Part shown: positions 1 through 44,196 of the stretch, in pieces | Numbering within the stretch: the first letter of the stretch is position 1 | How the letters are laid out: the number at the start of each line of letters is the position of its first letter | Assembly: GCA_044225505.1 (NCBI GenBank) | Contig: JBGAIN010000057.1 | Span: forward strand, 1 to 44,196 | Length of the DNA stretch: 44,196 bases | Source: Limisphaerales bacterium | Lineage (GTDB): Bacteria > Verrucomicrobiota > Verrucomicrobiia > Limisphaerales > SIBE01 | Direction of reading: 5' to 3' | Made by a program: the position numbers and the translations under genes | The notes under the pieces: model-generated | The model's input: the letters and a program-made list of their open reading frames with translations, nothing else | Told to the model about the DNA's origin: nothing | Databases searched by the model: none

Positions 1-806
1 TGGTTATCCGTCGGAACCGCTTCGGCGACCTCATCTTGCGCTTGAAGAAGCTGAAGGGCTCGTTCTTGCTCTGATCGAACGGTCACCCAGTAGACAGCGC
101 CGGCGGCCATCTGATCCCGAACGCCTTGCACCGGTCCGCTGTAGATCAGTTTGCCTTTCTCGATGATGGCGACTCGGTTGCAGAGGGTCTGGAGTTCGCT
201 CAAAATATGGGAAGAAATGATGATTGTCTTTCCTAACCGTTGGAGCTCTTGAAGGATCGCCATCATTTCGATGCGAGCCCTGGGGTCAAGGCCGCTCGCG
301 GGTTCGTCCAACAACAATAGTTGAGGGTCGTGGATGAGTACCCGGGCCAACCCCAACCTCTGCTGCATGCCGCGGCTTAAGGCACCGATGATAGCGCCTC
401 GTTTTTCAGTCAACCCCACCAACTCCAGAACGTCATTGACCGTTTTTTCGCGTTGCGCCGATGGGATTTTGTAACAGGCGCCAAAGAAATCGAGGTACTC
501 GGTTACCTCCATGTCTTTATAAACCCCGAAAAAGTCTGGCATATAGCCAATCACGTGCCTCACGGCGTCGGCATCTTTGACGACATCGTGACCCAACACC
601 TCCGCCCGACCACCAGACGGGGCTAAGAACGTGGCCAAAATCCGCAGCGTCGTCGTTTTCCCTGCGCCGTTGGATCCGATAAATCCAAACAGATCCCCCT
701 TGTTCACCGTGAGATTGAGGGCGTTTAACGCAATCATCGACCCGTAAATACGAGTCAAACTGAACGTTTGAACGGCCGGGACAGGCGGAGGCGTTTCGGT
801 GGTCAT
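1..806 (-). CDS. ABC transporter ATP-binding protein (3' end runs off the window)
   Basis: Translated by hand from the ATG at 806: MTTETPPPVPAVQTFSLTRIYG...GFIGSNGAGKTTT (Walker A)...LSRGMQQRLGLARVLIHDPQLLLLDEP (signature, Walker B)...SSH. ATGA overlap with the stop of the upstream gene. Missing from the ORF track because it is open at the edge. Confidence 0.95.
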   Translation of the reverse strand, partial: MTTETPPPVPAVQTFSLTRIYGSMIALNALNLTVNKGDLFGFIGSNGAGKTTTLRILATFLAPSGGRAEVLGHDVVKDADAVRHVIGYMPDFFGVYKDMEVTEYLDFFGACYKIPSAQREKTVNDVLELVGLTEKRGAIIGALSRGMQQRLGLARVLIHDPQLLLLDEPASGLDPRARIEMMAILQELQRLGKTIIISSHILSELQTLCNRVAIIEKGKLIYSGPVQGVRDQMAAGAVYWVTVRSEQERALQLLQAQDEVAEAVPTDN

Positions 807-3037
807 TGAATCTCGGGACGGCCAGCGCTCAAATGGGGCACGGCCAGTCGCAGCAGAGCATTGCGTTGGAGTCGTGGGGGTGAGAACTGGTTCATTGGTG
901 TGGTATACGATCCACTCGCATCCCAGGCCAATAGGATGGCGTCACCACGCGCGACTAGAGGAGATAAGTCCCAACCTGGCGGTGATACGAACCCCCGCTG
1001 GTGTTCGGCGCGCGGTAATTGTCCAATAAACGACGCGATCATGGCGGTAAGCGGCAAGTTCTGTAATCGACCGCTTCGCTCATCGCCCAGCGCTGTGCCA
1101 CGCGCTCGGACAGCTTCTTGAAACTCGCTGCCGTGCTGTGCCACCCAGGCGCCCAAGGCGATTCCCGAGGCAGGTGAAAGTGGCATAGACTTCTTCTCGC
1201 GAGGAGCAAGGCTTTTCAGGTCGTAGACGTAATTTGCGTAGACGACCCTAACCTCTGTCAAAGGTCGGCTCAGCAGGTTTTCCACTTCAATCACGTCGGT
1301 TCCAGCTTGATTGGTGAGAGATCCGCTGAATGGCGGGGCTCCTGGCTGAAACCAGTCATTGACGTAAAGCAGGCTTGTCCATACGGGCACGAAAATATCT
1401 GCTTGGAATACATTGCCTCGTTGTTCGACGTTGGCGCGACTCGCTTCTCGGGCGCCCCTGGTAAGGTCGAGGAGCTCGCCTCGTAGGCACGCGAACGACT
1501 GATCGAGCGCTTCTGGAGCGCTTGGTCCGAAGGCGAGTTGATAATTCGCGTTCCCGGACGAATAGATCGACGCGAAGGTCCGGCCCCGGAGGCCTGCTTT
1601 CTGCCCCCTGGGCAGCACGTCTACGACCTGCAGTTCATTCCATTCTGTCTCCCCAGCTCGAAGCTTGTAACCAATGAAGTAGATCAACAACGAAAAGAGC
1701 ACGACGTAGGTCGGAAAAGTGACCCAAGTCAGCATCTGTCGATTGATTTTCTTCAACCAGTACTGATCAAATGGGCCAATCACCACGAGGTAAACGAGCA
1801 AAAGCAACAATAGCCACTCGACGGGGAGTTTTCGAACTTGGCGACTGTCGATCAGCGCGCCGAACACGCCGTCCAAACTGGCGCCTCCGTAAGCCGCGTA
1901 TTCGATCGGACTTTGCGAGAGCCTCAGCAATCTGGACCAGAATTCCGGCCGGTTCTTCCAGGAACGAAACGGCTCACGTTCCGGACTGAAAGTAAGGACG
2001 GTCACCTGCCCACGGCCGCGATTCGCTGCAATGATCAGCGGGTGCCCCTTAGCTTCCAACACCACTTTGCCGTCGCGCAATTTACCCGTCCCAACCGCTA
2101 GTTGAGCGTCAACAAAGTTTGGATCCGTCGTGACCGAAACGGTTGAAGCTGAGGCCGAGGGGCCAGGTCCACGAAATCGCTCTTTGCGGTTGCGAGCAGG
2201 TGCAAATGGCACGGTTGGGGGCGTTGCTTCCGCTGACTCGGCGGGCTTCAGCCAGTGGTAGAGATCCTCGTCCACCGTCACGGTGACCATATCGCTCAGT
2301 TCGCAGGGGAGCAATTGTTGCAGCCAAGGTGTCGAATTGACATCCGCCAATTGCTCGACTCCGATGACCAGTTTGCCGCCTTGGTAGAGCCACATGAGCA
2401 AAGCGCCGACCTGATTCGCTTTGAGTGACAGAGCGCGTTCCGAGTTTAGATAAAGAGCATCCAAGCCTTCCAGCGCGATGGGATTATCAGGGAACTGCTC
2501 GTGCTGCAGGCGGGCGACTCTAGGCTTGAGATCAGAGCGCTCTTGGACGGCGTCCGGAAGAACGGGAACACCTGCGAAAGTCCGGGGAAGGGCCCCGAGT
2601 AGATAGCTCTCCCACGGTAAAACGTTTGGTTGAAGATTGGGACGTTCCGCCTGCAGTTTGCCGCGGTCATCGAGTAATCGGGCACTCCATTGATAAAAAC
2701 GCCCTCCCGAGGCAAAGACCGGGATGACAAATCGCTTCCGCGTATTCGTAGGCAGTTCCAAGGGAACACGTCGCAGTTGATCCGTGCCCAGGTTACCGGC
2801 GGTAAGTTCAAAAACGGCGTTGAAGGCAGGTCCATCATTGGAGACTTCGCAAGCGACTGGGAACCAGGCGGCCTCTCGCACGTTGCCATCGTAACCAAGA
2901 AAAACGTCAAACTGAATCGCAGCGGTTAGGTTAAGAGCAAAGGAAAGCAGCAGAGAGAGGCCGAGGAGCACGTGGATCGCTCCATTCGGGCGCTGGGACA
3001 ACGGGTTGGCTCGAGACGACATCACTCTAACATGCAT
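803..3037 (-). CDS. Large membrane-anchored protein, probable ABC-transporter accessory or permease-associated component
   Basis: 744 aa ORF with an N-terminal signal/TM, two internal TM helices (WLLLLLLVYLVVIGP; WVTFPTYVVLFSLLIYFIG) and large soluble domains. Translationally coupled to the ABC ATPase. Start may be 3022. Confidence 0.8.
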   Translation of the reverse strand: MHVRVMSSRANPLSQRPNGAIHVLLGLSLLLSFALNLTAAIQFDVFLGYDGNVREAAWFPVACEVSNDGPAFNAVFELTAGNLGTDQLRRVPLELPTNTRKRFVIPVFASGGRFYQWSARLLDDRGKLQAERPNLQPNVLPWESYLLGALPRTFAGVPVLPDAVQERSDLKPRVARLQHEQFPDNPIALEGLDALYLNSERALSLKANQVGALLMWLYQGGKLVIGVEQLADVNSTPWLQQLLPCELSDMVTVTVDEDLYHWLKPAESAEATPPTVPFAPARNRKERFRGPGPSASASTVSVTTDPNFVDAQLAVGTGKLRDGKVVLEAKGHPLIIAANRGRGQVTVLTFSPEREPFRSWKNRPEFWSRLLRLSQSPIEYAAYGGASLDGVFGALIDSRQVRKLPVEWLLLLLLVYLVVIGPFDQYWLKKINRQMLTWVTFPTYVVLFSLLIYFIGYKLRAGETEWNELQVVDVLPRGQKAGLRGRTFASIYSSGNANYQLAFGPSAPEALDQSFACLRGELLDLTRGAREASRANVEQRGNVFQADIFVPVWTSLLYVNDWFQPGAPPFSGSLTNQAGTDVIEVENLLSRPLTEVRVVYANYVYDLKSLAPREKKSMPLSPASGIALGAWVAQHGSEFQEAVRARGTALGDERSGRLQNLPLTAMIASFIGQLPRAEHQRGFVSPPGWDLSPLVARGDAILLAWDASGSYTTPMNQFSPPRLQRNALLRLAVPHLSAGRPEIQ

Positions 3038-3360
3038 GATCAGCTGCTCGTGTATGGTGCATCCGTATAGCCCGCCTACAGCAAAAGCAATGGTTAAGAT
3101 CTGGTTGAGTGCTGATAGACCCGTGCCTTCGCATCAAAGCTCCGCACTTTGACCGGATTTCCGCAGCCCTGCTCAAACTCTTGTCAATCTGGAACAATCC
3201 GCGATTGACGTCGCGGGCGATCGTTCACGATTTCTCTAATTCAGACAAGGGCAAGTTTAGAAAGTCACGTTCTGCGGCGGGCTTTAAGCGAGGGCCGGGG
3301 TTGGCATTTCAGAATAGCAGGACGCTGGAAGCGGCTCAGTTCGGATTTCGACCTGTGCCA

Positions 3361-4365
3361 TCATCGGATTGAGCGCGAAGAAACAGGAACTTCGCTGCCT
3401 TTTTTCTCCTTTTCCGTGAGGTTGCGCCGAAGCCGATCCCGGAGCGTCCCGTAGAACTCGTTGGTGACAAGACTCAGGTGCTGACGGGCTTGGTCGAACA
3501 TCCCGGAATTAATCTCCACACGGGCCAAGTGAACGTAAACGCCTTCCCTCTCAAAGTCGTCGTTCGCCACTTTCAGGGCATAGTTCCAAGCCTTGAGCGC
3601 GTCTTCACTCCGAAGCGGCTTGATGCCGTAGTACGATTGGGCGTAGTCGGTGGCGAGGGGAAAATTCGCTGGATCGAGCTTGAGCGCTTTGCGGTAGAGA
3701 TCGAGAGCTTTGTCGAAAACCTGCTTCTCGCTCAGATGATAGGCGTCCATGGCATCTTTGCGGAACAGATAAAGCGTCGTCGCCAGATTCTGGAGATAGA
3801 CAGGTTCGTTCGGATTCAGCTCGATCGCCTTATCGTAGTAGTCGAACGCAGTCTTGACCGGGCCGCGATGCCCGTAATGATTCGCCAAATTATTCCAGGG
3901 AGCCGGATTCTTCGGCTCCAATTGCCGCGCCTTCTCCCACTGGGCCACCCCTAGCTCCTCTTCCTGAGTCTCATAGAGAAAGCTGCCATATGCCAGACGG
4001 GCGCGAGTATGCCCGGGGTGCGCCTGGAGAAAATCCTCGTAAGCTTTTTTTACTGGCGCCAGCCGTTGCTCAATGCGAGCGGCGAGCGCGTCATCGGAAA
4101 AAGGCGCTCCTTTTGCCCGGAACGCTTTGGCCTCTCGAATCCATCGGTCCGCTTCCTCCTGCGCCGCATCGTCGTCCGCAAGGAGTCTTTGATAGGCCAA
4201 TTCTGTCGGATCCTGGGATTGGACCCGGCCAGACGTCCCGCTCGACGCCGAGGTCGGGCGGGATGGATGGGCGGCACGAGGCTCGCCGCCGAGGGCGGCA
4301 CACAGAAAGCCGATCAACAGGATACTCACGCGAAGAGCGTAGCAGAATTGATGGATTCGTGCCAA
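3361..4365 (-). CDS. Exported tetratricopeptide-repeat protein
   Basis: Hydrophobic N-terminus; TPR patterns (WNNLANHY..YDKAIELNP, YRKALKLDP). TTG start is uncertain. Confidence 0.85.
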   Translation of the reverse strand: MARIHQFCYALRVSILLIGFLCAALGGEPRAAHPSRPTSASSGTSGRVQSQDPTELAYQRLLADDDAAQEEADRWIREAKAFRAKGAPFSDDALAARIEQRLAPVKKAYEDFLQAHPGHTRARLAYGSFLYETQEEELGVAQWEKARQLEPKNPAPWNNLANHYGHRGPVKTAFDYYDKAIELNPNEPVYLQNLATTLYLFRKDAMDAYHLSEKQVFDKALDLYRKALKLDPANFPLATDYAQSYYGIKPLRSEDALKAWNYALKVANDDFEREGVYVHLARVEINSGMFDQARQHLSLVTNEFYGTLRDRLRRNLTEKEKKGSEVPVSSRSIR

Positions 4366-4430
4366 TTGGAACCGAGCACATCGGCACTTTTTGGAGTGCC
4401 GATGGCCCGAAACCCTTGACGATCGAAGCT

Positions 4431-5759
4431 TCAGATAAACTCGTTGACCAAGTTCTCCAACAGTTCCTGACGGCCGCTCGAGTTGCCCGCGATCTCTCCT
4501 TTCTTCAATATGTAAGTTTCAAGATCTTTGAAGCTGACTTTGCCCTTTTCGATCTTTTCGCCGATTCCCGAATCCCAAGAAGCGTACCGACGTCGGACAA
4601 ATTCGCTGAGTCGGCCATCTTTTTGGATCGCGGCTGCGGCTTTCAGGCCTCGGGCGAAAGCGTCCATGCCTGCAATGTGCGCGTAAAACAGATCGATCGG
4701 TTCGAAGCTTTCGCGTCGCACTTTCGCGTCGAAGTTAAGACCGCCCGTGGTAAATCCGCCCATCTTCAATACCGTCATCATTACCTGGGTCGTGAGATAC
4801 ACGTTGGTCGGGAACTGGTCGGTATCCCAGCCCAAGAGTTCATCCCCCATGTTAGCGTCGATCGATCCGAGGGCTCCAGCGGCTGCGGCGACCTCAAGTT
4901 CATGCTGCATGGTGTGACCCGCAAGCGTTGCGTGATTGGTTTCAATGTTTAACTTAAAATCAGAGAGTAGGTCGTACTCTCGCAAGAAATTCAAGCAAGC
5001 CGCGGCATCGGAATCGTACTGATGCTTGGTCGGTTCTTTCGGCTTTGGCTCAATATAGAACGGGCCTTTGAAGCCAAGCTGTTTCTTGTAATTCACGGCC
5101 AAATGCATAAAGGCGCCGAGATGATCCATTTCACGCTTAAGATCCGTGTTTAGCAGGGTCGTGTATCCTTCGCGTCCGCCCCAAAACACGTATCCCGCCC
5201 CACCAAGTTCGTGCGTCACCTCCATCGCCTTCTTGACCTGGGCTGCCGCATAGGCAAAAACGTCGGCATTGCAGCTTGTCGCGGCGCCGTGGACATAGCG
5301 CGGCTGAACAAAAAGCTGGGCTGTTCCCCAGAGCAGTCGAATTCCCGTCCGTTTTTGCTCTTCCTTCATGACGGCGACGACCGCGTCTAGGTAGCGGTTG
5401 CTTTCCCGAAGGGTCTTGCCTTCTGGGGCGACGTCGCGATCGTGGAAGGCGTAGAATGGAACGCCAAGCTTTTCCATGAACTCGAATGCGACTCGGACTC
5501 GGCGTTGCGCCATTTCCACCGAACTGGTCCCGTCTTCCCAAGGGCGAACGGCTGTCCCGACGCCAAACATATCTGCGCCCATGCCGCGAAAGGTGTGCCA
5601 GTAAGTCACAGAGAAACGAAGATGTTCCTTCATGGTCTTACCTGCCACCACTTCTTCCGCATTGTAGTGTCGAAATGAAAGGGGGTTTTTCGAGTCCGGG
5701 CCCTCGAACTGAATTTTCGAGATCTCAGGAAAGGCTGAGCGAATACTTCTAGTTTTCAT
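4431..5759 (-). CDS. xylA: Xylose isomerase (class II)
   Basis: [39 protein letters not shown] and NFDAK motifs. Start placed at ATG 5759 ([13 protein letters not shown]). Confidence 0.97.
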
Positions 5760-5894
5760 AGTAGGTGTCGGAATAGACTCGAAGATTAGCGGGAAGTGCC
5801 ACGCCTGACAAGAATCAGGTGCAATAGGCAGCGGTGAACAGGAAGGGAATCCACAACCGAGATTGCTCCTAAAACTGTTTGTCACTTGTTCCGC

Positions 5895-6974
5895 ATGAAC
5901 ATTTTGCTACCCTCCCACCAAATGCGACGCCTCTCCTTGTGGTTTGCAGTCACTCTGATGGCTTGGCGCGCCGCAGCCGGCGAACGAGTGATCGACTTTA
6001 GCAAGTTCCCAGTGGACCAGACTCCACCCGGGTTCAAAAGCATTCTTTCGGGCAGCGGGACGCCAGGTGACTGGCGTATCGTTCCGGACTCGGATCCTCA
6101 GCGGTCCGAGAATGGACCAAGCTCGGAAGGATCAGCGACCACCAACGTCCTCGCTCAACTATCCACCGACAAAACGGACGAGCGGTTTCCGATTTTACTT
6201 TACGATGCAGAGTCCTATGCCGATTTCTCACTGACAACGCGTTTCAAGATTGTCAGCGGCGACGCGGAACAAATGGCCGGTATTGCCTTCCGGGTGCAGG
6301 ATACGAACAACTATTATTACGTGCGGGCGAGCGCGGGGGGGAACACGTTCCGGTTTATCAAGCTCGTCAATGGCCAGCGTCTGACGACGATCGGCCCGTC
6401 CGTCGCGATCGAACGAGGCGTTTGGCACCAACTCCAGTTGGAATGTAAAGGAAACCGGATTAGCTGCTTGCTCGACGGCAAAGAAATTATCCCTCCGCTC
6501 AACGACAATACGTTTACCACGGGCAAGATCGGTTTTTGGACAAAATCCGACTCGGTGTCGTATTTTGGGGAAACTCGAATCTCATTTACGCCTCACGAAA
6601 TCCTGGCTCAAGTTTTGGTTCGAGAAGCGCTCCGAAAGTATCCCAGACTGGTTGGATTACGGCTTTACGCGCATCAGGGCGATCTGAATGTTCCCAAAGT
6701 TGTTGCGAGCAGCCATGAAGACGAATTGGGCATGGCGGGGGGGACGGTGGAACAGGATGTCATCTCCCGCGACGTGATGTACTATGGCAAGCAGCAAAAG
6801 GTCGCCGTGGTCACTTTGCCAGTTCACGATCGAAACGGAGAAGTGGCTGGGGCTGTTAGAGTTGTCTTGCAGTCATTCCCGGGCCAGACGGAGCAGAACG
6901 CGCTCGTTCGGGCTCAGCCCGTGGTGAAGGAAATGGAGTCTCGAATTCGGACCGCAAAAGATTTATTGCAGTAG
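5895..6974 (+). CDS. Exported DUF1080 (3-keto-disaccharide hydrolase-like beta-sandwich) protein with a C-terminal Cache/PDC-like domain
   Basis: Signal peptide ([20 protein letters not shown]); [11 protein letters not shown]...AGIAFR...NYY...[13 protein letters not shown]...[13 protein letters not shown]-terminal [19 protein letters not shown]. Start 5895 or 5922. Confidence 0.75.
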
Positions 6975-7035
6975 CGGCGGAGATTTCTTTCGTCACAGGC
7001 TTTCTCCGGCGAGCTTCTTGCTGGTGGACCGTTTG

Positions 7036-7608
7036 ATGAAAGCAGCTGTGATCTTCGAACGGGACGGGGTGCTGAACGAGGTAAGGGTGGAGCGTCACGC
7101 GCAAGTCACCCCACTAACCCTGGATGAATTTAAGATTAACGAGTCCGCGTTAGAACCCTTGCGGGCCTTGAAAGCCGCTGGTTTTCTTCTCATCGCAACT
7201 ACCAATCAACCTGGGCTTTCGCGTGGCTATCAATCCCGCCGGGAATTGGATTTGATGCATACTATTTTGCGACGGCGTCTGGATTTGGATGACATCCTTC
7301 TCTGCGCCCACGACGAAATGGATCGTTGCCCCTGCCGCAAGCCAAAACCAGGGCTGCTCGTCGAGGCAGTGTTCAAATGGCATCTGGATCTCGATCGATG
7401 CTTTGTCGTGAGCGACAAATGGCCCGACGCACAGGCCGCGCACAACGCAGGATGCACCAGTTTGTTGATTCATTCTCCGTGGAATGGCACCGGCCACCAT
7501 GACTGCGTGCTCCCTACGCTCGGAGCCGTCGCTCAGAAAATACTTCAATTACAGTTGGCCAGTTCGCCTCTCCCGAGCGTCGCCGCGGAGTCGGCAGCTA
7601 GAACTTGA
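7036..7608 (+). CDS. gmhB: HAD-IIIA GmhB-like (heptose-1,7-bisphosphate phosphatase/histidinol-phosphatase family) protein with an atypical motif I
   Basis: FERDGVLN (canonical FLDRDG), TNQPG, C-x-H...C-x-CRKPKPG Zn site, SDKWPD. A heptosyltransferase gene lies 2 kb away. Confidence 0.75.
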   Translation: MKAAVIFERDGVLNEVRVERHAQVTPLTLDEFKINESALEPLRALKAAGFLLIATTNQPGLSRGYQSRRELDLMHTILRRRLDLDDILLCAHDEMDRCPCRKPKPGLLVEAVFKWHLDLDRCFVVSDKWPDAQAAHNAGCTSLLIHSPWNGTGHHDCVLPTLGAVAQKILQLQLASSPLPSVAAESAART

Positions 7609-8698
7609 GCCCAACGAGCGATCGGACTTGCAGGTCGTTCTTGGAAACCCCCGGCGGGGAAGCCGTGTCGTAAAGGTCGACAACGTTTAGGGTCAACGTC
7701 AGGTTCTGCTTTAACAAGTAACTAAGATTACTCTCGAAGCGTACCCGGTACTCCGAAAAATCTCGCACTTCCGGAAAGAACTCCAGCCGTTCGTCCCAGC
7801 GAATTTTCGGAGTAATCTGCCACCAGGCGTCTTCAGCCAGGCGCAACGAGTAACGGCTCGAGACGTTTTTTTGGATGAAAAACTGTTCCTGGTAGTCCCC
7901 ACCCAACTCGTTCTTGAAGACAAAATTGGTCCGGACGACCCATTTGTAACCTAATCCCGGACCGACATCGTACTGGAAATTCACGCCCCGAACTTCGTCA
8001 TAACCCGCGCGAAACGCATTGTAGAGCAGAAATCGTTTGCTTAGGTCGTACTCAGACTTCCAAGTCCCATCCATGCGATTATCGGATAATATGTTATCGG
8101 TCGTTCCATAGGAGACATCGTACTGAAGGATATTTCGCAACGCGTGGGAGTTCGGGAATCGGTGATCGTGCGCCAATTTGATGAGGCCCGTAAACGCTTC
8201 CCGGTCTTTGGTGCTAAACCCCAGATTTGCCCCCAGTTGGGCTTCTCCTCTCCATTCGGAGAAGAACTGCTGCCATAAAGAACGTTCCGGCACCTTAGGT
8301 TTCGTTTCCGCGGGCTTGGCCGCGCCCCCCGCGTGCTGGGCCATGGACGACTTGTTCGTGAGGATCAGTTCCCCCACCACGCCCGAGGCTGGAGCGACTG
8401 GGCGAATCAAACTATTGGTTGAAATGGCGGTCGTGGCGTTCGTCCCGGCACTTGGCGGGCGAATCGGTTCACTTTTTAAGACGAGGGTGTTCGGGATCGA
8501 GAGCTTGTCTGAAAACGGCGTCGCGAGGACGATCGCGTTAGTCGATTCGGAAATGAGTCGGCCCGTGATGCGATCGCCATTGCGCAGGTGCACCGCGACC
8601 TCCTGCGCCGAGGCGCTCGAGCAAACCGCGACCAACAGCCAAGTTAGCCATCCCCATTGCGTGAAATGGCATGGCCTATGGTTGGGGAAGCTTGGCAT
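7598..8698 (-). CDS. DUF481-family outer-membrane beta-barrel protein
   Basis: Signal peptide, N-terminal LRNGDRITG module, Pro/Ala linker, amphipathic beta strands, C-terminal ...LGLKF. Start placed at ATG 8698. Confidence 0.85.
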   Translation of the reverse strand: MPSFPNHRPCHFTQWGWLTWLLVAVCSSASAQEVAVHLRNGDRITGRLISESTNAIVLATPFSDKLSIPNTLVLKSEPIRPPSAGTNATTAISTNSLIRPVAPASGVVGELILTNKSSMAQHAGGAAKPAETKPKVPERSLWQQFFSEWRGEAQLGANLGFSTKDREAFTGLIKLAHDHRFPNSHALRNILQYDVSYGTTDNILSDNRMDGTWKSEYDLSKRFLLYNAFRAGYDEVRGVNFQYDVGPGLGYKWVVRTNFVFKNELGGDYQEQFFIQKNVSSRYSLRLAEDAWWQITPKIRWDERLEFFPEVRDFSEYRVRFESNLSYLLKQNLTLTLNVVDLYDTASPPGVSKNDLQVRSLVGLKF

Positions 8699-9554
8699 TC
8701 GATGGAGCCGTCGAGCTGACGGGCGGGGGAAGGTCGTTAGGCATGACACGACGTTGTCCACCCACAACACTGATACGGCCGTCCGTTTCCGCACGCAGAA
8801 CCGGGCGGGACGCGGCATACTCATAAGTCTCACGGGCGACTAACACACCGTCCGGATTGACCAAGCAATGGATAAAGGTTCGTCCGCTCGCTTGGTAAAG
8901 CACGTGAAAGTTACTGAACCGATCAACCTGTGGCTCCGGGTTGCTGAAAGAAACCATCTGCCCCAACGGATAAATGCGGAAGATTTGTCCGCCTTTTGAG
9001 TCGGTCAATCGGAAGTAAAGCTGGATGACGCGTGAATGACTGGTCTGTAGTAAAGCGTAGCGGCGAATTTCCGGAACGGCGGTGGAATCGTTCGCGCTCC
9101 CTGGCACTCCAAATTCCTGCTCCCAAAGACTGTTACCGCGAATAATGTCAAAGCTGACCGCTTTGCATTGCACCGCGTGGCGCCATTGCGGCACCAGGAG
9201 AGTGGCACTTACATAGTAACGGCCCGGTTGCGTCAGATCGAAATAAGGAGCCAAATCGACGCGCTTGGTCCCGGTCATGGACGGTTCCAAACTGAACTCC
9301 CCTTTCACCGGGACGGTCCCGCGTTTACTTACCGCAAGGTGCCGTGAGTCCTCAACGGTGAACGAGAGCCAAGTTTCGTCGGTGCCTAATTTGAGTTCCT
9401 GCCCGGTAAAGTTGGCGACGCGGGCTTTGACCACGAGCGCTTCGCCAGGGAGATACTGCTCTTGATCGAGCACGAGCTCAATCGAGACGGCCTGCCCACG
9501 TGCGACTAGCACCGTGGCAACCAAGCATCCCAGCGTGGCAAAAAGAGATTTCAT
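8676..9554 (-). CDS. Conserved-looking exported hypothetical protein
   Basis: 292 aa ORF with a signal peptide (MKSLFATLGCLVATVLVARG) and a beta-rich body. Its end overlaps the start of the DUF481 gene. Confidence 0.8.
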   Translation of the reverse strand: MKSLFATLGCLVATVLVARGQAVSIELVLDQEQYLPGEALVVKARVANFTGQELKLGTDETWLSFTVEDSRHLAVSKRGTVPVKGEFSLEPSMTGTKRVDLAPYFDLTQPGRYYVSATLLVPQWRHAVQCKAVSFDIIRGNSLWEQEFGVPGSANDSTAVPEIRRYALLQTSHSRVIQLYFRLTDSKGGQIFRIYPLGQMVSFSNPEPQVDRFSNFHVLYQASGRTFIHCLVNPDGVLVARETYEYAASRPVLRAETDGRISVVGGQRRVMPNDLPPPVSSTAPSNAKLPQP

Positions 9555-9680
9555 TAGACCACTTTAGAATGGTGCATCGCACTGGCAAGCCGCAAATCAA
9601 GACCTGGGCGGCTCACCCGCCGCACTCGCGGCCGGTGAAATTGCACAACGCTTTATCGACGCGCCAGTGTCGCGCCTTAT

Positions 9681-10697
9681 TCACAAATCCAACAAGCGGT
9701 GGGCTCGGGCGTAGACGGTTTTCCAAGGGATTCCTCGGAGGCATTCCAGAGGCGGTGTCCAATGGCAGGAAGGCTTTAGGCACGGAGAGCAGGGCAGGGG
9801 GATCCGAAGGGTATTGTCAGCGTCGCCGTAGGGTCCCGTGCGACGCGGATCGGTGGGGCCAAACAACGAAATCAGCGGCGTGCGCAATGCTGCCGCGACG
9901 TGCATCGGGCCTGTGTCATTGCTAATAACGAGCGTGCTGAGACGGATCCACTCGATCATTTCACTCAGGGTCGTGTTTCCCGTCAAATCCAAACATCGGT
10001 TTGGGGCAGCGTGGAGAATGGGTGCGGCCAGTTCGCGCTCGTTCGCGCTGCCCATCACGGCAAAATGCAGGTCCGGTTGATCCTGGGCAAGCGCTCGAAC
10101 TACTTGAGCGAAGTTCTCCGCTGGCCAACGTTTGTTCAACCAGCGAGCGCCAGGATGAATCACCACCCACTTGCCTTGCGCGCAGGGCCACTTCTTGTGC
10201 AGGGCCTCTTGGGTTTCGGGGCGTGGCGGCAGCCACGCATAATTGGAGTGGACCGGAATTCCAAGAGCGTGCACTACCCTCAGATACCAATCGAGCGCGT
10301 GGGCGTTTTCCCCGGGGCGTGGGATGCTGAGGTCGTAAAATGCAGGAGCGCCTTCACGCCAATCCTCGACTCCGATCGTGACACGGCCGTGCACAAGCCA
10401 ACTGATAAGGCTGCTGCGCGCCAATCCCTGCAGGTCGATGACCTGATCGAACTGGTGCGCGCGCATTTCGCGAACGCTCTGGATGAGTTCGTTCCAATGG
10501 CGGGGCCAGGCCCAACGGCGGCGATGGAACAGAAATAAGCCGCTCAAATCGGGATCCGGGCGAAGCAGGTCTGCGAGATCTGAGGAGATCCACCAATAAA
10601 TCTGATGAGTGCGGTCATGCGCCTTTAACAACCGCAGCACCGGCAACGCTTGGATCACGTCTCCGAGCGAGCTCGGTTTTAAGACAGGGATCTTCAA
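9681..10697 (-). CDS. GT9 lipopolysaccharide heptosyltransferase (WaaC/WaaF-like)
   Basis: KPSSLGDV, IDLQGL..S, HPGARWLNKRWP, NDTGPMHVAAA, LFGPT. TTG start. Confidence 0.92.
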   Translation of the reverse strand: MKIPVLKPSSLGDVIQALPVLRLLKAHDRTHQIYWWISSDLADLLRPDPDLSGLFLFHRRRWAWPRHWNELIQSVREMRAHQFDQVIDLQGLARSSLISWLVHGRVTIGVEDWREGAPAFYDLSIPRPGENAHALDWYLRVVHALGIPVHSNYAWLPPRPETQEALHKKWPCAQGKWVVIHPGARWLNKRWPAENFAQVVRALAQDQPDLHFAVMGSANERELAAPILHAAPNRCLDLTGNTTLSEMIEWIRLSTLVISNDTGPMHVAAALRTPLISLFGPTDPRRTGPYGDADNTLRIPLPCSPCLKPSCHWTPPLECLRGIPWKTVYARAHRLLDL

Positions 10698-10833
10698 TGG
10701 CCGCGCCTGTTGCCACGCCGCTTCCGTTCACTCGATTCAAGCTTCCGCCATGGAAGCGGGCGAGACGAGCGAGCGACCGTAGCCGGACTGGGCCTACGCG
10801 GTGCCAGGCCAAAGTCGCCTATAATCGAAGGAG

Positions 10834-11551
10834 CTATCGGCCTACGGCCAAACGTTCGGCCAGGCGTTCGGGCAGTCCCGCCGCGCGGATCTTGGCCTGA
10901 GCGCCGGCGATATCGTAATCCAACCGCCGTATTTCAATGAGCCCTTCGTCGAGGTCGTAGGTCACATACGCCGCTTTGGGATTGCCGTCCCGTGCGGTTG
11001 CCCGACGCTTCCCACATTGATGAAATACTTACGGCCCGGTTCCACCTTGAATTTGGAGTAGGTTCCTCCCCGCACCACGGTATCGCGAATAAACGCCACC
11101 GGAACGTGGGTATGCCCAAAGAAACACACTGTTGTGTTCTGATAGGTGAAGCTGGCGGCGGCGGCGAGCCGATCAAAGACGTAACCCCAACGCTGTGGGC
11201 CATCGAGCGTGGCATGGACGATTGAGAAGCTCTGCGACGAGTCGCACTTTAGATCACGCAACCATTGGCGATCCTCACAACTGGTCGTCGCGTCCAATTG
11301 ACCGCTTCCGCTGCGTGCGGATTGAAACCCTCCAAGTTCGTCTCGATCGAGCAATACTCGTCATGGTTGCCTTTGACACAGGGCATCCCCATGCTTCTGA
11401 CAATGTCGAGGCATTCTTTAGGATTGGCGTTGTAACCGACAACGTCGCCTAGGCAGGCGTAGTGGGTGCATTTCTGCGTTTTGATGTCCTCCAGGACCAC
11501 CTGTAGGGCTTCCAGATTCGCGTGTATATCCGCAATGATCGCGTACTTCAT
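10834..11551 (-). pseudogene. Metallophosphoesterase (YfcE-like calcineurin fold) split by indels, probably assembly errors
   Basis: Frame 1 has DIHAN, GDVVGY, GNHD. Frame 2 has VHATLD, FGHTH, NVGSVGQP. Frame 3 has RDGNPKAAY...RRLDYD...GLPERLAERLAVGR and stops at 10834. Breaks fall at about 11240-11290 and about 10993. Confidence 0.85.
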
Positions 11552-11569
11552 CTCTCCAGTTGCGGAAAA

Positions 11570-11848
11570 TTACCCGACAATGGTAAATCCGCGAAATTGA
11601 TTTCGTGCCTCGCTCCAGCTGGTTTGTTCATGAGTGATCAATCCGCCAACGCCGGAGTCCCGGATGGCTTGCTGAAATGCCCTGAGTTCATCTTTCGCGC
11701 CTTCGGCCACCAATTCTACTCTCCCGTCAGGGAGATTGCGAACCGTCCCAGTCACCTCAAAACCCGGCACGAGCGATTTCACGGTGTAGCGAAAACCGAC
11801 ACCTTGCACATGTCCGCTATACAAAACCTGTAAACGCTCCCGCTCCAT
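11570..11848 (-). CDS. acyP: Acylphosphatase
   Basis: SGHVQGVGFR and GTVRNLPDGRVE signatures; ATG at 11848. Confidence 0.95.
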   Translation of the reverse strand: MERERLQVLYSGHVQGVGFRYTVKSLVPGFEVTGTVRNLPDGRVELVAEGAKDELRAFQQAIRDSGVGGLITHEQTSWSEARNQFRGFTIVG

Positions 11849-12054
11849 AGTTTTAGCGCGGGCGACCTCCATTCTGCCGTCGAACAGCCGAATAGCAATC
11901 TGTGACTTTGTGGTGCTGCACCGCGCGCGATCACAAGGGCATAAAGCCACAATCTCGCTGTACAAAGCAACGATTTTGTTTGCCACCCCCTTGGCTACCA
12001 ACCCGAAACAGGTTGGCACCGTGGATCCGAGCTCATGCCTTTTCGGTGGTTCGA

Positions 12055-12852
12055 TCACGAACTCGCCGAGGTGTAACGTCGCAAAGCAAAGCGCCAAACG
12101 GCTTCCGAGATGGCGAAGCAAACTGTGCTCAGGGCGACGAGGAGAAACATCTCCATGGGCGACTCCAACTTTCGAGCCAGGAGTTTGGCGGGCACGTTCG
12201 CTACCAGGAGGATCGGCAGAACGTAGGTGAACAAAACCTTAAACAGACCGCGAAAGGCCGCATCGGGCATGCGAGCGATGTTGAACAAGTTGTAATACCC
12301 CCAAACCACTCCTTGACCACGCACGGTCCAAAAGCTCGACGTCGCGAGGATCAGCATCAGTGAGTAATGCACCAGAACACTGGACACGGTCAGGATCAGA
12401 AACCCGATCCATTGCCCGACCGAAATTGTCAAATCGAGCTGTCGGGCCGCGTAAACCATCACGGCGACAGCCGAAGCCGCGTTTACAAACCCTCCCAGGT
12501 CGACCTGCCGAAACGAGATAAGGAACCGGGTGTTGACCGGGAGAAGCAGCATAAAATCCAGTTTCCCCGTGCGGATGAATTCGGACAGATTCGTAACGTT
12601 CGTCAGAAATATCGCTGTAAACGTTTGCTGGATGAAATGGCTTGCGCCCACCAAGAGCACGACTTCCCACTTGGTCCAGGTCGCAATATGGTCCGTGTGG
12701 CGGTAAATCACCGTCATAAATCCCAACTGGAGCCCAAACCAAAGCATCTCCACCACAATCCAGAGGAGAAAGTTGGCTTTAAACCCCATCTCGCGCACGA
12801 TGGAATTCCTCCACAAAGCCGCGTAAATCGTGAGGTATTTGGCAATCTGCAT
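12055..12852 (-). CDS. ABC-2 family permease (DUF990-like)
   Basis: Six hydrophobic segments; FIRTGKLDFMLLLP motif; start at ATG 12852 (MQIAKY). Confidence 0.88.
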   Translation of the reverse strand: MQIAKYLTIYAALWRNSIVREMGFKANFLLWIVVEMLWFGLQLGFMTVIYRHTDHIATWTKWEVVLLVGASHFIQQTFTAIFLTNVTNLSEFIRTGKLDFMLLLPVNTRFLISFRQVDLGGFVNAASAVAVMVYAARQLDLTISVGQWIGFLILTVSSVLVHYSLMLILATSSFWTVRGQGVVWGYYNLFNIARMPDAAFRGLFKVLFTYVLPILLVANVPAKLLARKLESPMEMFLLVALSTVCFAISEAVWRFALRRYTSASS

Positions 12853-13050
12853 CGGGCTCGCCGCTGCGGCGACGGCCAGAGCATGGCATGCCATCCGGAG
12901 GAGGTAAAGGATCAGGGGCTGAGTCAGGCATCAAGGTCCGCCTTGAGTCGGTGGTGTGCGAAAGTGCCCTCGATCTATGAAAATGGATTAGAGTGCAATA
13001 GCTATGAACGCCAATGGTTTACACTGCGAAATAGCACCTTTGGTTTGTGC

Positions 13051-13067
13051 CGTCCGCAATTTGCGGA
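13051..13067. repeat. Palindrome A (CGTCCGCAATTTGCGGA), identical to 23560-23576
   Basis: 17-bp exact match between two intergenic regions; both copies have CTGTC a few bases downstream. Confidence 0.75.
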
Positions 13068-13217
13068 AACGGGTCTGTCAACACTCTCCGGGGGGATTGG
13101 TGGAAATCCATAACTGCCTGAGGTGCAGTCAGCTTTCCAGGGAGTCGGCAAGGCGCCGCACTCGCCTTTACCTTGCGCGAGAGAAAGCCTCGCGGTTAGT
13201 CCGGACAGGAGTGAGGA

Positions 13218-13237
13218 ATGAGAGCAATTTGCTCCTG
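13218..13237. repeat. Palindrome C (ATGAGAGCAATTTGCTCCTG), inverted copy at 38495-38514
   Basis: 19/20 identity to the reverse complement of 38495-38514; only the central base differs. Confidence 0.75.
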
Positions 13238-13327
13238 AATCGAGCCCTGAGTTCCCATCCCGGGGGCGAGGAATAGGGTTGGCGAAGGCCGCGCCCAGTC
13301 CCTCCCGTGCGATAGCTGATACCGGAC

Positions 13328-13430
13328 TAAACAAGAATGCGACTCTCCCAAGGGAGAGTCGCACAGTGTGCCTGAGACCAACAACAGGTTGATCCCATAG
13401 TATAAAACAAAACTGAGATCGGATTGGTAA
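13328..13430 (-). ncRNA. Putative small RNA, copy 1 (hairpin - GGCACACUG linker - intrinsic terminator)
   Basis: Core 13336-13397: TGGGATCAAC-CTGTT-GTTGGTCTCA GGCACACTG TGCGACTCTCC-CTTG-GGAGAGTCGCA, then TTCTTGTTT. The 5' end is uncertain. Confidence 0.6.
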
Positions 13431-13450
13431 TCGCGGATCGGGTCGGTGGG

Positions 13451-13557
13451 ACAAAAAGAAAAATGCGACTCCCCATCGGGAGAGTCGCACAGTGTGCCTG
13501 AGATCAACAACAGGTTGATCCCACTTACTTAAAACAATTGAGCAATCCAACTGGTAA
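13451..13557 (-). ncRNA. Putative small RNA, copy 2 (sibling of copy 1, 126-bp period)
   Basis: Core 13462-13523, 57/62 identical to copy 1: TGGGATCAAC-CTGTT-GTTGATCTCA GGCACACTG TGCGACTCTCC-CGAT-GGGGAGTCGCA, then TTTTTCTTTTT. Confidence 0.62.
13452..13489 (-). terminator. Rho-independent terminator (copy 2); equivalent at about 13329-13363
   Basis: 11-bp GC-rich stem followed directly by a U-rich tract on the minus strand. Confidence 0.75.
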
Positions 13558-13676
13558 CCATCGATCGAAACAACCTGCCAGTTCAGGAAACGGAGCGCAC
13601 CGAGGCACCCATCCTAACGGAATGCACTGGGCCGAGTTGCATCTTGTTCACTTGACGCCATAGTAGAGCAACGGAA

Positions 13677-15662
13677 ATGGAGTCCAAGGACGCTCAAGGA
13701 GATTTACGCCCCAGTTCGCTGCCTTTAACGGGGCACCTTGAAATTCCAAAACGCCGGTTGCCCGTCGGAGCGGAGATCACAGAGTCAGGAAAGGCCCATT
13801 TTCGTGTCTGGGCGCCTCAGACCAAGACTGTGGCCGTGATTTGCGCGGCCAGTGTCGCAGAGTTGCAGAACGCCCGCCCCGTGCCCCTGGAGCGTGAGGA
13901 AAATGGCTATTTCTCGGGTTTTATTGCTGAGGGAAAGGCGGGAGCGCTTTACAAGTTTTGCTTGGATCGAGGCTGCTTTCCAGATCCGGCATCCCGGTTT
14001 CAGCCCGAGGGACCGCATGGTCCTTCTCAAGTGATCGATCCGAGCCGGTTCCAGTGGAGTGACCAGCGGTGGAACGGTGTCGCCAGCCGCAGCAATGTCA
14101 TCTACGAGATGCATATTGGAACTTTCACCCAGGAAGGGACTTGGAGAGCGGCGATGGCACAGTTACCGCATTTGGCGGATTTGGGGCTGACCCTGCTCGA
14201 GTTGATGCCGGTGGCTGAGTTTCCTGGGCGATTCGGATGGGGCTATGATGGAGTCGATCTCTTCGCGCCGACCCATCTGTATGGGAGCCCGGACGATTTC
14301 CGGCAGTTTGTCGATGAGGCGCATCGCGTGGGTTTGGGAGTCATCCTGGACGTGGTTTACAATCATTTCGGACCGGATGGGAACTATTTGAAGGAGTTTG
14401 CCGAAGCTTACTTTACCGACCGCTACAAGAACGAATGGGGAGAGGCGATCAATTTTGACGGGGCGGACGCAGCCCCAGTTCGCGAGTTCTTCATTGCCAA
14501 CGCCGGTTATTGGATAGACGAGTTTCACTTGGACGGCCTGCGCCTGGACGCAACGCAGCAGATTTTTGATAGATCCCCTGAAAATGTCATGCTGCTGATG
14601 ACGAGGCAGGTGCAGAACGCAGCGAAAGGCCGCCAAACTTACATTGTAGCGGAGAACGAACCTCAGGAAACCCGGTTGGTGCGGTCGGTGGAATCTGGAG
14701 GCTACGGGATGGACGCGCTGTGGAATGACGATTTCCATCACGAAGCCATCGTCGCGGTCACGGGACGGGCGGAGGCGTACTATTCGGATTACCGAGGTAC
14801 ACCGCAAGAGTTCATCTCAGCTCTAAAATATGGCTACCTATTTCAAGGCCAGCGATATCGGTGGCAACAAAAACGACGTGGATCTCCCGCACTGGATTTA
14901 GAGCCGTGGAAGTTCGTTAATTACATTCAGAACCACGATCAAGTGGCCAACTCCCTGCGCGGTGCTCGGTTGCACGCGATCGCTGGTCCAGGCCAGTTCC
15001 GGGCTCTCACAGCCCTCTTATTGCTTGGCCCGGGATCCCCTATGCTTTTCCAGGGGCAGGAGTTTGGAGCGTCGCAGCCATTCTTCTATTTCGCGGATCA
15101 CAATCCGGAACTCGCCAAACGGGTCGCGAAAGGGCGCAAAGAATTCCTCGCCCAATTCCGCACCATTGCTGGCGGCGCGTGCGAGCATGTCCTGGCTAAC
15201 CCGGAATCCGAAGAGACATTTCGCCGCTGCAAGTTGGACTTTACCGAGCGGCACACCCATGCCGAGATCTACGCTTTGCATCGGGATTTGCTCCACTGGC
15301 GAAAGAACGATCCAGTCTTGGGTAACCCTCGGCGTGGGGGTATGGACGGGGCTGTCCTGGGAGCGGAAGCGTTTGTCCTCCGCTACTTTGGCGCTGCGGG
15401 TAGCGATCGACTCCTCCTGGTCAACTTCGGGGTCGACCTCGAATTGGACCCGGCACCTGAGCCGCTCCTGGCTCCTTTGCGTGATCGAGCGTGGCGCGTG
15501 GTGTGGTCGACGGAAGATCCGGCTTACGGCGGCTGTGGCATGCCTCCGTTAGAGAGCGATGGACGCTGGTGGCTGCCTGGCCACGCGGCTGTCCTGCTGG
15601 AGCCTGGGATAATCTTGGAACAAGTTCATGGAGAAAATCATCCGTCGAATCAATCTGACTAA
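13677..15662 (+). CDS. treZ: Malto-oligosyltrehalose trehalohydrolase (GH13)
   Basis: FRVWAP, PDPASRFQPEGPHGPS, YEMHIGTFT, WGYDGV, DVVYNHFGP, GLRLDAT, AENE, WNDDFHH, QNHDQ. Confidence 0.92.
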   Translation: MESKDAQGDLRPSSLPLTGHLEIPKRRLPVGAEITESGKAHFRVWAPQTKTVAVICAASVAELQNARPVPLEREENGYFSGFIAEGKAGALYKFCLDRGCFPDPASRFQPEGPHGPSQVIDPSRFQWSDQRWNGVASRSNVIYEMHIGTFTQEGTWRAAMAQLPHLADLGLTLLELMPVAEFPGRFGWGYDGVDLFAPTHLYGSPDDFRQFVDEAHRVGLGVILDVVYNHFGPDGNYLKEFAEAYFTDRYKNEWGEAINFDGADAAPVREFFIANAGYWIDEFHLDGLRLDATQQIFDRSPENVMLLMTRQVQNAAKGRQTYIVAENEPQETRLVRSVESGGYGMDALWNDDFHHEAIVAVTGRAEAYYSDYRGTPQEFISALKYGYLFQGQRYRWQQKRRGSPALDLEPWKFVNYIQNHDQVANSLRGARLHAIAGPGQFRALTALLLLGPGSPMLFQGQEFGASQPFFYFADHNPELAKRVAKGRKEFLAQFRTIAGGACEHVLANPESEETFRRCKLDFTERHTHAEIYALHRDLLHWRKNDPVLGNPRRGGMDGAVLGAEAFVLRYFGAAGSDRLLLVNFGVDLELDPAPEPLLAPLRDRAWRVVWSTEDPAYGGCGMPPLESDGRWWLPGHAAVLLEPGIILEQVHGENHPSNQSD

Positions 15663-17670
15663 CGCAGCGGGAGATATTGCTCGCCGCTTGCTTCGCCAGG
15701 AATGGCTCGTGACGAACGGTCTTGGGGGGTACGCTTCCGGAACCATTTCTGGCACAGTCACCTGGCGGTATCATGGACTGCTTATTGCCGCACTGCCCGC
15801 TCCTCTTGGCCGCGTCGTGATGTTCAATCATTTGGCCGAGTATCTGCGCTTTCCAGGCGGGCGCCTCGTGCAGATTGGTGGAGAAGAACCTAGCCAACCG
15901 GAGGATTCTGCGGCTCCTGGAACGTATCTAACGGAATTCCGACTCGAAAACCAGCTGCCGGTCTGGCGCTTTGAGATGGAGGGTATTGTTTTGGAGAAGT
16001 ATCTGGTGCTTCTGCACGGACAAAACACCGTCCACATCGGTTACCGGTTGCTTTCGTCCCAAGAGAGAGTGCGATTGGAGCTGCGACCATCGCTCCATTT
16101 CCGAGGGCATGAACGCTCGGTCAGCGAGAGTCTCCAGAGCGACTATTTGCTGAGCGCCCATGGAAATCGCTTTGAGATCCAGGCTGGCAGCACCCTCCCT
16201 ATCTTGCGCCTCTACCTTCGAGGGGAGCGCACGAACTTCACTTACGAAGCGGGCTCAAAACGAGAGATTTACTACGAGAAGGATGCGGAGCGCGGATATG
16301 AGTCCCGTGGCCTTCTCTGGAGTCCCGGATATTTTGGCTTGGACCTGACGCCGCTCAACCCTGCGACCTTGATCGGGTCCACGGAACTCTGGGGCACAGC
16401 CTTGGCCCTCAGCCCGGAGGAAGCTCTGCGCTTTTACCACGAACGGCGGCTTCGTCTGATTTCCATTGCTGACCCTCATGCGATGGCCTCGCCTGGGGCC
16501 GATTTAGTCCTGGCGGCGGACCAGTTTATTATTAATCCGGTGGGTCGCGTTCCGGACGCTGCTCGCGCTTTGGCGGCAGGCGACGAGATTCGTACTGTCA
16601 TTGCTGGGTACCACTGGTTTACGGACTGGGGAAGGGACACGATGATCAGCTTGGAAGGGTTGACGCTGACGACGCGGCGCTTTGCGGAAGCCGGTTGGAT
16701 CTTACGAACGTTTGCGCACTATATCCGCGACGGCTTGATCCCCAACATGTTCCCGGAAGGGGAGAATCGAGGCCTGTATCACACAGCCGATGCCACCCTT
16801 TGGTTCTTCCATGCGCTCTCCCGCTACGTGGCCTACACCGGAGATCGGACGACCCTGCGCCAGATTTTGCCTAAGCTCCAAGACATTGTCGCCCGTCATA
16901 TCCAGGGGACCGAGTTTGGCATTCGCGTCGACCCGAGCGATAGCCTGTTGAACCAGGGTGCTGCGGGCTATCAGTTGACTTGGATGGACGCCAAGGTGGA
17001 CGATTGGGTGGTCACCCCAAGGCGCGGCAAGGCCGTGGAGATCAATGCATTATGGTTTAACGCACTTTGCTTGCTGGAGGGCTGGCTACGGGAAGAACAA
17101 AATGAAACCGCTGCCCAACCGATCGCCAAACTCGCCCGGCGCGTTCGCGAATCGTTTAACCGTCGCTTTTGGAACCCGGAATTCAACTGTCTCTACGACG
17201 TCGTTGACGCGGAAAGCGGCGGCAACGACGCTGCGTGCCGTCCGAATCAGATCTTTGCGGTCTCGCTTCCTCATTCTGTCTTGGACGAAGTGCGTTGGAA
17301 GCCTGTTTTAGAGATCGTGCAGCGGCAGTTATTAACGCCGGTGGGGCTGCGTTCGCTAAGTCAGGATCACCCGCAATTCAAGGCTAAATACTTTGGCGAT
17401 TTGCGTTCCCGAGACGCCGCTTACCATCAGGGAACGGTTTGGGGGTGGCTGATTGGCCCGTTTGTCGATGCCTGGCTCAAAGTCCACCCTGGCGATACCC
17501 AGGGCGCTCGCGAGTTTTTACGTGGGTTCGAGCCGCATTTAGACCGGGCTTGTGTCGGATCGATCAGCGAGGTTTTCGACGCGGAAGCTCCGTTTACAGC
17601 CCGTGGTTGCATTGCCCAAGCATGGAGCGTGGCGGAGGTCCTCCGGGTCTGGGTCAAGACCGCGGAGTAG
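15628..17670 (+). CDS. Glycogen debranching enzyme / amylo-alpha-1,6-glucosidase (GH133-like)
   Basis: EWLVTNGLGGYASG, IAGYHWFTDWGRDTMI, TWMDAK, RPNQ, YHQGTVW, QAWSVAE. Overlaps the treZ end by 35 bp. Confidence 0.93.
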   Translation: MEKIIRRINLTNAAGDIARRLLRQEWLVTNGLGGYASGTISGTVTWRYHGLLIAALPAPLGRVVMFNHLAEYLRFPGGRLVQIGGEEPSQPEDSAAPGTYLTEFRLENQLPVWRFEMEGIVLEKYLVLLHGQNTVHIGYRLLSSQERVRLELRPSLHFRGHERSVSESLQSDYLLSAHGNRFEIQAGSTLPILRLYLRGERTNFTYEAGSKREIYYEKDAERGYESRGLLWSPGYFGLDLTPLNPATLIGSTELWGTALALSPEEALRFYHERRLRLISIADPHAMASPGADLVLAADQFIINPVGRVPDAARALAAGDEIRTVIAGYHWFTDWGRDTMISLEGLTLTTRRFAEAGWILRTFAHYIRDGLIPNMFPEGENRGLYHTADATLWFFHALSRYVAYTGDRTTLRQILPKLQDIVARHIQGTEFGIRVDPSDSLLNQGAAGYQLTWMDAKVDDWVVTPRRGKAVEINALWFNALCLLEGWLREEQNETAAQPIAKLARRVRESFNRRFWNPEFNCLYDVVDAESGGNDAACRPNQIFAVSLPHSVLDEVRWKPVLEIVQRQLLTPVGLRSLSQDHPQFKAKYFGDLRSRDAAYHQGTVWGWLIGPFVDAWLKVHPGDTQGAREFLRGFEPHLDRACVGSISEVFDAEAPFTARGCIAQAWSVAEVLRVWVKTAE

Positions 17671-17773
17671 GCCGGCTCAGTCAACCGTCTCCGGCGGACT
17701 CGGTTGAATTACATTGCCTTCTGACTTGCACCTGATATTTCTCCGGAAGAGTAGTGGTCTTCGATCAAAAGCT

Positions 17774-18454
17774 ATGTTTCGGTCTTATCTTAGTGTGCTT
17801 TCAGTCGGTTTAGGGATGGTCGCTTCGTCAGCCGCGGACGTCGATCTTCTGGCTCGATCATTTCCCGATATTCACATCCCAGACGGTGAACCGAGCGGCC
17901 TTACCCTTTCTCTGGGGCAGGCACCGGGCCTCACGAGCTTGAATTCCGTCACCGTGACCCTCGCCCACGAGTGGCTCGGAGACCTCACCCTGAAACTGAT
18001 CTCGCCGACTGGCTCTGAGTTCACTTTGCTGGACCGCCCGGACGTGACGTCCGCGAAACCCGAGGGCTCGTCTGCGGTGCTCGGATCGTTCGTGTTCGAC
18101 ACCACAGGGCAGGGCGTCCTAACTCCTCAACCTTATCGCTTTGCCGAGAGTGGAAGTGATCTCCTGGCGGCCGCTCGGAACGCTGTCCAGACTCAGGCCG
18201 CTCCGATTCTTCCTACGGACCTGGCCTATGCGTCTCAATCTTGGAACGTCGGCCCGTTCCCAGCCGGAGAATGGCACCTCTATCTTTCCGATTCAGAGGA
18301 GCTTTCCCATGGCATTTTGAGCGGCGTCCAGATGAGCTATGCGCCCGTTCCCACGCCTGAGCCGAGGGTTTTGGCGCTCGGAGCTATAGCGGCCGGCGCG
18401 CTTCTCGCCGTTCGACGGCTGCACCGGAGGGGAACTCGGTCCGGTCGCCCCTAG
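17774..18454 (+). CDS. PEP-CTERM protein with a proprotein-convertase P-domain-like module
   Basis: Signal peptide; H.WLGDLTLKLISPTG and G.W.L...D P-domain pattern; C-terminal TPEPRVLALGAIAAGALLAVRRLHRR. Confidence 0.85.
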   Translation: MFRSYLSVLSVGLGMVASSAADVDLLARSFPDIHIPDGEPSGLTLSLGQAPGLTSLNSVTVTLAHEWLGDLTLKLISPTGSEFTLLDRPDVTSAKPEGSSAVLGSFVFDTTGQGVLTPQPYRFAESGSDLLAAARNAVQTQAAPILPTDLAYASQSWNVGPFPAGEWHLYLSDSEELSHGILSGVQMSYAPVPTPEPRVLALGAIAAGALLAVRRLHRRGTRSGRP

Positions 18455-18653
18455 TGTGATGACCGGCTAAGTCCTTATACTTTCGTTGCGGCTCGCCCAT
18501 GGTGCATTGGCGCGCAACGAAAGCCTACGGGATTCAGGGACAGCACACCAGTGTGCTCGATTTGGATTGCAAGTTCCTGCAGCAACGCTAGAATCGCAGG
18601 CAGACGGATGCACACACCAAGAACACCAAGCCGCCGAATGAACTGCATAATTC

Positions 18654-19172
18654 ATGTTGGCACTTCCCCATCGGTTGATCGTGTCCTTGGCTGAGGATGA
18701 CCCCAACACTATTTCCCTAATTCAGCAAGGTTTGGAACAGCTGGAAGCTATCCAGAAGCTTCTCGTCGTTCCCGACGCTGAACAAGCGATCGCCTACCTC
18801 CAAGGAAGAGGGAGATACGCAGATCGTGCCGCTTGGCCGTTGCCTGGCGTCCTGATCCTCGACCGAGCTATTCGGTCCATGCGAGCCATTGATGTGCTCC
18901 GTTGGCTCCGTCGCGAACCGAAGCTCGCGACGATCCCGGTGGTTATCCTGGGGGATCCGATTCCCATGGCCGAGGTGCACATATTAAGCCGTTTTCGTGC
19001 CGCATCTTGCGCGAAGAGTGGCGACGGCGCTCAGTTCCTCGAGGGGCTCCATCGAGCGATTGTGACGGCATTGAGTCTGGTCCGACAGTCGTGGTTTGGT
19101 TCCCGAGCGGCCTATGGGGAACCGGAATCGGCGGCGTTAGCCCAAGGCGACTCGATCCGTGTTTGGACTTAA
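18654..19172 (+). CDS. Single-domain response regulator (Rcp1-like, degenerate)
   Basis: LAEDD, AIAYLQGRGRYADRAAWPLP, LILD phosphoacceptor, IPVVIL. Confidence 0.8.
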   Translation: MLALPHRLIVSLAEDDPNTISLIQQGLEQLEAIQKLLVVPDAEQAIAYLQGRGRYADRAAWPLPGVLILDRAIRSMRAIDVLRWLRREPKLATIPVVILGDPIPMAEVHILSRFRAASCAKSGDGAQFLEGLHRAIVTALSLVRQSWFGSRAAYGEPESAALAQGDSIRVWT

Positions 19173-19390
19173 GACGCACACTTGAAGAAACAAAGCCCGG
19201 CCCCCACGGCGAACGACGCGAGGCGAAGAGCGACCAGACATGCGTGTTCGTCTCGCTTGGGTGGCTTGGCGCAATTCGACGAATGCCTCTCGAGACGTCG
19301 GCGGGCGAGGTGTCTAGGAGGCCTTTAAACTTCGCTGAGTTAAAGATTTAGACCCGTTCTGAGCGCCCCACTTGCCGTCGTTATTCGCTT

Positions 19391-19481
19391 CTAACAGTGA
19401 AATGACATGGAGATATCCCGGAGATAACACGGATGCCACCCGAGTTAAATCCGTGTTATATCCGTGTTATTTCCCTGTTAT
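19391..19481. repeat. Inverted array of 11-bp units (consensus ATAACACGGAT)
   Basis: Left: CTAACAGTGAA, ATGACATGGAG, ATATCCCGGAG, ATAACACGGAT (19391-19434). 14-bp spacer. Right: ATCCGTGTTAT x2, TTCCCTGTTAT (19449-19481). Confidence 0.8.
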
Positions 19482-19597
19482 ATACGGAGGGAGTGTGCCC
19501 CTTTCCCATTGCAGGGCTGATGAATAGGTCGGAATGCCGCATGAACCCGCTTTCTCCGGCAAGGTTCGCTGCAGTGGGCGATCTAACGGTGTCCCCT

Positions 19598-20458
19598 CTA
19601 AACGTAGAGCGCCGTCTTCAAATCATGGACTAGCACGCTGGTAATCGGATACCGCTTGTCCGCGTCGCGCTCCAAACACTTCAATATGAGCTTTTCCAAG
19701 GGGTAGGGAATGTCGGGATTTAACTCCCGCGGCGTCGAAAAATCCGTGCCGCGATCGAGTTGCTTGCGCAGAATGTCATCCGGAGTTTCCCCGCCAAACG
19801 GTTTCTTTCCCGTCAACATTTCGTAGGCGGTAACGCCGTAGGCGAAGATGTCGACCCGATGGTCGATAGGCTGCCGAAGCAGTTGCTCTGGCGCCATATA
19901 GGCTGGCGTTCCGGGGTTATCGGGCGTCTTCTGCGGCTTCTCCGGGATGGGCTGGGAGAGATCGAAATCGACCAACCGAACGCTGGCATTGCGACTGACC
20001 AGGACATTTTCCGGTTTGAAATCCAGATGCATGAAGCCGCTGTCATGGACATGTTCCAGGCCGACGGCCATATCGATGAGGATGTTGCCCACGTTTTCCA
20101 CCAGGACAGGATCGTTGCGCGCGAAAAGCAACTTGAGATTGGAGGCTTCCACATACTCCATCGCCAAGTAAAGCGAGCCATTGAGCTTTCCATGTTCGAC
20201 ATAGCCGATCACGTTCTCATGGTCATGAATTCGCGAGAGGATCTCGCAGCCCCGCACGAACCGTTTCTTGGCAGTGAAGCTGAAGAAGGAGTTGTCCCGG
20301 AGGCGGCGAATGGCGACCGGCTCGTTCTGCGGGTTGGTGGCATACCAGATATCCGCCATTCCACCGCTGTTGATCAACTCCTGAAGGTAATAGTGTCCAA
20401 AGGGTTGAGGTCCTGGGGGGGGATCCAGGTTCGGGCCGTTATCCTCGAACGACGACAT
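19598..20458 (-). CDS. Stand-alone Hanks-type Ser/Thr protein kinase domain, atypical
   Basis: NSGGMA, VAIRR, YLAMEYV, HLDFKPEN, DFD, GTPAYMAPE, DIFAYG, KCL..D...RY. No TM helix or sensor domain. Confidence 0.9.
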   Translation of the reverse strand: MSSFEDNGPNLDPPPGPQPFGHYYLQELINSGGMADIWYATNPQNEPVAIRRLRDNSFFSFTAKKRFVRGCEILSRIHDHENVIGYVEHGKLNGSLYLAMEYVEASNLKLLFARNDPVLVENVGNILIDMAVGLEHVHDSGFMHLDFKPENVLVSRNASVRLVDFDLSQPIPEKPQKTPDNPGTPAYMAPEQLLRQPIDHRVDIFAYGVTAYEMLTGKKPFGGETPDDILRKQLDRGTDFSTPRELNPDIPYPLEKLILKCLERDADKRYPITSVLVHDLKTALYV

Positions 20459-20584
20459 TGCGATTTACTAACGCAACTTTTCCAGTTAGGCAAATCAAGC
20501 CCTCGCCATTGGTTTCACCCCCTTGGCCCGTTGGACCCTCAGGGGTATTGGCGAATACCTCGAATGGATGGTGCAGCGTCGGAG

Positions 20585-21937
20585 CTATAGCGTCCAACCG
20601 GCGCGATACGGTGGATTCACAAATTGGTTGGCTTCCAGTGCGTTCGTAAATTGCATGCGCTCCGCATCCCATTCCAGTTTAGTGCCGGCCAGTTTGATGG
20701 CGATCACGCCGAGCATCGCGAGCTCGGTCAAAGGCCCGCCATAGGCAAAGTCGGAACCGGCTTTGGTGCCGTTCCGGATGGCCTGCAACCAGTCGACCTG
20801 GTGATTCTTGACCCGGGGAATCGTCTTGGCGGGGCGCTTGTAAGCATCCATCTTCGATTGAGGCAAGATGCGCACGCCGCCAGCGCCGTGTGAGCCGTAG
20901 ATGATGGTGCCTTTGTCGCCGATCACCACCGCGCCCGTGCGAACGGGTCGTTCGTCGCTTTCCAACTCCGGCGGTTGCGGAATGTGTTCATTGCCGCTGT
21001 ACCAATGCATGGTCACAGGGCCTCGTTTTCCCTTGGCGGCGAACTGATAGGTGATGTGATCGCCCTTCGGGAATGAGTCACCTTGCGTTTTGAAATCGTA
21101 GTCTTTCACTTGAGCCTCGATGGTTTTGGGGGCGCCTAAATCGAGGGCCCAGAAGACCGGATCTACCACATGGCATGTCCAATCCCCGACTGTGCCGTTG
21201 CCGAACGGAACCCAACTCCGCCAGGAACCCGGAACGTAAGCAGGGTGGTACGGACGGGCTTGGGCGGGGCCGAGCCAAAGATCCCAATTCAGCGATTCGG
21301 GGATCGGGTGAGTTTCTTTTAGAGAAGCCAGCTGGTCGATTCCCGAATTCATCGCTTCGCAGCCGCAATGAATCGTGTGCACGTTGCCAATCGCCCCGTC
21401 CCAGATCCACTCGCAGAAGTCGCGGATGCTATCGAAGGAATGTCCCTGATTGCCAAGCTGAGTGACCACTTTGTGCTCTTTGGCCGCCTTCATGAGCTGG
21501 CGCACTTCCGAAACCGAGTGAGCGAGCGGTTTTTCGCAATAGACGTGTTTGCCCCGGCGGATCGCGGCCATGGCTGCGACGGCGTGGAAATGGTCGGGGG
21601 TCGCAACGATCACCGCGTCGATCCCTTTCTCCATTTCATCGAACATTTTGCGGTAATCCTGGAAAGGCTTGGCGTCGGGGAACTTCTTAAACGTGGGGCC
21701 TGAATACTTTTGATCCACGTCGCACAACGCAACCATGGTATTGCCAGGGGCAATGGCCCCAATATCGTCTGCCCCACGCCCGCCAACACCAATCGCGGCG
21801 ATTTGAAGTTTCTCGCTGGGAGGAGTGGTGCCGCTTCCCGCGATGACGTGGCGGGGAGCGATCGTAAACGCGGCCACCGTCGTTGCGGTCGTTTGCAGAA
21901 ATTGGCGGCGGGTCACAGATGGCTTCGGATGATTCAT
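20585..21937 (-). CDS. Gfo/Idh/MocA oxidoreductase with a Tat signal
   Basis: TRRQFL, IGVGGRG, ATPDHFH, YCEKPL, WDLWLGPA. Confidence 0.93.
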   Translation of the reverse strand: MNHPKPSVTRRQFLQTTATTVAAFTIAPRHVIAGSGTTPPSEKLQIAAIGVGGRGADDIGAIAPGNTMVALCDVDQKYSGPTFKKFPDAKPFQDYRKMFDEMEKGIDAVIVATPDHFHAVAAMAAIRRGKHVYCEKPLAHSVSEVRQLMKAAKEHKVVTQLGNQGHSFDSIRDFCEWIWDGAIGNVHTIHCGCEAMNSGIDQLASLKETHPIPESLNWDLWLGPAQARPYHPAYVPGSWRSWVPFGNGTVGDWTCHVVDPVFWALDLGAPKTIEAQVKDYDFKTQGDSFPKGDHITYQFAAKGKRGPVTMHWYSGNEHIPQPPELESDERPVRTGAVVIGDKGTIIYGSHGAGGVRILPQSKMDAYKRPAKTIPRVKNHQVDWLQAIRNGTKAGSDFAYGGPLTELAMLGVIAIKLAGTKLEWDAERMQFTNALEANQFVNPPYRAGWTL

Positions 21938-22280
21938 ACGCATTAAATTATGGGCTGCCAACCGATGGCAACAAGCAGGGCCGTGACCCTGGTTCTTGCT
22001 TCAGCGGAATTGCGTGGAGATTAGTAGATCTATCCCAAAGGTCAATGACTTCACTTGCCGTCCGAGGCGACTTGGGGGGAATGCTTCACTTCGAGGTGAG
22101 GCGAGGGGCTTGAGTCCACTCGCGGCGTTCGATGCAACCAGGCCCCGAGCCTACAGAACGCTTCGGCCCGTTGCGACGCTGTTGGAAGCCCTGCAAATGG
22201 GCTTGCGAGCGTCTGGGGAACGAGCTTGAATTCTCCGTTGAGCTGGGATTGAATCGCCGAAACCCGTAGCTGAAATTACT

Positions 22281-23471
22281 ATGTCGCCGCACTCCGCCTG
22301 TAATCGACGTCATTTTCTTCGTTGGGGAGCCACCGTTGCCGCCACCGTTCCGTTCGCTCTGAAGGCGCACTTGCAAGCGGCCGAATCGGCTGCAAACGAG
22401 AGCGCGGCGTCCTCCGGGCGGCGCCGGACCGATTCCAATGTGGCGATCGTTTCGTGCCGAGGCTACGGGCCGGAAGTGCGGACGGCTTTCTCCCAATCGT
22501 TCGACCTTTTGGGAGGCATCGGGTCGTTGGTTAAGAACAAGACCGTGACGATCAAGCTCAACCTGACCGGAACGAACTTTGCCTCGTTCCTCGGACGCCC
22601 GGTGGGCGAGACCTATATGACCCATTATGCGACGGCTCACGCGCTGGCGTCACTGCTCTTCGCGGAAGGAGCCAAACGCGTTAGATTTGTGGAGTCGACC
22701 CAGAGCAAAGCGAGTCTGGAAACAACACTCGATTTTGCCGATTGGGATGTGAATGCGCTGAAAGGGTTGGGGAAGGTCGAGTTCGAAAATACCCGAAATC
22801 TGGGGAGTGGCAAAAAGTACAGTCACCTGCGCGTCCCGGCGGCCGGATACATGTTTTCCGCGTTTGATTTGAACCGCGCCTACGAAGATACGGACGTGAT
22901 GGTTTCTCTGGCCAAGCTGAAAAATCACGTGACGGCCGGTGTGACCCTTTCCATGAAGAACCTGTTTGGGATCACTCCTAACTCGCTGTATGGTGACGAA
23001 GCTGGAAACGAAGACGCCACCGCGGGGCGTGGCCCCCTCCACAATCCGATGGGGTTCGAAAAGATCAAATTGCCCGGCTTCAAATCGGAGATCACCGCGA
23101 CGGATCCGACCGTGCGCGTGCCTCGGATCGTGACCGACATCTGTTCGGCGCGTCCGATTCATTTGGCCGTGATTGACGGAATTACGTCGATGAGTGGCGG
23201 CGAGGGACCGTGGTGCGAAAATGCGAACCCGCTCAAGTTCACGTCGCCTGGGGTGCTGATCGTCGGCCTGAATCCGGTCGCGACGGACGCGGTGGGAACG
23301 GCCGTGATGGGTTATGATAATCCGCGTGCCGTGCGTGGGGTGAAGCCCTTTGGATTCTGTGATAACCACTTGTTACTCGCGGAACAGGCAGGCTTGGGAA
23401 CCGCTGAGTTGAACCAGATCGACGTCCGCGGGCTAACCATTGCCAAGGCGCGCTATCCCTACAATGTTTAG
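22281..23471 (+). CDS. DUF362-domain protein with a Tat signal
   Basis: NRRHFL; VTIKLNL, SLAKLKNH..AGVTLSMKNLFG, VIDGI...GGEGP, NPVATDAV. Confidence 0.88.
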   Translation: MSPHSACNRRHFLRWGATVAATVPFALKAHLQAAESAANESAASSGRRRTDSNVAIVSCRGYGPEVRTAFSQSFDLLGGIGSLVKNKTVTIKLNLTGTNFASFLGRPVGETYMTHYATAHALASLLFAEGAKRVRFVESTQSKASLETTLDFADWDVNALKGLGKVEFENTRNLGSGKKYSHLRVPAAGYMFSAFDLNRAYEDTDVMVSLAKLKNHVTAGVTLSMKNLFGITPNSLYGDEAGNEDATAGRGPLHNPMGFEKIKLPGFKSEITATDPTVRVPRIVTDICSARPIHLAVIDGITSMSGGEGPWCENANPLKFTSPGVLIVGLNPVATDAVGTAVMGYDNPRAVRGVKPFGFCDNHLLLAEQAGLGTAELNQIDVRGLTIAKARYPYNV

Positions 23472-23559
23472 CGGACCGAGTGCGCCGCCACGCTGACTCA
23501 GGGCGCTAAGAATTCGGCCTCCGGTTGGTGTCGCGAATGGCAGGATTCGGTGCACCTGT

Positions 23560-23587
23560 CGTCCGCAATTTGCGGACGCGCCTGTCT
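23560..23587. repeat. Perfect palindrome A (CGTCCGCAATTTGCGGACG) plus CGCCTGTCT tail
   Basis: 9-bp arms. Shares 17 bp with 13051-13067 and 17/18 bp with 30155-30172. Confidence 0.75.
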
Positions 23588-23612
23588 GAGGACCGATCGC
23601 GACTCCGTCAGG

Positions 23613-23643
23613 TTTTGGAGTGCTGTTGCCCGCAACAGCTTTG
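23613..23643 (+). repeat. REP-like hairpin TTTTGGAGT-GCTGTTG-CCCG-CAACAGC-TTT
   Basis: 7-bp stem with a GGAGT head and TTT tail, between convergent genes. Single copy in the window, so the repeat status is inferred. Confidence 0.4.
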
Positions 23644-23740
23644 AGAGGCGCAACAGCAAGCCAAGGAGGCGTCTTAACAGGCCTGGTGGGACCGCTCACG
23701 CCGCCACAGCTGTTCATTGCCTTGGTCATACCTGAAGGAC

Positions 23741-23773
23741 GAAAAGCAGTCGAATCTCTCGCCTAAGAGATTC
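23741..23773 (-). terminator. Possible terminator of the RCC1/Ig gene
   Basis: GAATCTCT/AGAGATTC 8-bp stem 15 nt after the stop, with only a weak U tract. Confidence 0.3.
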
Positions 23774-23788
23774 CATCGGTGAGCTTGG

Positions 23789-26700
23789 TCATTCGCTCCG
23801 GATTCTGTAGAATCGAGCGGACCGTTCTCTGCTGTGCGGATCCATGAACCAGACTCGCTCCGACGACGGATCGTGCACGAGGATCCCTTCGGCAGCCTCC
23901 CAAAAAACCAGGTCCTCAGAAACCTCGATCGTGAACTTTGCGCCGGGCGTCACCGCCAAGAGAAGCTCCACGCCCCGATCCGGACGGAGTTGCATCTCGT
24001 CAGGCTCGAATCGAGCTGGAGAAATGACGACCGGATCGCACTCCAGGTCGTCGCCCGGCCCCGCATAAGGGCGCAGGACCGCGTTTGAGGGTGAAGCGAC
24101 CCCGGCCAGGTCCGCGCTCACCAACGTGAGTGCGACTGGGCTGCGGTCGGTGATGTTCTGAATGAGGGTGGAATCCTGAATCTCGGCGCATTGTCGGAGC
24201 GAACCCGCTGGAATCACCAGGAAACCCTCACGCTTGTTGTTGGAATCGAAAGTCCAGCGATTCCCGGTGCCGTATTCCCACCGCACCCGAACATCACGCG
24301 ACAGCGCGGAGGACAGGCCTGCCGCGATGCGAAAAGTGCCGTCCGGCATCACGCCGAATTCGGTGCGTGCAAGAAAAACCGAGGGCGCCACGCTTAGAGT
24401 GACCGGACGGCTGGAAATGGCGCCGAACGCGTTCTGGACCCGAACGTGGTACGCTCCAGCTTCGGCAAGGGTCAATGGGGAAAGGGTGAAGGAGGCATTG
24501 GTTGCCTTGGCTAGCGATTGACCATTAAAGAACCATTGATAGGCCAGCGGCTCGGAACCGGAAGCAGTGACATGGAAGGTCGCACTCTCGCCCTCAGTCG
24601 CGGACAGGTCGACCGGTTGTTCCCCGAAGATCGGCGCTTGATCGAGTACCGACACCAAAGCGTCTCGGCTGGTGACCGTGCCATACGCATTCCTGGCTGT
24701 TACGGAATAGTTCCCTGAGTTGGCGGTGGTCACTGCCGAGATCTCGAGCAGAGCGTTGGTCTGAGAGGTGAGCTCGCGTCCGTTCCGAAACCATTGAAAT
24801 GTCACGGGAGCTGCGCCGGGCAGGACACTGGCGTCCAGGTGCAAGCGTTGTCCGGTGAATAGACTCTGGCGGCGTGGTTGTCGGCCGAGGTGCGGTTCGC
24901 CTGAGGTTGGAAAAAGTGCGAAGCTGCGGTTTCCAGCGGCCGCGATGGCGATGGCAGGCGGCAGGACTTCTGGCATGGCGGTTTGCTCTGACAGGTTCAG
25001 GCCCCACGCGATGACGCGGCCGTCGTCACGGAGGCCCAGTCGGCCTTGACCAGCGGCGATCGCGATCAGGTTCGTCGCCTCCGGCGGCGGAGACTGGGCG
25101 CCTCGTCCCCATTCGGAGACGGTCCCGTCATCGCGCAAAGCCAGAGAAGGTGTCACCCGCGGCAATGGCGACTACATTGCTCAGTCCTTCGAGTGCGGAG
25201 TTGAAGTCGCGACTGCCCAGCCCACGACCGTCCCGTCGCGAACGAGGCCATGGCCTGTCCAGCCCGCGCGGCGATCCGCACCACGTTGGCCAGCCCGGCC
25301 GGAGGCGACGACACGCTCGCTGAATCCCAAGTGCCCCATTGCGACACCGTGCCGTCGGACCGGAGCGCTAACGCCCAAGTCGAGCCGGCGGCGAGCTGGA
25401 CCACGTTGGTCAACCCATTTGGCACGCGTCCAAGCCCGTAAAAGTCCTGCTCCGGGTGGATCCAAACGAGCACAGAACCATTCGTGCGCAAACCGAGACT
25501 GAACGACTCTCCCGCTACGACCGCGGTCAGATTGGAAAAGCTCGAGGGAATATTCAACTGACCCCCGATCGGATTACCCCAAATCATGGCGTGGCCGTCA
25601 GCGCGCAAGGCGATGGCGTATTCGGAGCTGGCGGACACCGCCACGGTGTTGGTCGCTGATACCGGGACGGAAAGGGCGCCGGAGCCGCGAGGATCCAAGC
25701 CCCACGCGGCCACATTGACCACAGAAAGCCGTACGGGTGCGCTTGTGGCACTGCCGTAGGCATTGGCGACGACGGCAAGGTAATCTCCGGAATCGGCCGC
25801 TGTCAGATGGTCCAGTTCCAACACGGGACCGTGCGGGTTTAGAATCGAGCGGTCCTGAAGCAGCCACTGAAACTCGAAAGGAGGGGCTCCTTTGGCGGAG
25901 GCGGTTAACCGTGCCGAGCCACCGACGTAAGCGACGCCACTTGCCGGTTCCAGTCGGACCTCAGGTGCGGACGGCGGCTCAAAAACGAGGCTCACCACGG
26001 CGACTTGGCTGGTGCGCACGCCGGAGATGTTGGTGACAATGGCATCGTAATCGCCATCATCGAAAAAGGAGAGTTTATCCAGCGCCAGAATTTGGTTCGT
26101 CGCGTTTGGAATCGATTGTCCATAATGACGCCATTGATAAGAGATCGGCTGGGTTCCACTGGCACTGACCGCAAGACGTGCATTCCGGCCTGACGTGGTG
26201 GTGAGACTGAGAGGTTGCTGAAGAATGAGGGGTGGCCCGCCGCCCATCAAAGCGACGCTATGTTGAAATCCGGCGGCGATCGCAATCACGTTCGTAAGGC
26301 CCAGGGGCGCATCAGGCCAAACGGCGCCATCGGCCCGGAGGGCCAGGCGCCGATCGCGGCTGCCGCTGATGGCAACGATGGGCGCTACCCCCGCGGAAGG
26401 TTCGATCCCCACGCCGGCAAGCGTCCCATCGGACCGCAGCGCTAACCCGGGCGCGATGGCGATGATGTCGTCACGACCTTGGTCCGGCACCCTCTGACCT
26501 GTTCCCCACTGCACAACTGTTCCATCGCTGCGCAACACCGCGGATGACTCCCAGCCCGCGGCAATAGCCATGGCATCGTCCAGGTCTGGCGGAACTCGGG
26601 TCTGACCTGCGAAGTTGCCGCCTTTGGCAAGAACGGTGCCATCGGCGCGAAGCGCGAGTGTGTGTGAATAATCGGCCGCTACCGCCACAATATTGCTCCA

Positions 26701-29700
26701 CCCCGTCAAGCCACTGATCTGGCCCCAGGAGTTGTCGCCCCAGCCCACCACGCGGCCGTCGGATTTCAGAGCCACGTTAAAGCCCCCTCCTGCCGCGACT
26801 GATACCACATGGTTCAAGCTGGCGGGGGGCTGAAGCGCGCCGCCCGGATGCATCCCTCCCTCCAGAGGGGTATTTCCCCATACCATGACGGTCCCGTCGG
26901 CCCGAAGTCCCACGGTGTGGAACATACCCGCAGAGATTGCGGCCAGGTTGGTTGCGGACGGCGGCGTCTCCAGTTGCCGGTCGTCATTGGCCCCCCACAC
27001 AGCAACCTGAACTACCGTCAGCCGCACGGGGGCGCTGGTCGAGCTCCCGAAGGCGTTAGCTGCCACCACTTGGTAATCTCCCGCATGATCGAACTGGACC
27101 GGTTCCAGCCGCACGGTGGGCTCGCGCGAATCGAGGATGGGCGCGCCGTCGCGGAACCAACGATACGCGAAGGGACCCGTGCCTTCGGCGTGGACCGAGA
27201 GGAGAGCACTGCCGCCGAGGACAGCGGCGCCGGTGGCCGGCTCGATCTGCGCTGTGACGTGGAACGGTGCGCTGCGCTCGACGGAGATGTGGGCCGGCTG
27301 GCTCATCACCGTGCCGTGCTCATTGGACACGACCACGTCGTAGGTGCCTTCGTCGAAAAACGACAAGTCATCAAGTGCGAGCACGGAATTCGTTGCTCCA
27401 ACCAGGATCAAACCGTCGACTCGCCATTGATATCGCAGGGGCGGCGCCCCAAAAGCGTTCGCCACCAGGCGGGCATTGCCGCCGATCAAGCCCGCAACAT
27501 CCAGCGGCTCTTGGAAAAGGCGAGGCGGACCTTCATCCACCAACGCCATGCTGTGGGTGTAACCGGCAGAAATGGCCGCCACCCCATGCAGATCTGGCGG
27601 GATACTTGCTTGCCCTTGACCGTCAGCGCCCCATCCGACCACCTGTCCATTGGCGCGGAGCGCGAGGACACTATCACCCCCATTGGAAACAGCGATGAAA
27701 TCGTGCACATCGGCCGGTTGGGGCAGCAGATTAGCGTCGTAAATGGTCCCCCACTGCACAATGGAGCCGTCAGCCAATATCGCTTGGGCGTTCGATCGTC
27801 CCAGCGTGATTGCCACCGCGTTCGTCAGGTCGGAAGGCGGCGGAGGCAGCAAGATGTCGCGACTAAAGCTTGCTACTGTGCCGTCGCTGCGTAGGGCCAA
27901 ACCGCCCCATTGGCTCAAAGCGACGGCGTCATCCAGACTGGTGGTGAGGCGCCGCGCGCTTTCATTGTCTCCAAAGACGAGCACAGCTCCGTCGTTGCGC
28001 AGGGCGAACAGCGAGTTCCCCGTCAGCGCGATCGACACAATATTGCTTAACCCCGGTGGCACGTTGAGCGCCGCATAGTTCCAGCCCCAACCCTGGATTC
28101 GGCCGTCTGCCTTTAGCACCGCGATCACACCACCGCCCGACGCCACCGCTACTACGTTTCTCAAATCCGGAGGCGCGTTCAATGCGGGATAGTCTTCAGC
28201 CAAGCCCCAGACTAGCACCGTCCCATCACCCCGAAGCGCGGTAATGTCCGTTCCAGACGAAGTGACGGCTACCAGATTGGTCGCGGCAGGCGGAATCCCG
28301 TGTGCTCGGATAATACTATTTCCCCAGAGGACAAGTTGGGAGACGTTCAGCGTGATCGGGGCGCTCGCGGCCGAGCCGACGGTGTTGCTCACCACCACGG
28401 CGTATCTCCCGCGATCTTCAAACCGCAGCTTCGTGATGGAAAAGGTGCTATTGGTCGCGCCTTGGATCGGAACGCCTTCAAACTGCCATTGGTAGCGCAG
28501 GGGTTGCGATCCCGTCACTTCGACATGGAAGGTAGCCGTTCCGCCGAGGTACGGCGTGTGGGAGGCCGGCTCTACGCTGATGCGCCGGATAACCGGAGCG
28601 CTCTCCAGAATCCGGACCTGGGCCACACGGCTTAATGTTTGGCCGTGGGCATTGCTCACGGAAAGTTGATACGCGCCGCTATCACTGAGCTCGGCTCCTT
28701 CGAGACGCAGAAGAGCGTTGGTCGCCCCCGGGATAGGAAGGCCGTTTCTCGACCATTGGAGGGCTAAGGGTCGTTTGCCCCCGATCTTTGACACAAGCCG
28801 TATTTTTTCCCCGGAATAACCCGTGGTATCGGCTGGTTCGTTCGCAACGACCGGCGAACCGTCGCCCGTCACGACCATGAACCCGCGAGCATCAACGGGC
28901 GATACAAAGACGACATTGGTAAAGCCCAAATCGGTGCCTTTGTCATCGAACAGGCGGCCGTCCTGCGTCACCGCCAGGATCCGGTTCGGGCCCGCGGCGA
29001 TATCCACAATCCCGAGCTGGCCCTGAAAAGGATAAAAAGTCCCACCGGGCCGATAGTTGGCGTCTTGCCCGGGGCCCCAGCCCAGAACCGTGCCATCAGC
29101 GCGAAGGGCAAAGTTTTCCTGTAATCCCGCCGCGATAGCGATCACGTTTGTCGCCTCTGGCGGGACGCGATCGGCGGCGGTGGAGCGCGAACCCCAAGCG
29201 ATCACCGAACCATCCGCCCTCAGGGCCAAGCTGCTGTTGTAGGTCCAGGACGCTGAAATAGCGACGACATCCGACAAGCTTGCAGGGACCAGAAGAGGTC
29301 CAGTGACACTGCTATCACTCCACGACGCCACGGTGCCATCGGAACGGAGCGCCAGGGTGACATCGCCTCCCACGGCCAGCGCGACCACGTTGTTAAGACC
29401 GGCGGGCGCTGGGCGCCGGTATGTTCCCCAAGTCACCACCTTACCATCGGCTGCCAGGGCGCCAGCGGCATTCCCCAGGGCAGCAATGGCTACCGCGTTG
29501 GTCAGACCGAGCGGGATGAGAAAATGGGTTGAGCCCTCCTTCTGTTCAAGCAGCGCCACCTGACCGTTCGGCTGGAGCGCGAGGATGCCTTGCTCGCCGA
29601 TCACCGCCGACACGTAGTCATTGCCATCTGCCCATTCCCCCTGCGGACCCCCGGCGCGAAACACCGTTCCGCCTTGGACAACTGCGGACGCTAGCACCTT

Positions 29701-29814
29701 ACCGATCAACCCAAGGAACAGCAGCATGATTGGCGTTCGAACCCGGATGACTCGCTTGGCGAACAAAGTCTCTGGTGCACACCACACGCCCTCGCCGTCC
29801 TTTGATACTTTCAT
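23789..29814 (-). CDS. About 2000-aa secreted/surface protein: (RCC1-like propeller - Ig - Ig) x4, then a possible Calx-beta-like domain and a C-terminal 'S.DL..W...RFYR' domain; split in this assembly by three small deletions
   Basis: Repeated VAIAAG..HSLALR.DGTV..WG and PL.YQW..NG..I.GATN..L......D.G.Y.V.VSN..G units. The 1553-aa and 458-aa ORFs join once single bases are restored at about 25246 and 25217 and two bases at about 25145. Confidence 0.9.
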
Positions 29815-30059
29815 TCAGCAGCCCTGGGATAACTGGAAACAGCGACGAGCCTAATGTTGCTCTATCAAAAACACAACGAAGTAACTGGGGACGAACGGAA
29901 TCCACACCGAGGTAGTCGAGTAGGGAGCGGATTACCACGTAAGCCTCCGCGCTGGCGTCCTTTGCGCAACTCACGTCCCGGCCGAGTACGCTCAGAATCC
30001 CTGTGCCGATACGGCAATAGGATCGTAAGAGACGGTGTTTTGGGTTCGTCCAGGCAACT

Positions 30060-30192
30060 CGGTGACAATTGTCACCGGCGGCTCAGGAGTTTGGGAACGG
30101 ACCGTTCCCAAAACAGGCGCCAAGCGACGGATTTGTTGCCCATGCGGTTCACAATTGCGGACGCGACTGTCTCGATCGGCGGAATTGTCGCA
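30060..30192. promoter_or_regulatory. Cluster of palindromes between divergent genes
   Basis: CGGTGACAATTGTCACCG (30060-30077, perfect), TTTGGGAACGGACCGTTCCCAAA (30090-30112, perfect arms), GTTCACAATTGCGGAC (30147-30162), and weaker ones near 30132 and 30185. Confidence 0.65.
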
Positions 30193-30279
30193 ACGCAGAG
30201 TGAACATGTTCAGCAGAATGAGTGCCGAATTCTGGAGTCCAAGGTGGTTGCAGCATGGCTTTGGCGACTTCGGAAGAAC

Positions 30280-30294
30280 TGGCACCCTATTTGG
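30280..30294 (+). promoter_or_regulatory. Possible sigma54 -24/-12 promoter
   Basis: TGGCAC-CCTAT-TTGG versus consensus TGGCAC-N5-TTGC; the conserved -12 C is a G. About 50 bp upstream of the prepilin-like gene. Confidence 0.35.
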
Positions 30295-30341
30295 TCTCCT
30301 TGATTTAGCGCAGGTCCAGAAGGATTGTATCCTCAAGTTGT

Positions 30342-31256
30342 ATGTCGAAGTCAGGCTTTGCGGGATCACGGGTCCCACATCGAGATGGACCACGGAAACG
30401 TGGATCTTCTCCGGGGGTTAAGTTCGTGTTTCCAGGCTTCACTCTGGTGGAACTGTTGGTGGTAATTGCAATTATTGGACTTCTGGCGGCCTTGCTCCTC
30501 CCGGGTTTGATCAACGCGAAGGATAAGGCTCGTTCTGCAGTGTGCTTGAGCAATCTGCGGCAAATCATCCTTCGAGATCGAATGCGGAGGGATGATCAAG
30601 GACAGCAAATGGACCAGAACGAAGTCTACGAGGGATGGGTGGATGAAGTGGGAAAGCGAGAACTCGGCTGGATCTGTCCTAGTGCACCGGCCCGGAGTTC
30701 GGCTCCCTACGCCTTCGGAACTGTTCGAGACGCTTGGATGTTTGAAATGGAGTATCGCCAGTTGGGAAACTGGTTCAGCTGCATGAGCAATCGCGCTGGA
30801 AGTTACTCGGTTAATTGGCACTGCTTGGAAGCTTCCCTATGGGCGCACAGTCCGTTCAAAGGAAGGGCGGGGGCAGCGACCGACAGCTTCACATCGGAGA
30901 GTCAGATCGAGAGACCCGCATCGACTCCGGTAGTGGCCGACGGAGTTTATTGGGGAACCACCCCCCATGCGACGGATTATGCACCGAGGGACTTGGTCTG
31001 TGCTCGGGGAGCGGCCGCCAGCAGCACCTGCGGCCACTTTGAAATTCCGACAACCATGGCTGGGGTGACTATACCCCGCCACGGGAGGAGGCAAACCGCC
31101 TTACCGGTGCCGTGGCCTGAGAACGTGCAGTTGCCCGGGACGGTGAATATTTCTTTTTTCGATGGCCACGCGGAGGCGGTCCGGCTCGAGAACCTGTGGG
31201 GCCTTTATTGGCATGTAGGCTACGTCCCGCCTGCCCACCGTCCCTTGGCTCCTTGA
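30342..31256 (+). CDS. Prepilin-type N-terminal cleavage/methylation protein with an H-X9-DG-type C-terminus (DUF1559-like)
   Basis: [43 protein letters not shown]...[11 protein letters not shown]. Confidence 0.92.
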
Positions 31257-31321
31257 GCTGCGATAGTTCGCTAATCGACCAAGCCGAGAGCGAAGGGGTG
31301 CCCGCGGTCAGGACTAGCTCA

Positions 31322-32707
31322 CTAGCTCCAGAGCCGATCATGAGACCGTTCCTGGTCCCACTCCGGGGTCGGATCGAAATATCCGGTCCCTTTCAAGAGA
31401 TGTTCCCGAATAACCGGTTCGTTGAGTTCGATACCCAAGCCTGGCCGGTCTGGCACTTTGGCAAAACCTTGATGCACCAGAGGTTTGTCGATCCCCGTCA
31501 CGAGGTCCTCCCACCAGGGGATATCCAACGAATGATGTTCCAGAGCGACGACGTTCTGCGTGGCCGCGGCGCAATGGACATTCGCCATGAAAGAGATTGG
31601 CGATCCGGCAAAGTGCATTGCCATCGGAACGCCTCGCTCTTGCGCATAGTCGCCGATCTTCTTAGTCTCCAAAATCCCACCGGCGGTCGCGAGGTCCGGG
31701 TGGATCATGTCTACAGCGCGCCCGTCGATGAGCTTGATAAAATCCTCTTTGAGGTAGATGTCTTCGCCGGTCAGCGTCGGGACGTCGATAGCCTGAGTGA
31801 TTTCCCGCCACATTTCAGAGTATTTCCACGGAATCAAATCTTCCAGCCAGGCCATTTGATAGCGCTCCAACGCCCGACCGAGGCGAATGCAACTACTGAC
31901 GCTGATATGGCCGAAATGATCTGCGGCCAAAGGGATGTCATATCCAATCACCTCTCGGATGTGCGCTACGTAGTGCACTAAGGCTTCGATTCCTTTGTCC
32001 GTGAGTTGGACCTGAGTGAAGGGATGTTCCGTCTGATTATAAGCGCGCCAGTCAATATTCTTGGGTGCGGTCAATGTGCCGGGAGTGTTCCGGATCAAAG
32101 GCACTCCCAAGTCCATCTTCAAGAAGGTGAAGCCTCGATCCACGCGCTCTTTCATGCGCTTGGCGTAAGTGTCCGCGTCTTCCGACTCTACCGTGTCGCA
32201 ATAAAGACGGACCTCGTCGCGATACTTGCCGCCCAAAAGTTGGTAGACCGGAACTTCGTAAGCTTTCCCGGCAAGATCCCACAGTGCCATCTCGACGCCG
32301 GAGACGCCGCCGCCTTGTCGGCCGTGGTGCCCAAACTGCTTAATCTTCTTAAAGATTCGTTCGACATTGCACGGATTCTCTCCCAGCAAACGGCTCTTCA
32401 AGAAGAGGGCATACTTGGGACTTCCGCCATCCCGGACTTCTCCCAGACCGTAGAGGCCCTGGTTGGTATCGATTTTTAGGATAGGAACACGCATCGGGGC
32501 TCCGGTGATCTCAGCAATGCGAACGTCGGTAATTCTCAACTTGGAAGGACTCGAATTGCGTTGGACCGTCTGCGTGGCGTAAGCAATTTCGTCTTCAATG
32601 CGATGGAAGAGGAAGCCGATCGCTAAACCGCCTTTGACAGCGCGGCGGACAAACGAGCGGCGAGTCAAGCGGCTGTCACCCTGGGACGAGTTGGAGACTG
32701 GCTTCAT
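31322..32707 (-). CDS. Mandelate racemase/muconate-lactonizing (enolase superfamily) enzyme with a Tat-like signal
   Basis: TRRSFV; GVEMALWDLAGKAYEVPVYQLLGG; FLKMD; metal ligands D(H)/E(D)/GE(D); HPD; MH. Confidence 0.9.
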   Translation of the reverse strand: MKPVSNSSQGDSRLTRRSFVRRAVKGGLAIGFLFHRIEDEIAYATQTVQRNSSPSKLRITDVRIAEITGAPMRVPILKIDTNQGLYGLGEVRDGGSPKYALFLKSRLLGENPCNVERIFKKIKQFGHHGRQGGGVSGVEMALWDLAGKAYEVPVYQLLGGKYRDEVRLYCDTVESEDADTYAKRMKERVDRGFTFLKMDLGVPLIRNTPGTLTAPKNIDWRAYNQTEHPFTQVQLTDKGIEALVHYVAHIREVIGYDIPLAADHFGHISVSSCIRLGRALERYQMAWLEDLIPWKYSEMWREITQAIDVPTLTGEDIYLKEDFIKLIDGRAVDMIHPDLATAGGILETKKIGDYAQERGVPMAMHFAGSPISFMANVHCAAATQNVVALEHHSLDIPWWEDLVTGIDKPLVHQGFAKVPDRPGLGIELNEPVIREHLLKGTGYFDPTPEWDQERSHDRLWS

Positions 32708-32960
32708 AGAGAGATACATGTTAATGCGGACTCCAGATCAGCAGACGAGCGCGCAGGCCTAATTTCGAAATTGGCGCTGGGGATGGACACAAACGCAGCC
32801 TAGTTTCCGGAAGCCGCGAGGAAAAGGAATATCTCGACGCGCCGGACGCTGTTCGGCAAGGGGACTTCTTTGAACCTGCCTTGGGGGTCGAATGGGCGTT
32901 CGACATGGCTCTTGATTTGCATCAATGCCACGGGCGGTGACTTCTCGCAATCTTTTCTGG

Positions 32961-35900
32961 ATGAATACGCCCGCTCGTCCTCGCTGGCTCTGCGCACTTC
33001 TCATCGTCCTGTGCTCAAACCTCCTGGCTCCAGCAGCGGTTTGGGGCATACCTTCGGCCGACGTGCGACAGCTCTTTACCAAACCGCCTCGTGGATTTAG
33101 TTCCGCGCCGTTGTGGGTCTGGAACGATCAGCTTACCGAGCAGCAAATCGTGGAGACGCTCGGTGACCTCGCTGGTCAGCAAGTCAAACAGGTGTTTGTC
33201 CATCCGCGTCCCGGCCTGATGACCTCTTACCTGAGCCCGGACTGGTTTCGGCTTTGGAAAATGGCGCTGCGCGAAGCGGAACGGCTGGACATGAACGTGT
33301 GGATCTATGACGAGAACTCCTACCCGTCTGGGTTTGCGGGAGGTTGGGTGCCGGAATTGATGCCGGAATCTCGAGGTCGCGGATTGGAATTAAAGGCGAC
33401 CCAAGAGCCACCGCGGTGGTCGACCAACCTTGTGGCTGTTTATCGCATCACCGGTGAAAAGGTGGAAAATGTTACCTCATCGATTCGGGCGGGCACAGTG
33501 TTGGGCGACGGTGGAAGCTATGTGACCGCTTCGATGCTACGAGCTGGGAACTCGCCCTGGCATGGCGATCGATGCTATGTCGATCTACTCTACCCGGGAG
33601 TGACCGACAAGTTCCTCGATGTCACGCTGAAGGCGTATCAGCGAGAGATCGGTGCCCAGTTTGGTCGGCGAGTGCCAGGAATATTTACGGATGAGCCAAA
33701 CATCATTCCGGCAGGCGGGCTGCCTTGGACCGAAGATTTGCCAGCTCAATTCCAGCGACGTTGCGGCTATGATCTCTTGGATAATCTCGCGAGCTTACAC
33801 CAAGAAATCGGCAACTGGCGCCAAGTTCGACACGACTATTTCTCCGTCCTGAACCAACTTTTCATTGAACGTTGGGCGCAGCCCTACGCGGAACGGTGCA
33901 CCGCGCTCGGGTTAGAAATGACGGGGCATTATTGGGAACACGATTGGCCCCACTGCCGCGGGGTGCCGGACAATATGGCGATGTATGCCTGGCCGCAGCG
34001 GCCAGCGATCGATTGTCTGATGAACCAGTATGCTGAAAACACGCATGCGCAGTTTGGCAACATTCGAATGGTCCGGGAGTTGGGCAGTGTGGCGAATCAA
34101 CTCGGCAAGAGCCGGACATTGTGCGAGGTCTACGGTGCCGGTGGATGGGACCTGCGCTTCGAAGATATGAAGCGCCAAGCCGATTGGTTAGGGGTTCTAG
34201 GTGTCAATACGTTCGATCAGCATCTTTCCTATGTCACAATTCGTGGGGCTCGAAAACGGGATCATCCACAATCCTTCTCCTACCACGAGCCATGGTGGCC
34301 GGACTACAAGTCGGCCGGCGCGTACCTGGAACGTTTGTCCGTGGCTGTGTCGCAGGGCGAGCAGGTGAATCGTATTCTCGTGCTGGAACCGACCACGACG
34401 GCCTGGATGAACCAGGGGAGTGAGGCCCGGCTAAAGGTTCTGGGGGATTCGTTCTTCGATCTGCTCAAGCGTCTGGAAGCGGCTCAAGTCGAATACGATT
34501 TGGGTTGTGAAGATATCATCCAGCGCCACGGTTCCGTCGTTGGGGCCGAGCTTACAATCGGTAACCGCCGTTATGCGACGATCGTCCTGCCCCCAGGGTT
34601 AGAGAATCTCGAGGAAGCCACAGGGCGGTTTCTTGACGCTTTAACCGCTGCTGGCGGCAGAATCATCGCATGCAAACCGACCGCTGCTCCAGGCCAACTG
34701 CGGCGTGGAGGGAAGGTCGTCACGCAGAACGGGCCTGCCGCGGACGCGTCGTGGCCTGTCGTTGACACCGCCGATGTCGCAAACATTCTGCTTCGTGAAA
34801 GCTCGCCCCCCTCCTTCACGCTTCGACGCGGAGCAGAGGATCGTGGCATCCTCTTTCACATGCGGCGTCAGTTGGACGATGGGGAACTTCTCTTCCTCGT
34901 CAACACCAGCATTGACGCGTCGAGCAGCGGTTCCATCCATTCCGCACAGCACGGGATCGAACAATGGGATCTCGAAACGGGCCAAGTGCAAGCCTATCCG
35001 TTCGAACCGGACGGTTCGGGGATCAAGGCGGAGTTTACGTTGCCGCCGTGCGGCAGTCGTTTATTGTTCCTGTCGCGAGCGTCGCGACCGTCGTTCGTGG
35101 TTCGGTCGGAGACCGTTTCTCCATTAGCGGCTTCCGGACCGATGACAGTGGATCGTATTGCCCCAAACGTGCTCGTCCTGGACTACGTTGATATTTCCGC
35201 TGGAGGGGAGACCAGAACCAATATTTACTTTTACGCGGCCTCGCAATTTGCCTTCCGCAAGAATGGACTGGAACGAAACCCTTGGGATAGCGCCGTGCAG
35301 TTCAAAGACGAACTCGTGCGTCGGTCTTTCCCAGCGGGAAGCGGCTTTGAAGCGAGTTACCATTTCACAGTGGAAGGAGCGGTGCCTTCGGATCTCGCGA
35401 TTGTCCTGGAACGTCCGGACCTCTATGAAGTTCGATGCAACGGGCACGTGATCGCCGCGGCGCCCGGGGCCTGGTGGTTGGACAAAGCGTTTGGGCGGAT
35501 TGAACTGGCGCGTGTCGCGCAATCTGGGGTGAACACCGTGAGCCTTCGCGCGTCACCTTTCACGCTGCAACACGAATTGGAGTCTGCCTATCTTCTGGGT
35601 GACTTTGCCGTTCGACCCGCAGCGAGCGGCTTCGTTTTAACGGCTGCACAAGCGATGCGTCCTGGCGCTTGGAATGAACAAGGATGCCCATTTTACGCCG
35701 CAGGAGTGCGGTATCAGCAGACGTTCGAGATCGACACGGCGGGCCAGGATCGATTCGTGGTTGGCCTGGGCAAGTGGTTAGGGAGTGTGGCTCGCGTTCG
35801 AGTCAATGGTCAGCAAGCCGGTACCATCGGATATGCCCCCTGGCAATGCGACGTGTCCGGCCTCCTGCGGAACGGCGCGAACACCGTCGAAGTCGTGGCG

Positions 35901-36077
35901 GTCGGGACATTGAAGAACACACTGGGACCCCATCATGGCAATCCTTCCCTCGGGACGGCGTGGCCAGGGATGTTCCAAAAGGGCCCAACGGCGGGACCGC
36001 CTCCAGGGGCAGACTATGCGACGGTAAAATATGGCTTGTTTGAACCATTCCAACTCCGCCGGATTAAAGTTCAGTAA
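32961..36077 (+). CDS. Secreted GH106-like (alpha-L-rhamnosidase family) glycoside hydrolase
   Basis: PLWVWN, HPRPGL, WIYDENSYPSG.AGG, FTDEP, TGH, CEVYG..GW, GVN...H, C-terminal beta-sandwich. Start 32961 or 32925. Confidence 0.82.
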   Translation: MNTPARPRWLCALLIVLCSNLLAPAAVWGIPSADVRQLFTKPPRGFSSAPLWVWNDQLTEQQIVETLGDLAGQQVKQVFVHPRPGLMTSYLSPDWFRLWKMALREAERLDMNVWIYDENSYPSGFAGGWVPELMPESRGRGLELKATQEPPRWSTNLVAVYRITGEKVENVTSSIRAGTVLGDGGSYVTASMLRAGNSPWHGDRCYVDLLYPGVTDKFLDVTLKAYQREIGAQFGRRVPGIFTDEPNIIPAGGLPWTEDLPAQFQRRCGYDLLDNLASLHQEIGNWRQVRHDYFSVLNQLFIERWAQPYAERCTALGLEMTGHYWEHDWPHCRGVPDNMAMYAWPQRPAIDCLMNQYAENTHAQFGNIRMVRELGSVANQLGKSRTLCEVYGAGGWDLRFEDMKRQADWLGVLGVNTFDQHLSYVTIRGARKRDHPQSFSYHEPWWPDYKSAGAYLERLSVAVSQGEQVNRILVLEPTTTAWMNQGSEARLKVLGDSFFDLLKRLEAAQVEYDLGCEDIIQRHGSVVGAELTIGNRRYATIVLPPGLENLEEATGRFLDALTAAGGRIIACKPTAAPGQLRRGGKVVTQNGPAADASWPVVDTADVANILLRESSPPSFTLRRGAEDRGILFHMRRQLDDGELLFLVNTSIDASSSGSIHSAQHGIEQWDLETGQVQAYPFEPDGSGIKAEFTLPPCGSRLLFLSRASRPSFVVRSETVSPLAASGPMTVDRIAPNVLVLDYVDISAGGETRTNIYFYAASQFAFRKNGLERNPWDSAVQFKDELVRRSFPAGSGFEASYHFTVEGAVPSDLAIVLERPDLYEVRCNGHVIAAAPGAWWLDKAFGRIELARVAQSGVNTVSLRASPFTLQHELESAYLLGDFAVRPAASGFVLTAAQAMRPGAWNEQGCPFYAAGVRYQQTFEIDTAGQDRFVVGLGKWLGSVARVRVNGQQAGTIGYAPWQCDVSGLLRNGANTVEVVAVGTLKNTLGPHHGNPSLGTAWPGMFQKGPTAGPPPGADYATVKYGLFEPFQLRRIKVQ

Positions 36078-36081
36078 CTCG

Positions 36082-38370
36082 ATGGGTCTGTACTGGGTCC
36101 TCGGGCTATGCGTCGGACGGCTCATTGCCGCGGGTGCATTCGCCGCCGGAAGCGACCCACTGGACCGCTACAACGTGGTCTGGAATACGCCGAGCACCAA
36201 TTCGGCCGGTTCCATGCCGTTGGGCAACGGGGATCTCGCGATCAATCTATGGGTCGAGCAAGGAGGGGATTTGCTCTTCTATATCAGCAAGACCGATGCT
36301 TGGGACGAGAATGCTCGACTCGTAAAGCTGGGCAGACTTCGCCTGCAGTTGACGCCAAACCCGTTTCGAAATGGCGCACCATTCCGACAGGAACTACGGT
36401 TAAGGCAGGGCGAAATCATCGTTGCCGGGCCAAACCAGGAATCTGTGCGCTTGACCGTCTGGGTCGACGCGAATCATCCAGTCATCCAAATCCAAGCACA
36501 ATCCGACCGTCCCATCGACGTCCGAGCGAACCTTGAGTTGTGGAGAACGGCAGAGCGCGCTCTCGTGGACGGCGAAGAGGATGGAACGGATACGGCCGCC
36601 CCGAATGTTGCCCCGGTCGTCTTTCCGGATCGTGTTTTGGCCAAACAACAGCGGAATCGAGTCGTTTGGTTTCACCGCAACGATTCCTCCCTTTGGCAGG
36701 CCACCTTGGTCCATCAGGGGCTAGGCCCACTGCAGTCCCAATTCAACGATCCGCTCATCCATCGGACCTTCGGCGGAAGCATGATGGGAGCAGGATTTGT
36801 CAACGACGGCCCCACTGCTTTACGCCTGGAACATCCAGCGCGGCGTATGAGACTGTCTATTTTCACCCTGACCGCGCAGTCCGCATCGGTTACAGCGTGG
36901 AAGAGTGATTTGGATCGCACTTGGGAAGCGAGCGCGGAGTACAGCCCGGAAGACAATCGTGACGCCCATCGCGCTTGGTGGGACCGCTTCTGGAATCGAA
37001 GCTGGATCCGAGTCACCTCAGCTGAAGGAAGGTCTGACAGCTCTCATCCAGGAGCGGAACTGGGCTCGAGGTCCGAAGAGGACATTGTATCCCAAGGTTA
37101 TGTGTTGCAGCGGTTCATCAATGCTTGTGCCGGGCGTGGGGCTTATCCGATTAAATTCAACGGCTCGGTTTTTACGGTGGAGATTCCTGGAAAGTTCGAT
37201 CCGGACTATCGGCGATGGGGCGGCTGTTATTGGTTTCAGAATACCCGCTTGGCTTACTGGCCGATGCTGGGAAGTGGGGACTACGACCTTCTGCAGCCGC
37301 TGTTCAAAATGTATCGCGAAATGCTTCCATTCGCTACGGCAAGAACTCGGGCGTATTTTGGGCACGATGGAGCGTTCTTCCCCGAAACGATGCATTTCTG
37401 GGGAGCTTACCACAACGGCGAGCTTGGCTACGGATGGGAACGGGAGGGCGAACCGATCGGTCGACCGGTCAACAAATACATCCGATTCTACTGGTCAGGC
37501 GGACTGGAGCTGGCGGCGCTGGCGCTGGATTATTGGGCCTGCACCCAGGACGAACGTTTTCTGAATGAAACGGCTTTGCCGTTGACCACCGCGGTGCTCG
37601 CTTTTTACAGCCACCATTACCCTCGAGAGCCGCGCGGCACGTTACTGATCGTTCCTGCGCAATCACTGGAAACCTGGTGGCAAACGGATAATCCGCTTCC
37701 GGAAATTGCCGGGCTGCGTTGGGTGTTAAACCTGGCGATGGCTTTGCCGAAACACGCAGTCTCCAAGCTGGCCAGGGCCGAATGGGAGGGTTTACAGAAG
37801 ATACTGCCCGCCATCCCAACTCGGCAAGTCGACGGTGAGAAGGTCCTGGCGCCGGGCGAGTCATTTAGTAATCGGCAGAATATGGAGAACCCCGAACTTT
37901 ACGCCGTGTTTCCATTCCGACACTTTGGCGTGGGGAGAGAGGGGATTGACGCGGCAACCCGGACTTTTCAAAGGCGTTCATTTAAAGGGAATCGAGGCTG
38001 GCAGCAGGACGAGATTCAGGCGGCCTGCCTCGGCTTAGCCAGCGAAGCGCGCCGCGAGCTTGTCGGGCGGTTTGGCACTAAGGATGGCAACAGTCGATTT
38101 CCCGCCTTCTGGGGGCCCAATTTCGACTGGGTACCCGACCAAGATCACGGGAACTGCGGTCTCATCACATTGCAATCCATGCTATTGCAATGGAGCGGCA
38201 ACAAATTGTTCCTGTTCCCGGCGTGGCCCAAAGCCTGGGATGTCGAATTCAAGCTCCACGCGCCCGGCCAAACGATCGTGGAAGGAACGTTCCGAAGTGG
38301 GCATCTTGACCGACTGGAAGTAACTCCACCCCAGCGAAAAGCAGATATCATCCAGTTCGAACCGCAGTAG
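36082..38370 (+). CDS. Secreted DUF5703 / GH95-like (alpha/alpha)6 glycoside hydrolase
   Basis: SMPLGNGD..INLW, PIKFNGS, WFQNTR..YW, ENPELYAVFPF, WVPDQDHG, LFPAWPK.WDV.FKL.AP. Confidence 0.82.
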   Translation: MGLYWVLGLCVGRLIAAGAFAAGSDPLDRYNVVWNTPSTNSAGSMPLGNGDLAINLWVEQGGDLLFYISKTDAWDENARLVKLGRLRLQLTPNPFRNGAPFRQELRLRQGEIIVAGPNQESVRLTVWVDANHPVIQIQAQSDRPIDVRANLELWRTAERALVDGEEDGTDTAAPNVAPVVFPDRVLAKQQRNRVVWFHRNDSSLWQATLVHQGLGPLQSQFNDPLIHRTFGGSMMGAGFVNDGPTALRLEHPARRMRLSIFTLTAQSASVTAWKSDLDRTWEASAEYSPEDNRDAHRAWWDRFWNRSWIRVTSAEGRSDSSHPGAELGSRSEEDIVSQGYVLQRFINACAGRGAYPIKFNGSVFTVEIPGKFDPDYRRWGGCYWFQNTRLAYWPMLGSGDYDLLQPLFKMYREMLPFATARTRAYFGHDGAFFPETMHFWGAYHNGELGYGWEREGEPIGRPVNKYIRFYWSGGLELAALALDYWACTQDERFLNETALPLTTAVLAFYSHHYPREPRGTLLIVPAQSLETWWQTDNPLPEIAGLRWVLNLAMALPKHAVSKLARAEWEGLQKILPAIPTRQVDGEKVLAPGESFSNRQNMENPELYAVFPFRHFGVGREGIDAATRTFQRRSFKGNRGWQQDEIQAACLGLASEARRELVGRFGTKDGNSRFPAFWGPNFDWVPDQDHGNCGLITLQSMLLQWSGNKLFLFPAWPKAWDVEFKLHAPGQTIVEGTFRSGHLDRLEVTPPQRKADIIQFEPQ

Positions 38371-38380
38371 GCCTCGGACC

Positions 38381-38404
38381 GAGTTTGGGAACGGTCCGTT
38401 CCCA
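38381..38404. repeat. Palindrome B (GAGTTTGGGAACGGTCCGTTCCCA)
   Basis: 23/24 identical to 30087-30110; only the central base differs. Confidence 0.8.
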
Positions 38405-38633
38405 TCGGAGACCGACATTCTGGGTGAGCGTCCGCGCATTGAGTTCGCGACGATACCTCACCGACGTCGACCGCGTTGGCGGCGACAGCCAATCCAGGAG
38501 CAATTTGCTCTCATCGGGCGGGAAGGCAGGGACGGACGTCTTGATGCTAAGATGCCGAACCACAACCATAAGCGTCCGGGTTTCACGGGATTTCGTTTGC
38601 CCGAAGCTGGATCCAACCCTATTTCATCTCTTG

Positions 38634-40241
38634 ATGAACAAACGATTCGGATTTGGCCCGCTGGCACCACCAAAGGCCGCGCGCTGCCACGGGTTTCTAC
38701 TTCTGTGGCTAGCGGTATTGCTTTACGGGACAGATCTGCCCGCGGCTCAATCCAGTTCGGAGCCTTCGGCGTTGGTGGAACTGGATCGCATTGTCACCGC
38801 TCCAAAATACAAGGGGGCACGCTGGGGCTTCTTGGTGGCTGACCTCAAGTCTGGCGATGTGCTTTACGAGCGCGATGCGGACAAGTTGTTTGCCCCGGCG
38901 TCCACAACCAAGCTCTATACAGTTGCAGCCGCACTGGACGTTTTTGGAGCCGACTATCGATTTGAGACTCCGGTCTACGCGCGGGGTGCAATCGATGATC
39001 AGGGTCGACTGGAAGGAGACCTCATCCTGGTCGCTAGTGGTGACTTAACGATGGGCGGACGGACAGATGCGGACGGGCATATCGTATATCTGAACACCGA
39101 CCACACCTACGCCAACGGTAATACAACTTCAGCCTGGACGGTTCCCGATCCACTGGCTGGTCTGAACGCGTTGGCGCAACAAGTCGTGGCTGCTGGAGTG
39201 AAGCGCGTTTCGGGTCAGGTGTTGATCGATGATCGCCTTTTTGAACACTCCGAAAGCAGTGGTACGGGCCCCACCCGGGTGACTCCAATCATGATTAATG
39301 ACAATCTTATCGATGTTCTGATCACCCCAACACTGCCTGGAACTCCGCCGACCGTGCGATGGCGGCCGGAATCTGCGCTCATCACCGTCGAATCGAAGGC
39401 CGAAACGGTCGCTACGAACAAGCCGATCACCGTTTGGGTCCAAGGCGCGAGCGGCGGTCGTGTGATCGTCCGTGGTGGCATACCCGCTGGGCACAGTCCC
39501 GTTCTTCGCGTCACGGAGATGGTCGATCCGGAGCGAGTAGCGCGAGGCCTGTTTATCGAAGCGCTCGCACGGGCGGGTGTCACGGTGGCGGACTCCTCGT
39601 CGAATCGCCCTCCGACTCTCCCGCCTCGGAGCCAATACGCTTCCCTGCAAAAAGTCGCCTTGTTTCAGTCCCCACCATTCCGGGAGGAAATCAAATTGAT
39701 TTTGAAGGTGAGCCACAATCTGCACGCAAGCTCCTTGCCGTTGCTGCTGGCTGCCAAAGCATCGAAACGCACGTTAGCGGACGGTTTGCAGGCGGAGAGA
39801 ACATTCCTCGCGCGGATGGAAGTCGATGTCGACAGCATCTCGTTCGGCGGCGGGGCAGGCGGCACGCGGGTTGATTTCACTACGCCCCGGGCAACGGTGC
39901 AGCTCCTTCGAAGTATGATGAAGCACCCGGATGCAGATGCCTATCGCGCGGCCATGCCGGTCTTGGGGGTAGATGGAACGCTTAGCGCGGCGGTCGACCG
40001 CAAAAGCCCAGCCCGCGGCAACGTTTGGGCCAAGACAGGAACGTTGTTTTACGACAATCTGCTCAACGGGAATGCACTACTGGCAAGCAAAGCCCTGGCT
40101 GGCTACATGCAAACGAGCCACAAACGCGATCTGGCATTTGCGATCTATGTCAACAATGTGCCGCTCGACAGTTCAAGTGATCCTGTTAAAGAAGGCCAAG
40201 TGCTCGGTCGTTTAACTGAACTCCTTTACGAAGCGTTCTAA
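38634..40241 (+). CDS. dacB: D-Ala-D-Ala carboxypeptidase/endopeptidase (PBP4, peptidase S13)
   Basis: PASTTK (SxxK), SHN (SxN), AKTGT, G.GDLT. The signal peptide follows the ATG at 38634. Confidence 0.92.
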   Translation: MNKRFGFGPLAPPKAARCHGFLLLWLAVLLYGTDLPAAQSSSEPSALVELDRIVTAPKYKGARWGFLVADLKSGDVLYERDADKLFAPASTTKLYTVAAALDVFGADYRFETPVYARGAIDDQGRLEGDLILVASGDLTMGGRTDADGHIVYLNTDHTYANGNTTSAWTVPDPLAGLNALAQQVVAAGVKRVSGQVLIDDRLFEHSESSGTGPTRVTPIMINDNLIDVLITPTLPGTPPTVRWRPESALITVESKAETVATNKPITVWVQGASGGRVIVRGGIPAGHSPVLRVTEMVDPERVARGLFIEALARAGVTVADSSSNRPPTLPPRSQYASLQKVALFQSPPFREEIKLILKVSHNLHASSLPLLLAAKASKRTLADGLQAERTFLARMEVDVDSISFGGGAGGTRVDFTTPRATVQLLRSMMKHPDADAYRAAMPVLGVDGTLSAAVDRKSPARGNVWAKTGTLFYDNLLNGNALLASKALAGYMQTSHKRDLAFAIYVNNVPLDSSSDPVKEGQVLGRLTELLYEAF

Positions 40242-40249
40242 ATTTCGAG

Positions 40250-40879
40250 TTACTCCTGTAATCCAACCTTCTTGAGCTTTGGAGCAATAATCCGCTGGCA
40301 GTAGGGATTCCGGTTTTTATTCAGTCGGTAATAATCCTGATGATAGTTCTCGGCTGGATAGAACTCGGTCGCTTTGGCGATCTCAGTAACGATAGGCTTG
40401 GAGAATTCCTTCGAAGCTTCGCCTTTGGACTTCTCCGCAACGGATTTTTGAGCGTCTGAATGGTAAAAAATGGCCGAGCGGTATTGCGTTCCGGCATCGG
40501 CTCCTTGGCGATTCAACGAGGTTGGATCATGAATGTGCCAAAACGTCGCGAGAATCTTTTCCAAACTTGTCACCTTAGGGTCGAAGACCAACTGAGCGAC
40601 CTCAGCGTGGCCAGTCTCTCCCGTGCAGACTTGTTCGTAGGTCGGATTCTTGATTTGCCCCCCCATGTAACCGGATGTAACTGAGAGCACTCCGGGAATT
40701 TGCTGATAGACAGCTTCGGTACACCAAAAACATCCCGCCCCGAGCGTAATCAGCTCCGCGCCGGGTGGGACTTTAGGCATGGGCGCCGGCTTCGTTGCCT
40801 CACCCGGTTTCGATAGATCAGCCATAAGTAGAGTAATTGAGCACGCCGTGGCCAGGACGAATGATTGAATCAGTTTCAT
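40250..40879 (-). CDS. msrA: Peptide-methionine (S)-S-oxide reductase with an export signal
   Basis: GAGCFWCTE, GYMGG, TGHAE, HDPTSLNRQG.D.GTQYRS, AENYHQDY, PYC. Confidence 0.97.
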   Translation of the reverse strand: MKLIQSFVLATACSITLLMADLSKPGEATKPAPMPKVPPGAELITLGAGCFWCTEAVYQQIPGVLSVTSGYMGGQIKNPTYEQVCTGETGHAEVAQLVFDPKVTSLEKILATFWHIHDPTSLNRQGADAGTQYRSAIFYHSDAQKSVAEKSKGEASKEFSKPIVTEIAKATEFYPAENYHQDYYRLNKNRNPYCQRIIAPKLKKVGLQE

Positions 40880-40902
40880 ATCCGCATTTCCGCAGTCGCC
40901 TC

Positions 40903-40928
40903 TGTAAGATGTCGGCTGTTTTGTCGTT
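40903..40928 (+). promoter_or_regulatory. Candidate ECF promoter TGTAAG-N16-CGTT, pointing to the ECF gene
   Basis: Same -35 hexamer and spacing as the opposite-strand motif at 41000-41025. Confidence 0.45.
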
Positions 40929-40978
40929 GTCCAGTCCGCATCTAATCTAGCGCCAGACCCGCTACATTGGATGTGACG

Positions 40979-40994
40979 CTGACGTTTACGTCAG
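40979..40994. promoter_or_regulatory. Palindromic operator CTGACGTTTACGTCAG
   Basis: 7-bp perfect arms with a TT centre, at the predicted start site of the msrA-directed promoter. Confidence 0.5.
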
Positions 40995-40999
40995 AGTGG

Positions 41000-41025
41000 G
41001 TCGTTTACTGTTTGGCAACCTTACA
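41000..41025 (-). promoter_or_regulatory. Candidate ECF promoter TGTAAG-N16-CGAC, pointing to msrA
   Basis: The minus strand reads TGTAAGGTTGCCAAACAGTAAACGAC; about 120 bp upstream of the msrA ATG. Confidence 0.55.
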
Positions 41026-41060
41026 ATCCGAGGGATCTGGACTTCCGGCAATGTCTGGTC

Positions 41061-41128
41061 GTGCGGTGTTCCGTGGCCACGATATTTCGTGGGACCCCAC
41101 GAAACGCCGCGGCCACGATTTGCGGCAA
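41061..41128. promoter_or_regulatory. Candidate sigma54 enhancer: up to four CCACGA-N4-TCGTGG sites
   Basis: Perfect site at 41077-41092; degenerate or half sites at 41061, 41097 and 41113. Centred about 100-110 bp upstream of the -24 box. Confidence 0.65.
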
Positions 41129-41196
41129 GCGTTCCGCTCAACCGGGCAGGCCCTTGTTTCCTGGCAAATTAGCCGGTTTTCCGTGAAAGAGCGTCG

Positions 41197-41211
41197 TGGC
41201 ATAGGGCCTGC
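41197..41211 (+). promoter_or_regulatory. Sigma54 -24/-12 promoter
   Basis: TGGCAT-AGGGC-CTGC with exact GG-N10-GC spacing, 15 bp before the ECF ATG. Confidence 0.65.
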
Positions 41212-41226
41212 CTAAGGGGGGGCACA

Positions 41227-41847
41227 ATGAAAATGGTAACGACTCAACCCACCGACGTTTCCCGCGAGATCCCGGTCGCTTCGGACTGGGTGGATGCCTA
41301 CGGCGATTACCTGTTGAATTTTGCCTTGGGGCAGGTGCATGACCAGGGAGTCGCGGAGGATTTGGTCCAGGAAACGTTTCTGGCCGCATTGAAGGGAAAG
41401 GATCGTTTTGCGGGCCGGTCTGCGGAACGAACCTGGTTGATCGGGATCCTTCGCCACAAGATCTATGATCACCTCCGCCGAACTTGCCGGGATCGAGCCC
41501 GCCAAGCTCCATTCGTTCCATCGCGTAACGACCAGGAAGCCTGGGATGAATCCGTTCTGTGGTTGCACGAGGTGGCGTCTGAATGTCAGTCGCCAAGTCG
41601 GAGAATGGAATTGGACGAGCTACGCTCTCAACTTGAGACGGCGTTGGGGCGACTCCCGTCGCGGCTAGCCCAAGTTTTTCAGCTCTACGCCGTAGAGGAG
41701 AAGACTAACGCCGAGGTTTGCGAACAGCTTAAAATCTCGGAAAGCAACCTCTGGGTGATGCTACACCGAGCACGAAAGCAATTGCGCGAGCTATTGTCGA
41801 CTTGGGGATCAAGAGACACCACGCGATCGGAGAACTCCGAATCCTAG
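41227..41847 (+). CDS. ECF RNA polymerase sigma factor (TIGR02943-like)
   Basis: AEDLVQETFLAA, FAGRSAERTWL.GILRHKI.D (region 2); LP....VF....EVC..L.ISESNLWVMLHRAR..LR (region 4). Confidence 0.93.
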   Translation: MKMVTTQPTDVSREIPVASDWVDAYGDYLLNFALGQVHDQGVAEDLVQETFLAALKGKDRFAGRSAERTWLIGILRHKIYDHLRRTCRDRARQAPFVPSRNDQEAWDESVLWLHEVASECQSPSRRMELDELRSQLETALGRLPSRLAQVFQLYAVEEKTNAEVCEQLKISESNLWVMLHRARKQLRELLSTWGSRDTTRSENSES

Positions 41848-41852
41848 ATCGT

Positions 41853-42137
41853 ATGCTCAGGATTACTGAATTGGCACCGGCGCAGGGCGCTGTGCACCTC
41901 CGTTTGGAAGGGCGACTGGTTGGCCCTTGGGTCTCTGAGGCCAAGCAGGTCTGCGATCGTAAGCTAGACCATCAACGCCCTCTGGTGCTCGATCTTAAAG
42001 ACCTTGCGTTTGTCGACCTGCGCGGCGCCGTATTGCTTGCCCAGTTGCGGCAGGATGGAGCTCAGCTTTTGAACGGGTCGCCTTTCCTGGAAGCCCAGCT
42101 GAGAGCGGTCGGGGAATCGGGAGACGCTTTCGTCTAG
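41853..42137 (+). CDS. Small STAS-like protein
   Basis: MLRIT...LRLEGRLVGPWV.E...LVLDLKDLAFVDLRG..LL. Starts 5 bp after the ECF stop. Confidence 0.8.
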   Translation: MLRITELAPAQGAVHLRLEGRLVGPWVSEAKQVCDRKLDHQRPLVLDLKDLAFVDLRGAVLLAQLRQDGAQLLNGSPFLEAQLRAVGESGDAFV

Positions 42138-44196
42138 ACTCGCCCGGGTCGCTTGATCCCTAGTTTTTGCATTCGGCTCCTCAGGGTGCTGGGATGTAGA
42201 TTTAAGAGCCGTGCGGCACCCGACTCGCCCTCGATCATCCAGCGTGTCTGGGCGAGCACCGACTCAATGTGGCGACGCTCGACGTCCTCCAATGTCCTCG
42301 CTGGACTGGCAGCCGCCGTCACCGCCACGGTCGAGGTCGACGGTCGGGCGGAAATCGGCTCAGGCGCGACCGCGGCAGGATGCGGGATGGGGGCTGGAGG
42401 TAGCTCTTCGTTGATCGTCAGATACGAACCCTTTGAAAGCACGACCGCGCGCTCGATGACGTTCTGCAACTCGCGAATATTCCCGGGCCACGCGTAGAGT
42501 AACATCCGCTGCATCACCTCATCTGGAACTTGTTGCAGAGGGCGGCCAAAACGTTTCGCGAACATTTGCAGGAAGAACTGCACGAGCAACGGCAAGTCCG
42601 CGCTTCGCTCCCGGAGAGGGGGCAGGTGAATGGGCAACACATTGAGTCGATAGAACAGGTCGCGACGGAATCTTCCCTCTTCCGAAGCGGCGGCAAGATT
42701 ACGGTTCGTGGCCGCGATAATGCGCACGTTGACGCGGATCGTTTGACTGCTCCCGACAGGCTCAAATTCGTGTTCTTGAAGAACGCGGAGTAGCTTTACC
42801 TGGGTTTCCAAGGGCAGTTCACCCACTTCATCAAGGAAGATGGTTCCGCCGTCCGCGAGTTTAAATCGGCCGTCACGGTTCCCTAATGCACCCGTAAAAG
42901 CGCCTTTCACATGGCCGAACAGCTCGCTTTCCACGAGGCCAGCACTGATGGCACCACAATTGACTTTTACCAGAGGCCGATTCTTTCGCCCGCTGCGATC
43001 GTGAATCGCACGTGCCACGAGTTCCTTGCCCGTGCCCGTTTCTCCCAGGATAAGCACCGTGGAGTCAGTGGGGGCAATCTGTTCGACTTGTTGCAGGACC
43101 GCCCGCAGTTTGGGACTGTTGCCAACGATTTCTGTGAAGTTGTGTTCGGCCCGGATTTCCTCCTGCAAATAGGCATTCTCCGCAGCCAATCGGTCCCGAA
43201 GACGCCGCACTTCTTCGTGGGCAAGGCAGTCGTCCAAAGCCACGGCCACCGCACTTGCGACTTGTTCGAGAAGGGTCCGACTTATATTTCGATAGGCTCC
43301 ATTGGTCGAAGCCATGAAAAAGAGCGCTCCTCGGGTGTGCGTGCCGGTCACCAAGGGCAAGACACACAGCGACTGCATCCGCTCGTCCTCCATGACGCGA
43401 AACGTAACTGGAAACCGTTCGCGCAACTCATCGCGAGTTGGCGCAACGAACCATTCGCGCGATTTGAGAACCCACGCACAAGCGGTGCCATCGGCCGGCA
43501 ACACGGCAATCTGTGGCGCCTGAGGGGAGGTCGCAGGGGTGAGAATGTAACCCTGCAGTTTTCCGGCCTCGATGGGTAGTTCAATGCCAAAACGCTCGGT
43601 TGGGACTACCTTTTGCAGGCTCCCGGCTAAGGCCGCGAACAGTTCATGGCGATTGAGATGGTGCCCGATCGCTCGATTGACATTGAGGATCGCTTCGTTC
43701 TCCGCTGCCAATCGTTGCAGATCTTCAAACGCCCGCATGTTTGAGACCGCGATCGCCACCTGATTTCCCACTTCTTGCAGTAAAGCGGCGTCCTCGTCCG
43801 TATACTGAGACCGTGTTGTACTCGCTAGATTCATCGTCCCGATGCTTCGTCCTCCCACGATCAGAGGAACCGTGCACAAGGACCGGACGCCTTCTTTAGC
43901 CAAAGCGCGTTCGCTGGCGAAAGTCCCCTCGGCCTCTAAATCACGACGAACGAGGGGGAGTTGATGATCGAATGCCCACCCGGGATGACTCTCGCGCCTG
44001 GGGATTTCCCTTCCAACCTGATAATAGTGCGACTGAAAATGGCCTTCGATTGCCAAGATTCGAAGTCCATCCGTATCCGGATTGTAAAGAGTGAAAGCGG
44101 CCCGATCGAACGCCAGGACATGCTTGAGCGCGTCGCAGGTGGCCTCCAGCAGGTCATCCTGGGTAAGATGTTTGATAATCGCGTTGGTAATCTCGA
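42134..44196 (-). CDS. FhlA-like sigma54 enhancer-binding protein (at least 2 GAF + AAA+ + Fis HTH); 5' end outside the window
   Basis: GETGTGKE, ESELFGH.KGAFTGA, FLDEVGE, WPGNIRELQN, HTH tail. The frame stays open beyond 44056 to the edge (EITNAIIKHL...FDRAAFTLY). Confidence 0.95.
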   Translation of the reverse strand, partial: EITNAIIKHLTQDDLLEATCDALKHVLAFDRAAFTLYNPDTDGLRILAIEGHFQSHYYQVGREIPRRESHPGWAFDHQLPLVRRDLEAEGTFASERALAKEGVRSLCTVPLIVGGRSIGTMNLASTTRSQYTDEDAALLQEVGNQVAIAVSNMRAFEDLQRLAAENEAILNVNRAIGHHLNRHELFAALAGSLQKVVPTERFGIELPIEAGKLQGYILTPATSPQAPQIAVLPADGTACAWVLKSREWFVAPTRDELRERFPVTFRVMEDERMQSLCVLPLVTGTHTRGALFFMASTNGAYRNISRTLLEQVASAVAVALDDCLAHEEVRRLRDRLAAENAYLQEEIRAEHNFTEIVGNSPKLRAVLQQVEQIAPTDSTVLILGETGTGKELVARAIHDRSGRKNRPLVKVNCGAISAGLVESELFGHVKGAFTGALGNRDGRFKLADGGTIFLDEVGELPLETQVKLLRVLQEHEFEPVGSSQTIRVNVRIIAATNRNLAAASEEGRFRRDLFYRLNVLPIHLPPLRERSADLPLLVQFFLQMFAKRFGRPLQQVPDEVMQRMLLYAWPGNIRELQNVIERAVVLSKGSYLTINEELPPAPIPHPAAVAPEPISARPSTSTVAVTAAASPARTLEDVERRHIESVLAQTRWMIEGESGAARLLNLHPSTLRSRMQKLGIKRPGRV

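Follow-up and report, generated by a model that had tools for sequence, protein, structure and literature searches.

Tandem sibling structured RNA units restricted to one Verrucomicrobiota genus are candidate small RNAs preceded by a shared promoter-like block

Introduction

PrrF1/PrrF2 of Pseudomonas aeruginosa, OmrA/OmrB of E. coli and AbcR1/AbcR2 of the Rhizobiales are tandem sibling small RNAs (sRNAs), and all of them are Hfq-dependent. MicA and RybB of E. coli are sigmaE-dependent sRNAs, and as such the non-coding part of a regulon under an alternative sigma factor. Sponges of the CsrB/RsmY type expose several GGA motifs in loops, and GGA is the sequence that CsrA-type proteins need.

Very few sRNAs have been annotated in the Planctomycetes-Verrucomicrobia-Chlamydiae (PVC) group, for which the table of a 2022 review counts 8 distinct sRNAs versus 345 in Proteobacteria (PMC9029176). 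Our search of the literature on Verrucomicrobia sRNAs and PEP-CTERM promoters, conducted at the level of abstracts, returned no paper describing the RNA or the promoter reported here, and a full-text search for ‘VPDSG-CTERM’ returned 0 papers.

Here we analyze a locus from a Limisphaerales bacterium (assembly GCA_044225505.1, contig JBGAIN010000057.1). The window, by which we mean the whole 44,196-nt stretch of DNA that was analyzed, belongs to a genome of 9.0 Mb which is 95% complete (G000). An initial annotation had pointed to two similar structured RNAs in tandem and suggested that they are duplicated trans-acting sRNAs; judged from sequence, independent sRNA genes remain the best reading after the follow-up described below.

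Results

Two sibling units lie in tandem

On the plus strand of the window, a divergent gene of the alpha-amylase family runs from 13677 onwards; it is followed on the minus strand by two head-to-tail copies of the unit with a spacing of 126 nt (copy A, ~13523-13452; copy B, ~13397-13328), a spacer of ~475 nt and the gene of an ABC-2 permease. The observation of tandem sibling structured units is confirmed: A repeat search returned a single direct-repeat family, with two 69-nt copies (13329-13397 and 13455-13523) that are 90% identical, and the 57/62 identity first reported for the core was reproduced with 13523-13462 against 13397-13336. In a script alignment of 13524-13463 with 13398-13337 there are six differences, which fall on the base immediately 5' of hairpin 1, the 3' arm of hairpin 1 (A/G), the terminator loop (three) and the 3' arm of the terminator (G/A). 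Both single-arm stem differences swap U-A for U-G, and the variation between the copies therefore preserves pairing, as the initial annotation had noticed.

The duplication took the promoter-like block, the RNA and the terminator together, and a search of G000 found only these 2 copies. The tandem is not an assembly artefact: Four DNA runs were compared, of which one gave no cover, and assembled contigs from two other studies show the same tandem, with the RNAs themselves unchanged.

The minus strand folds into two hairpins

For each copy, RNAfold predicts the same minus-strand architecture: a 10-bp hairpin with the loop CUGUU, the unpaired linker GGCACACU, a 12-bp G+C-rich hairpin and a U tract. 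In copy A, hairpin 1 spans 13523-13499 (loop 13513-13509), the linker 13498-13491, the terminator 13490-13463 and the U tract 13462-13453. The corresponding elements of copy B are hairpin 1 at 13397-13373, the linker at 13372-13365, the terminator at 13364-13337 and the U tract UCUUGUUU at 13336-13329, which is weaker than that of copy A. In both copies the terminator stem is 12 bp long, 7 of its pairs being G-C, and is closed by a 4-nt loop and followed by a U tract; a terminator scan called both terminators on the minus strand. The three copies from related genomes described below likewise end in an intrinsic terminator.

The predicted RNAs are ~70 nt long. That of copy A (13452..13524, minus strand) is based on RNAfold, the terminator scan, a match of 96.8 bits to the covariance model R1 and the covariation counts, with a putative 5' end placed from the -10-like box; that of copy B (13328..13398, minus strand) is based on RNAfold, the terminator scan and an R1 match of 89.2 bits.

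Fold energy alone leaves the strand undecided, because the z-scores against shuffled sequences are alike on both strands (-3.6 to -4.2): The two copies fold with -38.1 and -36.3 kcal/mol on the minus strand (z -4.2 and -3.6) and with -29.6 and -32.8 kcal/mol on the plus strand (z -3.8 and -3.7). Comparison among copies is more telling. The consensus structure on an alignment of the five copies has 22 pairs, or 110 pair cells, and 109 of these (99.1%) hold standard pairs on the minus strand, while on the plus strand the structure, when mirrored, has 94 of 110 cells paired (85.5%). In fifteen cells, a G-U pair of the minus strand corresponds to a C-A mismatch on the plus strand, which supports the minus strand as the one from which the RNA is read.

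Four pairs change on both sides among the five copies, three of them in hairpin 1. The observed pairing together with two-sided changes was reached by 5 of 500 shuffles, and the best slid control paired in 49.5% of cells. As the sample consists of five related sequences from three related genomes, with two-sided changes at four pairs only, and kin sequences can beat shuffles without any structure, this covariation constitutes support rather than proof. The main structural claims of the initial annotation, namely a real fold, the minus strand as the RNA strand and variation that keeps the pairing, are all borne out across the five copies.

The earlier claim of an invariant loop and linker set among varying stems also extends to all five. 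The loop region CCUGUUG, 7 nt in length, reads CCUGU.G in every copy, and CUCAGGCACAC, an 11-nt stretch made up of the 3' foot of the hairpin and the unpaired linker, is invariant; on the DNA, CCTGT.G and CTCAGGCACAC are identical in 5/5 copies while the stems vary. Since the loop region and CUCAGGCACAC are kept as sequence and the stems only as structure, the former two are probably the working surfaces of the molecule.

These data also bear on whether there is an RNA gene here at all. Both stems are DNA palindromes as well, and the terminator of one related copy (G001:C108) could serve the convergent gene that it faces, so that the repeats might instead be an element of the DNA itself, for example operator palindromes or a duplicated bidirectional terminator that rearrangements have left behind. 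We consider this very unlikely: The 15 G-U cells make the DNA palindrome imperfect, half-sites change while pairing is kept, the most conserved parts are the unpaired linker and the loop, the distance to a promoter-like block is fixed, and there are only 1-2 occurrences per genome.

The family is confined to one genus

The whole window returned 0 matches when searched against Rfam 15 (4227 models) with gathering thresholds. With permissive filters, the best match in 13000-13900 was MIR393, clearly spurious with 17.6 bits where 60 are required (E 0.77) and with an extent that covers both copies. The initial annotation had not recognized the family, and with no match at or near threshold in Rfam 15 it corresponds to no known family there. 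No similar DNA was found by blastn in 72,556 plasmid or 50,697 phage records; a mobile, phage or plasmid element was rejected on these grounds and on the 2 copies in its own genome.

A DNA search of 61 genomes, G000 included, gave matches only in three species of the genus of the window. The homologues in the two other species (E 3.7e-26 and 7.1e-13) are three: G001 has a copy on contig C80 and another on C108, and G002 has one on C12. With a completeness of only 63%, G001 may have further copies. Between species the RNA is 86-90% identical, the flanking intergenic DNA is unalignable and the neighbouring protein is 75-76% identical. An RNA retained at this level where its flanks do not align, next to a less conserved protein, is indicative of selection.

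Covariance-model searches gave the same distribution. In 13 genomes of the family, R1 found the five copies at 83-97 bits, and in 151 genomes of the order it recovered 3/5 copies, G001 being absent from that sample. A second model, R2, which consists of the promoter, hairpin and linker and leaves out the terminator, found only the five copies in the 13 family genomes, with the next best match at 24.9 bits (E 0.1). The exact pattern CCTGTNGNTGNNCTCAGGCACAC, which combines loop and linker, occurred in a genome collection only at the three loci of the relatives, in a search from which the records of the window itself were possibly excluded. Its matches in a metagenome collection (4 loci, being two sequences found twice each) have no hairpin or terminator and were dismissed as chance. 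The search of Verrucomicrobiota relatives proposed in the initial annotation thus yields five copies in three genomes of one genus and no others, and, within what was searchable, these five members are the family.

Outside the genus, R1 matches scored 25-29 bits and on inspection were ordinary terminators after stop codons, with two exceptions. Two such matches are of ambiguous status: one on G007:C567 has a hairpin, GGCAC and a terminator, and lies upstream of a signal peptidase in a non-syntenic position, and one on G102:C3 has CCUGUAGC and CUCAGG.

A promoter-like block precedes every copy

Each copy is preceded by (G)GTTACCA, 16 variable nt and GTTT(T)A, and 6-10 nt then separate the block from the hairpin. 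In copy A, the -35-like box GGTTACCA (13552..13559, minus strand) contains the invariant TTACCA, and the -10-like box GTTTTAA (13529..13535, minus strand), with the invariant GTTT, follows 16 nt after GTTACCA; this box and spacing recur at other loci. The boxes of copy B are GATTACCA (13425..13432, minus strand) and GTTTTAT (13402..13408, minus strand). TTACCA and GTTT are invariant in all five copies of the three genomes, and the spacer varies. The distance from TTACCA to CTCAGG is 55 nt in the three copies of the relatives; by reading the sequence, copy A also has 55 nt and copy B has 54 nt. The weaker similarity that had been seen to extend ~35 nt 5' of the cores (TTACCA ... TTGTTTTA) is accordingly real, and is conserved in the relatives as well.

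The sigma54-like TGGCAG-N5-TTCG to which the initial annotation had drawn attention fared differently. It is present upstream of copy A (13566..13580, minus strand) and is missing at copy B and at the three copies of G001 and G002, and we exclude it from the element. A sigma54-dependent, Qrr-like sRNA was rejected for this reason.

A consensus sigma70 scan found no match in the block of the RNA copies. The upstream regions of tRNA and tmRNA genes of G000 show TTGAC-N17-19-nAnnnT in 12/47 cases and TTACC in 2/47, from which we conclude that the block is not of the housekeeping promoter type of this genome. In G000, GTTACCA-N16-GTTT has 8 sites, and the remaining spacings that were tried have 0-4; when the motif is relaxed, spacing 16 yields 11 sites and other spacings yield 3-10. 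There are 9 sites in G001 versus 6 for a backwards control, and 5 versus 0 in G002. The enrichment of this promoter class is modest.

Several of the sites precede protein genes, in two of the species. Where the similarity is extended, the genes that follow encode homologous receiver-domain proteins in G000 and G001 (37% identity), small VPDSG-CTERM proteins of 63-71 aa (G001:C45 and G001:C108) and a Bac_transf sugar transferase. At G001:C108, one motif site is positioned back to back with that of the RNA copy and faces away from it. The VPDSG-CTERM gene on G000:C96 has the motif with a variant -10, and a sub-threshold ORF on G000:C297 also carries the motif. A general link to VPDSG-CTERM genes was rejected, as 0/8 PF18205 matches in G000 have the strict motif upstream. 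We also rejected an autoregulated sigma factor as the reader of the motif, since 101 matches to sigma region 2 included 1 weak site upstream. On contig C162 the same promoter type precedes a second sRNA-like unit, which has no Rfam match and was not found in G001, G002, G005 or G007.

Relation to the downstream ABC-2 permease gene

The ABC-2 family permease (PF06182, Pfam E 4e-46) is encoded at 12055..12852 on the minus strand, with a start taken from the alignment of the G001 and G002 orthologues. Between it and copy B lies the genome-specific spacer (12853..13327, minus strand), which has no homologous stretch in G001, G002 or G007, where only short matches of ~20 nt were found, and whose fold has a z-score of -1.5; the final 60 nt are similar to the short G002 spacer. 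The permease gene is the co-oriented downstream gene at three of the four loci (the window, G001:C80 and G002:C12), and in the latter two it starts ~55 nt past the terminator. At the fourth locus, G001:C108, the RNA copy faces a convergent beta-lactamase-family gene.

The initial annotation had argued that no credible ORF lies within several hundred bp downstream and that a riboswitch or attenuator was therefore improbable. The first part holds in the window, where ~475 nt lead to 12852, and fails in the relatives: Because their ABC-2 gene starts ~55 nt past the terminator, a cis role is not dismissed by an empty downstream region. The hairpin, linker and terminator could then form a promoter-proximal attenuator of the permease gene in which a protein decides on read-through, with an antiterminator or NusG-like factor reading the loop or linker and the tandem serving as a double checkpoint. 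The position directly upstream of an orthologous gene on the same strand at 3/4 loci suits such a role, a gap of ~55 nt is what would be expected of a leader, and the consensus scan detected no sigma70 promoter between the terminator and the ABC-2 gene. Moreover, a synteny walk that took in the ABC-2 orthologues of 8 genomes from other genera found no such element upstream; in other genera of the family the permease follows another permease gene (G005 and G007) or has a different upstream region, so the element appears to have replaced the ABC-2 upstream region in this genus.

We nevertheless regard a cis-acting leader as unlikely. It is disfavoured because the gene at G001:C108 is convergent, copy B follows copy A and there is no antiterminator. 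In the window, ~475 nt and a second complete unit, from promoter-like block to terminator, stand in between. When the 3' arm of the terminator is blocked in the fold prediction, the sole alternative in 5/5 copies is a 4-bp GCAC/GUGC mini-hairpin, which would have to compete with the 12-bp terminator: The fold then totals about -16 to -21 kcal/mol, compared with -32 to -39 when the terminator forms. No riboswitch family in Rfam matched. In addition, a weak promoter-like TTTACs-N17-nAnnCT can be read by eye just after the terminator in the window, G001 and G002, and may be the permease gene's own promoter (TTTACC-N17-CATGCT at 12880..12908, minus strand, in the window), although the consensus scan did not detect it. 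The element thus has no RNA switch, and what it would still be compatible with is a protein-dependent antiterminator.

Candidate targets and protein partners

Hfq and ProQ were not found in G000, and CsrA is encoded there. If the element is an sRNA, it is probably independent of Hfq. For the 5' regions of the ABC-2 and amylase genes, whole-length duplex energies were no better than with shuffled sequence. Complements to the linker of at least 10 nt occur at 79 places in G000, the two RNA genes among them, and none is compelling. The best one in a 5' region, 10 nt long and located at a MarR-like gene on C62, has no conserved counterpart in G001 or G002, and we rejected this 5' UTR as a target for that reason. 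Two linker-complement sites have GTCTCGAGAAAAC nearby, which occurs 3 times in the genome and may be due to chance.

A sponge of the CsrB/RsmY type was likewise rejected: The loop CUGUU and the linker GGCACACU are without GGA, and GGA triplets occur only in stems, and there not in all copies.

The leaders behind promoters of the same class offer a related idea. In G000, G001 and G002, leaders that follow a GGTTACCA-type promoter start with a short hairpin, GUCC-N7-GGAC, and further on carry GGACAC or GAGACAC, as judged by eye and with no statistic attached; this RGnACAC box lies, again by eye, ~33-52 nt after the -10-like element. The sRNA has its hairpin and then an invariant GGCACAC at a similar distance, and two leaders (G001:C61 and G002:C105) read by eye GCCUGUUyyrrGACAC, which may be compared with CCUGUU...CAGGCACAC in the sRNA. 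The RNA could therefore be a protein-binding one that mimics the RGnACAC box (GAGACAC or GGACAC) of these mRNA leaders and titrates their regulator, and the CsrA encoded in the genome would fit with this. We hold such a role to be improbable: The resemblance was judged by eye only, the box of the sRNA has GGC where CsrA-type proteins need GGA, neither the distance nor the flanks of the box are constant, and no candidate protein was found.

Discussion

The reading which we favour, and to which we assign a moderate probability, is that of two independently transcribed sibling sRNA genes that arose by recent tandem duplication and act in trans without Hfq. The whole transcription unit would have been duplicated in tandem, recently, and each unit would have a non-housekeeping promoter of its own, (G)GTTACCA-N16-GTTT(T)A. 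Transcription would begin a few bases before the stable 10-bp 5' hairpin and end at the strong intrinsic terminator, giving an RNA of ~70 nt in which the 5' hairpin may be the protective start of a compact sRNA. The linker, the loop or both would then act as a seed and base-pair with mRNAs in trans, with neither Hfq nor ProQ. From the shared promoter type, we infer that the RNA may be switched on together with a few protein genes, a co-regulated set of small VPDSG-CTERM proteins, a receiver-domain protein and a priming sugar transferase. In that case it would form the non-coding branch of a small regulon for the cell surface.

A more far-reaching version combines this regulon with the leader resemblance into an undescribed post-transcriptional circuit. 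Here GGTTACCA-N16-GTTT would drive the VPDSG-CTERM proteins, the receiver-domain protein with the EPS-priming transferase, and the sRNAs, which would serve as decoys or feedback regulators of an RNA-binding factor. We consider this quite improbable. Were it true, a dedicated promoter, possibly read by one of ~100 sigma factors, would control mRNAs and sRNAs that share a signature of hairpin plus RGnACAC, and the RNA-binding factor would control cell-surface or floc proteins in activated-sludge bacteria, VPDSG-CTERM proteins being exosortase-sorted.

Returning to the pair of sibling sRNA genes, a structurally supported sRNA family from an uncultured sludge bacterium would be an entry point to riboregulation in the phylum, and the same family would help to find the factor that reads the GGTTACCA-type promoter. 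Its narrow range of one genus limits this value.

How does the locus compare with described systems? Like terminator-based leaders, it has a conserved hairpin and terminator shortly upstream of a co-oriented transporter gene at 3/4 loci. Unlike them, it has no antiterminator fold and no Rfam riboswitch match, one copy is without a co-oriented downstream gene, and each tandem copy has a promoter-like block of its own.

The comparison with MicA and RybB concerns the putative promoter. As in those sRNAs, it is non-housekeeping in type and common to a handful of envelope or cell-surface genes, and the predicted RNA is short and ends in a terminator. The difference is that no sigma gene with the GGTTACCA-N16-GTTT motif upstream was found, and that the co-regulation proposed here is read from the motif alone.

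PrrF1/PrrF2, OmrA/OmrB and AbcR1/AbcR2 resemble the locus in layout: Two similar genes lie head to tail ~100 nt apart, each with its own promoter (putative in the present case) and terminator, and the differences between siblings fall outside the presumed working segment. They differ from it in that there is no similarity in sequence or to their models in Rfam 15, Hfq was not found here, and the regulator, targets and phylum are different, the family described here belonging to a single Verrucomicrobiota genus. As we interpret it, the likeness to known sibling and sigma-regulon sRNAs is architectural and does not support membership in any of their families. The locus most likely represents a new, lineage-restricted RNA family of a known type, that of terminator-ended sibling sRNAs.

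Putative promoters, leaders and RNA-like elements beyond the window

Another sRNA-like unit lies on contig C162 of the window's own genome (G000:C162:25347-25540; locus L031, about 548-745), preceded by the same putative promoter type as the twin candidate sRNAs, here GGTTACCA-N16-GTTTTAA. It is ~150 nt long, ends in an intrinsic terminator and has a fold energy of -64.3 kcal/mol (z -2.7). The unit has no match in Rfam, and searches of the two congeners (G001 and G002) and of two genomes from other genera (G005 and G007) did not find it.

A class of putative promoter plus leader was also seen in G000, G001 and G002 (loci L051-L064): a short hairpin or palindrome resembling GUCC-N7-GGAC comes after GGTTACCA-N16-GTTT, with GGACAC or GAGACAC farther downstream. 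Sites of this class are found at C48:57746(-), C297:15280(-), C330:59309(-) and C96 about 14840(+) in G000, on contigs C35, C45, C46, C61 and C108 in G001, and on contigs C15, C43 and C105 in G002. The genes behind them encode receiver-domain proteins, small VPDSG-CTERM proteins, one sugar transferase and family-less ORFs.

In G007, which belongs to a different genus, G007:C567:3633-3699 (locus L012 1501-1567, minus strand) has the layout of the sRNA: hairpin, GGCAC, terminator. The element has a TATAAT-type -10 in front and a signal peptidase gene downstream, and scores 28 bits with the covariance model of the sRNA (R1); its homology to the sRNA is uncertain.

Complements of the linker and a palindrome repeated in the spacer

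Two unrelated 5' regions, G000:C62:25566 and G000:C179:20605, have two sequences in common. Each contains 10 nt that are perfectly complementary to the sRNA linker (AGTGTGCCTG), the unpaired stretch between hairpin and terminator, as well as the 13-mer GTCTCGAGAAAAC, the order of the two being reversed between the regions. The linker complement upstream of the MarR-like gene on C62 is not kept in the congeners.

The short palindrome GCAATTTGC/GCAAATTGC, whose flanks are complementary, occurs in the window at 13056 and 13224, within the 475-nt spacer (12853-13327, minus strand), and at 23565, 35243 and 38500. Its copies account for ~30 short self-matches of the spacer. Genome-wide it is present 193 times, versus 35-129 for control 9-mers of the same or similar base composition.

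Gene content and context of the ABC-2 permease gene

Two overlapping minus-strand ORFs, 11249-11551 and 10962-11354 (total span 10962-11551), match the N-terminal and C-terminal parts, respectively, of calcineurin-like phosphoesterase families, and have the appearance of one gene broken by a frameshift or by an error in sequencing. The sigma-70 region 2 gene at 41290-41484 (plus strand) is one of 101 such matches in G000, which therefore has a very large sigma-factor repertoire, probably mostly ECF.

In the window's genus, no ATPase gene adjoins the ABC-2 permease gene (window 12055-12852), which stands alone behind the RNA, with an acylphosphatase gene next. In two other genera the orthologous gene lies directly behind another permease gene (G005, locus L046; G007, locus L048).
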